Shown: piece after piece, positions 1-64,000 of the stretch | How the letters are laid out: the number at the start of each line of letters is the position of its first letter | Numbering within the stretch: position 1 is the first letter of the stretch | Source of the DNA: Rhodosorus marinus CCMP1338 | Lineage: Eukaryota > Plantae > Rhodophyta | DNA: 64,000 bases | Assembly: GCA_029953675.1 (NCBI GenBank) | Contig: JAMWBK010000001.1 | Coordinates: 1,736,001 to 1,800,000 of the forward strand | Direction of reading: 5' to 3' | Notes under the pieces: generated by a model | What the model was told of the DNA's origin: nothing | Database searches by the model: none | What the model saw: only the letters and a program-made list of their open reading frames with translations | Program-made: the position numbers and the translations under genes

Positions 1-1487
1 CAGATCGATCTGCCGGTTATGGATCCATACTTCTAAATGCTTATTGACAAAGCGCTTACATAGGAAGCCCGCTAGAAGTGCGTCAAAGGTCCCACAACCC
101 CCGAAGTAGGTTTTACAGTGCGTATCGAACGGTTTATTTATTGCGGACATAGAGAATTTTGCGCTACGCGCAATCGGAAACGCGCAAGCCATAAACTACT
201 TGTTAGCCCCTGCAGACGTAGACCCAACACAAAAGATTCTGCTCTGAAGAAGCCACCAACCTCGAGAGCAAATCTGCATACCGCAGTGTTCAAGACGACA
301 ACCTCGTACGAAAGCCACGAGGACGCATCGCAGCATCTACTTCACGCGGTGTCATCACTTCCACTGCAGAAGCTTGCAAAAGCCTCCTTCGGTACCCAGA
401 ATTATGAGCCTTCCTCCTGCATGCAACCGTTAGATCTTTATGTAAGAGTCAGGCGGCGAACTGGGTGGGCATGCTGATGCGTGCCAGCTGCAAAGGGAGT
501 CGTGGAAAGCAAGCTAGGAAGCTCCTATCACTGGCTCTCTTCCACCGGGCTTTGGAAGGAGATGTGATCCAATATGTGACGAGCTGGACCTGTGGCTTAC
601 ATAGGTCAGCTAGCACTCAAGAAATGGCCCATGTTAAATGTTCGTGATCAGATCCTGCGCTCGTTCTAGGCAATCAGAAAGAGTGGCACCCAAGCGAACG
701 CACATGAAAACCTGACCGTCAGCTCCTCGAAGATAGAGCAGTTTGACCAAGTACTGGTTCGATCCCGCTGCGAAAAGTGGATCTGGCCTTGGTTACGAGA
801 TGTTGCCACAGAACACGAAGACGGGGGTGGAGATGGACCTAATGAGGGATAACTCGAGACAAGTGAAAAATGTTCTATTCCAGGAGTTTCTCCCAGTTTC
901 CGTTTTTCGGAGCTAGATATAGACAAAACAAAAAAAAGGGCTAACGAGTGGGTCTCGCCAATTAAGGCGGCGACCCTGTCTGGAAGCGCTGAGTGGTGAG
1001 TGGTTGCTTTGCGACGAAGATATATTTGTGAACTTCTGCTTGTTGATCTGAGACAATCACACAGTCATTGAAACTCGGGGGGATGAACGACATCCCAGAA
1101 CTAGGCTAATGAGGTAAATAGCCCTCCTCGGGAAGAGGGAAGAGGACAACATGCACTCTTGATCTGGTGTGGTGTATACATAGTAGTCTGGCAGGTCAGC
1201 AAATGCCAAAAAGGCCGAACAGGTTTCATCCTACCCACTTGCAGGTGCCTTTCCCTCGCACAACCAATCAAACCTCGCAAGCGTTCCTTAAAAAATAAGA
1301 TCCAAGATCATCAGCCCATCAAACCAGCAAGATCCTTACACACAATCATCTTAAGACAGTAAAAACAGTCACACGGCATCTGTTGAGTAAGAAGACATCT
1401 CGTATCGCGCGGTCTTCCCCACCAAAATATACGCAACAAGTCAACGGAAAGAGGATTGCATTGAACAGCCAATGTCAACATCAAGAG

Positions 1488-1676
1488 CCCTATCAAAATT
1501 CATGGGTTCTCATGAACCCTATCAAAATCTCATCGATTCTGATATGAACCCTATCAATAATGTAAAGATCTTCAAAACTGCATTTGCTATGATGTACAAA
1601 TATTGAATAATTATGATTTAAATTAAAGAATTTTGCTATGATGTACAAAAACTGGATAATTATGATTTAAATTAAA
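1488..1676. repeat. Two adjacent minisatellite-like tandem repeats
   Basis: CCCTATCAA core occurs three times (about 1488, 1517, 1549). TTTGCTATGATGTACAAA...ATAATTATGATTTAAATTAAA occurs twice with a 49-bp period (1583-1627, 1632-1676). Confidence 0.85.
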
Positions 1677-2455
1677 CAATTTCGATGCATTTCGGTCCAG
1701 AATCCGATTTAAATATGGAATTTCTTCTTTTTTTTTGCATTGGAAAAGGCGGAAAGGACGGGCCGCACGCGGGTGTTGTGGGGGGGGGGGCCGTTTGGTG
1801 TGGCTGCGTTTTGAGGGGTAATGGTAACCAGCTTTTGGATGAGTAGTGGCAATCTATACTTGCAATAACCAAGTTCATAGTCCTGGAAGAGTTCCAAGGC
1901 TAGCGTTCTGTTGAAGCAATACAAACCAGCCTAGTGCGACTAGATCGAACCTTTTCAACCCTCCGGTTGCGTCCTTCGTGGGAGACCGCGCTTTGCTTGC
2001 TCGCGAGAAGTAGGAGGAGGTTTGTTCAGCAGGCAGTTCCAGTTTAGCTTCAACAGCTGTGATACTGAGTTAGAATATATGTACAGAGTTTCGAAGCTAA
2101 ATTCTAATAGATCACGACGCTCGTTCACAGCTTCCGACATTGAGAAACACTCCCGGATTTCATTGTGCATTGCTTGAGATCGGCTAAATACAGAAGAAAA
2201 ATTTTGTTTTGCATTTGAATTTGATTTCTTTCGGTTACACGTTTAGTGAATGACTGGTGATACATAAAGAGGCGTTTGAGATTTGGTATGATTGGGGACG
2301 GTGCTGACGGTGGTGGATGTGTCGAGGGTTTGTCAAGGTTTCTACTGGAGGTAAGATCTACACAGTGGAGGACGGGGTTTTGTTTACTGAAATCTGGAAT
2401 TGAGGGTTTGGCGTCTGTCAGCTTGGAGAGGGTAGGTGTAGAATTATTAGACACG

Positions 2456-3813
2456 ATGGGGGATCATACACTGGGATTTTTCACCGGGCTTCAGGTCGGG
2501 AGCCTCTGGCATCATAATCATGCACATGACTTGCTGGACAAGCCTCGTCGAGCTAGGTTTACGGCTGGTTTGAAATCTGTTTCCGCTGAGAAATCCGAAA
2601 ATCCTCGTCTGGAGGTAATTACGTCGAGTCCAGTTTTCAAGAAGGCTGGATTGGAGGCTGATATGGACCAGGAGAGCTGGGCCGATTGGTTCAAGTGTGC
2701 GAAGCTCCTGAACAAAGAGCTTGGAAGGGATGCAACCGTAGATCGCGTTCATAAGCTGTATTTGCCCGTGTTCTTCTGGTTGAAGAAGCAGATTCGAGCA
2801 GCGAAATCGACAAAAGACGGCACCGTGATCGTTGGGCTGTCCTGTCCACAGGGTAAGGACAAATTACACTTGCACCTTTACCAAATTCTCAGGTGATTCC
2901 CTCTCAGCATAGTAGCTTCTCTTGCATGTAGGCGGAGGAAAGACCACGATAACCAATTTTCTGGTTAAGATGTTCGCCGCAGAGGGTATTACGTGTGCGA
3001 TTGCGTCTACTGATGACTTTTACCACACCTACGAAAAGCAACGAGAGCTTGCGGAAACGCACGCGTCGAATCCGCTGCTCGAATTCCGTGGGAACCCCGG
3101 TACTATGGACGTTGACTTGATGTGCAACACGGTCAGCGCACTCGCCCATTGCGGACCAGGCGACGAAGTCAATATTCCACGCTACAATAAATCCGCGTAC
3201 AAAGGACGAGGTGATCGTGTACCAGAAGAGGACTGGCCGATGGTCAAAGGACCCGTAGACCTCGTAATTCTGGAAGGATGGTGAGTCAATGTCACAGCAA
3301 CCCGCCTATCCTGCGTTCGCTCTCTGCTTCTTCTTCGTCGTTCTCAAGTCGGTCGTCGCCCAAACGTTTGCTTGCAGGTGCATGGGTTTCCAACCGGTCG
3401 AGAATCCCAGCACTAGTGATATTGCGGAGGTCAACGAGTTTCTGAAGGATTTTGCAAAAGTGTATGACCTGCTGGATCTGATGCTGGTGGTTGAGATCGC
3501 CGATCCGGAATAGTAAGTACCTTGAGAAGTTTCCTCAGCGCGATGTCGTCGTTGCCGCCCGTAGCTCGCTAGTCGTCTGACCGTCTCCACTTCTTTTTCT
3601 TTGACCAGCGTTTACGATTGGAGAAAGCAGGCAGAAGATACGATGAAAGCGAAAGGGAAATCTGGCATGACGAGTGCACAGCTGAAGGACTTTGTTGATC
3701 GTTTCATGCCCGCCTACGAAGAGTACCTTCCCGGGCTGTATGGTGACGGCGTTTCGACGGAACTGCCTCAACTGAACATCAAGATTGACTCTAACAGAAT
3801 CCCAATTGACTGA
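2456..3813 (+). CDS. GLYK: D-glycerate 3-kinase (plant/yeast type), 4 exons, probable plastid presequence
   Basis: Splicing 2853-2931 rebuilds the P-loop CPQGGGKTT. FRGNPGTMD, PRYNKSAYKGRGDR, ILEGW|CMGF and YVYDWR..E follow. Introns 3281-3377 and 3513-3608 are GT-AG and keep frame. Start at 2456 is preferred; 2288 is also in frame. Confidence 0.92.
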
Positions 3814-4618
3814 AGACAAACGGCAGTGGACGAAATACCGACCAAGAACAAAACTTTGGAAGCATGTCAAGCAAGCACTCAGCAGCATCGTGTTAGGTAC
3901 ATGGTGCGAGTCCATTATTTTTAACCAACCTTTATAATAAAAACTTCGTATTCAGAATGAGAGAGCGCTGAGAAGACTTTATGCACAAGTGCAAGCCAGT
4001 CCACAGCCAGGAACAAACCAAGCAACCCAGGCTGCCTCTGGCCATCAGTAACAGCGCAGAGCTTGCCCTCTGTCACGTTTGGCAGGTCGTGAAGTTCGCG
4101 GTCCACGGGAAAGATTTTGAAGAGGAGAATGGACTCCGGCTAAACCTGCTGGCTTTCGCAACCATTATAAATAACCCAGCGTAAAGGTCCTATGGGGCGG
4201 CTACCAGGAACGTTACGAAGTTTCAGTCACCTTCAATCACCTGAACTCGTTCCTAACTAAGACGGCTTGTGAAGCTGAGTGACCGACGCATCGGTCGTGG
4301 TGAAGTGGAAACTTCGCGTCCAAGGATGTGAATAGATCAGGATTTGTGAAAAGCGCGTATTAATTCTGTCTTCGTACCGATCGATGGGGTGGTTTAGTTG
4401 GGTAAACGCCTGAACACTAGAATTCCACTACAGAGTCGGCGCCTTTCAAGTATTGGTGCGTAAGCTGATCGCCTTGTTCGTTACGACGACACGGAGGCTA
4501 GCGTTCAGGGCTCTTGAACTGTGAGAGCTGTTGGTGGCTTTTTAAGTGGGTGGTGTTCGTGTGTGTCGATGATTCTTAACCGGCGGGAGGAATTTTGGAG
4601 TTTGGAAAGATTTGAAGA

Positions 4619-6189
4619 ATGAGTATTGTGCTGCGCGGAGGTAGTGAGACGGATGTAGCACTGGCCGCGTCGGCGCTGAGGCGGGGGGAGGTGGTGGCAT
4701 TTCCGACGGAGACAGTGTATGGCCTTGGGGCTGATGCAACTAACAACGATGCCGTGGCGATGGTGTTTAAGGCAAAGGGAAGACCGGCTGATAATCCGCT
4801 AATAGTGCACATGGCCAGTCGTGAGGCTCTTGACGAGGCAGGGTTTGCAGCTATGTCTGCACCTGCGCTTTTACTTGCGGAGAAGTTTTGGCCGGGGCCT
4901 CTGACTCTAGTCCTAGCCTTGTCGACGGAACATCCAACGTCGGAAATTTCTTCGCTAGTCACTGCTGGTTTGGATACTGTGGCCGTACGGGTTCCAAAGC
5001 ATCCAGTCGCGAGCGCTCTGCTCGCTGCCACCGGTCTTCCCATCGCGGCTCCGTCCGCCAACTCCTCAGGCAAGCCCTCACCAACCCTGTCATCGCATGT
5101 CATTACAGATCTTGGCGGCAAGATCCATTCCGTCGTTGACGGCGGACAAGTCATTCTCGGTATCGAGTCAACTGTCCTCGATACAACAACAAATCCTCCC
5201 ACAATTCTTCGCCCGGGATCCGTCACACAGTACGTGAAACTCATGCGCCACAGTGGCCTAGACTCGCTTACTCCGACTTCAGCGCTCACAGTGTTAGACT
5301 CCCGACAGGCACGAAATCGAAGCATGCATAGGCCATAACGTGCGCGTTGCCAACAGCAACGGCAAGACCGACGATCTTGCGGCACCGAAGGCGCCGGGAA
5401 TGAAGTACAGGTAAGGCACGTGCCATTCAGACAGGCTTCGCGTTGCCCACAACTGAATCTGAACCCTTTGTCTTTGTCAAAAACTCGACAACTTACGGTA
5501 GGCATTATGCACCGGCATCGCCAGTGAAGATTGTCTACGGTGGGCACCGGGAGTTTCTGAAAGAGCTCTCGGCGGCATCGGTAAACGGCGTTTCGCAGGT
5601 ACGTCACCAAGATGGGCAAACACTTTCAGTGAAACTTAATGGCCGCACCGTTATCCGCTAGTCGGACATGGCGATTGCCTCAGTCTGCTTATTGAGCACA
5701 GGCGATCGACCCACTGCATGGTTGACAACGTGGCGAAGGCGTTGCTTGGTTGATCTGTAACTTTAACCAGTCCGTTATGGCCTGGATATTCGTTCGCAAT
5801 TTTACTGGATTCGCCTTCTGGACTTTACGTCAAACTCGTGCATAACTCCGTCAGCTACCATATGCTCTGTCCTCCCCCCACCCCTTTCGTGATCTGACGC
5901 AAGCTTGAATCTTCTACGTTAGGCTGCGGTGGGTGTATTTGCGTGGAACGACACCTGTGCGAGCCTGGAGTCGAGTGAGTATGGGCCAAGAGTGACGACA
6001 ACCTCGGCTGGAGAGTATGGTCAAGTTGATGTCCTCGCACAGAGGCTGTACAGTGCATTGCGATGGCTTGATGAGGTGAAGAAGGTCGGTCTGATCCTGG
6101 CTCAGGGGGTGAACGATGAGGACGGAGCAGGGCTTGGGTTCGCGGTGATGAACCGACTACGAAAGGCGGCGTTGGACCACGACAGATGA
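4619..6189 (+). CDS. SUA5: Threonylcarbamoyl-AMP synthase, Sua5 type (YrdC + SUA5 domains), multi-exon
   Basis: VAFPTETVYGLGADA, KGRPADNPLIVH, APSANSSGKPSPT and GIESTV. After splicing 5230-5308 and 5411-5501 the linker PKAPGMKYRHYAP appears. C-terminal AVMNRLRKAA. Confidence 0.95.
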
Positions 6190-7429
6190 CTACGTAAACC
6201 AGAACGAGACACTGCAGCTAATGTCCAAGCTAACCACGAAGTGCCACCACTTCGGTGGCAGGTAGAGCATTTCTCCAGCGTACAGAACCAGTTTGAACCC
6301 TCTCGCTTGCCGGTAGAGAGGAAATCTGGATTCGTCAGGACGAAGCACGTCCACCTGGCTTGTGTTTCCAAACATCGTGTCCTCCGCGAATGGATACAGG
6401 TTTAGGAATTCCTCCGGTGGAAAGACAACTACGAGCTTGGCTCCAAACACCTATGAAGGGATTAGAGCTTTGGAGTCGGATTTCACGCTATGAATAGAGA
6501 GCTGACGAGACTCGCTAGCGACCTACCTGACATAGTAGGTTGTGATATGGATCATGGTGAAGAGGAGTTTGAGTCCCGGATGGTCCCAGCCACATGTTGA
6601 CAACTGCTTCTGATGAAGAATCCCCTAGGCTTGCAAACTCTGGTTCGATGATATCACTGAGAAGGGAAGGAACTTGTTCAAAGAGCTGGTGCTGTGCTAG
6701 GTATCCCCTGGATTCGCCACGGAGATGTTGCTCCACAAAGTCGCTCATGGGAATCAGCTGAGTTTCGAAGCTAGGATCTGTGTACTTAGAGCCAAGCTCC
6801 ACTGGTACCCATCGATGGCCATACTCAGCTTCCCAAAAGCTAAAGTCGTTCCATTTTCTAAACGCTGGCCATTGCCTAACAACCCCCGAGATGATTTGCG
6901 GACCTTTCCAGAATATACGTGAAACGAACTGCGCAATCGAGGGACGCTCTATTGAAGGTATCCTTTCCACGAGATTTTGAGTTTCCATCTTATGGCCCGC
7001 GATTTCCCGAATTCTCTCATGCCCTAGCAATGCCATCGGCTCGGGATGAACTCGCAAAGCTCCAGAAAGTGTCGCTAACTCGTCAGCAAATGATGAACAT
7101 AAGGACTTGAATGAGGGATGGCCGAGAATCAGCGCTTCATCAAGAAGTCGAACGGAATCAGTCACCGAGGTGCTCTCCCTCAGCGCCAGTTCGACGCTGA
7201 TCGCGCTCAACTTTAACCTCAACCTTGTTTCACATTCATTCCTCTGCCCTTTCTCGTGCAATTGGTTCCATACCTCCCTCCTTGAACTCCAAAGCACCTG
7301 AAGCGGCTTCTTCACCTGAATATCCTCATTCTCTATAAGAACCTCCAGGCGTCGTGCATGCTCCGCGGCGTTCCTTAGGACTTTCACCCCGGAAGCCATT
7401 CCACACGTTTTTAAAGGGGCCTTCACCAT
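6190..7429 (-). CDS. JMJD5: JmjC-domain 2-oxoglutarate oxygenase, JMJD5/KDM8-like, 2 exons
   Basis: VPVELGSKY, YLAQHQLFEQVP.L..DI, WLGPSGTQTPLHHDPYHNLLCQV (HxD) and LYLPPKWWHFV (distal His). Intron 6451-6526 is GT-AG. Confidence 0.88.
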
Positions 7430-7715
7430 CCCTCAATCAACCAGTTTCTTGAGTTAGAGCTGGACATCACGTTCTCCATAGTAGTTCTTCCAACGAAAGC
7501 CACCAAGCACAGCTCAGTTCTCGAACTTCGCATCGCCATGATTGCTTTCCCGCAAAAGCAAGCAACTTCTCTAAGTAACGAAATCCAACGGAACAGGTTC
7601 TTCCCTTCATCCTAAGATAGCCGATATCTTCTAGTCGCAGAACGAGAACCTGATCAACGTTCATACGGAAGAAGAAGTGCTCTCAGCATGTCCTCCTACC
7701 TGCCAAGAATCGGTC

Positions 7716-10700
7716 TCATTGTTCAAACTTTGGAGAAGCGGATGTGACGGTTTCCTTCCAATACTCAGATATCAGAATGTGAATGGACTTAAATACACGG
7801 TGATCGCACACAGCTTCAGCTCTTTTGCAATCACGTTTGGTCTCCCCCAAGAACCGAACCACTTCCGATGCGAGCGCAGAACAGATGCAGTTCCAAGGAA
7901 AGTTGGCCAGTCGTGCGATGAGCAGACCACGCTAGTAGGTGCGATTGTGAGAACGGCGGAATGGCATCACCACTAGCCAAACTTTCTGAATCAAAAAACA
8001 CCTCATCTGTACAAGCTTTTAATAGAGAACCTAATTTCCTAGGGATTAGCGAAGCAGCAGCCTCACCACCTAAAGCAGCCACACTTTCCTGAGCTGCAGG
8101 TACCAATGATGCGATTCAGCGACTTGTCTCTGAAGAGTAAAGCTCTGTCTTCTTGCACATTCCTACGAGGATGCTTTTAGCTAGAGGCCCTTCTTCCTTC
8201 ACGAGTGCCAGTGCTAGATTCCTTGCCCTTCCCAGCTCTGCAGCAAAAATTGCCGAGGCTAGTGGAGGAGTATCGATGTCCTCTGCGTGTGATTGCAGGA
8301 GATCAAGCCATTGCACTCGAGCTCCACCCACAAATGCCGCTACATCGTCACTGAATGATTTGGTTGACTTGAAGAATACGTTGGTAACGTTCTGAACGAC
8401 ATGAGACAAGCTCATGCCTCCATGCAAACTCAACCTTGAGATCCTCGATGGGTCGAGCAAGCCGTTGAGGGGATCTGACCTCGCAGCCTTTGCCAATTTC
8501 GAAGAGTCAACCGGTTTGAGAGCCAAACAAGCTCGAACTGGACTGTCGCAGTCCTCCCCATCCATCTTAACGAAGAACTCTTGATACTTGGAAAAACTTT
8601 TCACGCCAAACAGCCCGTCAAAAGGGTCAATAATCCTATTAAATCATATTTTCAGAGCCGCACAGTCAGCACCCGTAAGGCATGCGTGGAACGCCTATAA
8701 AGCTGGAAACTTGTATGGGAATAACTACCTGAGAATGAAATCCAAAGCCCGCAACTGTTTATCCTCTGGGATCGGTTTAATTGGAATTGAATCCGTATTG
8801 GCTCGTTCCCTTGTCGTCTCCACTCCACCTACGAACTTTGCAGCCAACGACAAGGACAGCTGCAGCCTGTGAACGATTTCACGAAACACTATTGTGAAAT
8901 CCGACCACGGAAGGTCTTGCGATGCAGCCTCTTCGCTCAGGAGGCCCAACCTTTTCGTCACTAGCTTTTCCATGTTCTCATGATAGTCCATTGGATTTGC
9001 GCCCGCGTCGTAAGTCGAAACGTAGGGGTCTCCTCTGTTGTCAAAGGGAAAAAACGACCTCCACTCGTCAATGAGGACATCTCACGGAGCTCAAGACGCG
9101 TGCTTTCAATTACCCTTTTAAACCTGGCTCATCTTCGTCAGTAGCGAAGTGTAATCCACGATCAACCGCGAGACGCGCAATCTCGTCTAGTGTGCCCTCG
9201 TCAGCATCCATATAGCCGTACTTAATCGCCTCAACATCGTAGTCTCCAACGCAGGGGCTAAAAAAGCTGTAGAAGTCAAGAAGTAAGATTGCATTCCCTT
9301 GCATCCCATTGCTTAACAGCTGGCAAGCTCATTCGTTTTGCATGTGCTCACTAGTTCTGTTCCTTTTCATCAGCCATTATGATCATCGGCAGGTAGTCCA
9401 TGATAGACGATGAGATACCATGCTCGGAAACAAACGTCTTGTTCTTCAGGTCGTTCCAGTTGTAGTTGGCGCTCCCGCGAAAGTTATGGCGCAAGCCAAG
9501 CGTATGACCAACCTAAACAGCGTGTAACTCCAAGACCGTCAGTGCGCAAATCAGCCATGCGCGGCGTGCGAGAATTTCTTGCCCGTTTACCTCATGCATG
9601 GTCACATCCGTTACCCCATCCAGCACGAGGTCCTCAACGGACTCATATGATTGCCTTGCAAAGGCTGCTGCCATTAAGCTGATCCGATTCATGTGCTCTT
9701 CTGCAATCACGCGCTGAAAGGAAAGTCTCGAGTTCAACCTCGGACGTATGCGAAATCCTGTTGAGGCGCGTGAGTAACGTTCTGTCAAAGACCAGTGACT
9801 CGTTCTTCACCCCCCTCGGCTTTGCTGTTACAGGAGGCAGGCGCTTACCCGGTACTTTTCCATTTCGAAGCAACCAGTATCTTTGGGTCCAGGTATTCAG
9901 CCAGCCGTGGGTGAACACAATATTGGCTCGGAGAATTTCACCCGTGCGTGGATCGACATCAGCGGGTGCGATCGCAAATGTTTCATCCAAGTCAGCTGAC
10001 CACGAAATGGAGCTGAACCGGGCATCTCCAGCATCAAAGTCGTCTGGAAAATCTGGATCACTCTGTTGGTTTAACACCCGTCAACTTCAGACTACGTGAA
10101 AAAATCCAATTTGGCCGCAGGCCAGCGATTACTGACTTACGGGGACCACAGCTTTGATTGCATCCTTGAACCCAGCAGCTTCGAATGCCTTCTGCCAGTT
10201 TTCAACTCCCTTTTTCATGGCCGCGCGAAGATTCTCGGGAACGGACTCATCAATATAGTAGATGATCTGCCCTTTTACATCCGTTATCTTTCCACCAGCC
10301 TCGCGTTTCCTTTCCAACCTCCTCCTGGATTAATATCAAGACGTGACCCTGATTAGTTCGAACTTCTCGTCTCTAATTCAAAGCGCAGTTTGGAAATAGA
10401 CAAGATCGGAGGATTGCGTCAGAACAAGTTCTGATGAATACCTGGTGACCATTTCCTTCTTCCCAGTGCCAGGATCCCGCCCATCCAAACTAACATACGG
10501 TATAGTGAAGAAACCCAGTCGCTCGTCAGCATATCTTGCCTCCATAGGTTTATCAGGTAACATCATTATCGTAAACTGTATGTCCACCGGAACGAGGACC
10601 TCCACGTCAGGAGCTTTGTCGTCGGTTGCAGGTAGCTGGGACTTCACCTCGACGTTTAAGTTCATCGGGAAAACAGATACGCCTGAGATCCTCGATTCAG

Positions 10701-11641
10701 TAAGTTCCGAGTCCTATCGAAGAAGTACGAGAGACTTCAGATATTCGCAAGCAGATTCACCCCACCCGCAATCCGGAAAATGTGTATCCAAGTGACTTAA
10801 GTACCAGTTCGCCGAAAAGCCCGAACAACTCAGCTACCCAAGGGGCTATATCGATGACATACCCGCCAGTCTGTGCACTCTTAAAGTATTGAAACGAGCT
10901 CTCAAAGCCTTCGTAGACCCCGAGATCGTAGGCATCTTTCAAGCCAGAATCGTCGTCAATTCGAACAGAATATTGAGGCCGATAAACGTCCATTCTGCGA
11001 GGGCACGTGGGAGTATTGGTAAGTCAACTATTAGCGCAAGAGCCCAAAGCTACTCTGAGTTATTCGCCTACGTAAATCCCAGTCCGTCCGACAATTTAAA
11101 AGCGAAGACATTGGATTCATCTGCGCTGGCTGACATGTGGGCAACAACCACTTCAGAATCTCCCTTCGAGAAGATGGCGCCAATTATGAACGGCTTTCCC
11201 AGCGATTCCTCCGGAATGTCTAACATCACGGTTGGTTGAAGGAAATCTGAATAGAAGACGGGGAAAACGCTCTCCTCCTGGAAACCAGAAAACCCACAGA
11301 AAAGGTCTTTCACATTAGAGCGGCGAAGGTGGGCCTCAGACGCTGGTTGCGGGCGGGCTGTTCTGACGGCGTACAAACTCTAGCAGACTGGTGTCAATTG
11401 TGGGCGGCTCCAGGGAGTTTTTAGCATGCGTAATGGGCGCTGAGGTTGGTCTCCCCGGTAGCAAGAGCACAAGACATCCAGCAATGATTCCAGCCACAAG
11501 TGCGGAGAAAAATGACCACTTTCGTGACCCGAGCATGGCAGTTAGCCGCTGGCGCACGGAGCCTCGAAACAGTGGGTCTTCCAACTCCGACTCGCTACTA
11601 TCAGAATCCTCAGCGGTCAGCGCCGTCCGAACGTTCATCAT
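7716..11641 (-). CDS. Type II membrane-anchored zinc metalloprotease (metzincin; bacterial DUF5117/DUF4953 'Met-zincin' family), many exons
   Basis: An intron splits HE|VGHTLGLRHNFRG (HExxHxxGxxH). Other motifs: GVENWQKAFEAAGF, DPRTGEILRANI, GLHFATDED. N-terminal hydrophobic segment FFSALVAGIIAGCLVLLLP. The 3' end is uncertain: stop at 7716, or one more exon ending at 7467. Confidence 0.8.
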
Positions 11642-12600
11642 GGTCCAATGTCTAGGGATCAGGTATCCCTTCAGTTTCAAAGCACGCTCATGGCGCCTTC
11701 ATCGATCCCCACAACCATCGGATCTCATCGCTCCAATTCGACCTGCATATCCTCGCTAAACAGAGCTCATCAGGATCCAAAACCCACGAAAAATGCCTTT
11801 GCGTGTAATCCTTAACAAGAGATTGCGTTCAGAAAGCTCTTTCCAAAAACCAGGAGCTCTTTGCTCTTTAAATCCAGTTCTAATACGTAACCCTCGCTAC
11901 GATCGCACAAGCACGCCTCCATCCAGCACGTACCCTAAAGCATCCATCCACCACAGAGAGCACAATCAATACTTCACCGCCATTCCCCTATTTATCTTTT
12001 TTCATGTTCTTTTCAACCAACCATTGAATCTAACATATATCAAAATTCAAAGTATTCAAAAATAATTGTAAAATATCTCAACAAGACATTTATTCATTGG
12101 ACTGATCAATACTTCTTATCCAATATATTTCATTCAAATAGTATCTAACCAATGACATACTACATACGAACTAAAATTCCTATTTTACAATAATTACAGG
12201 CTATCATAACCAATGAAATCTGCTCTCGTGTCCCACTGGCATATCTAATAAATGACATATTTCTATGAATATAACAAAATACATGAAATCTTCTAATTGT
12301 ATATACGATAATATACCTCATTTTAGAGTATATATATTGTATATACTTCATAATATCGTCTTTTAACAGAATTATGTTGATTGACTTTCGAATTATGGTA
12401 TATTTTATAAGTTTTATTCTAGATGACATTTATGATCAAATTTCCAAGGGCGGGTTTTTAAAGCGAAGGCTGAATGAGTACTCTATTTCTTTTATTTTTA
12501 CTTTTTGATGGTCGTTTTGGGGGAATGGGCGTTTTTGGATATCAAAAGGCAAAATGTTTCGTTTTCTTGAGAAAGATTGAGGGAGTTGATGAGGATGGGG

Positions 12601-12617
12601 AGAGGGAGAGGGAGAGG

Positions 12618-12705
<88 letters not shown>
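12601..12705. repeat. (GA)n microsatellite, about 100 bp
   Basis: Read directly; it produces the spurious ERERER/SLSLSL ORFs. Confidence 0.98.
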
Positions 12706-12711
<6 letters not shown>

Positions 12712-13121
12712 GGTGCGCGCGTGCGCACATGGATTTTGGGATTTCTACGAGTTGATATGTCTCGGAAGAAAGGCAAAGGCGGGTTTTGGGGAATAGATTC
12801 TTTTGGTTTTGGGTGATTGGGAGGGAAGTAGTTAAGTTATGATATGATTCATGTGATATGTTTTGCAGAGGTTTCTTTTGAAAAGATTGATTGGGCTGGT
12901 TTAAATCTGGAGTGCAGCATCGTCTGAAGGAACTGGGATCGACGGGTTTAGGGTTTTGGTAGACGCCGGGATTGATGTGATCGATCGGTGACTACGTTCT
13001 GGGGAACTTGTGGTTGTACGCTAGTGAGATATGGCACTATGGACTTGAGCCTAATGGCAGAGACGTATTGGTGACTCAAGCACTGTTTTGTTCTCCGCTC
13101 GCACCTCCAACCCCGGCCAAC

Positions 13122-15241
13122 ATGGAGGCTGCCTTCGTAAATGGGTTTGGATTAACTGACGCGCATGGGACCAAAGCATGTAAATGTTTCGGAATAAGAG
13201 ATGGCGTGGTGGACGTGGTTTCTGCGAACAGTAGTCAGACTCGGCGCACAGTCCTTGAAAGCGAGGTCACGAAGCCTCTGAAGAGATGTCGATCAGTTTT
13301 GGCAAAAATGGAGATCGCTGGTTCTCTGCTTTGCGGCCGAAGCCAGAAAGTTCAAAACGGGCTTTACATTGAGTCGTCCATAAGGTATATCGAAACGAAA
13401 AGCAGTTTTGGGTATGGCACACTCATGCGTGCTTGGAACAGCCTGAAGGAGAGCATAGGATGGTCGGAATATACCACAACAGAAGCCAGAATGCTCGGAC
13501 TTCCTTTAAGGACCTTGAGAGAATCTGAACGTTACGGACGACATGTAGTTTGCGACCCAAGGGTGAGTGTCACATTGGATGTATTGCGACCTTGTTTTGC
13601 GGGACCCTGGTATGCGGACCAGGGTCCTGCAGGGATGCCCCACCCGCTGAGCATGACGTTGGTTTTTCTGAAAGGTTGACATGCTTCTGTCCCAGGCTAT
13701 TGCAGAGCTTTCAAGAATTGCGGGTGACTTGAATGTTCCGAAGCCGAGTGCTCCAGAAAGCTATGGAAATCCAGACCACACGATTGAGCTACCTCGACTG
13801 CCAGCTGCTGGTGAGCATCCACGGCACACGGCAGCGTCGTCTCACGCAGGACGTCACTAATTGTACAAGATTCGTTGACAATTCTCAACAGGCAACACAA
13901 GAAGCGTTGCAGCGAAGTGTCCAAACGTAGAGGCTCACCGAAATGGAGATCGCCACCCCAGTTTGATTCTTTGGATGAATGCTGATGGTCGAACGGGAGG
14001 CGGCCAATGCCAAGTTTGCTGCGGATCTGAGGGAAAGCCAATTCGATATTCGGTTTGGTATTCCGGTAATTCTGCTCTTCTGTACAGACGTCGTGAAAAG
14101 GTTCAGGGGTCTAATAAGTACGTGCTAGACATCGCCGTGAAGCCTAAGGTAAAGGGATGCAGGAACACAGTTGGCGAAGAGGGAGTCGTGGACCAGGATG
14201 GAGTGCCAGTGGGAGGCTACGTCATGAGCGCCGACAAATTGGAAGAGCCCATGGTCGAGGGAAATCACGTGTGTGCTCTCCTAAAGGTTCGTCAGAACAC
14301 GGTCAAGGAGCAATCGCTGTCAATTCAACTCACAGAAGTCTCGCTGTTCACTGCGCAGAATCTGCACAGGGCGGACGGTTCCAGGACAAAGTTCCGAACA
14401 ATAGGACACCTGAACTCTAAAGACCCCATTGAGATTCTAGAAATTGCGGATAGAATGTCAAGGTCTGATAAGAGCTTAACCCAAGCAAAGCTGTGCAGCT
14501 GGATGACCAAGCAGGCGATCCATTCCGGAGACGAGTGCGAGGACCTGCTGTACACGAGGATGCTGTCAACGTCGGGAATGGTTGTTTCGAGCTGGAAGCA
14601 GACCAATGGAAAGTCCGGGCAACCTCTGTTCCTGCCCAATGGTTGGGAGCCCTTGGCTCAGAGGTGGATATTATTTGATCTGGATGACTTGCAGATGCTC
14701 TGTGAGGCTGGTACACTATTGAGCACATCGAATCTCTGAGCTGGTGTACGAGCACTACTGAACTGGTTCTGTTTCTTGGGTGGGCGTAATAGTTGTGAAT
14801 ATTGCTTGCAATAAAGTGAATGCTGCTGTCCAGAGCGATGTGAATCTCAGCGGGCGACTGGCTGTCGTGCAGACGGGTCCGAACGGACTGCAGGTTTGGT
14901 GCGAGCTGAGGGAAGTGAGGGAGAAGCCCAGAAAGTGGGTTGCAGAGCACAGTACCAGGGAGTGGTATAAAAGACTGGGACGGAAGATTTTGAGATCGGC
15001 TCGGAGCGCAGGGGCGCGCGGAGGATCTGTACGAACCTATGTATCTCTTTGCTTGTGGAGAACGTTGAACTGATGCTTGATCTCATCTCACTCCTTTGTG
15101 CAGGTGGACCTTGCTTCCTATGCGGCTGGAAGATTTGGGAGAAGGCCAGGATGGAGAGTACTAGAGCGTGGAGATATTTTCAGGTCTAGGCTGTTGTATG
15201 CTCGAGACGAGCGAGGCCCTAACAGGGACCCTCGATTATGA
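13122..15241 (+). CDS. Putative plastid-targeted protein with CHC2-like zinc finger and RepB'-like archaeo-eukaryotic primase domain, 5 exons
   Basis: MEAAFVNGF start. GT-AG introns 13563-13695, 13811-13891, 14711-14816 and 15029-15103 join one open frame. Motifs: CPNVEAH..HPSL..CQVC, ILFDLDDL, AVVQTGPNGLQVW, DLASYAAGRFGRRPGW. Confidence 0.65.
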
Positions 15242-15856
15242 TGCTCCAGGTTGTCGATGGCCAACCTCAAAAGTTCAGTTCTTCAAGCGGTTTGTTTTTA
15301 AGAATTCTGAAATTGGAGTCTGGTACTCTGGTGCCCGAGGGGATGATGTGGTTATGCACGCGTCATGCGGCATTTGTCGAGTGCCGTTGAATCCTTGCGG
15401 CTCATTGAATGCTGGAGAATGGAAACGCGATTCGCCAATGGCTTTTTCTTCATACAGCAAGATCGGACAGTTGACGTTTGCGGGAGTTGCTCTCTACGAA
15501 CGTTTCGAAACGGAAAGAAAGAAAAAAGTGAATTCTTGCATGTAGACTCTCCGTCGACGTTTGTGAGTCGGCGGGGCAGCTTTAGATGAGACTTCCAGTG
15601 CATCAGCCCCGCTACTGCAAAGGTTGAGCAAGCAGATTCACATGCACGTCATACGCAACATGCTTACTCCCTCCCAGTGCAGGAAGCTCGCTACGGGCAA
15701 ATGAAGGTGCCAGCGGGAGATAAGATCTGTCACTGGGAGCATCCGGTATCAGAATTTGTTAAGTGTGTTTCCTCTATATGTAAATTATTTAGTAGCGTGA
15801 CAAAATGAACTGTTGAAGATGCAACGAAAAAAGTGCCTCCATCGCGTAGCTAGCGA

Positions 15857-17369
15857 TCACCGTTTTCGTCGGTTGTTCTCTGAGCTCACCCGGTGTAGAC
15901 TCTCCAGGTGCTCCAAAAATCTTGCGGTCTCTGCTGCAGCATAGCTCTCTCCTCGGACAGATTGTATAAAACCAAGATGACCTCCGCTTTCCGTATACAC
16001 GAGTTTCACTGGAGCCTTTCCTACTTCTTCCTGTTTTGGAAGTGATTTTCGCTCAATGAACGGGTCGTCCAGCGAGTTCACCACCAACGTAGGCACGTTG
16101 ATACGAGAAAGAAGTGGTCTCGTATCGTTCTTTCGGTAATAGTCCATGTTCGACTCGAAACCGAACATGGGCGCAATGTATGCGTCATCGAAGTCCGCAA
16201 TCGTGCGGGCGGCTTTGATAAGCTTCAGGTTCACCTGTGCAGGAAACATTTTCGATTTCTCGATGGCCTTCTTCTTCAAACTTTTAAGAAAGCGTCTGCT
16301 GTACACTAATCTGCTGAAACCCCTTTCAAGCTTCGCCTGGCACGCGACGGGATCAAAGGGGACGCATTGAACAGCGGCGCCGAAAACCTTGAATTTCGCC
16401 AACTCCTCCGCGCTCCTTTCCGCGAGAAACTTCAATACCACATTCGCCCCAAGGCTGAAGCCAGAGAGGTAGATGCGGGTATCCTCAGGCACCCTGCTCG
16501 ACAGGATCTGAACGTAAGTGGCCAAATCGTCCGTGAATCCGAGGTGATAGTCGCGCAACGTCGTGTTCACATCCCCAGAGCATCCGCGGAAATTCATAGC
16601 TGCGACTGTATGCCCACGGCAAGCCAGCGATTTCGTGATTCGACGAGTGTGCGGCCCTCGACTAGTGGATTCAAGACCATGGTACAGAATAACGATCGAT
16701 TTTCCATCGCCCTAGGGTAGCGGAAAAAAGGAAAGCATAAAGCATTCTTAGCAATCGATCTCTGACAACGGGAACAACCACCCGTTCTCCCGTGCGCATG
16801 CATGAACCGCACGAGTGCGGAGGTCTCACATCTGGACTAGAAATCTTCGCAACACTTCTACCGATATGAAAGTCTCAAAAATACTTACAGAATGATGAGT
16901 GTCCACATCGAAAAACCCACCGCAGCGAGTTGCAAACCTTTCGCGGTCATAATTAAGTTGTTCAGAGCGAGGAAGAACCATTCCCCCTATTGTCTGAGCA
17001 TGATGATTTGCTAGCCACCTTTACGGAGAGCAACAACACACAAAAAAGGCGATCGTCAGCAATTCCAAACGAGAACAACCAAGCGCTAGCGCCAAAGCGA
17101 TCTTGTTCCCACGATCAGGCACAAAAATGAAGATGACCGTTCCGGGAAACACCGATGTTTTGACGAAACAACGCTTACCAAACAGGACGAAAGGGACTTG
17201 GCTTGAAGGATTTCGCCGCCTTCAATGCCAGCTGCGATCGCTCATCCGTTTGAACGCTAGTACCGATTTCAACGACCCCTCTCTTTGCGGTCCTTGCGAA
17301 GCTCGGACTCTTCTTATTAGCTGATGGCATCACCATACTCCCAACAAACGCCACGTGCAGACTTTCCAT
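15857..17369 (-). CDS. Alpha/beta hydrolase, YheT/ABHD1-3 family, probable plastid presequence, multi-exon
   Basis: NHHAQTI, NFRGCSG, YHLGFTDDL, GFSLGANVVLKFL (nucleophile Ser), NSLDDPF and GGHLGF. Start MESLHVAFVGS. Confidence 0.88.
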
Positions 17370-17751
17370 CCGACAAACAGCTACAAAAACGTTTCAAAAA
17401 AGAAAGCTAAACCAAAATTGTAACCCGCCCCGTTCAAAAAAGAAAAGAACTAGCCGACCCCTTCCAAACCAAATGTCAGAAAACCATCACTGATCCTCTA
17501 CCTCTTCCTACACGCCCTAAACTCTCCTCATCCCCAACCGTAACCCTCTTCCCCTCCTCCCCTCCTCCCCACTTACGCTCACCCCCATAAAACAAATCTA
17601 AAAGCACCCAATACAAAATACCTAATATGCTCTACCAATTTCCCCCACATCCCCACAAAAACCTCCCCCACGTCATCAGAACAAAATAAATCAAAACAAC
17701 AAAAGTCCTTCTATTTTCTTTGGAATGAATGAAAATATCAATCACATCAAA

Positions 17752-17756
<5 letters not shown>

Positions 17757-17781
<25 letters not shown>
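17757..17781. repeat. (TA)n microsatellite
   Basis: TATATATA run read directly. Confidence 0.95.
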
Positions 17782-17782
<1 letters not shown>

Positions 17783-19280
17783 GTATTACCTCGGGCATCA
17801 AGATCCACAGCATCCATAGCCATCCACAAGACGTCATCTACAGCATCCATAGCCATCCACAGCATCCCATCCACTAACAAACAATACCATCCCATCGTCA
17901 CATCCCCTCCCAAAAAAAGAAACAATCAAATCCTACCCCCTTGACATCCATTATCACCTTTAATCTATCCCAAAAATGAGAAACCAACGTATTTCCTACC
18001 TCCAATGAGAACCATTCTTGTCTAAGTAGACCTAAAATATAATAATAATTCCAGTGTTCATGAGGGAGAAAAATTATTATATTTATGTTTGTTTGAAATT
18101 ATTAATGAATTTATAGTTCTAGGGATGGTGGAGAAAGGGGGGGGGGGGGTAGATTTGGATTTGTGAACGTAGCCAACGAATCCAACGGTTCAGATTCACA
18201 CTTTTACTCTTAAAGAGTAATATTAAATTTCCATTCGTTGGGATATTTCGTACCTGAAAAAGGGATGATTTACAGAGAACGGCTATATTTCTCCCTTACG
18301 TAAACAAACCCCACCTTGCTCGATACCAAAAATAATGCTTTTAGCGGATTGCAAATCAATGATACCCCCCTCCCCACCCCCGGCTGTCCCCCCTTCTTTG
18401 CATCCGCAGCACGAGGAACACTTCAAACATTTACAGAAAGAAAATTCGGAATATTCCTCTTTTTTAAAATAATATATAATATTTGGAGTATATTTTTCTT
18501 CCGTCCAACGGACGCTTGGGGGTCACGTGTTGCTGATACCCACGTTTTTCGACTCTTTTAGGAGGTGCTTTGTGTTTTATTTCATCTGTTTGAAACTTTT
18601 AGGGGCTTTTGCCTTTGTGGGGTAAAAGTCGTTGAACGTTTTTTGGGGGGGAGAATTTTGGAAAGTTTGACTTTGGTGGCATCAGCCTGGACTGATGTCA
18701 ACTTTTTTCATGCGTGTGCCGGGGGAGGAACGGGAGGGAGGGGCGGGACGGGTACTTTAAAGTCCCTCGCTCGAATGTGAAAATGTGGCTTTCAAAGTTC
18801 CGATTCTGAAAAGTTGCTAAAGGTTCCTACGATGTGGAAATTCTGGTCTGCTTGTCCACTTCCGGTGTAGTGCGTGCCTGGAGACCCCGAGTAGAAAAGG
18901 CTGTACCGAAAGACGAATAATCACCAAAATGTTTTTGGACAGATTGCTGTGCTTTCGTCACTCACTGTCCCAATTTCAATGTCCCCCTTATCACTCAACA
19001 AAAACAAAATCTGGAGATTTTGTCAATGCACAAAGCTGTGGGGGAGCAGGCAATCGTGTCCTTGTGCTTGAATGTACTTGTTTCCGGCGCGCCTTCTACT
19101 AGTTAACAGGCCCATCTCCAGCTGTTGTGTTTGGGTACGGCATGCAACCGATTCTCTCCCTGGAAACCGGAGACTGTCCTTGGCATCAACTAATTTTTAA
19201 TGAATGCGGCTCTTTCCATAACTCTTTAAGACATTAACATAGCTTTGGCGATCAATTTTTGGCGCGAGGCAAAGATCCGA

Positions 19281-22200
19281 CTACTTGTGATGATCTCCAC
19301 TATTCGGTTCTACGGTTTTAAGCTTGGTATTGTGTGACTGGCAGAAAGAGCATCTCAAATAAAGGAAGTGGAAATGTACAGTGCTCTCTTTCTGGCAGTC
19401 GTTGCAAAGCACCGTCGCTCTTGCTGATCTGTATTCCGACGGCATTGGCTCTCGAGTCATCATAACGTTCTAAAACATTGCGAGAAAACCATTCAATCAG
19501 ACAAAAATCTTTCCGGGGGGAGCGGATCACCTCGCAGCACAAGTTTCGTCCGCAACCAACGCGAGCACGCAGTTTGTGGCCAGACCTACCAAGCGAGCGA
19601 TTTGGTCTGACATATCCTCCAACGACTTTTGGCAAACAGGACAACGCCGGTACAGCTTGGCATAGTGAGAATAGCAATGCTTGTGCATCAGATGCCCACA
19701 AAACAGGTACTGTATGGGCGTCGTCGAGGAAAATAGATAGTTGTTGCAGATTGGGCAATTCGATTCCATGACCTTTTCTATACACTTATGCTCCCTCCGC
19801 GATAAACTAAGACAAGCGTTGCACCTGGCAGAAACGCGAAAACAAGGAAAGATGAGGACTCCTGCAGACCGTTCAAGGAGCAAACAAACAGCGCTAGATG
19901 TTCCATTGAACTGATGCCGGCGAGCTTACTTCATGCAGTGGAAGAAGTCTATTCCAAGACCCTTCCCAACACGGCAGACGTTGCAGCTGTGGCAGTGATA
20001 GATAGATCTGCTCGCGTTACCATCATAGAGTCGGCATATAGAACAATAGTATTTCGCAAATTGCGCATGACACGAACGACACGACTCGCCCACGGGCTGC
20101 AACGTGTCTGTAAGAGCGAAAAAAGTGCCTCCCAATTCAGCTTTGGCGCTCCGCAAACGAACAGCACTCAACTACAGTCCCCAATGATTGCATTTTTCGT
20201 ATAAAATTAAGATATTAGTATTGGAAAGCACCTACCGCAAAGCATGCACCAAATTTCCTCAGTTTGGTACCGGTTCATGGTGTGGTTTGACACAGCGTCG
20301 TGGCACAATCTGCACGTGAACAGCTTTCCACAACATTTGGCTCGTACTTTACATCGTCGTTGGTAATGCTTGCAGCCAAGCACCTTCTGACCATCAGGCA
20401 AATAGATGTATGATTTCACCCGTTCCTCCGGGGTGACTACTCAGGGAGAGAAGAACACAAAGTTAACAAAAATGTGCTTCACATCAGAAACTAAACCTAT
20501 GGCAACAAGCGCGCCGGGCTTTCGGGGCCTCGGTTGGCATAATGTTGAATACGTACTCTCAGATTGTGGACTCTCAGCTGGGGCATTCTTCATCCAACGC
20601 GTTACCAGCAAACTCTGCATAACGCGACTCTTTTGCTCCGAGGACAGCGCTTCATCTGCTGCCACCAGTCGCATTGCTCTTTGTACATCTTCCTTCCCTT
20701 GCAACAACATCAACCCCACGGCAGCACTGTCGACGGGAAGACGCGTAAAGGCACTTGAGTTAGCAACCGGGTTATCGGCAGGGCGAGGAGCTGTTGTCCG
20801 GGAAGTAAGCATACCCTTCCTCAACGGTCGCGTCCTCAGATTCTTTATTTGTCGGCTGTTCAGGCTCCTCAGCAGCCGGAGTCGCGGACTTGAACGGGAA
20901 CCAAGTTCGTAGCCATTTGTCAAAAAGCGTAGAGCCAGTGACAGCAAATATGTGGTTCATCATTTGATCGCGCTCCGTTGCACTTAGCACGCGAATCATC
21001 CACGGAAGCATTTCTTGAAGAATCTCCCCTGGCATTTGGCCGAAAATATTGGCCACTACCTCGGATTGTTCCTCTATTGTAAAATTCTTGACCAGGAGGG
21101 GCCAAAGATGTGATTCTTCCTGCGTAAGATGATTCATCATGTCATCTCGGAGCGTCCGAGCTACTACATATACGGACATTGCCACGTCAACGTCTCCTGA
21201 ACATTGCAAATTTTCCAATTGTTTTGCCAAACTCCCGAACAGTCGACGCTCGTCAGAGTGCTCATCCTCATAGGTGCCCGACACGTTCGAAACACGCTTT
21301 TCGACCAGAGGCAATACAATCGAGTCTTCCGCTTTTGAGTGGAAGTGTACCTATGTCAGAGGTGTGAACGAGAGGGTGTTCGTGGTGAGGGAATAACGTT
21401 CAAACAGTTGACAACCGAAACCCTCCTTCAACTCTTCTACAACTCCCCTTGGAAAGCTAGCTACGAGTGAGCATCAAAACTTCAGGGGTCAGACAAAGTT
21501 TACCATTCTGCGAAGGAAGCTGCACCTTTCTGCGAGGGAAGAAACCGCATTCGGGTTCATGGACTCCGGCAAGACCGTTGAAGCCTCCATAATTGCCTGC
21601 AGCTCTATCCGGATTGCTTTATGAACCCTTAGTATCTCGTTGATGGGACTTCCGTCCGCAAATTCTCCATTGTCTGCTACGCCTTTGCTTTGAGTCTGAA
21701 GCTGAGGAACCCGAAGGCACAGTTCTTCCCATTGTCGCCGGCTTTTCTCACCCTGCAAAACAAGTAAACAAAGATAACAAAGCCGTTAAGTAGCTGACTG
21801 AGCGAAGACGCTCAGAAAAATTAGGTCCGCTGGGACACCTAAGCGCCTAACTGATGTAGCGAAATCCAAGTCAGTTCTAAACATACAGTCTGAACCGCTC
21901 TCGCAATCGCTACAGCAATGTTCCCAAATTCTTCCTCTGGAGAGTATCTCAGGACGTTCCGGAGCAGCCTTTCCTGTTCATCAAGGTTGAGGGCCTCCAA
22001 ACACCACAGAATCAGGTCTGCCAGAAATTCGGCCGGAATCTGAGTTCCAACACAACAAAAGAGAAGCCGCAGTCCACTTCAGCCTACTATTCATAATCAC
22101 CAGCTGCTGTCCGAGTCTGAGGAAGGGCAGGCTCTCACCATTGCCATGGCTTTTCGGACAAGCTGATCTTGATCCTCAACGGAGAAGTACTTTTCAATAA

Positions 22201-23705
22201 GAGGGAAGATTGTGGTCTCCTCATCATCCATGTACTTGGTGAAGTCCTTCGCGAACTCCTCTAGCATACGCAAAAGCACAATTTTCTCCACTCCCCGCCC
22301 GTCATCAACGGCTTGCCCTGACGCAAGCATCGCCTTGAGTTTCTGTTGCAGGGCCACCAACGTTTCTCGTGCTTCCGTTGGGTCATCCTTTTCTGGAAGG
22401 CCAGAAACGTTTGTCTTTCCTTCGCTAAGCCGCTGCTGTAGCTCCTTCTTCAAAATCTGCACCTCACCAGCCACTCGGTATGTCAGCATCTTCTCCAAAA
22501 AGGCAAACCTTTCTGCTAGACATTTAAGCTGTGCGTTGTCAAACGGGTCCACGTGTTTTGTGAACTTCAAAAGATCCTACCCAACGAACGTCGAGACAGC
22601 CCGAAACGATGATCGAAACAAAAAAAGTTCATGTAAGCAACCTAGGCGGGCAGTCCAGATAGGTCAATAGCAGCCCCCGAAAAGGAACGAATACAATACG
22701 CTAAGCCTCTCGAGCTCTGTTTTTGCTTCGACTATTGGTTATTCCTTCACAAACGAAAATCCGGGAAACAAGTAAGGAGTGTTTTCAAAGACGTACCGCG
22801 AGCTCAATGCGTATGGCCTTGTTGATGTGGGTAATTTCGACGAGCGGGTTTGACTTGATCTTTGCTGCCTTCTCAAAGGCAGGGAACACATTGCACAGGT
22901 CCGACCATTCCGACGCTGAAAGATCATGTGCAATGCTAGAGGCGATCTCAGCCAGCTGGTCTTCCGTGCTGTACTTTTCAATTAACCCCAAAAAGTCAAT
23001 GCGTTCTCCTTTTGACAGAGCTCTAACAGTCCAGGTCAAGACCGGTGTGGCAAACATCACGGCGAGCATACCAACTAGCAGCTTGCCTTGCTCTGCTTCG
23101 CTGAAAATATCATTGAACAGGGGTAACAGGACTTTCTCCTCCTCGTCTAGATGCACATTGACGCAATCAATCAGCTGAGATAGCTTTTCCTGCTTGAGGT
23201 CCCGGATCGTCCCCTCCCAATCTGTCTCGGATTTTTTCGGACTGCCAATCTCTTTTTGTAGAGTTCGCAATGCCTCAGTTATCTGATCGAAATACTCTTC
23301 CATATCTTTGTGCTTGTGTTTTAGCACGCTGATGTAATGCTTCGCTGAGGGGTTCGATTTCTCCTTAGACTCCTCAAGCTTCACCATTAGGGCTGGACAA
23401 AGAACAGACTCCTCGGACTTGCAGTGCTTGTCCATCATGCTTTTCAAATAGCTAATACGGGCCAAAATTCCGCCATAGAACTGCGCCGTCGAGCTCACGC
23501 TCACGTCCGAAATCGTTCTCCGGAGCAACTCTAAATTTCGTCTGATCGCCTTGTGGACGTTGAACATCTCTGCCAAGGGCTCAATCTGTGTCGAATTCTG
23601 CGCGGCATCGCCATTTTCAAATCCATCCTCGATTATCTTGAGGCGCTTTTGAGCTGGCCCTTCTCTGTCCAGCTCAACGTTCTGGGTACGCCCCACAAAC
23701 TCCAT
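19281..23705 (-). CDS. BTS: BRUTUS/HRZ-like E3 ubiquitin ligase: three hemerythrin domains, CHY zinc finger, CTCHY, RING and zinc ribbon; many exons
   Basis: Hemerythrin motifs HKAIR..HCKSEE..HLDEEE and HKAIR..HSDE..HLTQEE. CHY: GCKHYQRRCKVRAKCCGKLFTCRLCHD. CTCHY: YHCHSCNVCRVGKGLGIDFFHC. RING: CPIC..CGHLMHKHC..CPVC. Ribbon: CNDC..HFLYLRCSFCQSHNT. Confidence 0.92.
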
Positions 23706-26099
23706 CTCACCTCCAAGCCCCTAAACACTCAAAGGGGGGTGACCCACTCATCGAAACCTTTCCGGAACCCAGCCAACCTCCAACCAAAAGCAAACACACA
23801 GACCGCAGCTCTCGGCTCTCCTGAAGACTCAACCTCCAGTCCTCACTCCGAAGACCCCACGCAACCACCCAAACAAGACAATCCTTCAACCCCTTCCCCA
23901 GCGACAAGACTTCACCAACATTCTCCTCCTGGTCCTCTCCCAAAACCTCTACAGAAAAGCAGCAACCAACACTTCCAACAGCAGCTTCAAGAAGCAGTCG
24001 TCCCTTCCCCTACCTTAATAAACGGTTATGAACCTGCACGTCCGCGAAGGTCTATTTTATGTCCTCTCCTCACCCACAGGTGACTCACCTAACCCCGACA
24101 TGCTACGTTCATCTACTACCCCCAACCAGTCCAACCCTTCTTCTTCCCTGCCCAACATATTTGTACACCTCTATACCCCCCTTCTCCATTTTTCTCCAAA
24201 CGATTTGAAATTGTTTAGTTTAATTTTTTGAGAATAGAAAGTTCAGCGATCCCCCCCCTCCTCCTCTTTCCTAACTCGGTCGTCATCTGGGGAGTCCGCA
24301 CCCTAAAAAAGAAATATAAAACCAAACTATACCCTTCCCTGAGGGGAATAAATGAAAGAAAAAATCTCGTGCTTTGGAAGATGAATACAATAATACAGAA
24401 GAATTTTCCGAAGGGGATTCTCTTGTTGTCGGAGAAGGGTCGTAGACTAATTTTGAGATGCGAGTCATTCTTTAGGGAGTAAGTGGAGTTTAGGACTCTC
24501 TGCAATTCTTAAACGAGTAATTTGCTCGACGACCTTCAAAAGCTAAGACGGAAATGTATTTAATCTAGGGTGCAATGGGTTATGGACAGGCTAACTTGAA
24601 GGCACAAGCTTGGTATCCCGTTAAGAGTTATGGGCGGGCTGGTCCAATTATAGTGGATTGCGCATCTGCACAATCTTTGCTCGCATCGTTGAAGTGCTGA
24701 GTTTTCGTTTGCGCTGGCTCATCTTCTTAAGGCGGTTAGCAATGCGTCGTCCGAGTCAGTAATCTTTAGGTTCCACGTTTCGTCTGACAGGTAAATGTAA
24801 GTACAACCCTTAAGCTTCTACTTTCCAGTCTCATCGGCATGGTTACGTACACGTAACTATGGTGTCTACAGCTCCTTGCACCGTCTTGCATACATCACTC
24901 CTTGAAACAGTGAGAAGTTTGTTGAGCTCAGTTGATTTTTCGTCGCTGGAGTAAGAAGAGTCTCCCTCACCACGAAGTGACGCGACAGTCGCCATCCGAT
25001 TAACTGACGACGCCGCGCGTGAAACCGAGACCCTGCTTAACAGCTCTGCGAGGATCTCCGGCCTTGCTGAATCGACAGGATTTCGAATCTTGGGGACTTT
25101 TCCCCCTTAAATATGGCTTCAGAAACGAAATCTACAAATTTCACCGGTGGAATTCGTGGCGCTCATGGAGCGGGTTCGGCGGTCAGAGTTGAATTGCCCA
25201 GAAACCCAATTTGATACGGTTCCGCGCATTCCGGTATATACCCATCAAGCCGGTCACAACGCCTGCATCCTCCTGAGCAGATTATCCAAGATATCCGTTG
25301 TTATGGCTTCAGTCGCCCTGATCCTCTCTGGACTCTTTTAACCAAAAACGGTGATATGTCTTTCAGAGTACGTTTTGTAGCCCAACGCACTAGTTTTGGG
25401 ACTAAAAAATGATCTGTCAGGGACTTTTCTTGGAAGACGAGTTTGAAACCAAAACGTTTGAAACGTGCAATGTCCGAGTTTGGAGACAGGCTATCCCACA
25501 TTCCATGGTATTGGCTTTTTCATAGAAAGACATAAGCGCGAACAACATTCCTGTGAAAATGAGATACGGAGATTTACCAAGGAGAAAGGATCCGCACACT
25601 CCGCATAAGTGCATGCGAGTGCATCAGCCGGAATCCCGCCCGTCTTCGGACTTCGGGTCAGTTGACTATTGTCTATGAACTTTCGTGGATCGATTCTACA
25701 CAAGTCCAAATGAGACCTTCCCTCTGAAACAATCAGTCACTGTAGAAAAAGAAGACTGAGCAGGGTCCAGTTCCATGAGGTGCAAGACAGAGCATACAGT
25801 CCTAGTTTACGCCAGCGACGACCCAAACACGTGTTAATTATCGGGGCTCACCGCTCAATAACGACCCCAAAACCCGTTTCTTCTCTCCCCCCCCCCGCCT
25901 CTTCTTAGGTTCTGAATCCCGCAATCAGGAGAGTGTCTTCCGCAGAGTTTCTGACGGACATAGTCCATAACTCCGCGCGTACTAAAACAAAAAAATCATA
26001 AAAACGTTTTTTAGGGAATCATTTATCTGTACTAACGTAGAACAGTAAAAACAGTTGCAAAACATTTGGAATTCATTTCTTGGAACCCCAAGCGTCAGG

Positions 26100-26960
26100 A
26101 TTATTTTAGGATTTCGATGTGCTGGGGTGGGTGGACTTTGAGCTTTTGATGATTGTGATCGCCGACAAGGTTTGGTCCGTCGAGATGAACTGATCCAGAA
26201 CGGTTCTGAGGGAGCGGCTTACTTTTCGTCGGGCCGTTGAAGCCGTGCTATGCACCCTTGGTTCACGGTATCCTGGGAACAGGATTCTATTGGGAATATA
26301 GTGCATTGAAACGGACCAGGTTGTCCAACAGAGCTCCTGATGTTTCGGCGAAAGAGCGGCACTCAGCGGTCATAAAAAGAAGCTTGTCCCATCTCTAATC
26401 TCGAGCTGGAAGTGAATGACGCCAGCAACTGGTGCCTGACAATATAGAACTGTCCCAAGCACGCGGTTGATGAGCATTCAGCCTTCGATTACGGTGCTCA
26501 AAGGTTGTCCCATCCCGCGCGGAGGTGCTCACAGAATTTCAGCACAGCCTTCGCACAAGCTGTGTACCCAGTGCGACCAAATTTAGTCGCTGTATCCCGA
26601 AAAACCAAAGAGCTATGCGGATGGTCATAGGACTCTCATCAGCTACCGTTCATTCCCAGCACGGGACATAGTGTTAACCGGGACAAACGTTAACCGGGAC
26701 GCTACACGACTTTGGCGGTCAGCCAAAGTTCGTCGCAAAAGCCGCAGTCTTTAGTTTAGGAGCTAAGGCTACAAAGCCCGTCCCTTCTATCCCAGCAAAT
26801 GAAGCAGGCGATATCGCGGTGACTAGGGTCCGACAATTTTGTCGACGTCTTCAGGCTTCTCCAATGGACAGCTGAAGGTTTTTTATTGCATGACGGTAGG
26901 TGTGCGTTGGGTGGGTTTGGGGAGGTGCCTGTAATCCAGGAAGGCCTTACCTCGGGGGGC
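26100..26960 (-). mobile_element. Decayed Ty3/gypsy retrotransposon fragment (gag knuckle to start of RT)
   Basis: Broken frames give CFICWDRRDGLC (degenerate zinc knuckle), HFQLEIRDG..LSPKHQEL and KSKPLPQNR, resembling the gypsy RT N-terminus. Many stops. Confidence 0.45.
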
Positions 26961-27211
26961 AAAGCTAGGAAGATTCTTCTGCGTTGACTTCAGCCTGCCA
27001 GTGAAAGAGGCGGCGAAGGATGAGCTTCGAGGATGCATAACGAGTTGTACATTTCTGTGGAGAGGGCATGATTACTTTCGGACGACTTTGACTTATCCGG
27101 TCAGTGACGGGCAGGACGAGTTATCTTTAGTCTTTGTGACGGTCATCGGAGAAGGGAAAAGCTTGTGGCTTGCATACATTACTTCTTTGAAAAATCCTGG
27201 AATTCTAAGCA

Positions 27212-29232
27212 ATGCAGCCGAGGGAGTTCTTAACTACTCAGGAAGAAGTTGACCTGAAGGTTGATGGAGAGAAAATATGTAGCCAGATCTATAGGTCCGA
27301 GTATAGGGATCACATGGAGGGAACACCGCTAGGTGACTTCTTGGCGGACTTTGTGGAGCTGCAGAACGACCCGACAGCGGCCTATCGCGCTTTTCATGTG
27401 TTGGCATGCCTTGGCTCAGTTCATGGGCGTTTCCGTCAGCGGTTCTTGCAGACCGTTTCAGGGGCAGACCTTGTGATGATGGTTGTGAAGCATGTTGAGG
27501 ACAAGCTCGTTCAGAGAAAGGCGATGTACTTCATTTCTGTCCTGGCCATGGAAGAGGATAATCGAATATTACTCATTGAAGCCAATATTGTCCAAGCGCT
27601 AGGTGAAGTAGTGACGAAACTGTATGATTCTGATGACGTCCTCCAACGAGCAGGCATAGCCTTCTCGAACCTCAGCATCGTCCCTTTCGAGAAGAAGGTT
27701 GCGATTGGTCAGGAGGGAGGAATTCGGATCATCAAGGAGGTGATTTCCAGGCCGGACATTAACGTCGCAACACTTATGGCATGTCTAGTGACTCTAAGAA
27801 ACGTCACCGTCGCATGCCATGAGAACATGCTGATTTGCAGGGACGAGAATATGCCTGAAATAGTCTTCAATATCATGATAAGCCGTAAGCACAATCTTGG
27901 TGTGCAGGGACAGGCTGTGGTTGTCATGACCTACTTAACAAAGCAAGACGATGAGCTTCGGGAAAGAATCGGAAAGTCACCGGAGAAATTGGAGGCGTTT
28001 GTGAACCTGATAAAAGCTTCGGGTAGGTCCCAAAGTGTCGCGGAGCATACGCTGGAACTGCTGAAGGTTCTTCTTGACAAGAACGATAGTGCGACTGAAA
28101 TTGTACGCAAGAACAACCTTATTGAGATTATTCAGGAAAGATTTGACGGTAAGTCTTATAGCAAGTATCAGTGCATCTTACCTTCGTCTTATCATGGATG
28201 ATGATGATCCTCGTGAGGCTTCCCGAGGAGTGGTTTGACACTTACAAGCATCTCTATTTCTTTTCCGCTTTTTCTACTTTAGCCTTCAGCTCATCCGCAA
28301 AGTTCGTCGAGAATGCCTGCGCCGTGTTGCGCGCGCTCGGGTTTCTAAATGAGCCTCGGGACATGATGCGAGAGCTGGGAATTTTTGAGAGACTGATTTC
28401 GAGCCTAAGGCACTACGACTCAAACGTGAATGTTGTAGAGCAATGTCTGTGTGCAATATCGAACGCATGCGTGGACAATCCTAAGAATCAGGAGAGCCTT
28501 GGGATGCGGGGTGCAGTAGAGGCCACAATTCATGTGATGGAAATGCACAGAGAGAATCCATTGCTGCAGGATTACGGATGCAGAGCGCTCAGAAATCTCG
28601 CCGACAATTGCGAGTTCAACGTGCGGATTGAGGGAGAGAACGGTGGAATCAATGCGGCCACGTTTGCGATATTGGGTTTCCCCAGGAACGCTGTACTCAC
28701 GGAACAGGCTTGTGCTGTACTGAGCAACATGGCCCAATCCGAGCAAAATGCGATACGAATGTTACAGCAGGATGTGCAGGACATAGTGACCCAGGCATTG
28801 CAGGTGAGATAATCCACTTTTCTATTCGCGCAATGAAATTGGTATCAGCCGTTGCCGGTGGAGGCTCTACCTCACCAAATGTTGCATGCCGCAAATAATA
28901 GACTAACCAAAAAAAAAATCCTCATCATCTTCTGTGTTTTTCAGTCAATTGACAGCGAGGATGCGCAGAAACAGGCAACCAGGGTTCTGTTGGCGTTGAA
29001 AACGCACGTGGATAGAGCGGAGTTGGCCTCTCAGGGACGGGATTCTGCTGCAGGGAAGAACATGGGACACGTTCCGTCTGGTATATATCGGTTCCGATCT
29101 GGGCAGGCGGTTGTTAGCCGTAGGACTGTGAACCGACGGATGGGTAGGATGAGATTGAAAAGTATGCAGCGCCAGGAGGTGAAGTCGAATGACACTGTCG
29201 ACCCGGGGGGAGCGGGGCAGAGCCTCACCTGA
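27212..29232 (+). CDS. Armadillo-repeat protein, 3 exons
   Basis: Repeated ARM units (AGIAFSNL, CLVTLRNV, CLCAISNAC, GCRALRNLA, ACAVLSNMA; GGI..I motifs). Introns 28149-28282 and 28804-28943 keep frame. Confidence 0.85.
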
Positions 29233-30246
29233 TCCGGAGCTTGGGCACTAATCTCGTCCGCCGAATAGTGGGCTGACACTCTTCCCGGAATCCTGGACGA
29301 AGGTGAACCATGCTACCAGAGCAGGACACCGTCGCGTGCATAGAAACACGGATGGATGAGAAAGCTGAAGAGCGAAAGACCTGAAGCGCACCCAAGAGCG
29401 ACTTTCTTCGGTGTTCGGCGCGTGGGGATGCCCAAGGCTGTCCGTGTATATACGCGTGTGCTTCGTCAGCAAGCCCCGGCCGCTCACTGTCCTTGAATCC
29501 TAATTGTGCATATAAAATATCTAAGCACTAACTCCGCCCTGTGACGGTTGCTCCACACTCGACTGACAGGGCAGATTGGCCAAACGACTCAGTGGTCGAT
29601 ACCAAAGCACACCGTAGAATCGAGGATTTACTTGAATCATACAGTGCAGCCCTAGTTCGCAGTTCGCACATGTGCGAACGAACGCCCTCAGCTTGCGTTC
29701 GAAGACCCTGGACGGGCCAGGAACGCGAATCACCCGAGCTTTTAGGCATATCTACAAACCCAACTCCTCCCCAAATTTGAGTTGTACGGACAATCTATAA
29801 CAGTTCAGAGACGGTCGACATTGGCGATAAGCGTTTCTCAATACGCAAGGCAATACAGCCACCGCGAGTTTCCGAAACCGACCTCGCAAGTTGTAAACCC
29901 TGCTCACCAGATGAATTCGAGGGCTGTTACAATCAAGGCGGAGTTAAAAATCCCAGTCGGCGTCCTCCCTGAAAATTTTCATCGCCACCCACTGAGTAGG
30001 CTCTTCGTGGTTGTTCATCGCCAAGCTTCAAGCACAGGACTTGGGTGAAGCGTGGACTGAGGATTGATGATCTCGGTTCTTTTTGTATTGGGATGGAGGG
30101 AGCTGATGGTATGTTAAGATTGAGATCTAGTAATGCTGGTTTGTTAAGGCTTTGTGAAGGTGGCGACCCGATCTCGGGGTTTGCTTTGGTTTGTCGGTCG
30201 CGTTCACTTTATTTTTTGGCTGGTTCTTTGTATTTTGTGAATCACG

Positions 30247-31133
30247 ATGGCGCCTAGCTCAGCGCCGAGGACCACGTTGAAAAGGGTGCTGCAGATGTAT
30301 ACGAGGAAAATTTGGCGAGCACCTGAGTACCTTAATGGGATTAAGCCTCAGCGAAAGTGGAGGGTGCCACCGGTAGTCGATTACGGGGGGAAGAAGGACT
30401 CGGAGAAGATTGGGACCAGCGTGTTTTTCTATCCAGCATCCAATGTGTCGAAGAGACGATGTGTGGTGAAAGGGAGATTGGGTACCATCGAGCAGCATTT
30501 ACCATGGACTGCACTTGACATTGTCAGGACTCCAGGCTCGACGGAGTAAGTTCCAATGAACCACGCCTCCGATCCACAGATTCTGTTTGCGAATCTAGGT
30601 GTATTGATATACGCTTCTCTGTTCAACAGAAATACAGAGTTTCGGTATTTTGCGGATAACGGCACGGCCAGTCTCGTCAAGAACGCATTCATCGGCGTTC
30701 AAGACGGCTGTTCTGTGGTCCTCGAACTTGTTGGAGTTGGATACAGGGCTGAAGAAATAGATGATATGATACATCTTCGCATAGGCTTCAATAGACCTAT
30801 CGAACTCCCAAAAGAGAAGGACGGGATACTGTACACGGTTTTACAGCCAACGCGTCTTCAGGTCGCAGGAGTTGATAAGGCCAAAGTACATTTGGTAAGC
30901 AGATTACAACAAAGCCGAACAGACGCGTACTGAACACGCACGCACCTCTCTCGGAAATCGAGAAGATCCCGAAGGACTGTCGTCTGTTCTAATCCTGAAA
31001 CTCCTTTTTTCACCGATGGCATCAGGCTGCAGCCACGGTTCGAGGTTATCGCAAACCAGATCCATACAAAGGCAAGGGTATAAGGTACCTGGGCGAGGAA
31101 CTTAGGCTGATTCCTGGCAAGAAGAATCAGTAA
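30247..31133 (+). CDS. RPL6: Mitochondrial ribosomal protein uL6m, 3 exons
   Basis: [16 protein letters not shown] and a final exon [16 protein letters not shown] (uL6 signature). Long basic N-terminal extension. Confidence 0.9.
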
Positions 31134-31639
31134 ACCGTCGATGAGAGTTTGCAATTGGTTTGAGTGTATTGCTCTCAAAGTGGAACGCACTCCGAAGGGG
31201 AGACTCTTCATGGATTAGTCGGAAGAAACATCCACACAGGGGCCCTAGTTGTGCGGTGCGTGGATATTGCCGAATCGATCGTGCACATCTAATCTAGAGC
31301 AATTTGTGACTCGGCCGGGTGTTACCGATGAATTTCGCGGCGGTTCGGTCCGCTAGGATCCAGGCCCTCATGTTCGTCGTACGCGTAGTCTTTTTTAGAA
31401 CTAGACGTGCTTACCACGCTTCGGAGATTATCTGCCAGGTCCAGTCATGCGCCAACTTCTGCTTGGATCCTTTCCGAGGAAACGAGTTCTTCTAACTTTT
31501 TGGGGGGGGCTGCATTTAAGATCCCGGATAGACACGCACGTGTTCGCGCGTCTCAAGCAGAGTGCTTGAATTCGAAGTTGCGCCCGTTGAAGTAATCGAC
31601 CCGCTCTGGCCGAGGGTGTATAAAGCCATCAACGCTTCC

Positions 31640-32223
31640 TACGATGACAGAACAAAGTTATTAACCTGGCGGAGGTTTGCTGTCCGGTAGGATGAATCGT
31701 TTCCAGTCTCGATTGTCTCGGTTTCAAGTCTAGCGTTCAGCCATTGAGCATCAGCAGACACCTCCCGCCCACCTGCGAAGCTATTCTCTGACAAGCACGA
31801 ACGTACCGCTTAGCCTCCTCATCCGGATAAGGCCAACTACAATCCCTCTCCATCACTCTACCAAAGAACAACGTTGAAGCACGTCCACAAAGCAAATTCA
31901 GCGCCGACTTATACTAGTATTGTCTGGCAGTTACCGTTTCCGAGAGGGTTGACAACACTCTGTTGCGATTTACCATCGAGCTGAAGGGCGGTCCACAAAC
32001 CATATCCAGCAAGCTCCAGCAGTCATCAAACCACTCTCGATGATGCTGCACAGAGCTCACCCCACCGCGACAACCGCCGGCCAGCCCGGTTTGTCGGAAA
32101 CCAAGACATCAGGCGAGGAGTCCTAGGAGATTGAAAAGAGCGTCTCACACACGAGAGTGTGTGGCACACTATTGCCTCTAAGCAAACAAGGGCAACTAAA
32201 ATGGCTACTGGCCCTCTTATCAT
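31640..32223 (-). CDS. Possible small spliced gene with signal-peptide-like N-terminus; unknown function
   Basis: MIRGPVAILVALVCLEAIVC start and several GT..AG pairs downstream. The exon chain was not securely rebuilt. Confidence 0.3.
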
Positions 32224-32828
32224 ACGAAGTGCAACCCAGGAGTTGCCCTACAAACAGGGCGTGCGTGGTTTTAACTCTGCAGCTCGACTCATACCAAATG
32301 AAACGAACTGGATATGTAATTCGTACACTTACTAAGACACCGAAAGCAGTTTTGTCGAAAAGTTTTCACTTCTTTTACCGGAGCTTGTACGAATTCTGTT
32401 CTAAAGAGATTTGAGTCGTCGTAAGTTTCTCTTCTCAGGCAGCAAAGGATGGGGGGGGTGGTGGGGTGGGGGGGGTGGGGTCGTAGCTTTGCGTCCAGTG
32501 GAAGGCGGGCGGAGGTTTCATAGAGAACGATGGTCGCTGAGTAAGGACGGAGGGAGGTTGACTGTGTTTTGGTCAGATTTGATTTATGCCACAAGCTATG
32601 GAATGCGGATAGAAATGGAGAATTGAGGATTGAGGATTGGAGAGGAAGGCATTTTCTCGGGCGTGGGAAGTTTGCGGTGGGGGCGAAGGAAGGTTTGGTG
32701 AGGTTTAGGTAGTTTGAGAGCTTTGTTTCTCTTTTCGGTGGGCCTTTTTTAGGTGTTTTCTGGTTCGCGGTTGCGTTTTTGGGAAGTGGGTAGGGGGGTC
32801 GTTGGTGGAAGGGGCAGGATCTTAAAAG

Positions 32829-34624
32829 ATGTCGCATTTTGAGCACACATGGCCGTCAATTCACCTTCTTTCGTGGATGGATATTGAAAGTAGAGGGTCG
32901 AAGAAAAGCATCAAGCGGAGGCTGGTTGAACTGAGAGGAAAGCACTTTACGATACGAGATGATGAAGTGGGTTGAGCTGGACTAGAGCCTTCAAGAGAGC
33001 TACTTGGTAGAGTCGTTTGCTGAAGTCATGTCCTTTCCTTCCTTCGTAGCGTTCCGTACCAAGGCAGGAGGTCTATTTGAACGAAGGGGGTGTCGCCAAA
33101 GGAGAGAGGGAGCTGGAAATTGTTTTAACTGTAAAATCCAAAAATGTGTCCATGTTTCCAGCTGACGAAGTAGTCCGAGAAAGGTGGATAGAGGGTTTGT
33201 TCTTCGCGTTCGCGGTAAGCGATTACCTCCTATCGGATTTTCGAAGCATACGGGATAATCCCGTCTGAACTGGAAAACGCAACGTTCGTCTCTTGAAGAA
33301 ACTTGAGCACTTCTACGAAATAGGACCGGAGATTGGTCGTGGAGCATTCAGTAAAGTCTTCAGAGCAAGACACAAGAAGACAAACAGATTATGTGCAGTC
33401 AAGGTCGTAGACGGATCAGAAGGGGAGAACATGCAGCTAACGGCTCGAGAAACGAACATTCTTTTAACTTGTGTCCATAGAAACATAATTCAGACGTATG
33501 ATAAGTGACTTAAGCTATAAGGAGGGGCGTCTTTTCAGCTCCAGACGATGCTGACATTGTCCCACATAATTTCCAACGATTCCCATGATAGGTACGATAT
33601 TTTTGATGGAAAGAGAAAGGTGTCGTTCGTCATGGAGTATTTGAGCGGTGGAGAACTGTACGACATTATTGCAGAGTCCAAGTACTTTTCAGAAGAGGTA
33701 TGGAGATCACTTGACCAGTCCATAGTTCTTGTTGGGGTTTCGGGGGAGGATAGTTTTTGACGGTCAGAGTGGATTTCTAGAGTCAGGCAAAGTCCTGAGG
33801 AGTACTTGGAGGCACAAGGAACGGTTGGCAAAATATTTGCACCCCTAAAACCCCCTCTTTCTTCGTTTGAATTCTCAACAGAACGCGCGGGATGCGGTTG
33901 GGGATATACTGGGCGGGGTCGCATATTTGCATTCGCAAGGTATCGCTCATCGAGATCTTAAACCCGAAAACTTGTTATGTGTCAACAAGGACTTTCCACT
34001 TCACGTAAAAGTGACCGATTTCGGGTTATCCAACTTCCTCGAGAGCGAGAAGGAAGGACCTATGCTACGCACCGTTTGTGGGAGCATGAATTACATAGCC
34101 CCGGAAATGCTTTGCGCCGATGGCTATGGTCCCGAGGTTAGTGCACTGACCGTTCCACCCGCAAACCCCCGAAGCTCTCATCTGAAGAGATTGCATGCAC
34201 CGATTTTCAGGTCGACCTCTGGGCCTGCGGAGTTATTCTTCATGTTATGCTGAGCGGCAAGTTGCCGTTTACCTTTGCGAACGATACGTACCAGTTTCTC
34301 ACTTCTCTCAAATCGGGTGTAGCGTTTGATGATGCAGTGTGGACGACAACCTCGTATGAAGGCCGAGACCTGGTCGCCGGCCTACTTGAAAAAAATCCGC
34401 GAAAACGACTGACGGCGAAGCAGGCTCTGCACCATTCATGGTTCCTGAAGACAACAGAGCTGTCGAAGAAGTCCTTGCGCGATTTGAACAAGATCAGACT
34501 ACTCAAAAGCGTTCGGGGTTCACCAACTGCGACGAGCACTGGTAGTCGAAAAGTGAACCTCCCCAAGAGATTGAACACTATGGCTATAGTTGAGTCCAAA
34601 CCCAAGGGCACGGATTTTGTATAG
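32829..34624 (+). CDS. Ser/Thr protein kinase (CAMK group) with N-terminal PH-like domain, multi-exon
   Basis: IGRGAFSKV, AVK, EYLSGGELYD, AHRDLKPENLL, DFG, YIAPE and DLWACG. Upstream exons KKSIKRRLVELRG and ERWIEGL resemble a PH domain. Confidence 0.88.
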
Positions 34625-35156
34625 AGGAAGGGCACCTGACTATTTAAACAGTTTCCAGCTAAGGAAATCAAAAGATGTGCATACCGCTGCTGGATAAGCC
34701 TCACATACATAGTGTGGGGGGGAAGACCCCACAAGATATCCATGCCATGGCTCAATCCGTTGTTGGAGATCAAAACATCCTTTGCATCGCTCCCCAATGA
34801 TCTCCGCTCTCCCTAAAACTTGCGGACGTACAGCTGTAGCTGTGCGAACAGCCAAGAGTCCACATCCTTGCACGCGTAGTAGGACCATCTCCACGTCCAA
34901 TTGCCACCTGGTTCAAAGAGCTCTTGCCCACAAATCACAAAGCACGAGGTTGAAAACAATTTTTGAACCCCATACCTAACCTCATCATGACCAACATACA
35001 CCATGAGCATTACCCTCTTTCCTCATCTAGCCGCAGGAACCCAACGCGCAAACGGACTTAAAACCCCGCCCCTCAAGCACAGGGAGAACGAGTAAACTCA
35101 CTGTTTTTGTTTGTCCATGGTGCTGATACGGTTAGTCGACTCATAACCCCAAGTAG

Positions 35157-36538
35157 CCGGCTGGATCGGAGAACGAGCTATTGGCAGGTCAATGTCTCAG
35201 AGTCGCTATGGCGTCGTAAAAGCGGTCAGTGGCCGACTTTCCTCTGAGACCATAACCTGCCCCAGATCCCTTCCTCCGATCTGGCCGACGACAGTACTCG
35301 TGCATCCCTAACCGTGATCCTTAGGGCAAACGAATAACACCACACATGAACTGTGCAGATTTCGATGGATCCTGTTTCAATCCGAAAGGCAGGCAAAACG
35401 ACCCACTTGCAGAGCCCCCATGGCCTGGTATAAGCTGTCAGTGGCCCACACTTGCATCGGTGACCATTCACTGTTCACCCAAGAGACTGGATCCTACCGC
35501 CCACAGCTCCCCCATCGCCTTCATTGTGGATACAAAAGTTCTTAGGGTTATCTCCCACCTACAAAGCAACGTCCGATTAGCGTCCGATAAACGTTTATCG
35601 GACTACCGCTATTGGAGGTACTAAAAGGCACATGGTGAGGACTCTCGTCCGATATACGCTTATAAGAGCTGAACAGAAAAGAAATTTTTATATTTCCCCT
35701 CCGTAAATGGTCCGATATTCCGTCCGATATTCTAAAGTCCGGTCCGAATGCGTACTCTTGTTGCACCAGTCAAACATGGATGAGTACCCCTACACTTTTG
35801 CTGGCCTACAACAACTTTACTTCGGCCATCATACGGGATATTCACCGTATTTTCTGTTTACCGGAGGGCATCCGCGTTTGAACTTAAGACGTCTCAACCC
35901 CGACCCCAGCGATTAACAATCTTGCCGCCGCGGTGACTGCTTTCGTTCAAGGACAACAACGAATTATTGACGATGCACGCAAGTCTATGGCCTTTTCGCA
36001 GGAGTTATATGCTGAGCATGCGAATTCTCGTCGCATCGCCAAGGTGACAACATTGGCGACAAAGTCTGTTTGTCGACCCGGAAGCTCACCCTTGACGGCC
36101 ATACGCCCTTTAAACCTTGCTGGTTGGGCCCCTTCCAATAAGTGGGAAGCATTCTGATGTGGCCTATAGCTTACAGTTGCCTGATGAGATGAGGATACAT
36201 CCGACATTTCATGTCTCCTTATTGAAGAGCGCGCCGACTACTACAGCTCATCCTGTGATCCAGCGTATACCTCTCCGATCAAACCTAGACCCGAAGCGCA
36301 ACCTGTTCTATCGGTTTTGAACGTCCGTACTACCAACGGCATCCGCCAGTTTCTGTGCCGCCGCGAAAATGAAGCCTGGACTGATGCGATTTGGGTATCT
36401 GAACCCGACTACCCTACGGATACCGTGTCTCGAAGACGCCTCAAACACTATCCTCAAACAATACCTCAACTATCGAAAGATGCTCGACGCTCTTCCTCCA
36501 ACCCTCTTGAGTTTGCGCCCAAACTCTGCGGGAGGACG
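35157..36538 (+). mobile_element. Decayed Ty3/gypsy (chromovirus-like) pol relic: RT fragment, integrase C-terminus, degenerate chromodomain
   Basis: RLDRRTSYWQVNV (RT). DEYPYTF..TGYSPYFLFTGGHP (integrase). VGPLPI..AYSLQLPDEMRIHPTFHVSLLK (GPY/F region). QFLCRRENEAWTDAIWVSE (chromodomain-like). Frameshifts and stops throughout. Confidence 0.85.
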
Positions 36539-36832
36539 TGAGAAATCCCCCCTGAGAGGTTGTGCCCTGTCCATTTTTAGTGTCAGGTACTTTCTACCTT
36601 TAGCGTTCGTGTTCCTATTTTTAGCCTCCAACAGTTACTTTAGGGGTTACTTTAGCGTCAGGTGGGTCGTAGTTTACAGTAACCAAGACTATATAAGACC
36701 TAACTCTGCTAGATCTTGGGACCGAGGTTCGAGTAAAGACAAGTTGGTTCGGAAGTTCCTAACACGTGAGAGGAACTCCCCGGACAGACTGCATTTTCAC
36801 TCCCTATTTTTAGACGAAGAGTTCTAACAACA
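36539..36832 (+). mobile_element. Probable 3' LTR of the gypsy relic
   Basis: Starts TG right after purine-rich GCGGGAGGAC, contains TATATAA, and ends ...CTAACAACA. No partner LTR was found in the window. Confidence 0.5.
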
Positions 36833-38334
36833 TGATCATAATGCATTCCATGATAGTGAGCAGCTTCTCGTGTCAAGAAATAATCCTAATTCATAGTATG
36901 AGAGAGAGCCTCGAATAGCAAGAAGCAACAATGGTTGCTTCTTGCATTGTTCAATGGCTGGGCTCTGGAGATGATTGATTTTTGGGCCAACGTTGATTGA
37001 ATATCGGACGGGCCATCGGACCCGGTGTTTTTAAGGCCTTTCAATCGGAGGACACCCAGTACTTTTCTACTGCATTTCAATATTATATCCACGCGAGAAA
37101 ATTTATCAGACGGTCTATGACAACAACAATCGAGTTGAAAGTTAATCAATAGCAAAACCCCCCAAACAGCCCCCCCCAAAGAAAAGTTCAATCAATAAAT
37201 CAATCATTATATATCTCCAATCAATTTTCACGAAGGGGGTTTGGTCTTGTTGGTTTCTTTCTTCTGTTTTCGGAAGAATTCGGAGATCTCCCCTTCAAAA
37301 AAACGTTTGCTCCCCCGAGCGAAGCTCTAAGAATAACCCAAAAAACAACAACCACACAGATTCTTGGAGATAATAGGACCATCCGACCAATCAAATTACC
37401 TATGTACCAATAGATGAATATTATAAGATTTATGTCATTCTAAGAATCCATTCGATGGATTGCGGGGGGTGTTTTCTGGTCAACGAGGTAAAAAGGGGAA
37501 CATTTCGATAAGTTCATGTTTTTCGTTTAGTTTTGAAAGCAAAATTCCTCGGGATCGAGTTTTGCTTTTAGGGGAAAGTGGTGGGAAGTTGGGGGGAAGG
37601 GGCGGGGGGAGGAGTCGGGGCCTAAGACCCTGAGAGGGGAGGAGGGGCTCTGGGAGATTTGCGGAAAAAAACAAAAACAAATGGAGGCTAATATAAAATG
37701 CAAATCGGAAGATTAGATTTTATTTTTCTTTTAGAGTGACCTGGAGGTTGTCGTTGATTATTTTTCTATTATTTATGTTTCATATGATCGCTTAAAGTAT
37801 GATTAGAAAAATCCAACCCCCCCCCCCCCCTTACTAATAATATTTTGCGACCCTTGAAATATGCTAAACTGTACGTAGGGAGAATTCATTTTGAGGCGGT
37901 TTTCTGCTGCGGGTAAAACTAGCTAATGATATTTTTGAAAACAATATATTGGGGTTTAGAAGGGGGGTAATATGTAGGGTTGTCGAGATAGGTAGTACGG
38001 GAGGGGGGGATAATCAGTTTTGCAGATGTGGTCATGGCCGTCGAAGAAAGGGGTTAGGGGCCGGAGAAGGTCTCTTTGCTTGAAGTTGGGGGGGAAGGGG
38101 GAGGCTTATTGGAGACGCTCCAGGTTGTACCTGCAAACTCGATTCGTATATTTGGGGTTTGGTGAGGAAGAGGACGGAGAATCGGGAAATCATAGTAATT
38201 GTGTAGGATTTGTATTGTCGGGTGAGGGCGAGGAGGTTGGGTCTGTTAGTTGGTAAGGAACGCGATTGGAGAGAGGTAGGAGGTGCGGTTAGTAAGTGGT
38301 TTTTTTCGGTCTGCCTTTTTGGGTTGTGAAAGGA

Positions 38335-38973
38335 ATGGCGTCGTTGGCAATTACTGGTGCGGCTGGAGCTTTCGCTGCGGCTGCCGTAGCTCTCAAGGGT
38401 GCGGTTGAGGTTAGGACTCATTTCAAGTGGGATAACAACGTACTCGCGCGACAGGGAGAGGGAATGCTCGCCAAACCCTCGGATGCGAGCCGTCTTCAGC
38501 AGCAGAGAGCGGGAGGTATCAAGGGTGTCGGTGCTGACGAAGATAAGGTAAGGTTTTGTGTGGGCTCTGGCACGTGAAGTCTGAGCTGGTCACGCTAGTA
38601 TGCGGCAGGGGAGCTGCGTTTGGGCGCGTGGTTGTTGACCGGATTGTTGTTTCGCGTAGGAACCAAGCTTCATGGACAAGGTACCGAAGAGAGAGGTGCT
38701 GGGAGATTTCCGCTCCGACTACAAAACCTCACAGGGCACCTCATTCACGAACAACACGTCTTCACTTGGTAAGTAGTGGAGGGATGTTCCAGTTGTAAAA
38801 CTCCGTGAATGTTGGGAATGAGTCTAATCGTGGTTTATTCCCTGTTTCTTCCCCCTCCGGTAGATGATATTCTCGCCGCCGTCCCGAAGAAGGCAAACGG
38901 TACTTCCGAGTATCAGAAGATCGCCCGGCCGAAGCCAAAGCCTACCTCAATCAGCAACCAGTTTGGCGGATAA
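38335..38973 (+). CDS. Small hypothetical protein (about 140 aa), 3 exons, N-terminal Ala-rich hydrophobic segment
   Basis: Canonical introns 38548-38659 and 38769-38863 join an open frame from MASLAITGAAGAFAAAAVAL to TAA at 38971-38973. No family recognised. Confidence 0.75.
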
Positions 38974-39611
38974 GTTATGCGTTCATCTGTTGCCAGTTTG
39001 AAGGCACATTATTTGGTTTTTCAAGTACTGTGGAGGATATGCCGATAGCGAAGCACTGCGACAAGCTCGAAAAGTCAAGTATCGTAGGTTGACCTATGTA
39101 AATCGCGATATGGAATCAGTTTTCTGGAAAAGTGGATGACCACGGCTTGATTGTATGGGCTAGACGTCAGCTTTAGAATCCGGGTTTTGGACCCTCTCAG
39201 TTCGTTTTCGTTGACGAGCCCGTATGCGTTGTTTGATGTTATGCTTGGCTTAACATGCAAGCGTTTTGAAGCAGTCCACACATCCACCCTCAGCATAAAG
39301 CACGGAACGATGTGACTACCCGTGTACAACTCACATGTCGCTTGCTCACATTGAAGGCAGAATTTGGCTACCACCTGGAGCGTACAAAACGGTCTCATCC
39401 CACACCGCAGACGCGGACAGCTCCTTCCCGAGCTACCCAACTAGTTCGGAACGACTTTGGCCTACAGTCTGAGGTTGTGAACCCTCACCTTGACTGCAAC
39501 CCTTTGACTGCAACCCATGGGAGCTCGTTAACAGACTACCTTTGATAGAAAGATTCTAGAACCTTCTCCAATCAATTCAAGGATCGTCCGAGAAAAGGCT
39601 ATGTCTCCATC

Positions 39612-39943
39612 AAGTCCAGTTCCAAGATTTGAACCATTCACTACCCGAAAGTAGAGCTAATGTAGTTGAAGAGCGTAGAACAAAAGTGTACCCAAGATCC
39701 TTTTCTACAGGAAGTCTCTATGGGGAAAGGACGAATCAACAAGATACACACCTACTCCTACTCCTGATGCTGACGAGTACTTCGAAAGCTTTTATATCGA
39801 CGGGCAGACATTGACGGAGTGCTGCGGCTGGGAGTTTGCTGGGTTAAGAGGAAAGGATTGTAGATACGCTTTCATTCTACCGTCGTCGACAACCTTGTCT
39901 CTACTTCCGAGTAGTGAATGGTTCAAATCTTGGAATAGGACTT
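39612..39943. repeat. Imperfect long inverted repeat (92-bp arms, 148-bp spacer)
   Basis: 39612-39703 aligns ungapped to the reverse complement of 39852-39943 at 73/92 by hand count, including a 25-bp exact block. Confidence 0.9.
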
Positions 39944-40143
39944 CACTCGTCAAATCTTTTCGTAGGTTCACAACCGGCAAACAAGCCTCCCGAAGACAGG
40001 ACACCGCGCCGCCGGGTCTGAGCCGGTCCCAAACTCGAGCTCGGACTTGCTCCATTATCGGGGTTCAACAGGGAACGGACTTGGTCTTTCAACAGAGTTT
40101 CAAGGCACGTGATACGCCTTGACAAACCAGATAGTTCCTGAAG

Positions 40144-41104
40144 ATGAAGCTGTACACTAAATCTGGAGATAGAGGCACAACGAGCCTATTCAATGGCGAG
40201 AGGGTCTCCAAGGACAACATTCGCGTGACTGCTTAGTAAGTACACGAGGGGCTTCGAGTACCGGTTCGGTGCTGCGTGGAGTTAGAGGCTGACTTTTTTC
40301 ACGTGTCTTCTGAATTTGTCTTCACAGTGGAACATTGGACGAGTGCAACTCGGCCCTGGGAGTCGCGTGCAGCATATTGTCCCAGGAGGCTCGTTCGCCA
40401 TCCATAACCAAATATAAGCTTGACAAGTGAGCTAAATGAAATGAAACTCCTGACGTTTGTCGTCCAAACGAGAAATTTGGGGGATTAAGGAACTTGTCTG
40501 AATCCATGTATCAGGCTAGAGCTCTTACTGGATCAGCTGAAGTATATTCAACACCGATTTTTCGACCTCGGAGCTCACCTGGCTACTCCTAGGGTCAGAT
40601 CAGACGAAAGCACTCTCGATAAGACACGCTTCGAGATGGAGGTAATCTCCACTGCACACCCAAAGGGGAATCACGTGTCAATGCAGTTGAGGAAATCTCA
40701 TCATATCGATACGGCCTTGTCAAACTCCAGGCGTCAAATCAACTCGAGGAGTGGATAGACGACCTCCAAGCATCGCTTCCACCGCTTACAACTTTTATTC
40801 TACCTGGTGGCCACCCGGCAGCTGCCCATTTGCATCTGGCGAGGACCACTGTTCGAAGAGCTGAGGTAAACACGCCGCAATTTTTGAAGACGTTGAGAAA
40901 AACTCTACGGAAGAAGGGCACTTACCAAAAAGTGTTTCTTTACCCCTCGGTTAGAGAATCTCAACAGCTCTAATCGAAGAGGAGGAGCTTGATGAGGCTG
41001 CGTATGTCTTTCTTAACAGAGTTTCAGACTATTTCTTCGCTGCAGCTCGATATGCAAACCACATCTTCGATATTGAAGACGTTACCTGGCATAAACTCTC
41101 GTAG
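40144..41104 (+). CDS. MMAB: ATP:cob(I)alamin adenosyltransferase (PduO/MMAB type), multi-exon
   Basis: [15 protein letters not shown]. Splicing gives [10 protein letters not shown]. Also [25 protein letters not shown] and [14 protein letters not shown]. Confidence 0.93.
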
Positions 41105-41405
41105 ATTGAAACTGTTGATATGGATCCCCTTGGGCCCTACTCGCCGGGGGTGAAAGTGGAGGGTGGGAGAGGAGCGACAAAGACAACAGGGTTTGGTGGA
41201 TGTTAAATTATCAGCCTCAAGCCCTGTGATAAAGCTCTGCCTTGACTGTCGCCCTAATCTGTAGTGCTGTGGAATTCTCGAGCCAATGCCTCGGGCGTAG
41301 ACAAGCTAGACAAGCGTAGACAAGCATTGGTAATATACACTGCCTCTTTACACTAAATAGAATATAAACAAGGGGTAGTGGGGATGTGTCTGAAGGAACC
41401 TCGGC

Positions 41406-43070
41406 TTACTTGAAGAAACTCGTGAGCAGCTGTTGCTCAAGCTTTCCGCGCTTCCGCGAGCGGCCAACGAATTTATGCTTGTGTACATTCCCTTCGTCCC
41501 CACTGGGCTTCAGCGATAGCTCAGGTTTTCGCTGTGGACTGGCATCCACGCTTTTAGGCAACACTCCGCTAACCTCATCGATACATCCGGGGTTCTGCCC
41601 AGCTCTCTGTGAATCGGTTCGTCTTACGCTGCCATCACTCATAAAGATCCCGAAAACCTCGACTGCGTCAGTCTCGAGACTCTCTCCAGGAGTAGTTTTG
41701 GAGAGCTCAGGATCTCCGTATAGCTCGTCATTCACATTGCGGCTTGTCCGTTTCTGTTCACCACTCTCGGACTCTGTCTGTTTTCTGCTTCTAGGACTGC
41801 TCATCGTTCCCAAGAAGTCGGTCCGGCCACTCTCTATGGTGTCACAAGCTCTGTCGGAGTAATCACGGCTACCACTGACATCGTTCTTCAACTCTGGGCG
41901 GTTCCGCTTTTGACTGGCAATCTCAGATTCTTTTCGTTTTCCGCCGGAAGGGCTACCGAACTTGCCGAAAAACTCAACCATGGCCGCTCTCTCATCGATC
42001 AAGCCTTTGAAACTTGACAACAGGGCAGTATTTTTGGCAACAGTATCCTCCCCAACCGTTGGTACAACTCTCTTCGGTCGTAGGAATCCCACCCATTCGA
42101 GTAGCTCAGAGTAGGACGAGTGTTCACTATAAGGCACTCCGTAGATCTTGAAGCAGCCCTTCTCCTGAACGCTCACTGTGCCTTTCACGTTCCAGCTCCA
42201 ACCAGTGGGTACAAATCCAACCACTCGTTTGAAATAGGAATCCTTACGATACATGTCTCGTCGCCGGAGGTTCTCAGTCTTCATGATCGCTTCCATCTTC
42301 TCATAGTTTGGCTTGAATCCCCAAGGAACAGATTGTATGAACGCCTCCCACGGGGTTACATGGACAAACGTCTCCGAGACGTTCGTCGTGAATACTCGTT
42401 CATAATAGTCAAGTTCCAGGAGACTCAAAATGCTAGCTTTGGTGTCAGTGATACCGATCTTACACCCCAGTCTTCTCGACAGGGCTTCTAGTACCCTTTC
42501 CTTACCGATGAGGTATGTGGAAATGAGGAACAGTACCGGTTCTCCTCCAGCGACTTCCCCCTCCGCAAGCGAAACCAACGTTTCAATCGCTTGGTCTTGT
42601 GCGGGGAAGACATACTTCTTGTTGCAGTAGGTCGTGTCCAAATACACTGCATCGAACTGATTATCAGAGCCAAGCTGCTCGAAGAGTTTCATTTTGGGGT
42701 GGTATCGCATGTCACCCGTGTGAAGATATCTTTTCCCATCAACGGTTTCGAAAAGGAACTGAACAGATCCAGGACAGTGATTGGCGTCCAGAAGCGTCAC
42801 GTTCAAACCCACCTCTTCCTTGATCGCTGTTCTAGTACTCATTGGAAGCGCAACAACATATTGCTCGCCGACTCCCATATGTCCTATAAGCAGACGAGCA
42901 GTAATCTCCGACGCATAGATAGGCTTCCCCTTCCATCGATGAGTAAGGCCTCCATAGTGGTCGGCATGGAAGTGCGTGAGGAAGAGAGCTTCCACCCACG
43001 ATCGAATTGGAGGGCGAAACCAATCCACCAATATCTTGGTTCCAGGAACTCGGTTTCGTTCTTTAACCAT
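41406..43070 (-). CDS. SNM1: DNA cross-link repair nuclease SNM1/PSO2 family (metallo-beta-lactamase/beta-CASP), intronless
   Basis: FLTHFHADHYGGL, DANHCPGS, LHTGDMR, YLDTTYC, IGKER, FVPTGWS and VPYSEHSSYSEL. Disordered C-terminal tail. Confidence 0.93.
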   Translation of the reverse strand: MVKERNRVPGTKILVDWFRPPIRSWVEALFLTHFHADHYGGLTHRWKGKPIYASEITARLLIGHMGVGEQYVVALPMSTRTAIKEEVGLNVTLLDANHCPGSVQFLFETVDGKRYLHTGDMRYHPKMKLFEQLGSDNQFDAVYLDTTYCNKKYVFPAQDQAIETLVSLAEGEVAGGEPVLFLISTYLIGKERVLEALSRRLGCKIGITDTKASILSLLELDYYERVFTTNVSETFVHVTPWEAFIQSVPWGFKPNYEKMEAIMKTENLRRRDMYRKDSYFKRVVGFVPTGWSWNVKGTVSVQEKGCFKIYGVPYSEHSSYSELLEWVGFLRPKRVVPTVGEDTVAKNTALLSSFKGLIDERAAMVEFFGKFGSPSGGKRKESEIASQKRNRPELKNDVSGSRDYSDRACDTIESGRTDFLGTMSSPRSRKQTESESGEQKRTSRNVNDELYGDPELSKTTPGESLETDAVEVFGIFMSDGSVRRTDSQRAGQNPGCIDEVSGVLPKSVDASPQRKPELSLKPSGDEGNVHKHKFVGRSRKRGKLEQQLLTSFFK

Positions 43071-44488
43071 TCCCAACCACCACAAGAAGTGTCCAAGCGA
43101 ACAAGATCAGACACCACACCAACTAAACACAATTGTCATAGCCAGACATTTCCTTCTTACTGTTTTTCTTCATTCAGATAGCTTCCAACCTCGGCGTCAT
43201 CCGAAACAAAACCATTGGTCCAACCCTACTTAGCATTTCTCTTGTTCAAATCTCAAAAGGCCTCTCCTTGAATACAAGACCGACGCTCCACCTTCTCACT
43301 AGAAAGACCTCAAGAAACAAGCACAAAAGGCCCGACGATGCTCAGTAAACGAATCCATGCTGGCCTTTGAAGACGATACCACTTTACATTGCTAAACGAG
43401 GAAGATGCCAAGCACAAAGCGGACTGGAAGTATCCGTACAAGAGTAACTTTTTTTTTTTGCAAAAGGATTTCTCTAGTTGCCTCATTTGACTGTTGTTTG
43501 TTCGAATGAGCTGTTGAAAGGTTAGTGAGAAACCCACGGCCTGAGTCTGTTCAAGAGAACGAAGCACGACTGGTGTTCGTACTTTCGAGCATTAGTTATT
43601 GCATTCAACTGATCCAAGAAGCCCTTTGAAGATGATACGGAGTCTACCGGAACTTCATCTGGTCGACGGAAGATATCCACTGAACGTGAACTCTTGGAAG
43701 TCACTCTGGTCAGGATATTTATCATTCATCGATGCACCAGTTCCATTGGAGGGGTTCATGAACTTCCTACAGTCCGCGTTCGTCAGAGAGTCGTCTTTTG
43801 GTAGCTCGACGGCCATCCATGTATAGAGAGAACCAGGCTGTCCTTCTGGAATCAAGCATACTACTGCTCTCGGGCATTTGCCTAAGTAGAAATACATGAT
43901 CTCTTCAACGCTGATCCTTTGATGGCTCAATCCAAACCACCGTCCTCGAAGTCGAATAGACTACCAGCACAGTCATAATCCTAGAGGCGCGGTGACTCGA
44001 GCCTATTCACCAGGTTTGAGGCTACGGACTGCTTTTGCGTTCAGGTGAGTGCCAAAAACAATGTTTGGGGCTTTACTCTCTCCTGGAATTTGAATCACAT
44101 CTGAGCTCGTCTGCTAAATGTACTCTAAGCAGACGGATGTCTACGTGGTGGGTCAAGGCGCAACCAGTCCCACTCTTCAGTACTCGACTATCGCTTTAGA
44201 ATTTTAGAAAACCCCAGACACCTGTCCGCATCTTTCGCAAGCGGTTGGAAACCTTGGCCGCGCGTCACCTTATCAGTGCGTCGTTGCAAGGATGTTGAAA
44301 CGCTCACGGTGAGAACAATCTTTCAGGACGAATCCGCAAACAGAAACACTCTTCGCTTCATTCGAGCATTCGATACCAGAGGCATAATCCTTCTTGTCAC
44401 AACCTCAACGGGAAATTTGACCCCTGCTAGTCCAGACTGAACTCCGCATTCAACCTCTGCCTAATGGAATCGGTTCAAGAATCGTTGA

Positions 44489-46116
44489 CTACTTGGTGAT
44501 GGTTGCGTCGATTGCATTAAGCAATTCCGTTTTCAGCTCGGGCGAAATTCCTCTTTCCTGCGTTTGGTCGTAGATTCTCTCAAACGCGCGAACTTTGATG
44601 GAAGGCGGGATGAAGTTGGACACAAGCAGGAGTCCAATGGCAGCCCCGCCCATGTCTCCACATCGAAGGGCGATGTACACATCGGAAGATATTGTTCCGG
44701 TTCCTTCTCTCATAGTAGCAAACAGAGTCTCTACGTAGTGCTCATCTCCGGTGCATGAATACATAAACAAGTTCGACGCCGCTCGGACGAGAGATTTCGG
44801 ATGGTCCAAACAGGCCCTGACTTCCTCAATTAGCTCGAAAAGCTTCAGATTATTTGCCGTCAAAATTAAAGTAGGAAGCGGCTCTGATGTGTTATCTCCA
44901 TACTTGTAGCCATCCACATCTGATATGAGCGTCTCCTTTCTCGCTCGAATGATCGCCTGCAGTGTAGAGAAGCGTTACCGTCACCAACCTAATTGAAGAT
45001 CGAACCCTCTGACTCTTTTCGTGAAGGCCATACCTTCAACTTTTCTGCGACTTCCGGTTCGAGGTGATCAAACTCGAAGATGTCCGTTTGACTTGCTTGT
45101 CCCTCGTCAATTTTCTGCAAGCGCAAAGCCGATTTCACAATTTTCTCCTTGACGACATCCAATACGTACTGAGGAACGCCCTCTGGTCCGCGGTTTCTCT
45201 CCGCAATCAATCCAAGAGAATGAAGCGCGTTTTCGCGAAGGAAGAAATCCTCTTCCTGTATGCATTCTCCAAGAGCCCTCATCGTAGCCTCCTTTACAGG
45301 CTTTACTTGTGCGACTTTGCCAAGAGCCATGACCGTTCTCTTTCTCAGCTTGTACACTAAAAATTGAGAGGGTGAGTGGAAGATTTCTTTTAAGACGAGG
45401 AAAACTGTCAGAATTGTGAAAGCTGGGGCTGCTTGCTTACTCTCCTCGGTCCGTATATTCGTACTCAAAAGCGATTCCACCAGCGGTTGCTCGGCCTCAA
45501 ATACAGAGAATCTACGTACCCACCATGCAGCAAAGTATCTGGCAGCGACAACTTCGTGGTTCTTCAGATTGTATATTGCCTCTTCCTTAGATCTTGGACA
45601 GTAATCTTCATGTAATTCCGGATCATATTCAAATTTGTCACCTAAATCGGACCCGCTTTCGAATACACCTGCTATGAAAGCTTCATCTGACATCTGAATC
45701 TCCAGTTCCAGTGGATCCATTCCTTCGAACATAAATTTCTTAGCCTTCTGAGTCATGAGAGCTTCATGTGCCTCGAGGCCCTCAAATCCAAGCTTGTCGT
45801 AAACTTTACGCAGAGTGTCGTCAGTCAGCACACTGTATGCTTTTGTGATGGCATCGAATTTCTCCGTCTCCTGGACCGTCTGTACTCCTCCCTCAACGGA
45901 ATCTGGGTGCAAGTCCCTTGCCAGCTTCAAATAAGCATTTCTAATTTGCTTATAAGATGCATCCGCCCCGTCCCCAACTCCCAACGTTGCATACAAATCC
46001 TCCCGAGCGCTCATCCGCAACTTTCTCCCTCGGCGCTCACAGACGCGACTACCTTCAGGTCCTCTCGAGGAACACCCAGTCCTCAGTCCAGACGTGAACG
46101 CCAAGAACCCGTCCAT
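44489..46116 (-). CDS. Plastid-targeted J-domain (DnaJ) fused to CpcE-like phycocyanobilin lyase HEAT repeats, 3 exons
   Basis: MDGFLAFTSG presequence. J-domain LYATLGV..LARDLHPD..AYSVL. Then EEAIYNL..ARYFAAWWVRRF, YKLRKRTVMALGK, EDFFLRENA and, after intron 44959-45033, TGDEHY. In-frame intron 45357-45440. Confidence 0.82.
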
Positions 46117-47607
46117 CCTAACAAGTCAATCACAACTCTCCCAGACCCCAGGCACAGAGAACGACAGAAAGAAAGAAGCTACGATACCTCGAATCCGTCT
46201 AGAACCACCCCTCTCTCCAAATTAGACAAGTACAGAATCCAAGGAACGCCTTTCACAGACACCGACAATCAGACTCTCAACCATTTCGATCGTCCCCAAA
46301 AACAATCAAACAACCCTCAGCAACAGTTCAAGAACCAAAACTACTACCAGCCCCAATGAAGTCCAGGACCATTACCAAATGTCCTAGCTTTCAACGCTTC
46401 CTACTCTCACAAGTCCAAACTCGCCTTCCATATATGGTCTTTACCCAAATCCATCCACGGTTCCCCAACTGACTCCAACAAGTCTTAAACGTCCTCGAGA
46501 TCACGTCGATCTCATATCCTACTTTTTTAAATGTTTTTTCTACTCCGATTGATTGTGTGGTTTGGGACAAATCTAAATGGGACATTTTTGTCCCACTTAG
46601 AAGACGGCTGTGATTTGTTTAGTAAAAACAGTACGGCGTTAGTACGTATTCGTCTTATTTTAAATAAAAATGCTCTTTTTCATTTTATCCTTTTTGGTTA
46701 TTTTAGAATCTTAGGATCTCAAGTTCTTGAATGGGGAGTCCAATTGCAACACGGGGGTGCCTAGATGAAAGTACCGCTTCTAATCCAACAAGCTAAGTGC
46801 TAATTCTAGAGGTCCATACCCGCTTTAGCTGTTCTTCATGCAACCGCCTCACCAATCCAAAGAAGGACGAGAGCGAAAACAAATGCTGCCAATTCACAGG
46901 CGCTTCGTGCATCGACCTAGGGTATGAACCGAGTACCATGAGTTTCCTGGATCTATGATGATCGTTTACAGCTGCAGCTTACAATCATGCTTGCAAAAGA
47001 ACGATTTCTACTTCGATCTAATAGGTACCAGTGCAGCAATGTCAGGGACGCGGATTCAAATCCGGGTCCTTCGGTTGACAGGCACAGGCGGTAGCAAGCG
47101 GAATCAATTCAATCCATTAAATTTTCATCCCTTTCGGGACTCCTTCATTGGATGTTTCTCCTTCTCATTCGAGCCGTGGCCCTCTAACGTGCAGAATTCA
47201 CACTGAGCTTTTATTCTCATGCGCTTCCATTCCGTCTCGCTAACTTTCTGGGGTAATGCGCTGCCTTGTAGCTTGCAGTTGAAAGTCCTTCACGGCATGA
47301 TGCTTCCCATCCGGTATTGTGGTCTTCAGGCATCATCGTCGATAATCCGTACGTAACTGGCAGCTGACCATCGCCGATCCTCCCGACAACCTTTTTCAGC
47401 GCAACCATTTCTTTGCTTGTATAACGGAAGAGGAGTAGCGCACGTTCTCAACGAGGAAGACGGGCGAGAATGAATGTAGCAGTTGGTTCACGAATTGAGT
47501 GACTGGAAAGCGGTGTCTGAAATTTGGAAAATCAGAACGTATTCTATGGAAGATTGAGTCTCAGGACCTCCAAGTTTTGGGGTTAGTGCGGCATCGCATC
47601 AAGAATC

Positions 47608-49724
47608 GTGGCTCGAATCTCGGAAAAGGAGCGGGCGTTTCTAACCCCGTGGAGGTTGCTGATTGCTATTGGATTAGTGCAATGCCAGCCTAAATACTTC
47701 CACCTACTGCGACCATTCTTACTTCAGGCCGATGAGGCCTCACAAGTGGTCAGCAGATATGACAAGCTTGTTGAGCATGCCGAACGTCTGCAGCTTGGGG
47801 AAAGGACGTTTGCCGATTACATTATCATGGGCGCAGGGTCGTACTTTCTCAATGTGGATAGTCTGATGGGGTCTGTCGAATCTCTGTTCTGGAGTTTTGT
47901 TGCGGAAACGTACGAGGGCTTAGACGGTACCAGTTTGGTTTATCAATATGTGCGGCGGGTGGTTGTGATCTTCGACGCTATCCAGTTCGAGGGCGTTTGC
48001 GCCTTGTATGATGAAACAGTCAACTACATCAACGCTGACTTTGAAACGCACGTGGAACTACCGAAAATCCAAAGCCGACCATCCTTACAGCAGCAACTAA
48101 AAGATCTCCCCGAGGAAAACTTCACCGATGCTGAGGACGCTGTTCACCGCTGCTTTGACCTCTCCCTCGTGCACGTTAAAAAGAGCCGCACCGGGTCACC
48201 AGCCGAGTTCGCTTCAGGTGTTCACTATGCTCCACTCTCGCTCGCGGCAGTGCAGCACAAATTCGGACATAAATCCGAAGCGGAGGCCGCGCTTGGTGAA
48301 GCAGTAAATATAGCTCAGCAGATCGGTAACCAAGAATTCCAGTCCCTGGTAGCCCCATGGCTTGCGGAAATACACGACGATTGGAGGTTTTTGGAAACGA
48401 GGGGAACCAACTATGAAGCGGAACTCGAGCTCGCCAGAAAAGAGGTTGAAACCTTGGGGCTGGGTAAGCCCTCAGACGAACGGCTTTGTAGAATACGGAA
48501 GCACGTTGCGAAGGCGACCGCCCTGGCAAATAGTTCAGATCAGGCTGCTGTCCCTGGGTTTCTTCTTCTCGCCGGTGCTTGGCTGCTGGAGGGCGGGAGG
48601 TCCGTGGCATATTCCTACGCACAGCTCGCTCTTCGCCGATCGAGCCACTTGGATGGTAGCCTCCATGCTAATGCTTTCTGCGCTGTACAGTCGCTACGTT
48701 TCGATGAGGGGTATCCTGAGGAGGCCTTGGACGCGCTCTTCGACCAAGCGAAGAACGCGGACAGTGGTTCTGTTCTAGTCCGAACGACTCTGAAGCTCTC
48801 GATCGAACTGGCACTCGCAAAGGGTGAGATTCGAGTAGCGGAGGCGCTCTTGAGCAGAGCGTCGGGGCTGGATGATAAGGATAACGATTGCGCTGCTCTT
48901 CTTGCAAGTGCAGAGTGCTGCCTCGCCAAGGGAGATTTGTTCGAAGCAAACAGATTGGCTGAGGAACTGGTGCTTGAAGCTGCACAGAGACGTACGTATA
49001 ACACAACATCGAGCAACACGTGTCTATTGTCTGCAAATTTAATATACATTCAAAGTCTTTGTGTTCATGGAAGGCCCCGCCTTCCACAAGTCGGTGGGGG
49101 GCGCTTGCTGGTTTACCGTTATCGTAGCGTTTGCTCAGCGTCTTTCTCTCCCTCCATCATTTATATGTAGGGCTGTGTCCTTTCGTTGTGGAGGCCTACC
49201 TGATCCAGGCGCAATCCCACCTCAAAGCACAATCTGTGTCCTCGGCCCTTGCTCCGGTTCTCTCCGCTCTGTCGTTTGCAAACTCTTTACGATGGCAGCC
49301 ACAGCGATGCAGGGCTGTAGGAATGCTGGCAAAAATTCATTTGTTCCTCGGTCAACGAAATGAGGCTTTGTTGAAAATGCGACAGATAACTCCCGTCGCA
49401 CTCAACGCGCTCCCCTGTCGGCATAGAGGGGAGCACTACCTCATTCACGCCATGTGCATGGCCGAGTGCGATGGCCAAGCTTATGAAGAAATTGTGGCTG
49501 AGCTCGAGAGAGCACGGACGAACTTTGAAAAGGCCTCATGCCTTACAGGCTTTCTGGAAACAGAGATCCTCGCGGCGAAGACGGCGGATCGGTTTTCGAA
49601 GCAGAAGGAGCGAGATCAAGCCGCCAGGGAAGCCCGAAGCATTGCCAAGAGGATTGGGGCAGCCGCGCGAAAGCTGCCAAAGGCAGAACTTGGCCGGCTG
49701 CTAGCTCTGGCTGCAATGAACTAG
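47608..49724 (+). CDS. APC5: Anaphase-promoting complex subunit 5, 2 exons
   Basis: N-terminal LTPWRL, VHRCFD and YAPLSLAAVQHKFGH.SEAEAALGEAVNIAQ (Apc5 domain), then TPR-like helices. Intron 48992-49170 keeps frame. Confidence 0.85.
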
Positions 49725-49861
49725 AACAACTGATGTGAGCAAAGAAAGAATCACTAACGAACTGTTCAGCCCTGTGCAACCTCGCAGAGCACGTACAGCT
49801 GCTTTCCCACAGTTTTTTACCTGTTCCCCAAGCGTAGACAGCAAATATGAAGATGTCTTCT

Positions 49862-51480
49862 TCAAAAAGAGAAGTCTTCAGCGCCAGGAACCCGCTTTTC
49901 TTCACCGAGAGCATCCTTTTCCTCTGTCTCCCTCTCATCTGGGGATTCTAGCGCGAGTTCACCGAGCAGACCCGAGCGAAAATCGGTGAGAAACCGTCGC
50001 GCGAAGCGCTCCGTGTCTGATGCGAACGACTTGTCTGCCACTGCAAACTAGCGGGATGCAGAAGAAAATTGTCACGCTTTAGACTAGTCCGGGCGATGCC
50101 TGCTCAAGGTTTCGTACGCGGGAATGAGATTCTTATACTAATAGCAGGACACTTACCAAGTACTCATCACCAGCCATCTCCCCGAATTGGACACCGTAGC
50201 GGTTCTGGGAGCGATGAAAAAAGCAAAAAGAATATCGCAGACGTTCAGATCATGCGGCATAGAGAACAGTAGAAGCATAACCTTTCGTAAAGAACTTGAA
50301 CAGAGGGACCAACAGCAAAACGCAAAGCTGCGAGTGGACCATTCCTTTTCCAAATAGCCGAATCTTGTTGAAAGCAAAACAACCCCGTTATCAAGAACAT
50401 CCAGCTTACCTCAATCCTTTCCATGTCTACAAAACCGTTGATTCTTGTGGACACGGATCTTAATTCCTCTGCGAGAAACGCCTAAAGCACGAATGCATAG
50501 GGCTGGAAGTTCAGATAACAATTGAGGAGGTTGGGAACCAGCAAAACCCACTGGGATGCTGTACGTACAGCTACTAGCTGGTTGTCATAAGAGGCCTCTC
50601 CGATATCATCGCATACAGCAAGCCGGCTAGCAGTAAGTTGACTAACGAGCTTCATTGGTATGATACCCGGTGTGTCGAGCAGCTCAATATCGCTAGAGAT
50701 CCGAACCCACTGCAATCCTCTCGTGACTCCGGGACGATTCTCAGATTTTGCAGCTCGTTTGTTGACTAGTCTATTGATCAGAGCGGATTTCCCTACGTTC
50801 GGATACCCGAGCACCATGCATCTGACGGGGCGAGGCAGCAGGCCACGTTTCTTGCGCTTCTCGTTCATGGCAGTGCCAGCTTGCAACGCCGCACGTCGAA
50901 GCTGAGGTACGCCTTCCCCTTTTTGAGCGTTTGTGAAAAACACGCTGAAACCGCTGTCCGACAAATGCCGTTTCCACATCACCTTTGCCTTTTCAGGAGC
51001 CATGTCGGACCTGTTCATGGCCACGATGCAGGGTTTGTTGCCCACCCTGCGTAGCCGTGCAGAAACAAGGGGAAAAGGTGAGCACAGACGGTTAACTCCA
51101 GCCGCAAAAGACACTGAGGAGGCTCTTCCGCCAATACGCCATTAGACGAATCTAAGAAATCAGTTGGTGCTAGTACGAACGTACCACTTTTCTACGAGGG
51201 GGTGCGCAGTTGATCTTGGGATTCTGCAGTCACGCATCTCAATGACGACATCAACTACCGACAACATCTCCTTCAGCTTTTTCTCAGCCTTTGCAATATG
51301 TCCGGGGTACCAGTTTATCAAAGGACGAACTAGCCCTTCCTCAGGCAGTTTATCCCTCCCTTTCGCCATCGCAATCACTTCTGGACGAACTCGTCGATAA
51401 CCGCATCTCGAACCAACCCGCGCGTTCGACGAAAACGCATTCACCTGTCCAGCCGACACAAACAATAACATCGTATTCAT
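49862..51480 (-). CDS. RbgA: Ribosome biogenesis GTPase RbgA/YlqF, organelle-targeted (probably plastid), multi-exon
   Basis: [46 protein letters not shown] and LLDTPG. The last exons give [17 protein letters not shown]. Confidence 0.92.
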
Positions 51481-53031
51481 CCTCTCCTCAACAAAAAAAA
51501 ATCCGCCCAAGAAGACCTTGGTCCCCTTTCTTCAAACCCGGCTTCAGATCGTTCGTCCTCTTCTCCAATCCCCGTGAAAAAACAAACCAGTTCCAATTAT
51601 GTGTACTATCTATACACAATACAATAATAAGATCTAAAAGGATTCTTCAGCAACCATGACTCCTCTCACCTTCCTCCCTCCCCAAACTAATGCCCATCCA
51701 TCGAGGTTGTCCAAAAATCTCGTGAGAATGTATTTTCTGGGGGCAGGCGTTTTCCGTCTGACGTGAAAATCTATATTGAAGGAGTAAATGACGCAGGACG
51801 CGCACTACTCAAAATTGCCAGACCGGCGTCTCACTTCAGACGTTAAACTCGACTCAAAAGCTTGGGCATCAGTAGCCATGATACCTTGGCCCGGCTCGTA
51901 TTTCATCTTTTTCAAGAAAAAAACAACTCGTCCGTCTTCACCACCGCTTTAGCAAATTATCGTGAAAGAAAAAAAACGGAGATTTTACAACGCACGGCTT
52001 ACGTCGGACATTTGACGCTGACTCTTGCTTGCTATGGGCGAAAATGGGAATCCACCAAAAAAATTAAAAAACTCTAGCGGAAATGATACATAAAAATAAA
52101 ATAAAACCAAACCCTTTTATTTCGAAAACAGTTATTTCCGAATACCGTATTTCCAGCAAAAAACCTGGCTTCTGCTAAGTAATTGATTATTTTAGTAATA
52201 TTCAATTTCACAGGGCGGCAGCAGGGGGCTCTTTAGAAGCCACTTCTTGATGAGACTGTGTTTCTGAGTCAACAGCCGCGCTTTCAAAGAAGGGGACTTT
52301 CAGTACTGGACGATTGAGTGCTTAATGAATCCTCTCTCCACGCCCCACGCCCCAAGTCCTGCCCCGCTAGCAGGAACTTAAGCATGTTGTGATGCTTCAG
52401 TTCCTATAATGCTCTGAGCATTATCTTTCCGCGAAGGTCCTCCGGGCAAAGGATATCTCGCTAAGCCCTGGGCAGAGGGGCTGAAACTCATGACACCAGT
52501 ATACAGTTCTGGGACATACGTGACGCGCAAACGCACGCACGTGGTGACGTTGTTCTAGTAACCCAGAGCAAGCATTGATATACCGGGAGCTTACTGTCTA
52601 AGACCTCAATCCACCCGCCGGCGTTGAACGCTGGAAATGAGAGTTTATATAGAGAGCTCGGTAGGGTTGGTTGGAACCAAGGAGCTGCTGGAATATGGAG
52701 GAAGTGCAGAGCTCGAGGGGCTTCAACCAAGAAAAGTGAAGCTGGAACAAAACGGCGAGAAGATGTAGAAGAGTGCATTCACATCGAAAGCGAGCAGAGG
52801 CGTTTAATTTTGCTATTCGGTGTGGAGGGCAAGTTGATTCTGTTTAAGAGCTCAGGTATCGTTCAAGAGCTTCGAAGGGAAATCTGAAAGACTCAGAGGT
52901 TTTAGGAAGTGCAAGGATGGATGTGAAGATCGAATCGGATATAGGATAAGATTCCGTGAACAGTGTGACACAGGTTTCGTGGGTAGGAGGTTAGATTCTA
53001 TTCTGCTGGCAATACTTTAAAATTTCAGCTG

Positions 53032-53966
53032 ATGGTTCCGCTGTGGTTGGAGGTGCTGCTCATTGTATTCTCGTATGCTATGACTGTCGGATTTCTATTA
53101 CTTTCAGTTGTAGCCCGAGGGAGTCGATGGATGTATGGGCACAACGCGTTGTTGAGGAAGCGGTGGACGAAGAGAATGCTAAGTCGTGAAGCAGACGCTC
53201 TGGCCCTTCTCGGTGTTCAGACTTATCGGAACGTTATCATGTCGAGTTCCTTTCTAGCCACAGCCGTGCTAGGGATTTCGTCCTTTTTCCTCAGCACCGT
53301 GTTTAGTTCGGACGAGGTACAATTCCCCGAAAGCAGCGACGCAGTGGGCGACCCTACTCGCTCGTGCAAGTCCAGTACTCATCTTTCTCCCAACGTACTT
53401 GTTTGAAATGACCCGCGTTTAGACTGAAATGATCACGAAAATATCGCTGAACGATCCGCTCACTAGCGTGGACCCTGAGACTGGCCTCCCTTATATAAGC
53501 GTGACGGTGAAGTTGATGATCCTGTTCATTATTTGCTTCGTGGCGTTTTTCTTCATGACACAAAGCATTCGACTGCATATGCACCTTGGATTTGCGATGA
53601 AGGCGAACACGGGAGATGAGATCACCGACGTTATCAGAGGTTTGCGAGTTGCACGGCCCGTACAAACATAAGTACTGGTTGATCGAAACATCTTAAACTC
53701 GTAGTATGTGCTTTCTTCTTGACTTTCCAGAAAGAACAATGTCATCGGCAGTTCTTGGGCAATCCTACTTTGCATTTGGACTGCGAGTATTCTACCTGCT
53801 CTTCCCTTCTGTGTTGTGGCTGCTGGGAACGATGTGGTTGGTAATTGGTAGTGTTTTTACAACGGTCGGGCTTTTCGTGTTTGACACTAACCACGACAAT
53901 TGGGGCAAGCGCTTCTCTGTCTCGTCCCACGATGGTGGGCTCGATCACGTGCTCAACGAACCGTAA
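53032..53966 (+). CDS. DUF599 family membrane protein, 3 exons
   Basis: W..M..LLGVQTYRNVIMSSSFLAT and FAFGLRVFYLLFPSVLWLLG match the DUF599 pattern; four hydrophobic segments. Confidence 0.85.
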
Positions 53967-54620
53967 ACTGTGGTGCACTGGTGAGCATCGCCATGCAAAT
54001 AAGACATTGTCCGCATAGTATGGAGTTCCCTCTTTTTCGAGGGGAAGTCGCTCGACGAGACGATGTCCTGGAGACCTGCGTAGATCTGTCCCAAAGTGGA
54101 GGAGGGCTTTGTAGTACTGTTCTGTGGGTACTAGATGTACTTCGTCTTAGAGGCTTGAAACCCATGAGCCGAGGAGGAGGAGACGTCAGTTGAAGTTTCC
54201 GAAACACCGAAACACGAGGTTGCGTAGCGAGCTCTGAGCTCGCGTACCTAGGATATCCTCAACGTCCCGACCACTAGTTTTTACAAATGATCGTTTCAAG
54301 CCTGAGAAATCCGTCCGGAGGCTTTGGGTCTGAAGTTGAATGCGTGGCAGTCGCGGTCCTGTGTGTTGTGACAATGGTTAGCTCAGAACTTGACTGGATT
54401 TTGGTCACTGCATGTATCCAGTGGTTTGCGATTCGCTTTTTCATCACGGCTAAGCCGGTGAAGATGAAGTGAACTAAACATTGTTTATATCTTCAACACA
54501 AAAAACTCGCTGTACCTGCGAGGAACGTAGCTACTAGAATCCACATCTGACCTTCCCGTTTCGGCTAGACTTCAGGAACACAGTGGTGAGTGCCAGTCAA
54601 CACAAGATCACCATCGTAGC

Positions 54621-55673
54621 TCACTTCTTCGTTGCGGTGAGGAATTCCTTCATTTTCGAATGAAACTCTTGTTTACATGCAACCATCACCCAGTGCACCG
54701 CGGGCAGAAAAACCGCTTCAGAATGGTCGCTACGTTGCTGGAGGGACTGTAGCCACTGTTCAGGACAAAATTTCATGTCCTTTTTTGTCCCAACGAAAAA
54801 CAGAACCGGGTGTCGTGGGAATGTTCGAATATCCAACTGTATAGGTACGGGCAAAGTAATGTCTATTAGCGAGCGCTTCTTTCGTAGCGAGATTTCGACT
54901 GAACCCATACGTCCGAAACAAATGTTAAATCGGAGCAGCTGACTAGGAGAGAGCTTACCGGTTCCGGGGGTTTTCGAAGGCCAAGGCACATGGCGACTCG
55001 ATCAAGATGAGCATTCCAATAGCTATGCCCGACGTCGGCTGTCAGTTGCGATATGTCAGTATCACTCTCAGAGGCCATGTACGCCATGTGTTTGCGTGCA
55101 CCCCGATCCGCCCAGTCTTGTAGGAACGGAACGAATCTTGCCACAAGATAGTAGAAAATAATTCGGTATTGGTAGAAAACTCCAGCGAAGAATAAGCCAA
55201 CGAGTTCTTTTACCCTAGACATATCGAATGTACAGCGCTGTAAGTATCCTGTTCGAATATCCGAGAGTAGAATGTAGAGCAAACCTCGGTGGCTGCATCC
55301 ATACGGGCCCCACATCAACTCCGATCGTTCGGGAGACCTTCTCCGAATGTTTCAGAATGTACTTAAAACCATATACGGAACCCCAGTCGAACAGACAAAG
55401 AGTGATTGGGAAGCGACCGCGACAACTCTCGTCGATGGTTTCAGCGATCATGTCCACAACTTCATCCACGTTGTAGCCAGATTTTCGATATACTCCAAGA
55501 GACTTGGCCTCCTCACGACTACTGTACATTGGCAGCCCGATACTCACACAACGATATTCATTGGAAAACTCCTTAACCGTATCATCCCAGAGCCTGGGAG
55601 TATCTGGCCACCCATGAATGAATACAATCGTCTCCGCTCCACCGTCATTCACAACCTCGAAATGTAAACCCAT
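54621..55673 (-). CDS. Alpha/beta hydrolase (epoxide hydrolase-like), multi-exon
   Basis: IVFIHGWPDTPRLW, nucleophile elbow FDWGS, PVLFFVG and C-terminal VHWV. Confidence 0.82.
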
Positions 55674-55899
55674 CCGTCAGACGAAACCAGTCAAGCACCT
55701 ACTCAACTACTTCCAAAAAAAAAATCACTGAAGAACATTCCATTCTCCCGTTGCAAAGTGCTTCTCAGTCAGCCACCCCACCTCCACCACCTCGCAACGT
55801 CCCCCCACTCAAATCCTTCTCAACACACCCAGACCAGAAGAATATCTTGCAATTTGACCAAAGTATCTGAAACTGATTTGGGGACCATCAGTCTCTAAG

Positions 55900-57050
55900 A
55901 ATGTGCAACCTCAGAGGCGAAGCATCCGCTGTGTACCTTTCCAACCGTTAGCCGGGGAGGCCATCCGGGATCTCATCCCTAAGAGGGTACTGCGGTAGTA
56001 GAGCAGTATTGTAGGTACTTAGTAGATGACCGGTATGTAGTAACGTAGACGATTGTATCGTGATTGATCTGCATAGTCCGTCCTCGTCGTACGACAGTGG
56101 ACTACTGGATCGAGTACTTAATGAATTGTAGGTGCTCAGGCATGTTAGGGATCAGTAAAACAGGGGTACAGCAAATGCACTCAATAAGTACTCTAACGTT
56201 CGTGGTCTCCAACCACGATGGGCGTCGTGTGGTGAAGGCCGCATAACTTTCAACGCGGAAAACCAGTACCGCGATTCTGTGCACCAATCGAGGTTGCTGT
56301 ACCAGTGAGTGGCTGGACACCTTTCCTCATTCTTCTCACAAGAGCCGGACTCGGGTAGCAGGGTACAACCAGAACAAAATCTACTGTTTTGCTACCAGTG
56401 GACCGGTTGCCATGGTCTGTTCACTGATTAATCTACCTTTGAGTAGTAGTAGTCCGATCCCGCGCCCATGCTTCGCTAGCTGGCCGTATGCGCTTCCCGT
56501 GCATGGCCATATTATCAGCCTCGTGGAGCATAGATCCATTTCTTGAATTTAGTTTCAATTCGTCAACGAAGAGGACATACTTCCCTGTCTCTGATGCGTT
56601 CGGAAGCAGGATGAGTAGGCCATTAAAGTGTGAGACGTAGGATGTTTTGGAGCAACGTGCTTGGGCTCTCGCCAACTGGTGCTTGGCCCACAAAGGCGGA
56701 TCACGGGGATCGATCTGCTGACACAGAGCAGTCACAAAGTTCTCGAACGTCTCGGGATGAGGATCACAGGTCTGGAGGGCATACCAGTTGCAGACATGCC
56801 TGGTCAGCGAGGCTCCACAATGCTAAGGTTGTAGTCATCATCGGCGTCTGACAGCTGGGCCAGGCGGAACATCCCCCCCCGAATTCCATGAACAACTGTC
56901 ATTGATGGTAGCGTCCTCGCTGGCCATCATGCGGCGTCGGCTGATGCGCCAGTAGTTTGAACAGCGAAGTTGGCATCGTCTTGAACCGCACACTTACCAT
57001 GGTCCCGGTCACTCTTCAGGGTAGGTACCGTCACATCGCCTAACAGTTCC
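55900..57050 (-). mobile_element. Decayed Ty3/gypsy relic with recognisable gag
   Basis: WYALQTCDPHPETFENFVTALCQQIDPRDPPLWAKHQLAR..YVSHFNGLLILLP..LFVDEL fits the retrotransposon gag domain. Downstream is broken; the limits are approximate. Confidence 0.7.
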
Positions 57051-59160
57051 TGATGTAAACGGGTTGACTACAGAATTTAAACTAGAGCCGGATTATGTGC
57101 TCGGAGTTTTGACTGCGATGACAAAATCCAGAGAGGAAGATGGTGTTACTGGCTGGCTGTCAAACAGTATTCCCAAAACAAGTAAAAGCGAAACCCGAGA
57201 ATCTGAGTTTTGGCCCAGTCCCAGGAATCTAACTTCTCCAGTCAGCTCGGAGCGAACACCGCGGATTTCGATAACAAATCGAAAAAAGGGACCGTGCACT
57301 GCTGGCTCCGAAGTATTTGGGAAGGACAGCCAGGAAAAATTTCAGGTCTTGTAGTGCTGCTGACGGAATCACCATATGAGCACAATCACAAGCAGTAGTT
57401 AGTACTTTGTACAACGAGGATATAGGGGTAGGTATTGTATCGATCGGGGGTAGCGCGTCTTCATCTCGTTGCGGAATCTGAGTTGAGCCGAGTCGCGCTT
57501 CTTTCGTGTGGATATTGCAGGAGCCCATCGGGATTGGAAGGGAGAAGACAGTGCTTGGATCTTGTTTTCACCTAGCGAGCTCAGTCAACAGCTTTCAGAT
57601 GAGTTGATGTTTTGGAAGTTACCGAAAGCTTGTGGTAAGCCTGGGTTGTCGTTTTTAGAGGGGAGTTGTTCCAGATTGGGGAAAGATGTCCGCGATATTT
57701 AACTTTCAGAGCCTTCTAGTAGTCGTACTGCTATTCATTTGTACGTGCGCGTATATTCGAGCTCTGTATCCGTCGATTCTTGATAAGAACAAGGATGGGT
57801 AAGGGTCACTCACATCAGGTTCCCGAAAGCGAGCTATTCGACAGCAGCTCGGAACTAATCGAAGGAAACCCTTTTTTCCATTTTTGAACACCAGGTGGTT
57901 AGGGCTATTTTGGAAAGCAGCTCGTATAGGTAAGTAGCAGAAAACAGATCGTTTGCTTTTTGAGATGCACCGTGCTAATACCTAGGCGTCCCGCATGCTC
58001 TGTCTTTTAGGAGAAAGACTGAGCCCTTACGTTTCAGGAGCCTGTATTCTTATGGGTGTCAGCTTACTGGTTTATCGCGGTTAGGAACCGTGGACGCAGC
58101 TCCAAGGCCCAGGGCTGTTCAGCTGGTTCGCTGCGGGCTTTGCTGTAATTCTTGAGGCACATCTATCTCACACAACCAGATCGTTTTTCTTTGCCCTTCG
58201 AACGAACCTGAAGGACGATATTAGCCACCTTCATGCACTGGTAAAAAAGGTCGATGAACCGCATCTACATATTTAGCACCTCTGAGCTCTGCCGAGGTCG
58301 TCATGTGGTTCATGGCGAGCATGCGATATTCGAACTGGAATTTTCCGTATGAAGAAAGGAGTACTATCTTGCTAAACATTGAAGGACATCCGTTTCCGGT
58401 CAGGTATTGCACATCCTAGATCAGGAATTCTGCTGGACCTTCCAACAGTGCGCGGAGCTTCATCTCAATACACACGCGTCCCGACATCATCAAAACGCGT
58501 TTCTTTCGTCCTTGGCGAAAGAAACTGCCATCAACAGCACGCTTTTACCCAAGCATGTAGTCGAACTCACTGGAATGAACCAGTTTCAAAGAGTCCCAGA
58601 CACATCTTAGTGCTTCAAGCCTGGCGACGGAGCTTCATCTAAGCCACCTCCGCCAGGCTACCAGTTACAATGAAAAGCCTTTTGTATCAACGTCATGGCC
58701 CAATATCATCTGTCGGACGTGAAAAGTTTCCGAGAGGGAGCCAGTCTCATAAAGGAGACGAGCATGAATAAGGAAACCTCATTCAGTTTTTTGATGACAA
58801 ACAATGAGTTTAGTCTCGCAACTCATTATTATGTAGACAGCTGTATCAAAATATAGATGGTCATCACCTAGAAGTGCATCAACCTAGACGACCTCCCGTG
58901 TCATCGGCCAAGGTCCTTTTGGCCCAACGCGTTTCCTTTCGTTTATCACGCCAATTACATTTGACGTTAAAATTCTTATCCTGTCCGAGAAATTGTAATG
59001 CGTCAGACGGGAGACAGCGTAGGGCGGGGTATTTAAAGGGGTGAGATTATGGGTTGGGCTGGACGAGAAGGTCTTGAAGTAGTTGTAAAGTAAAGCACGA
59101 TCAACAATTGAATTGGAATTTACTTGTTCTAGTCTTGTGAGGTTGCAGAGAGGAACCAAT

Positions 59161-60630
59161 ATGCCTGGTATGTATAATTCAGATTTTATCTGTACCGTAC
59201 TTTTTCGGGGAATTTGTCACTTAGAAGACGGCCTGTGTTTTTTTTCTTGGGTGAAGGACGACCGAGAAAAGTGAAGTCGGCTTGGGACGACGAAACAGAT
59301 GAAGACGACTTGGATGATGAGCTGGTTGCTGATTACATGGCGAACACGGGGCTTGATGATGATGTGAAGAACGGCAGAGAACCAGAATATACCGAAGATG
59401 TTGATGAGGAACCCTTTCAGAGGTATAAGAGGTATGAATATGAGGATGAGGATGAGGAATCCGGAGAGGAGGAAGCAATGAATGCCGCAGAGAAGGAATT
59501 TATGAAAGTAGGGCTCAACTACGCTCATTTCCTAAAGTCCAATCAATGACTGACAACCTGTCAATCGGCACGATCTTTTAGGACAGTTCGAGTAGGCCCG
59601 TCGTTCAAGGCCGGAGTAGTTACAAGCCTTCGCGGACAAAGTTTTCCGTGGATGCGGCTATTGAAAACTATCTGGAGGACGAATTTCAGATTGCTTCGCT
59701 GACGATGGCGAAAAGGTGAGATTTTCTGAAGCCGAACAGAACCATGAGCAGGTTCCTGAAAGCCAAAAACGAACACGTCGTCTCGAAATCGAAGGAGCTC
59801 AGGTTCGTCCAGTTCGTTTGGCATCGGGAAGGACCGAAGCCGTCAGGTTGAAACTAAGGAGTCAGCTGCTAGATATGGGTCAGCTTCTGGAACCAGAGAA
59901 GAAGAAGTTCTTGCGCAAGGGCACAAGATTTTGAGGTGGATCGCAAGCAGTGGTGACCGGTTAATAATAGGCCATTACACGGGTAAATCCAAGAGGGCGC
60001 TCGGGGACCTTGCAGTGAGTATTTGCGCGCCACTGCACTTCCGCGAGTTTCGTGCAATAACAATAATTGGCCGTCCCCAATAGGATCATTGTGGACTCGA
60101 GTACGGCACCCTCGGGACAGGAAGAGAAAGCAAAGTTTTTGTTCAGAGAACTTACGAAACGAACGCCATTAGTGCAGACCAGGTAAGCGTCCGTTCGCGT
60201 GAAATTTCAGCTGGTATTTTTTTGCCGCTGATGGATGAAGATCGTTAACTTGAATGTAGATGGAGGCAATTATTCTCGCGAATGAAGTGAATCCTAGACC
60301 CAAAAAGCCACGTGAACCAAGAGACGCACCATACAGAGTATCCGCCAAGAAAGAACAGCAGATGAAGTAAGCTACAAATCGTCGCAACCTGTTGGAATTG
60401 CTGCGTCAAGATTTGTTGGATAGACGCATTTGTTGACACGTGTGTTTTCTAACAGGAAACTTGAGGAAACCGCGAATGGTGTTCCTTTGGAGGACACAAA
60501 CGCCGGCCATATGATGCTTAGGAACATGGGCTGGTCCCAGGGCTCTGGTTTGGGTGTAAAGAAAGATGGGAGGACAGAGCCAGTACCCGTGAAAATCAAC
60601 GTAACTCGAAAGGGCTTGGGACTAGACTAG
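59161..60630 (+). CDS. R3H-like plus C-terminal G-patch RNA-processing protein (SQS1-like architecture), multi-exon
   Basis: Acidic N-terminus. LA|DHCGLEYGTLGTGRESKVFVQRT is R3H-like. G-patch TNAGHMMLRNMGWSQGSGLG..GRTEPV..RKGLG ends at the stop. The start exon is problematic (see findings). Confidence 0.75.
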
Positions 60631-61418
60631 CTATGCCGTCAATTTTTTCCATTCGGCGAGCGAGCAACTAGCCTCTTTGGTTTTCTAGACTCTTTGGTCC
60701 TCCCATTTCCATAGAACGGCAACGTCGTGGCTGCTCTTGTTCGAAGTTTGCTCTATGTGTGCAGTAGTTGTTTGGTTTGCATATTAAATTGAATTTTGAT
60801 ACTGGAGGACGGCATGAAGACTAAATCTTAACAAGCACAGGGAACATCAGATGGAGCACGAAGTGATACGCTCAGGAAGCCAGCGATTGGGAGAGCTAAA
60901 GCAGACCAATCTAAAGCAGCCATGTGTAGAATAGCGCGCACCGGAAAGCCCAAAGCTGACTCCTCAAGACATACAAAGCAGCACTTCACGAAACACGTAG
61001 AGTAGTAGCTGGCGAATGGGGAGCAATGGCAGGTAACTGCATCTCACGCATCACCCTACCCAGAAGCTCTCCAACTGCGATCTAAACTGTGCTACAGCTC
61101 CCCAAAGTTCCACGTGATTGAGCTCTGTTTGAACTTGGACCACAACTAACTGGGACGCTTGAGATCATCTGCCAACGTCCCAGTCAGAACTTTTTAGTTT
61201 TTCAAATCCATTGTCGAGGTCATTCTTACCGCAGCCCAGTAAGTAAACATTGCTCAGCTGCCTTATGCCCTGCTCTCAATAAAAAGGGTGGGTCAATAGC
61301 CTACTCATGCGGCGGGTCGATGAAAAGTGGAGCGCCTAATGACTGGGCGGCAGGCTAAACACTTACTCATCGTGTCGTGAGGTATTAGTGGATGTTCTTG
61401 AGTTTCTTGTTGAACAAC

Positions 61419-62263
61419 ATGCTCAGATTGGTGCATTCTGTGGCACTCGTTGTTCGACGACCTCATAGCGGTACGTTTTCCGGACGCTTCTTGTCCGTTT
61501 CTGGGGATTCAAGCGTCGAATCCGAGGATGACCAAGCAACGGAGATTAAGGAGGAGAGGAGGAAAGGAATGTTCCTCAAAAGTAAGGACATGAGTCTTGA
61601 AGAGCTGATAACTGTCGAGGGGTATCTCACATCATCCAAGACATCAGTAGTCAACATGTCAACTGATAGTGGCCTGGTTCGAAATGGACTTCAAAAGGTT
61701 TGTTGATTGAGAACCAAGCAGTGGAGCACCCCCTTGAGAGGGTGTAGCGCCACTCCCTCCGCAGACTATCGTTTCCGAACTTCGGAGATCGCACCGTACG
61801 TGCATGCTGAACTGTTCATTGTCCTGTCCGATGCTACCGTTAGGTCTTTGGGAGGTTTAGGCGCGATCCGGAGGAAGAGAAGAACGAACAAAGAGCGTCC
61901 AAGGTCAGACGGCGACTAAGAGAGGAAAAGGACAAACTCATGGAGGCTGTGGGACGATCCTGCAACATGGAATTTGAAGCTGTTGCGGATGGTATGGACT
62001 ACGCGTATATGAAGGCACGGCGAAGGGGGATTCGTGAGATGCCGGGCGGGCTGGCGAAGACCCGTGCGGTACGACGATATGAGGAAACAGAATCGATGGT
62101 TGAATTCGCTCGAGACCATCTGCGGAAGGAGGTGTGGGAGGAAATGCGGTTCTCGTCCACTAGGGTTTTGGAGAAAAGGTTTAGCCATCGAATGAAGGGC
62201 GAATACCGAGATCTGCCGTACAAGCGGAAGATGATCCGACGTAGAAAAAAGAGTCCCACTTGA
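61419..62263 (+). CDS. Hypothetical protein with mitochondrial-presequence-like N-terminus, 2 exons
   Basis: MLRLVHSVALVVRR (Arg/Ser-rich). The GT intron at about 61698 splices to VFGRFRRDPEEE and reads through to the basic C-terminus. ATG 61392 is also in frame. Confidence 0.65.
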
Positions 62264-62605
62264 TACAGACAGCTAGTTCGCAGAGCTGCAATGGCCTTTA
62301 TTAATTCTTCCGTTGACTAACCTAGCATACTCACCACAGGGCTTGGCAAGCAGGGTTTACGTCTCCGTTTGAACGAGGCCAGGCGTACCCATTGAGAGCA
62401 GTAGTTACGAAATCAAACCTTAATTGTTGAGTGTTCCTGTGCTAAAGATTACCAATGTTATCTTTGTATTGTGCCGTCGAAAAGACTAGCGCCACGAAGC
62501 TTCGCGTCTGTGCTCCCAACTTCTTGTCGGATTTTCTCAAGCTCCTAGAGGACGAGAGAAAAGCAACATAGCAATTAATACTCAGGGAGACTTGGGAGCA
62601 GAGGT

Positions 62606-64000
62606 TTAGAGCGGATACAGTACCGCCGCGCTGTTCAACCCAGCCTTGTTCTTCGGGAAGTAGGATCCGACCAGCTCGGGGATTTCTATTTCACCACGGG
62701 AGAGTTTGTCAATCTTCTGCATAAGGTCGTAGTTGATTTCTTCCGTGACTCTAGAATCTTTTCTATACGAAGGGTGTGTCTCCACAAAGTGGCGCATCCA
62801 CTTGGCTGTTGTCCAGAGCGTTCCCTACAACGGATCATAAGGTGGGGTTAAAAAAAACACGCTATTCTTTTCTGTTCTGAGCGCTGCCCTTCTATGTCAC
62901 CCGTTCAAGATGCTACAAACACCAAACGAGCTGGATGAGATTGTTTCTCCTATTATGTGCATCCACTCACGTTCGCCTTATCCGAGACAAAATCGAGGTA
63001 AATCCCAATCTTTGAAATGATTTCCTGATTGTCCGCGTGCGTCCCTAGAGCATGCAGATACGTCCGAATGAGAGGGATGAATCCCGGAAACGCAAAGTTG
63101 CAGTTTGGCCCGGATAAGTTCGTTCCGTTAAATATCTCATCCAGCGTCATCAGTTCAAGTGCTTCTGCGGGTAAACCGCAATCGTCAAACTCTGAAGGCC
63201 AAGAGAACTGAAATCACAAATTGCAAACGCGAATATCACGAAGATAACAAACGGATTAAAACAAAACAAGCACTAGGTCCAGTTTTTTGGGGGGTGGTCA
63301 GTGATCCATACCTTCGGGACATGCACATGACCACAGCAGCAAACGAAGCTAGGAACCTTATGCGGACCCTCTCCGAATATGTTTCTTCTAAAATAGAACC
63401 TGCCCGATTCAGCAGCATTCCTTTCGTGCGCGATCTGCATGTTTTCGTCGACTTTAGATATAGGCATGTACAGGTTCAGATCGAAGGCAATAATAACCCT
63501 TGACAGGAGCACGATGAATATGCTGAAGGCCGCGTTCTCAAAATCCGTGAATTGTACCTGGTCGCGGATAGAAACGCGATCGAAGAAGTCAGTAGTGGCT
63601 GCTCCCCAATGTCAGGTTGTCGCGTACACTGGACATACCTCCATACTCCTGAACTCAGTTCTCCAGCCGATGTCTGAATCAGGTGGGGGTGGCTTAAAAC
63701 GTACTGTATTCCAGTTAGTAGACTGTATGTTCTCAAAGTGGCCCATGTCAGTTTCGTTGTCCTGCGCCAGATGATCTTCGAAAATAACCAGTGGATCTCG
63801 AATAAACAAATGAGCAATGTGCTGGGCGAGCAGATCATCAACACCTGGCACAGAAACAGTTCGATCAGCGGCTAACTCAAGGTAAGGAGGACAGTACGGA
63901 CATTCATCCCTGTAGCTGCCCATACAGAATTCAACTGCGCTTGTAAGTGTCCATCTTACCTCCGTCCCGCAGTCTCTTGTATGCGTTCTCGTCCACTGCG
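62606..64000 (-). CDS. GCLC: Glutamate-cysteine ligase catalytic subunit (animal/fungal-type), 3' part, multi-exon
   Basis: [66 protein letters not shown] and [11 protein letters not shown]. The gene runs off the window end. Confidence 0.95.

What the first reader, a model, noticed from the sequence alone, without database searches (positions are those of the whole stretch)
13122..15241. Spliced nuclear gene for a plastid-targeted zinc-finger plus plasmid RepB'-type primase
Seen: five exons with canonical introns form one frame. It starts with a red-algal-type presequence (MEAAFV), then C-P-x4-H-x5-HPSL...C-x2-C (13918-14022), then ILFDLDDL, AVVQTGPNGLQVW and DLASYAAGRFGRRPGW. Knowledge (recalled, not searched): the IncQ plasmid RSF1010 primase RepB', an archaeo-eukaryotic primase, carries LVLVDDL, LVVETSPKNYQAW and DPASADSRHYGRLAGF in the same order, and the third motif has identical spacing. 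Phage/bacterial primases use CHC2 zinc fingers. Inference: a plasmid- or virus-derived primase was captured by the nucleus, gained introns and a transit peptide, and may prime or restart plastid DNA replication beside or instead of DnaG. Here the zinc finger is N-terminal, unlike PrimPol. The six-frame track hides the gene because it is split across frames.
Basis: partly seen in the sequence, partly recalled or inferred. Interest (0 to 1): 0.85.

Follow-up and report, generated by a model that had tools for sequence, protein, structure and literature searches.

The report
Phage-derived primase gene in red alga
A spliced, expressed nuclear gene of the red alga Rhodosorus marinus encodes a DNA-primase-like enzyme whose only non-eukaryotic relatives found are in uncultured bacteriophages; it may prime organelle DNA replication, but where it acts in the cell is unproven.

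Summary
The gene is real. The window is Rhodosorus marinus nuclear DNA, and the CDS 13122-15241 (+) equals the annotated hypothetical protein NDN08_005397. Transcriptome proteins from other Rhodosorus cultures support every junction.

The 558-aa protein has three parts: a winged-helix-like N domain, a DnaG-type CHC2 zinc ribbon, and a C-terminal archaeo-eukaryotic primase (AEP) domain. D424, D426 and R526 are invariant, and D515 nearly so, across 129 relatives. No Pfam, NCBIfam or PHROG model covers the catalytic domain.

Structure searches return AEP enzymes first: LigD polymerase, Prim-PolC and viral primases. A profile-profile test against RepB' gives 78% probability across all three motifs. 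However, the architecture is not RepB'-like: there is a zinc ribbon, no helix bundle, and no plasmid setting.

Relatives fall into two groups. One is uncultured phage genomes of about 75-80 kb, where the gene sits beside an SF2 helicase. The other is a eukaryotic clade of unnamed taxa. No relatives appeared in plasmids, cultured phages or GTDB genomes.

Plastid targeting rests only on an N-terminal phenylalanine motif, and mitochondrial or nuclear roles remain open. This is a new variant of a known kind and moderately interesting.

The parts
13122..15241 (+). Complete CDS, six exons, 558 codons plus stop. It equals the GenBank hypothetical protein NDN08_005397 of Rhodosorus marinus.
   Evidence: the six-exon translation is identical to P0001.
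13122..13562 (+). Exon 1 (441 nt). Covers the ATG, the low-confidence N-terminus and most of the winged-helix-like domain.
   Evidence: The first in-frame ATG follows an upstream stop. Donor is gtgagt.
13563..13695 (+). Intron 1 (133 nt, GT..AG).
   Evidence: The junction DPR|AIAEL is kept in transcript proteins P0002/P0003.
13696..13810 (+). Exon 2 (115 nt).
13811..13891 (+). Intron 2 (81 nt, GT..AG, phase 1).
   Evidence: The junction PAAG|NTRS is kept in P0002/P0003.
13892..14286 (+). Exon 3 (395 nt). Covers the zinc ribbon, the disordered linker and the start of the AEP domain.
14287..14358 (+). Intron 3 (72 nt, gttcgt..gcgcag).
   Evidence: These 24 residues are absent from P0001, P0002 and P0003.
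14359..14710 (+). Exon 4 (352 nt). Ends just after motif I.
14711..14792 (+). Intron 4 (82 nt, GT..AG, phase 1).
   Evidence: The junction LCEA|VVN is kept in P0002/P0003.
14793..15028 (+). Exon 5 (236 nt). Contains motif II.
15029..15103 (+). Intron 5 (75 nt, GT..AG, phase 0).
   Evidence: The junction GGS|VDLA is kept in P0003.
15104..15241 (+). Exon 6 (138 nt). Contains motif III and the TGA stop.
13122..13190 (+). Residues 1-23 (MEAAFVNGFG...). Unstructured N-terminus with Phe at position 5; a candidate phenylalanine-based plastid signal, unproven.
   Evidence: pLDDT below 50. The F-motif rule comes from PMC7038456. F occurs in residues 2-12 in 9 of 18 eukaryote-clade members against 13 of 98 others.
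13344..13734 (+). Residues 75-160 (the span includes intron 1). Conserved alpha/beta N domain, winged-helix-like, with E84, R130 and G139 present in at least 90% of relatives.
   Evidence: Model pLDDT is about 77-95. Foldseek matches to ArsR/CzrA, MarR, CprK and the pPS10 RepA winged helix have probability 0.5-0.99. Conservation.
13918..14019 (+). CHC2 zinc-ribbon ligand motif, C195-P-x4-H201...P208-S209-L...C225-x2-C228.
   Evidence: C195 is C in 127 of 129 sequences, C225 in 128 of 129 and C228 in 124 of 129. PF01807 is hit by 27 of 79 relatives at E<=0.01 and 46 of 79 at E<=10.
14203..15205 (+). Residues 290-547 (the span includes introns 3-5). AEP-like catalytic domain.
   Evidence: pLDDT is mostly 86-98. 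Top Foldseek matches are AEP enzymes.
14665..14688 (+). Motif I, W-I-L-F-D424-L-D426-D. This is the classical AEP D-x-D on a beta strand.
   Evidence: D424 and D426 are invariant in 129 of 129 sequences; D427 is variable.
14846..14899 (+). Motif II, LSGRLAVVQTGPNGLQ468VW. Gln sits where most AEPs have His.
   Evidence: G466 is invariant. Position 468 is Q in 85 of 102 non-eukaryote-clade members and H in 22 of 27 eukaryote-clade members. It aligns to RepB' VVETSPKNYQAW.
15104..15157 (+). Motif III, V-D515-LASYAAG-R523-FG-R526-RPGW-R531.
   Evidence: D515 is D in 126 of 129 sequences. R526 and R531 are near-invariant. It aligns to RepB' DPASADSRHYGRLAGF.

Best explanation
This is a domesticated phage gene now living as an ordinary six-exon, expressed nuclear gene of Rhodosorus marinus. 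It encodes a three-module DNA primase of an undescribed family within the archaeo-eukaryotic primase (AEP) superfamily.

Shown:
- The gene structure and its expression.
- The domain order: winged-helix-like N domain, DnaG-type CHC2 zinc ribbon, disordered linker, AEP domain.
- The conservation of the metal- and nucleotide-binding residues.
- The phage setting of the non-eukaryotic relatives examined.

Inferred mechanism: the winged-helix domain and zinc ribbon select a DNA site or template, as the zinc-binding domains of DnaG and T7 gp4 do. The tethered AEP domain then uses D424, D426 and D515 to bind divalent metal, and R523, R526 and R531 with Q468 to hold the incoming nucleotides. It makes a short primer that a replicative polymerase extends.

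At least one phage genome with this gene also encodes a Toprim-DnaB primase-helicase, and the protein carries a DNA-binding winged helix. The ancestral job is therefore more likely site-specific initiation or restart priming (as for RepB', ColE2 Rep or P4 alpha) than bulk lagging-strand priming.

In the alga it most likely serves an organelle genome. The plastid is the best single guess because of the N-terminal phenylalanine motif, but the compartment is not established.
For: - Gene and expression: the six-exon model equals GenBank P0001. Transcriptome proteins from two other Rhodosorus cultures span every junction. Between cultures, identity is highest in the catalytic core (91-94%) and zinc ribbon (90%) and lower in the linkers (66-81%).
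- Nuclear setting: the gene is single-copy in the window and flanked by ordinary host genes, namely cupin/JmjC, alpha/beta-hydrolase, hemerythrin, SNM1, DnaJ and APC5.
- Family size: 224 relatives at E<=1e-3.
- Zinc ribbon: PF01807 is hit in 27 of 79 relatives at E<=0.01, and the ligands are near-invariant.
- AEP fold: two independent AlphaFold models were made, the second with pLDDT 83.8 overall and mostly 86-98 in the C-terminal domain. Both return M. tuberculosis LigD polymerase first (probability 1.0, E 4-5e-3), then Prim-PolC and the CAPP Prim-Pol.
- Viral structural matches: the top hits are a phage DUF927 protein (E 1.6e-4, probability 1.0), an abalone herpesvirus replication protein, and pithovirus and cedratvirus DNA primases.
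- Motifs: D-x-D, G466, D515 and R526 are invariant or nearly so in 129 sequences.
- RepB' link: hhalign probability 78%, E 1.8e-5, over 103 columns. The reversed control gives 0.5%. Sixty column shuffles reach at most score 22.7, against 38.6 for the real alignment.
- Phage replication context: in ten IMG/VR viral contigs and contig L016, the gene lies between a RecU resolvase and a phrog_16 SF2 DNA helicase, with Sak4 nearby. The same helicase adjacency is seen in the 80-kb contig L033.
- Eukaryotic clade: relatives sit in intron-poor eukaryotic contigs in conserved synteny with SARAF and Spt5. Others come from poly(A) or transcript-sized contigs.
Against: - No enzymatic data exist for any family member.
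- Foldseek E-values are modest (1.6e-4 to 5e-3) and TM-scores are low (0.3-0.4 on the target). Part of the reason is that a multidomain model was the query.
- No curated AEP profile hits the protein.
- Motif II has Gln instead of the usual His. However, Gln is the family majority and is also what RepB', an active primase, carries.
- A phage carrying both this gene and a Toprim-DnaB primase-helicase shows it need not be the replicative primase.
- For the organelle part, the Rhodosorus protein has no N-terminal extension over the phage-like homologue P0013. Its N-terminus is not depleted of acidic residues.
- Monophyly of the eukaryotic sequences is only moderately supported (63 of 100 NJ bootstraps), and the sister group is unresolved.
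Confidence: 0.68

Rival explanations
1. Same enzyme, but imported into mitochondria. It would prime replication of the minicircular mitochondrial chromosomes that are peculiar to Stylonematophyceae such as Rhodosorus, perhaps at their conserved non-coding region.
For: - Rhodosorus marinus has multipartite mitochondrial minicircles with a conserved constant region, and their mode of replication is stated to be unknown (PMC10250338).
- A site-specific, RepB'-like or initiator-type primase with a winged-helix DNA-binding module would suit many small circles that each carry one conserved origin-like region.
- Some relatives have arginine-rich N-terminal extensions, for example P0022 and P0024.
- From general knowledge, kinetoplastids, the other classic minicircle lineage, use AEP primases in the mitochondrion.
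Against: - The family is present in many other eukaryotic contigs that are not known to be Stylonematophyceae, so it is not specific to minicircle-bearing taxa.
- The Rhodosorus N-terminus begins with a phenylalanine motif typical of plastid rather than mitochondrial signals (PMC7038456).
- The minicircle paper makes no link to this gene; the word 'primase' does not occur in its main text.
Confidence: 0.15
2. The enzyme works in the nucleus or cytosol as a repair or repriming primase-polymerase, like PrimPol or bacterial LigD and Prim-PolC. It would have no organelle role.
For: - The closest solved structures are the repair polymerases LigD-Pol and Prim-PolC.
- Motif I (F-D-L-D) is of the classical D-x-D type.
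- The Rhodosorus protein has no N-terminal extension over the homologue P0013.
- Two eukaryotic homologues (P0004, P0009) were called without any presequence.
Against: - In phages the gene sits in a replication module next to a helicase, not with Ku or ligase.
- Most eukaryote-clade members have 40-120 extra N-terminal residues relative to phage proteins.
- In-frame upstream ATGs exist for P0004 and P0009.
- The phenylalanine motif is enriched at eukaryotic N-termini.
Confidence: 0.12
3. The protein no longer polymerises anything. It would be a DNA-binding factor (winged helix plus zinc ribbon) that kept a dead AEP domain, or an endogenous viral remnant drifting towards pseudogenisation.
For: - Motif II His is replaced by Gln in Rhodosorus.
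- No biochemical data exist.
- No curated model recognises the domain.
Against: - Every residue that is invariant across 129 family members is intact in Rhodosorus.
- Gln is the majority state in the phage proteins (85 of 102) and is present in active RepB'.
- The catalytic core is the best conserved part between Rhodosorus cultures, at 91-94%.
- Five introns, transcripts in two other Rhodosorus cultures and an intact 558-codon frame argue against decay.
Confidence: 0.05

Closest known systems
RepB' primase of IncQ plasmid RSF1010 (Pfam RepB_primase PF16793; PDB 3H20/3H25)
   Same: - It is an AEP catalytic core with no His in motif II: both carry T-S/G-P-x-x-x-Q-x-W.
- Motif III is D-x9-G-R-x2-G-[FW] with identical spacing.
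- The profile-profile match is 78% probability, E 1.8e-5, over all three motifs.
- RepB' is a site-specific initiator primase (PMC4434180). That role also fits the winged-helix and zinc-ribbon front end here.
   Different: - RepB' has no zinc motif and has a C-terminal helix-bundle domain (PMC4434180, PMC4538821). This protein has an N-terminal winged helix and a CHC2 ribbon, and ends about 11 residues after the catalytic core.
- The invariant acidic pair here is D-x-D, not RepB's adjacent DD.
- There is no PF16793 hit, even at E<=10.
- RepB' is absent from the top 50 structural matches.
- No plasmid homologues were found.
LigD polymerase domain and Prim-PolC of mycobacteria (AEP repair polymerases; PDB 2IRU, 2R9L, 4MKY, 6SA0)
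   Same: - They are the best structural matches in the PDB for both models, with probability 0.97-1.0.
- They share the classical D-x-D motif I.
- Two family members give weak PF21686 hits, the best at E 0.041.
   Different: - Sequence identity in the structural alignments is only 12-17%.
- There is no Ku or ligase association.
- The protein has a zinc ribbon and a winged helix, which LigD lacks.
- It sits in a phage replication-module context.
Zinc-binding domain of bacterial DnaG and T7 gp4/Twinkle primases (Pfam Zn_ribbon_DnaG, CHC2, PF01807)
   Same: - It has the same C-x-H...C-x2-C ribbon with the P-S-[LMF] signature, placed N-terminal to the catalytic domain and joined by a flexible linker.
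- 27 of 79 relatives hit PF01807 at E<=0.01.
   Different: - The catalytic domain behind it is AEP, not Toprim.
- The Rhodosorus sequence itself does not reach the Pfam threshold, and its C-to-H spacing is longer than in most relatives.
Phage and NCLDV AEP primase(-helicase)s (DUF927/D5-type; pithovirus and cedratvirus primases)
   Same: - They are the best matches among predicted viral structures: A0A6J5MH03 at E 1.6e-4, and pithovirus primases at probability 0.8-0.9.
- They are viral replication genes.
   Different: - Those proteins fuse the AEP domain to a helicase. Here the helicase is a separate neighbouring gene in phages and is absent from the algal locus.
- No PHROG family covers this protein.
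Eukaryotic PrimPol and herpesvirus UL52
   Same: Each combines an AEP domain with a zinc finger needed for priming (PMC10415149 abstract).
   Different: - Their zinc finger is UL52-type and lies C-terminal to the AEP domain.
- No sequence-level match was found.
Known organelle primases of red algae: cyanobacterial DnaG (plastid) and Twinkle (mitochondrion)
   Same: It is a candidate for the same task, and it would be another replication enzyme of phage ancestry in an organelle, as Twinkle is (PMC3914683).
   Different: - It has an unrelated fold (AEP against Toprim).
- It is not listed among Cyanidioschyzon organelle replication enzymes (PMC3914683).
- Its localisation is untested.

Membership tests
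Archaeo-eukaryotic primase (AEP) superfamily | Catalytic fold: two-sheet alpha/beta core with an RRM-like module. | tested here: met
   In two independent models the top PDB hits are LigD-Pol, Prim-PolC and CAPP. The top viral hits are a phage DUF927 protein and NCLDV primases, with probability up to 1.0 and E 1.6e-4 to 5e-3. The strand-helix order around the motifs fits the fold.
Archaeo-eukaryotic primase (AEP) superfamily | Motif I, D-x-D, on a beta strand. | tested here: met
   F-D424-L-D426. Both Asp residues are invariant in 129 of 129 sequences.
Archaeo-eukaryotic primase (AEP) superfamily | Motif II, s-x-H. | tested here: inconclusive
   The G-x-Q/H-x-W hairpin is present. Rhodosorus and 85 of 102 non-eukaryote-clade members have Q, while 22 of 27 eukaryote-clade members have H. 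RepB' also has Q.
Archaeo-eukaryotic primase (AEP) superfamily | Motif III acidic residue. | tested here: met
   D515 is D in 126 of 129 sequences and lies at the end of a strand.
Archaeo-eukaryotic primase (AEP) superfamily | Match to a curated AEP sequence model. | tested here: not met
   There is no Pfam, NCBIfam, PHROG or PDB sequence hit for the protein or the family profile. Only two weak LigD_Prim-Pol hits were found among 79 members.
Archaeo-eukaryotic primase (AEP) superfamily | De novo primer synthesis. | not testable with these tools
   This needs a biochemical assay.
RepB' / RepB_primase family (PF16793) | Sequence membership, i.e. a match to the family model. | tested here: not met
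   There is no PF16793 hit at E<=10 for P0001 or for 79 relatives.
RepB' / RepB_primase family (PF16793) | Remote homology of the catalytic core. | tested here: inconclusive
RepB' / RepB_primase family (PF16793) | Architecture: no zinc motif, and a C-terminal helix-bundle domain. | tested here: not met
   An N-terminal CHC2 ribbon is present. The chain ends at residue 558, about 11 residues after the core. RepB' features are taken from PMC4434180 and PMC4538821.
RepB' / RepB_primase family (PF16793) | Plasmid replicon context (RepA, RepC, ssi sites). | tested here: not met
   No homologue was found in 72,556 plasmids. The relatives examined are in phage-like contigs and eukaryotes.
DnaG-type CHC2 zinc ribbon (PF01807) | The four ligands C, H, C, C, with the P-S-hydrophobic signature. 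| tested here: met
   C195, H201, P208-S209-L210, C225 and C228 are present, and the cysteines are near-invariant.
DnaG-type CHC2 zinc ribbon (PF01807) | Match to the Pfam model. | tested here: met
   The match holds through relatives: 27 of 79 hit at E<=0.01 (best 1.1e-7). P0087 scores 27.5 bits and P0094 28.4 bits against a cut-off of 24.9. The Rhodosorus protein alone gives no hit.
Bifunctional Prim-Pol (PF09250) | Match of the catalytic domain to the model. | tested here: not met
   Only P0044 hits, and it does so with a separate extra N-terminal domain (residues 10-185) placed in front of the family module. hhalign of the family core against that domain gives probability 0.2%.
Rhodophyte plastid-targeted precursor | Phenylalanine-based motif at the very N-terminus. 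| tested here: met
   M-E-A-A-F5-V. The rule is from PMC7038456. F occurs in residues 2-12 in 9 of 18 eukaryote-clade members against 13 of 98 others.
Rhodophyte plastid-targeted precursor | Cleavable N-terminal extension ahead of the conserved mature protein. | tested here: not met
   Rhodosorus residues 1-28 align with residues 1-26 of the homologue P0013, so there is no extension. Other eukaryote-clade members do carry about 40-120 extra residues.
Rhodophyte plastid-targeted precursor | Demonstrated import or plastid proteome presence. | not testable with these tools
   No targeting predictor or experimental data were available.

The most novel reading that the evidence does not exclude
An undescribed phage primase family (winged helix, then DnaG-type zinc ribbon, then a RepB'/LigD-like AEP core) was captured once by an ancestor of a eukaryotic lineage that includes red algae. 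It would now be a third, independent kind of organelle primase alongside cyanobacterial DnaG and Twinkle. In this reading it acts as a site-specific initiator or restart primase in the plastid or, in Stylonematophyceae, on the mitochondrial minicircles whose replication mode is unknown.
Probability: 0.35. Interest if true: 0.75.

Novelty: new variant of a known kind. Interest (0 to 1): 0.6.

Why it matters
Organelle replication machineries are mosaics of bacterial and phage parts, such as Twinkle, the T7-like RNA polymerase and POP. Red algal plastids are thought to rely on cyanobacterial DnaG and DnaB (PMC3914683).

An AEP-type primase of phage origin that is fixed, spliced and conserved in a red alga would add a new component to that picture. 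The same holds for the sizeable but still unnamed eukaryotic clade that shares it. It would also provide a concrete candidate for how unusual organelle chromosomes are initiated.

Independently of the alga, the result defines a family of at least 224 proteins that no curated database covers. The family joins a DnaG-type zinc ribbon to an AEP catalytic core. This domain combination shows that the two primase worlds exchanged their template-recognition module. The family is a conserved neighbour of the helicase in a group of uncultured phages of about 75-80 kb.

Tried and rejected
**Searches that found nothing**
- Single-sequence and family-profile searches of Pfam, NCBIfam, PHROGs and PDB sequences gave nothing for the catalytic domain. 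The only NCBIfam and PDB hits (NifU, NSE2) were chance-level.
- The second and third word-indexed homologue searches, run with alignments, returned almost nothing new because candidate lists saturated.
- Pattern scans with eukaryote-type motifs found nothing in IMG/VR or in 185,579 GTDB genomes. A second GTDB scan with phage-type motifs was also empty, so the family is not a common prophage or chromosomal gene.
- tblastn found nothing in cultured phages or plasmids.
- The metagenome scan only re-found a known contig.

**Failed attempts to name the other eukaryotes**
- Cluster look-ups of the homologues and of neighbouring RPL8 and RFC proteins carried no organism names.
- An accession search of the literature was empty.
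- Comparing RPL8 with PDB ribosomes was uninformative. An apparently outstanding hit (11he) was an artefact of a duplicated segment in that chain.

**Explanations rejected**
- Contamination by phage or bacterial DNA is ruled out by five spliceosomal introns, a 3.8-Mb host contig, host neighbours and transcripts.
- A multi-copy transposon or viral island is ruled out because the gene is single-copy in the window with no viral neighbours.

**Could not be done**
- I could not inspect model coordinates, so clustering of D424, D426 and D515 in three dimensions was not checked.
Full report
**What is in the sequence**

An ATG is followed by MEAAFV, four GT..AG introns separate the exons, and the joined frame is open. 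All quoted peptides are present.

A homologue search identified the organism and the gene. The best hit, P0001, is 'hypothetical protein NDN08_005397 [Rhodosorus marinus]', 558 aa, on a 3.8-Mb contig. Two transcriptome-derived proteins from other Rhodosorus cultures (MMETSP; P0002, P0003; 81-87% identical) cover the gene.

Those residues correspond to a fifth intron, 14287-14358. It is 72 nt, runs gttcgt..gcgcag, and is in frame with no stop, so it could not be detected from frame alone.

With it removed, the six-exon translation is identical to P0001. The transcript proteins span every exon junction, which is indirect RNA evidence for the splicing. The gene is single-copy in the window.

Its neighbours are ordinary host genes: a cupin/JmjC protein, an alpha/beta-hydrolase, a hemerythrin-domain protein, SNM1/DRMBL, DnaJ, APC5 and a GTPase. 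It is therefore not contamination and not part of a viral island.

**The protein family**

No curated library recognises the protein. Pfam, NCBIfam, PHROGs and PDB sequences gave no meaningful hit, either with the single sequence or with a 13-sequence profile. Yet it is a member of a large family.

A profile search of 1.84 billion representative proteins found 224 members at E<=1e-3, 85 of them at E<=1e-30. Most are full length and share the same three conserved blocks.

Across 129 aligned members the following positions are conserved:
- The zinc ligands C195, C225 and C228 are near-invariant.
- D205, P208 and S209 are conserved in at least 95%.
- D424, D426 and G466 are invariant.
- D515, R526 and R531 are near-invariant.

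**Zinc ribbon**

Scanning 79 members against Pfam gave one recurrent family, PF01807 (Zn_ribbon_DnaG, CHC2). It was hit by 27 members at E<=0.01 and by 46 at E<=10. P0087 (27.5 bits) and P0094 (28.4 bits) are above the 24.9-bit gathering score.

Many distant members have the textbook C-x-C-P-x-H-D-D-x-x-P-S-M form. The Rhodosorus version (C-P-N-V-E-A-H...H-P-S-L...C-Q-V-C) is a spaced-out variant of the same ribbon.

**Catalytic domain**

A first AlphaFold model, built with 13 sequences, was poor (pLDDT 59). A second, built with 109 sequences, was good: mean pLDDT 83.8, with mostly 86-98 over residues 290-558.

Both models, searched against the PDB, returned the M. tuberculosis LigD polymerase domain first (probability 1.0, E 4-5e-3). 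Prim-PolC and the CRISPR-associated Prim-Pol followed. Human primase and the HSV helicase-primase complex appeared lower in the first list.

Against predicted viral structures, the best hit was a phage DUF927 protein (E 1.6e-4, probability 1.0). An abalone herpesvirus replication protein and pithovirus and cedratvirus DNA primases followed. All of these are AEP enzymes.

The secondary-structure order fits the AEP core:
- D-x-D lies on a strand.
- After a helix comes a hairpin carrying G-x-Q/H-x-W.
- After two helices comes a strand ending in D515.

E-values are modest and I could not inspect coordinates. I therefore regard the fold as well supported rather than proven.

**Is it 'RepB'-type'?**

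I then built an eight-sequence RepB' family alignment from seven further plasmids.

The tests of the 102-sequence family core gave these results:
- Against RepB' alone: 26% probability.
- Against the RepB' alignment: 78% probability, E 1.8e-5, over 103 columns spanning all three motifs.
- Against the reversed alignment: 0.5%.
- Against 60 column-shuffled alignments: at most score 22.7, compared with 38.6 for the real one.

The shared Gln in motif II and the identical D-x9-G-R-x2-G spacing in motif III are real and unusual.

Several points argue against membership:
- No member hits PF16793, even at E<=10.
- RepB' structures are not in the top 50 Foldseek hits.
- The invariant acidic pair is the classical D-x-D, as in LigD.
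- RepB' lacks zinc and has a C-terminal helix bundle (PMC4434180, PMC4538821). This family has the reverse layout.
- tblastn found no plasmid homologues.

My reading is that this is an unclassified AEP family whose motifs II and III resemble RepB' and whose motif I and overall fold resemble LigD-type enzymes. It works like RepB' may work, but it is not a member of that family.

**N-terminal domain**

Residues 75-160 form a confident alpha/beta unit. Its structural matches are winged-helix DNA binders: ArsR/CzrA, MarR, CprK and the winged helix of pPS10 RepA, with probability 0.5-0.99. Viral helix-turn-helix proteins also match.

A disordered linker (residues 256-284) separates the zinc ribbon from the AEP domain.

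**Where the relatives live**

One group is viral.
- Ten IMG/VR viral contigs (up to 79 kb, 56-74% GC) carry the gene.
- In all of them, and in a 74.5-kb metagenomic contig, it lies between a RecU-type Holliday-junction resolvase and a phrog_16 SF2 DNA helicase. A Sak4-like annealing protein, a sigma factor and a MoxR-like ATPase are nearby.
- Further phage-like contigs include L006 (tail-fibre-like gene) and L004 (strong phrog_2045 hit).
- They also include a TARA ocean contig and an 80.5-kb contig where the gene again abuts the helicase.
- That last genome also encodes a Toprim-DnaB primase-helicase.

Nothing was found in cultured phages, plasmids or 185,579 GTDB genomes.

The other group is eukaryotic.
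- Four intron-poor contigs carry the gene next to a SARAF-domain gene. Three of them (L001, L008, L018) also carry Spt5, and RFC, RPL8 or RPS3 lie nearby.
- Two hits are transcript-sized JGI contigs, one ending in poly(A).

I could not name these eukaryotes.

In a crude NJ tree the eukaryote-type sequences form one clade nested among phage sequences. Bootstrap support is moderate (63 of 100) and the sister group is unresolved. Rhodosorus groups with transcript P0022 in 95 of 100 replicates.

The Rhodosorus catalytic core is 52% identical to the phage-like P0013 and 51% identical to the eukaryotic P0004. A phage-to-eukaryote capture followed by vertical descent is the simplest reading.

**Function**

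The helicase adjacency in phages, the DnaG-like ribbon and the intact AEP residues all point to priming. Two observations suggest a site-specific initiation or restart primase rather than the bulk lagging-strand enzyme. One is the winged helix. The other is co-occurrence with a separate Toprim-DnaB protein in at least one phage.

Conservation between Rhodosorus cultures is highest in the catalytic core and zinc ribbon. This is consistent with a working enzyme.

**Compartment**

Rhodophyte plastid signals carry a phenylalanine at the very N-terminus (PMC7038456), and MEAAFV fits this rule. Similar A-F-V or F-L-A-P strings recur at predicted N-termini of the eukaryotic clade. F occurs in residues 2-12 in 9 of 18 of these members, against 13 of 98 others. 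Most of them also have 40-120 extra N-terminal residues.

Three points weaken the case:
- Those starts come from automatic ORF calls.
- The Rhodosorus protein has no extension relative to P0013.
- Its first 60 residues include six acidic residues.

Known red-algal plastid priming is by DnaG, with Twinkle in mitochondria (PMC3914683). Rhodosorus also has mitochondrial minicircles of unknown replication mode (PMC10250338), which makes a mitochondrial role a live alternative.

I put the plastid at roughly 0.4, the mitochondrion at about 0.15-0.2, and a nuclear or cytosolic role at about 0.1-0.15. The remainder is dual targeting or unknown.

**Verdict**

It is overstated on 'RepB'-type' and 'plasmid', and unproven on 'plastid-targeted'.

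The family is uncatalogued and the domain combination is new to the curated databases I could search. The finding is a new variant of a known kind, of moderate to good interest.

Noticed in passing
window 12600-12706: A (GA)n microsatellite of 53.5 copies, 92% matches, lies about 420 bp upstream of the start codon. It produces the long ERERER/LSLSLS pseudo-ORFs in the six-frame listing.
   Followed up: partly
window 12001-14000: This is the lowest G+C block of the window (43.5% against about 47-53% elsewhere). An AT-rich stretch around 12160-12500 lies between the upstream gene and this gene's promoter region.
   Followed up: no
window 13008-13121, and protein P0002: In another Rhodosorus culture the transcript ORF continues 47 codons upstream of MEAAFV to an earlier ATG (MAGLMYFIGDQ...). 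In this window the same frame is open back to 13008 but has no ATG. The 5' end may therefore differ between strains.
   Followed up: partly
protein P0044 (761 aa): One family member carries a bona fide Prim-Pol domain (PF09250, E 8.7e-49, residues 10-185) fused in front of the complete family module (residues 202-751). That gives two AEP domains in one protein.
   Followed up: partly
L033 1-732, with the family gene at 8001-9572: An 80.5-kb phage-like contig encodes both this family's gene (beside a DEAD/ResIII helicase) and a Toprim_2 plus DnaB_C primase-helicase. It also carries Tet_JBP, ParB_N, radical-SAM/SPASM and Pyr_excise genes.
   Followed up: no
L021-L030 and L016: A conserved gene block runs MoxR-like ATPase, orf502, sigma-70 region 2, RecU, family gene, SF2 helicase, orf532, Sak4. 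It is shared by about ten uncultured high-GC phage genomes of about 75 kb. In most of them the family gene is on the opposite strand to its neighbours.
   Followed up: partly
L001, L007, L008, L018: Unnamed intron-poor eukaryotic contigs (46-59% GC) keep the family gene next to a SARAF-domain gene; Spt5 is also present in L001, L008 and L018. The organisms could not be identified from any source name.
   Followed up: partly
window 41406-43085 (-), 22785-23705 (-), 6515-7429 (-): Other long ORFs in the window match SNM1/DRMBL DNA-repair metallo-beta-lactamase, a hemerythrin HHE domain and a cupin_8 (JmjC-like) domain. They are fragments of intron-containing host genes that I did not model.
   Followed up: no

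What the first reader, a model, noticed from the sequence alone, without database searches (positions are those of the whole stretch)
44489..46116. DnaJ J-domain fused to a full CpcE-like phycobilin lyase
Seen: transit peptide, J-domain with intact HPD, acidic linker, then a HEAT region after two introns are removed. Knowledge (recalled): cyanobacterial CpcE begins DQAIANLQQ..ARYYAAWWIGRF and continues YPLRRNAAKALGK, EDYYVRESAA and LTGDNRY. The window has EEAIYNLKN..ARYFAAWWVRRF, YKLRKRTVMALGK, EDFFLRENA and CTGDEHY, colinear to the C-terminus. In cyanobacteria CpcE is a stand-alone subunit that pairs with CpcF. Inference: the fusion may couple stromal Hsp70/DnaK handling of plastid-made apo-phycocyanin directly to chromophore attachment, a chaperone-lyase module I do not recognise as described.
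Basis: partly seen in the sequence, partly recalled or inferred. Interest (0 to 1): 0.8.

Follow-up and report, generated by a model that had tools for sequence, protein, structure and literature searches.

The report
Red-algal CpcE lyase carrying a J-domain
A nuclear gene of a Rhodosorus-like red alga encodes one protein that joins an Hsp70-recruiting J-domain to a CpcE-type phycocyanin pigment-attachment subunit; the fusion is real, occurs in every named red-algal lineage that turned up, and I found no paper on it, which suggests that pigment attachment in red algae is tied to an ATP-driven chaperone.

Summary
On the minus strand, 46116 to 44489, three exons separated by GT..AG introns of 84 and 77 nt encode a 488-aa protein. 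It has a basic N-terminal presequence, a J-domain with HPD, an acidic linker and a CpcE-like HEAT solenoid. Two Rhodosorus mRNAs (488 and 491 aa) carry the same continuous reading frame, so this is one gene. dN/dS against one of them is 0.12.

The solenoid matches CpcE best by profile, by solved-structure sequence and by predicted fold (5N3U chain A, TM 0.79).

The fusion is not peculiar to this window. At least 55 J-domain plus CpcE-like proteins turned up. The named ones come from Porphyridium, Galdieria, a Cyanidioschyzon-like alga, Pyropia and Gracilariales. Some are single uninterrupted ORFs, and all separate as one group from stand-alone cyanobacterial CpcE. Databases call them "phycocyanobilin lyase subunit alpha" or "J domain-containing protein". 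I found no paper that describes the fusion.

The Rhodosorus copy is an outlier. Its J-domain keeps 16 of 16 family-conserved residues, but the C-terminal half of the solenoid keeps only 14 of 50.

The proposed function, Hsp70 recruitment to apo-phycocyanin and the lyase, is inferred and not shown. I could not find a CpcF partner for Rhodosorus.

The parts
44489..46116 (-). Whole coding region (ATG at 46116 to stop codon 44489-44491), three exons, 488 aa
   Evidence: Colinear with transcripts P0001 and P0002.
45441..46116 (-). Exon 1 (676 nt; residues 1-225 plus the first base of codon 226)
   Evidence: transcript position 1011 maps to window 45441.
45357..45440 (-). Intron 1, 84 nt, GTAAGC...TTTTTAG; in frame and free of stop codons
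   Evidence: Absent from transcript L002 and from P0001/P0002.
45034..45356 (-). Exon 2 (323 nt; residues 226-333)
   Evidence: 94% nucleotide identity to the transcript, no gaps.
44957..45033 (-). Intron 2, 77 nt, GTATGG...CTGCAG; contains in-frame stop codons
44489..44956 (-). Exon 3 (residues 334-488 plus the stop codon)
46009..46116 (-). Presequence, residues 1-36. It has 8 basic, 3 acidic and 7 Ser/Thr residues, with Phe at positions 4 and 7. This looks like a plastid transit peptide.
   Evidence: Composition. Modelled as disordered, pLDDT below 50. Least constrained part of the gene, dN/dS 0.27. The targeting role is inferred from what is known of red-algal transit peptides.
45796..45999 (-). 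J-domain, residues 40-107
   Evidence: Pfam PF00226, 56.5 bits. Many solved J-domains match. Helices are modelled with pLDDT above 90. 16 of 16 family-conserved residues are kept. dN/dS 0.045.
45901..45909 (-). HPD tripeptide (CAC CCA GAT), residues 70-72
   Evidence: HPD is present in all 48 family members whose gene model includes the J-domain.
45601..45726 (-). Acidic linker, residues 131-172 (14 acidic, 1 basic), ending in the family motif D-x-C-P-R-S
   Evidence: Low pLDDT. The motif is conserved across the fusions.
45178..45600 (-). N-terminal half of the CpcE-like solenoid, residues 173-285 (spans intron 1). Contains ARYFAAWW and LRKRTVMALGK.
   Evidence: Aligns to CpcE residues 18-123 of 5n3u_A and to NCBIfam CpcE profile positions 4-104. 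25 of 40 family-conserved residues are kept.
44840..45177 (-). Family-specific insert, residues 286-372 (spans intron 2). Two extra helices, with the motif F-x-F-D-x-L-x-P-E-V-x-x-K-L.
   Evidence: The insert is present in all the fusions and absent from cyanobacterial CpcE. Helices 288-308 and 326-343. 8 of 28 family-conserved residues are kept.
44492..44839 (-). C-terminal half of the CpcE-like solenoid, residues 373-488; strongly diverged
   Evidence: Weak second match to CpcE residues 162-227. pLDDT about 90. Only 14 of 50 family-conserved residues are kept, against 42-48 in other lineages. dN/dS 0.11.

Best explanation
This is the Rhodosorus member of a red-algal gene family. In that family the cyanobacterium-derived E subunit of the phycocyanin alpha-Cys84 phycocyanobilin lyase (CpcE) has moved to the nucleus and gained three things: a plastid presequence, an N-terminal class-C J-domain, and an extra stretch of roughly 50 residues inside the solenoid.

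Shown: the gene model, the single mRNA, the domain identities, the CpcE fold, the spread of the fusion across red algae, and purifying selection on every domain.

Inferred mechanism: after import, the HEAT solenoid does what E subunits do. It holds the apo-biliprotein in an attachment-competent state, normally alongside CpcF. The HPD J-domain docks plastid Hsp70/DnaK in its ATP state and triggers hydrolysis. Unfolded or newly made apo-phycocyanin alpha is then clamped and released next to the lyase. A role that is chaperone-like but ATP-independent in cyanobacteria would thus become coupled to ATP.

In the Rhodosorus lineage the J-domain is fully conserved, but the insert and the C-terminal half of the solenoid have been remodelled. 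The surface for the partner or substrate, and possibly the lyase role itself, has therefore changed, while the link to Hsp70 has been kept.
For: Gene and mRNA.

J-domain above the Pfam cut-off, with HPD. HPD is present in 48 of 48 family members that include the domain.

CpcE is the best family, the best solved sequence and the best fold.

The best stand-alone relatives are cyanobacterial CpcE, with a Gloeomargaritales protein first.

At least 55 fusions were found. All named ones are from red algae, some annotated as CpcE. Single uninterrupted ORFs occur in L001 and in Porphyridium L008.

In the tree, the fusions and cyanobacterial CpcE fall on opposite sides of one branch, SH-aLRT 99.

The shared insert and the D-x-C-P-R-S motif tie the window protein to the family.

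A CpcF-like gene lies next to the fusion in the Cyanidioschyzon-like locus L001. CpcF homologues exist in Galdieria, Porphyra and Pyropia.

dN/dS is 0.12 overall and 0.045 in the J-domain.

A review reports that E subunits bind the apoprotein and act in a chaperone-like, ATP-independent way (PMC2327270).
Against: Nothing here is biochemical. Plastid targeting is inferred from composition only.

The CpcE profile score of 75.5 bits is far below the 330-bit equivalog cut-off.

Only 23 of the 47 positions conserved in both the canonical fusions and cyanobacterial CpcE are kept, and only 14 of 50 family-conserved positions in the C-terminal half. The very long branch means the protein's position inside the family is unresolved.

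No CpcF was found in the window, or for Rhodosorus, by two searches. Both searches depend on short exact words or patterns, so this is inconclusive.

A J-domain identifies Hsp70 as a partner. It does not identify the client.
Confidence: 0.6

Rival explanations
1. The Rhodosorus copy no longer takes part in bilin attachment. It survives as a client-specific Hsp70 adaptor: a CpeZ-like, purely chaperone-type E/F protein that holds phycobiliprotein subunits for folding or assembly.
For: The J-domain keeps 16 of 16 conserved residues, while the insert keeps 8 of 28 and the C-terminal half 14 of 50. Other red-algal lineages keep 42-48 of about 50 in the C-terminal half. The branch is very long. No CpcF was found for Rhodosorus. 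The gene is still under purifying selection.
Against: The N-terminal CpcE signature is retained, and the CpcE fold is predicted with high confidence. No other CpcE candidate from the Rhodosorus transcriptome samples appeared in the profile search, although that search did recover a canonical fusion from another transcriptome sample of the same series. From general knowledge, phycocyanin alpha-84 normally needs an E/F lyase.
Confidence: 0.2
2. The family works in the opposite direction. Like NblB, and like the known reverse reaction of CpcE/F, it uses Hsp70 to pull phycocyanin out of rods and detach bilin during phycobilisome turnover or nutrient stress.
For: NblB is a CpcE homologue with no attaching activity, and CpcE/F-type proteins have been discussed in bilin detachment (PMC2327270). 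Hsp70 with a J-protein is a classic disassembly machine (general knowledge). Two family members show faint NblB profile matches.
Against: The window protein has no NblB match at all, and CpcE scores far higher than NblB in every member. The one genomic neighbour that could be checked is CpcF, the lyase partner. These proteins are the only CpcE-type candidates that turned up for red algae.
Confidence: 0.12
3. J-CpcE together with CpcF is the missing red-algal activity that converts phycoerythrobilin to phycocyanobilin, acting as a lyase-isomerase or an isomerase.
For: Most red algae lack PcyA. An unidentified activity above 60 kDa isomerises PEB to PCB, and a lyase-isomerase was raised as one possibility (PMC13193486). 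E/F-type lyase-isomerases exist (MpeQ appears; PecE/F is cited).
Against: The same paper reports that C. merolae, which has PcyA, and G. sulphuraria, which needs the isomerase, have similar sets of lyases. The fusion plus CpcF is also present in the Cyanidioschyzon-like locus L001. In known cases the isomerase determinants lie in the F subunit (recalled, not tested). The measured activity acts on free bilin.
Confidence: 0.05
4. It is an artefact: two neighbouring genes, a pseudogene, or a chance HEAT-like ORF.
For: The gene model needs two introns to be removed. One of them is in frame and free of stops, so a naive ORF call gives a different protein.
Against: Two independent transcripts carry the continuous 488/491-aa ORF, and the transcript-to-genome alignment has gaps exactly at the introns. 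dN/dS is 0.12. Intron-free orthologues have the same architecture.
Confidence: 0.02

Closest known systems
CpcE, the E subunit of the heterodimeric CpcE/F phycocyanin alpha-Cys84 phycocyanobilin lyase (Nostoc PCC 7120 structure 5N3U; NCBIfam NF058502)
   Same: It is the best profile, sequence and fold match. The N-terminal signature (RY[YF]AAWW, LR[RK]R..ALG, D..[LV]R) is retained. The two are colinear to the C-terminus. In other red algae a CpcF gene accompanies the fusion.
   Different: This protein carries a presequence, a J-domain and an acidic linker at its N-terminus. About 89 residues sit where Nostoc CpcE has about 38. It scores 75.5 bits against a 330-bit cut-off. Half of the universally conserved positions are replaced, mostly in the C-terminal half. 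It is nuclear and contains introns.
Red-algal J-domain-CpcE fusions already in databases (e.g. Porphyridium purpureum KAA8493632.1, Galdieria yellowstonensis KAK4524078.1, and entries from Gracilariopsis chorda, Gracilaria domingensis, Galdieria sulphuraria and Pyropia vietnamensis)
   Same: They share the architecture, HPD, the D-x-C-P-R-S junction motif and the solenoid insert, and they fall on the same side of the tree.
   Different: The window protein is about 30% identical to them, while they are 38-57% identical to one another. It lacks their EHHYSQRVLIRDLG and PMVENSFKILAL motifs.
CpeZ and the isolated PecE subunit: E/F-type proteins with a chaperone-like role
   Same: They are HEAT-type E/F proteins whose main reported job is to hold the apoprotein or chromophore in a productive conformation (PMC10254012; PMC2327270).
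   Different: Those act without ATP and have no J-domain. Here a J-domain implies recruitment of Hsp70.
HscB/Jac1, a class-C J-protein dedicated to one client in a cofactor-delivery pathway (analogy from general knowledge)
   Same: A J-domain is joined to a client-specific binding domain, so that Hsp70 ATP hydrolysis is spent on one cofactor-insertion pathway.
   Different: The client domain, cofactor and partner are unrelated. The HscB profile matches only weakly, and only through the J-domain.
NblB, a CpcE-like HEAT protein needed for phycobilisome degradation
   Same: It belongs to the same HEAT_PBS superfamily and has a role related to phycocyanin.
   Different: The window protein has no NblB profile match. 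NblB has no J-domain.

Membership tests
J-domain proteins (Hsp40), class C | J-domain profile match above the curated threshold | tested here: met
   PF00226 scores 56.5 bits against 27.8, residues 40-107. Dozens of solved J-domains match.
J-domain proteins (Hsp40), class C | HPD tripeptide in the loop between helices II and III | tested here: met
   HPD at residues 70-72, window 45901-45909. Present in 48 of 48 family members that include the domain.
J-domain proteins (Hsp40), class C | Helical J fold | tested here: met
   The model has helices 41-45, 55-69, 81-98 and 100-109, with pLDDT above 90.
J-domain proteins (Hsp40), class C | No G/F-rich region, zinc finger or DnaJ C-terminal domains (this separates class C from classes A and B) | tested here: met
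   No such Pfam hits. Matches to the DnaJ equivalog models stop within roughly their first 130 positions.
J-domain proteins (Hsp40), class C | Stimulates Hsp70 ATPase | not testable with these tools
   Needs a biochemical assay with plastid DnaK/Hsp70.
CpcE (NCBIfam NF058502 equivalog) | Score at or above the curated cut-off of 330 bits | tested here: not met
   75.5 bits, in two stretches. The ten relatives scanned score 79-160 bits, also below the cut-off.
CpcE (NCBIfam NF058502 equivalog) | CpcE is the closest family among E/F-type proteins | tested here: met
   CpcE E 4.5e-21 against CpeY 0.0086, with no NblB or CpcF hit. Best solved sequence is 5n3u_A. The best stand-alone relatives are cyanobacterial CpcE/RpcE.
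CpcE (NCBIfam NF058502 equivalog) | All-helical HEAT solenoid that superimposes on CpcE | tested here: met
   Foldseek best hit is 5n3u_A, E 5e-8, TM 0.79 normalised to the target. The next hits are artificial alphaRep proteins at E 1e-4 or worse. The model was built with CpcE sequences in its alignment, so it is not fully independent.
CpcE (NCBIfam NF058502 equivalog) | Conserved positions of the C-terminal half | tested here: not met
   14 of 50 family-conserved columns are kept. 23 of 47 columns shared with cyanobacterial CpcE are kept.
CpcE (NCBIfam NF058502 equivalog) | A CpcF partner in the same organism | tested here: inconclusive
   None in the window. None attributable to Rhodosorus in a protein search or a metagenome scan. 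Present next to the fusion in L001 and elsewhere in other red algae.
CpcE (NCBIfam NF058502 equivalog) | Attaches PCB to CpcA Cys84 together with CpcF | not testable with these tools
   Needs reconstitution.
Red-algal J-CpcE fusion clade (unnamed) | Architecture: presequence, J-domain, acidic linker with D-x-C-P-R-S, CpcE-like solenoid | tested here: met
Red-algal J-CpcE fusion clade (unnamed) | Solenoid insert with the F-x-[LF]-D-x-L-x-P-E-V motif | tested here: met
   The window has IFEFDHLEPEVAEKLK. The insert is absent from cyanobacterial CpcE.
Red-algal J-CpcE fusion clade (unnamed) | C-terminal motifs EHHYSQRVLIRDLG and PMVENSFKILAL | tested here: not met
   Replaced by TGTISSDVYIALRCGDMG and NFIPPSIKVRAF.
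Red-algal J-CpcE fusion clade (unnamed) | Falls with the fusions, not with cyanobacterial CpcE, in a tree | tested here: met
   One split, SH-aLRT 99. The tool warns of a long branch, so the position inside the clade is unresolved.
NblB (NF045915) | Profile match | tested here: not met
   No hit at E up to 1.
Single-chain E/F lyase-isomerases (MpeQ type) | Fold and length of a fused E+F solenoid | tested here: not met
   7mc4_A scores only E 3.5e-3, TM 0.48. The solenoid here is the length of CpcE alone plus the insert.

The most novel reading that the evidence does not exclude
The J-CpcE/CpcF pair of red algae is an Hsp70-powered lyase that also supplies the long-sought conversion of phycoerythrobilin to phycocyanobilin. 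On this reading the fusion would mark the missing enzyme of red-algal phycocyanobilin supply. A heterodimer of mature J-CpcE (my estimate, about 50 kDa) and CpcF (about 25 kDa) would fall in the reported size fraction above 60 kDa.
Probability: 0.05. Interest if true: 0.85.

Novelty: new variant of a known kind. Interest (0 to 1): 0.55.

Why it matters
Bilin lyases of the E/F type are described as ATP-independent, chaperone-like enzymes, and almost everything known about them comes from cyanobacteria. If every red-algal CpcE carries a functional J-domain, then maturation of plastid-encoded phycocyanin in red algae is probably wired to the Hsp70 cycle. That would be a concrete and testable link between nuclear control, plastid proteostasis and antenna biogenesis.

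It also bears on heterologous production of red-algal phycobiliproteins, because a missing Hsp70 partner could limit yield.

The Rhodosorus outlier offers a natural experiment. Its J-domain is intact while its solenoid is remodelled, which may show which half of the protein is indispensable.

Tried and rejected
1. Is L001 (GCA_041825655.1) a glaucophyte, which would push the fusion back to early Archaeplastida? Rejected. Its CpcF-like neighbour is 81% identical to a Cyanidiococcus yangmingshanensis protein, and its GC content and lack of introns fit Cyanidioschyzon-type red algae. The plastid GAPDH comparison with solved structures did not decide the question.

2. Is a CpcF gene present in the window? 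tblastn found nothing.

3. Does Rhodosorus have a CpcF? A protein search seeded with the L001 CpcF and a metagenome/transcriptome scan with a red-algal CpcF alignment returned nothing from the two Rhodosorus samples (3300017118 and 3300016967). Both methods need shared short words or patterns, so this is inconclusive.

4. Is CpcE-CpcF adjacency general? No. CpcF is not a neighbour in Porphyridium or Galdieria.

5. Is there a second, canonical J-CpcE in Rhodosorus? None appeared in the profile search, which did recover a canonical fusion from another transcriptome sample. This is negative but not exhaustive.

6. Do cyanobacteria have the fusion? None was seen. Every cluster member of the stand-alone-length hits that carries an organism name is a cyanobacterial protein without a J-domain, and the long non-fusion hits are multi-HEAT proteins matching single repeats.

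7. Literature. Seven full-text searches and several papers were checked. None describes a J-domain on CpcE. The CpcE/F structure paper (PMC5740638) is not held, so interface and catalytic residues could not be checked against the text.
Full report
**What is in the sequence**

The minus strand between 46116 and 44489 carries a three-exon gene.
- Exon 1 is 46116-45441.
- Intron 1 is 45440-45357. It is 84 nt, GTAAGC...TTTTTAG, in frame and free of stop codons. That is why the mechanical ORF list gives a 375-aa read-through product.
- Exon 2 is 45356-45034.
- Intron 2 is 45033-44957, 77 nt, GTATGG...CTGCAG.
- Exon 3 is 44956-44489, including the stop codon.

The spliced product is 488 aa. I used the spliced sequence only in tools that accept typed letters. 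For the restricted tools I used the public transcript product P0001.

**Is the fusion real?**

A search with the solenoid part returned two full-length proteins. P0001 is 488 aa, from a transcriptome, and 93-94% identical. P0002 is 491 aa and named Rhodosorus marinus A0A7S0BRH4, a "J domain-containing protein", 82% identical. Both align across the two exon junctions without indels.

The transcript contig that encodes P0001 (L002) aligns to the window in three blocks. The gaps between the blocks are exactly the two introns. The alignment runs from 46395 to 44223, so the untranslated regions are covered as well.

Between the window and that transcript, dS is 0.29 and dN is 0.036, so dN/dS is 0.12. 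By region, dN/dS is 0.27 for the presequence, 0.045 for the J-domain, 0.14 for the N-terminal solenoid, 0.14 for the insert and 0.11 for the C-terminal solenoid.

This is therefore one expressed gene under purifying selection throughout. It is not two genes and not a pseudogene. The neighbours are ordinary eukaryotic nuclear genes: an SNM1-type DRMBL nuclease, APC5, a GTPase and an armadillo-repeat protein. The window is nuclear DNA of a Rhodosorus-like red alga.

**Domain identities**

- Residues 1-36 are basic and rich in hydroxylated residues (8 K/R, 3 D/E, 7 S/T), with Phe at positions 4 and 7. The model treats them as disordered. This fits the Phe-containing transit peptides known from red algae. 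That is an inference, not a test.
- Residues 40-107 are a J-domain. Pfam DnaJ scores 56.5 bits against a cut-off of 27.8, and many solved J-domains match. HPD is at residues 70-72, window 45901-45909. There is no G/F region, zinc finger or DnaJ C-terminal domain, so this is a class-C J-protein.
- Residues 131-172 form an acidic linker with 14 D/E and 1 K/R.
- Residues 173-488 are a HEAT solenoid. Its best family is CpcE (NF058502, E 4.5e-21, 75.5 bits, two stretches). Its best solved sequence is the CpcE chain of the Nostoc CpcE/F lyase (5n3u_A).
- An AlphaFold2 model of P0001, built on an 87-sequence alignment, has mean pLDDT 82.8, above 90 over most of the solenoid. Its best Foldseek match is again 5n3u_A, at E 5e-8 and target-normalised TM 0.79. 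The next hits are artificial alphaRep proteins at E 1e-4 or worse. The alignment included CpcE sequences, so this is supportive rather than independent.

**The fusion is a red-algal family**

An exhaustive HMMER search with the solenoid alone found, as best hits after the query's own protein (P0001), proteins of 414-706 aa in which the match sits in the C-terminal two-thirds. Eight of the ten examined have a Pfam DnaJ domain at the N-terminus. The other two are gene calls that lack most of it. All ten score best to CpcE, at 79-160 bits.

Cluster look-ups and a profile search named members from the following:
- Porphyridium purpureum (KAA8493632.1, annotated "Phycocyanobilin lyase subunit alpha")
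- Galdieria yellowstonensis, G. partita and G. sulphuraria
- Gracilariopsis chorda, Agarophyton chilense and Gracilaria domingensis (the last annotated as the CpcE subunit)
- Pyropia vietnamensis

In total at least 55 distinct fusions were recovered. Most come from unnamed assemblies.

In L001, and in the Porphyridium locus L008, the fusion is a single uninterrupted ORF. The architecture therefore does not depend on any splice prediction. L001 comes from a Cyanidioschyzon/Cyanidiococcus-like alga, because its CpcF-like neighbour is 81% identical to a Cyanidiococcus protein.

HPD is present in all 48 members whose gene model includes the J-domain.

The best stand-alone relatives are cyanobacterial CpcE/RpcE. 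A Gloeomargaritales protein comes first.

In a maximum-likelihood tree of the solenoid, the 57 fusions and the 30 cyanobacterial CpcE fall on opposite sides of one branch, SH-aLRT 99.

The family shares derived characters that cyanobacterial CpcE lacks. One is a D-A-C-P-R-S motif where the linker meets the solenoid. The other is an extra stretch inside the solenoid that carries F-D-L-D-x-L-x-P-E-V-x-x-K-L.

All this points to a single ancient fusion in the red-algal lineage after the gene moved to the nucleus.

**Partner gene**

In L001 a 304-aa gene lies convergently next to the fusion. It scores 111.6 bits to the CpcF model. A published table gives consecutive accession numbers for C. merolae CpcE and CpcF (PMC13193486 supplement), which fits that arrangement.

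CpcF homologues also exist in Galdieria, Porphyra and Pyropia. They are not adjacent to the fusion in Porphyridium or Galdieria.

The window contains no CpcF, and I could not recover a Rhodosorus CpcF. Given the methods, that result is inconclusive.

**The Rhodosorus copy is an outlier**

It is about 30% identical to the other fusions. They are 38-57% identical to one another. It sits on a branch of roughly 7 substitutions per site, and the tool flags its placement inside the family as unsafe.

I counted the columns that are at least 85% conserved among the 55 other fusions. The window protein keeps:
- 16 of 16 in the J-domain
- 25 of 40 in the N-terminal solenoid
- 8 of 28 in the insert
- 14 of 50 in the C-terminal solenoid

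Six other lineages, each left out in turn, keep 42-48 of about 50 in the C-terminal solenoid. These controls include the deep-branching Cyanidiophyceae.

Of 47 columns conserved in both the fusions and cyanobacterial CpcE, the window keeps 23. The family motifs EHHYSQRVLIRDLG and PMVENSFKILAL are replaced.

Even so, the region folds confidently in the model and evolves under constraint. The link to Hsp70 has been kept intact, while the surface for the partner or substrate has been rebuilt. I cannot say whether this reflects co-evolution with a diverged CpcF, a change of substrate, or loss of the lyase role.

No second, canonical copy from the Rhodosorus samples appeared in the profile search, which did pick up a canonical fusion from another transcriptome sample.

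**How it most likely works**

[quoted passage not shown] They also report that an E/F-type protein, CpeZ, acts mainly as a chaperone for another lyase (PMC10254012).

A class-C J-protein is, by established knowledge, an adaptor that brings Hsp70 to a particular client or site and triggers ATP hydrolysis through HPD. Red-algal plastid genomes encode a DnaK (recalled, not tested here).

The simplest reading is that the red-algal E subunit recruits plastid Hsp70 to apo-phycocyanin alpha at the lyase. Folding or holding of the client is then coupled to bilin attachment.

Shown: architecture, conservation, fold and constraint. Inferred: plastid location, Hsp70 recruitment, the identity of the client, and lyase activity.

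The rival readings are these:
- a pure Hsp70 adaptor that has lost lyase function, specifically in Rhodosorus
- an NblB-like role in disassembly or bilin detachment
- a role in the unexplained PEB-to-PCB conversion of red algae (PMC13193486)

The last is disfavoured because the Cyanidioschyzon-type lineage, which has PcyA, keeps the same gene pair.

**Novelty**

The proteins are in public databases, some named CpcE and some named only for the J-domain. Seven full-text searches and the papers I read turned up no description or test of the fusion.

I rate it a new variant of a known kind: an E/F-type lyase subunit with a built-in Hsp70 co-chaperone domain. The window holds its most divergent known member.

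Noticed in passing
window 45357-45440: Intron 1 is 84 nt, a multiple of three, and has no in-frame stop. If it were retained, 28 residues would be inserted into the first part of the solenoid without breaking the reading frame. The two public transcripts both lack it.
   Followed up: partly
L001 1036-2598: A contig from a Cyanidioschyzon/Cyanidiococcus-like red alga encodes a 520-aa coiled-coil protein with a strong SAS-6_N match (91 bits). This is unexpected for a group usually described as lacking centrioles.
   Followed up: partly
L001 6679-9526: In this Cyanidiophyceae-like locus the J-CpcE gene and a CpcF-like gene lie as convergent neighbours. The pairing is lost in Porphyridium (L008), in Galdieria (L010) and in the window.
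   Followed up: yes
window 41406-43085 (-), 47608-49170 (+), 50482-51114 (-): The flanking genes are an SNM1/DRMBL-type metallo-beta-lactamase nuclease, an APC5-like protein and an MMR_HSR1-type GTPase. None is related to phycobilisomes.
   Followed up: partly
window 22785-23705 (-), 6515-7429 (-), 27212-28812 (+): Other ORFs with domain hits are a hemerythrin HHE-domain protein, a cupin-8 (JmjC-like) protein, and an armadillo-repeat protein split across two adjacent ORFs, which probably means an intron or a frame change.
   Followed up: no
window 45766-46359 (+): A 197-aa ORF lies antisense to exon 1 and the 5' untranslated region of the gene. I did not search it for homologues. It is most likely a by-product of the coding strand's composition.
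   Followed up: no
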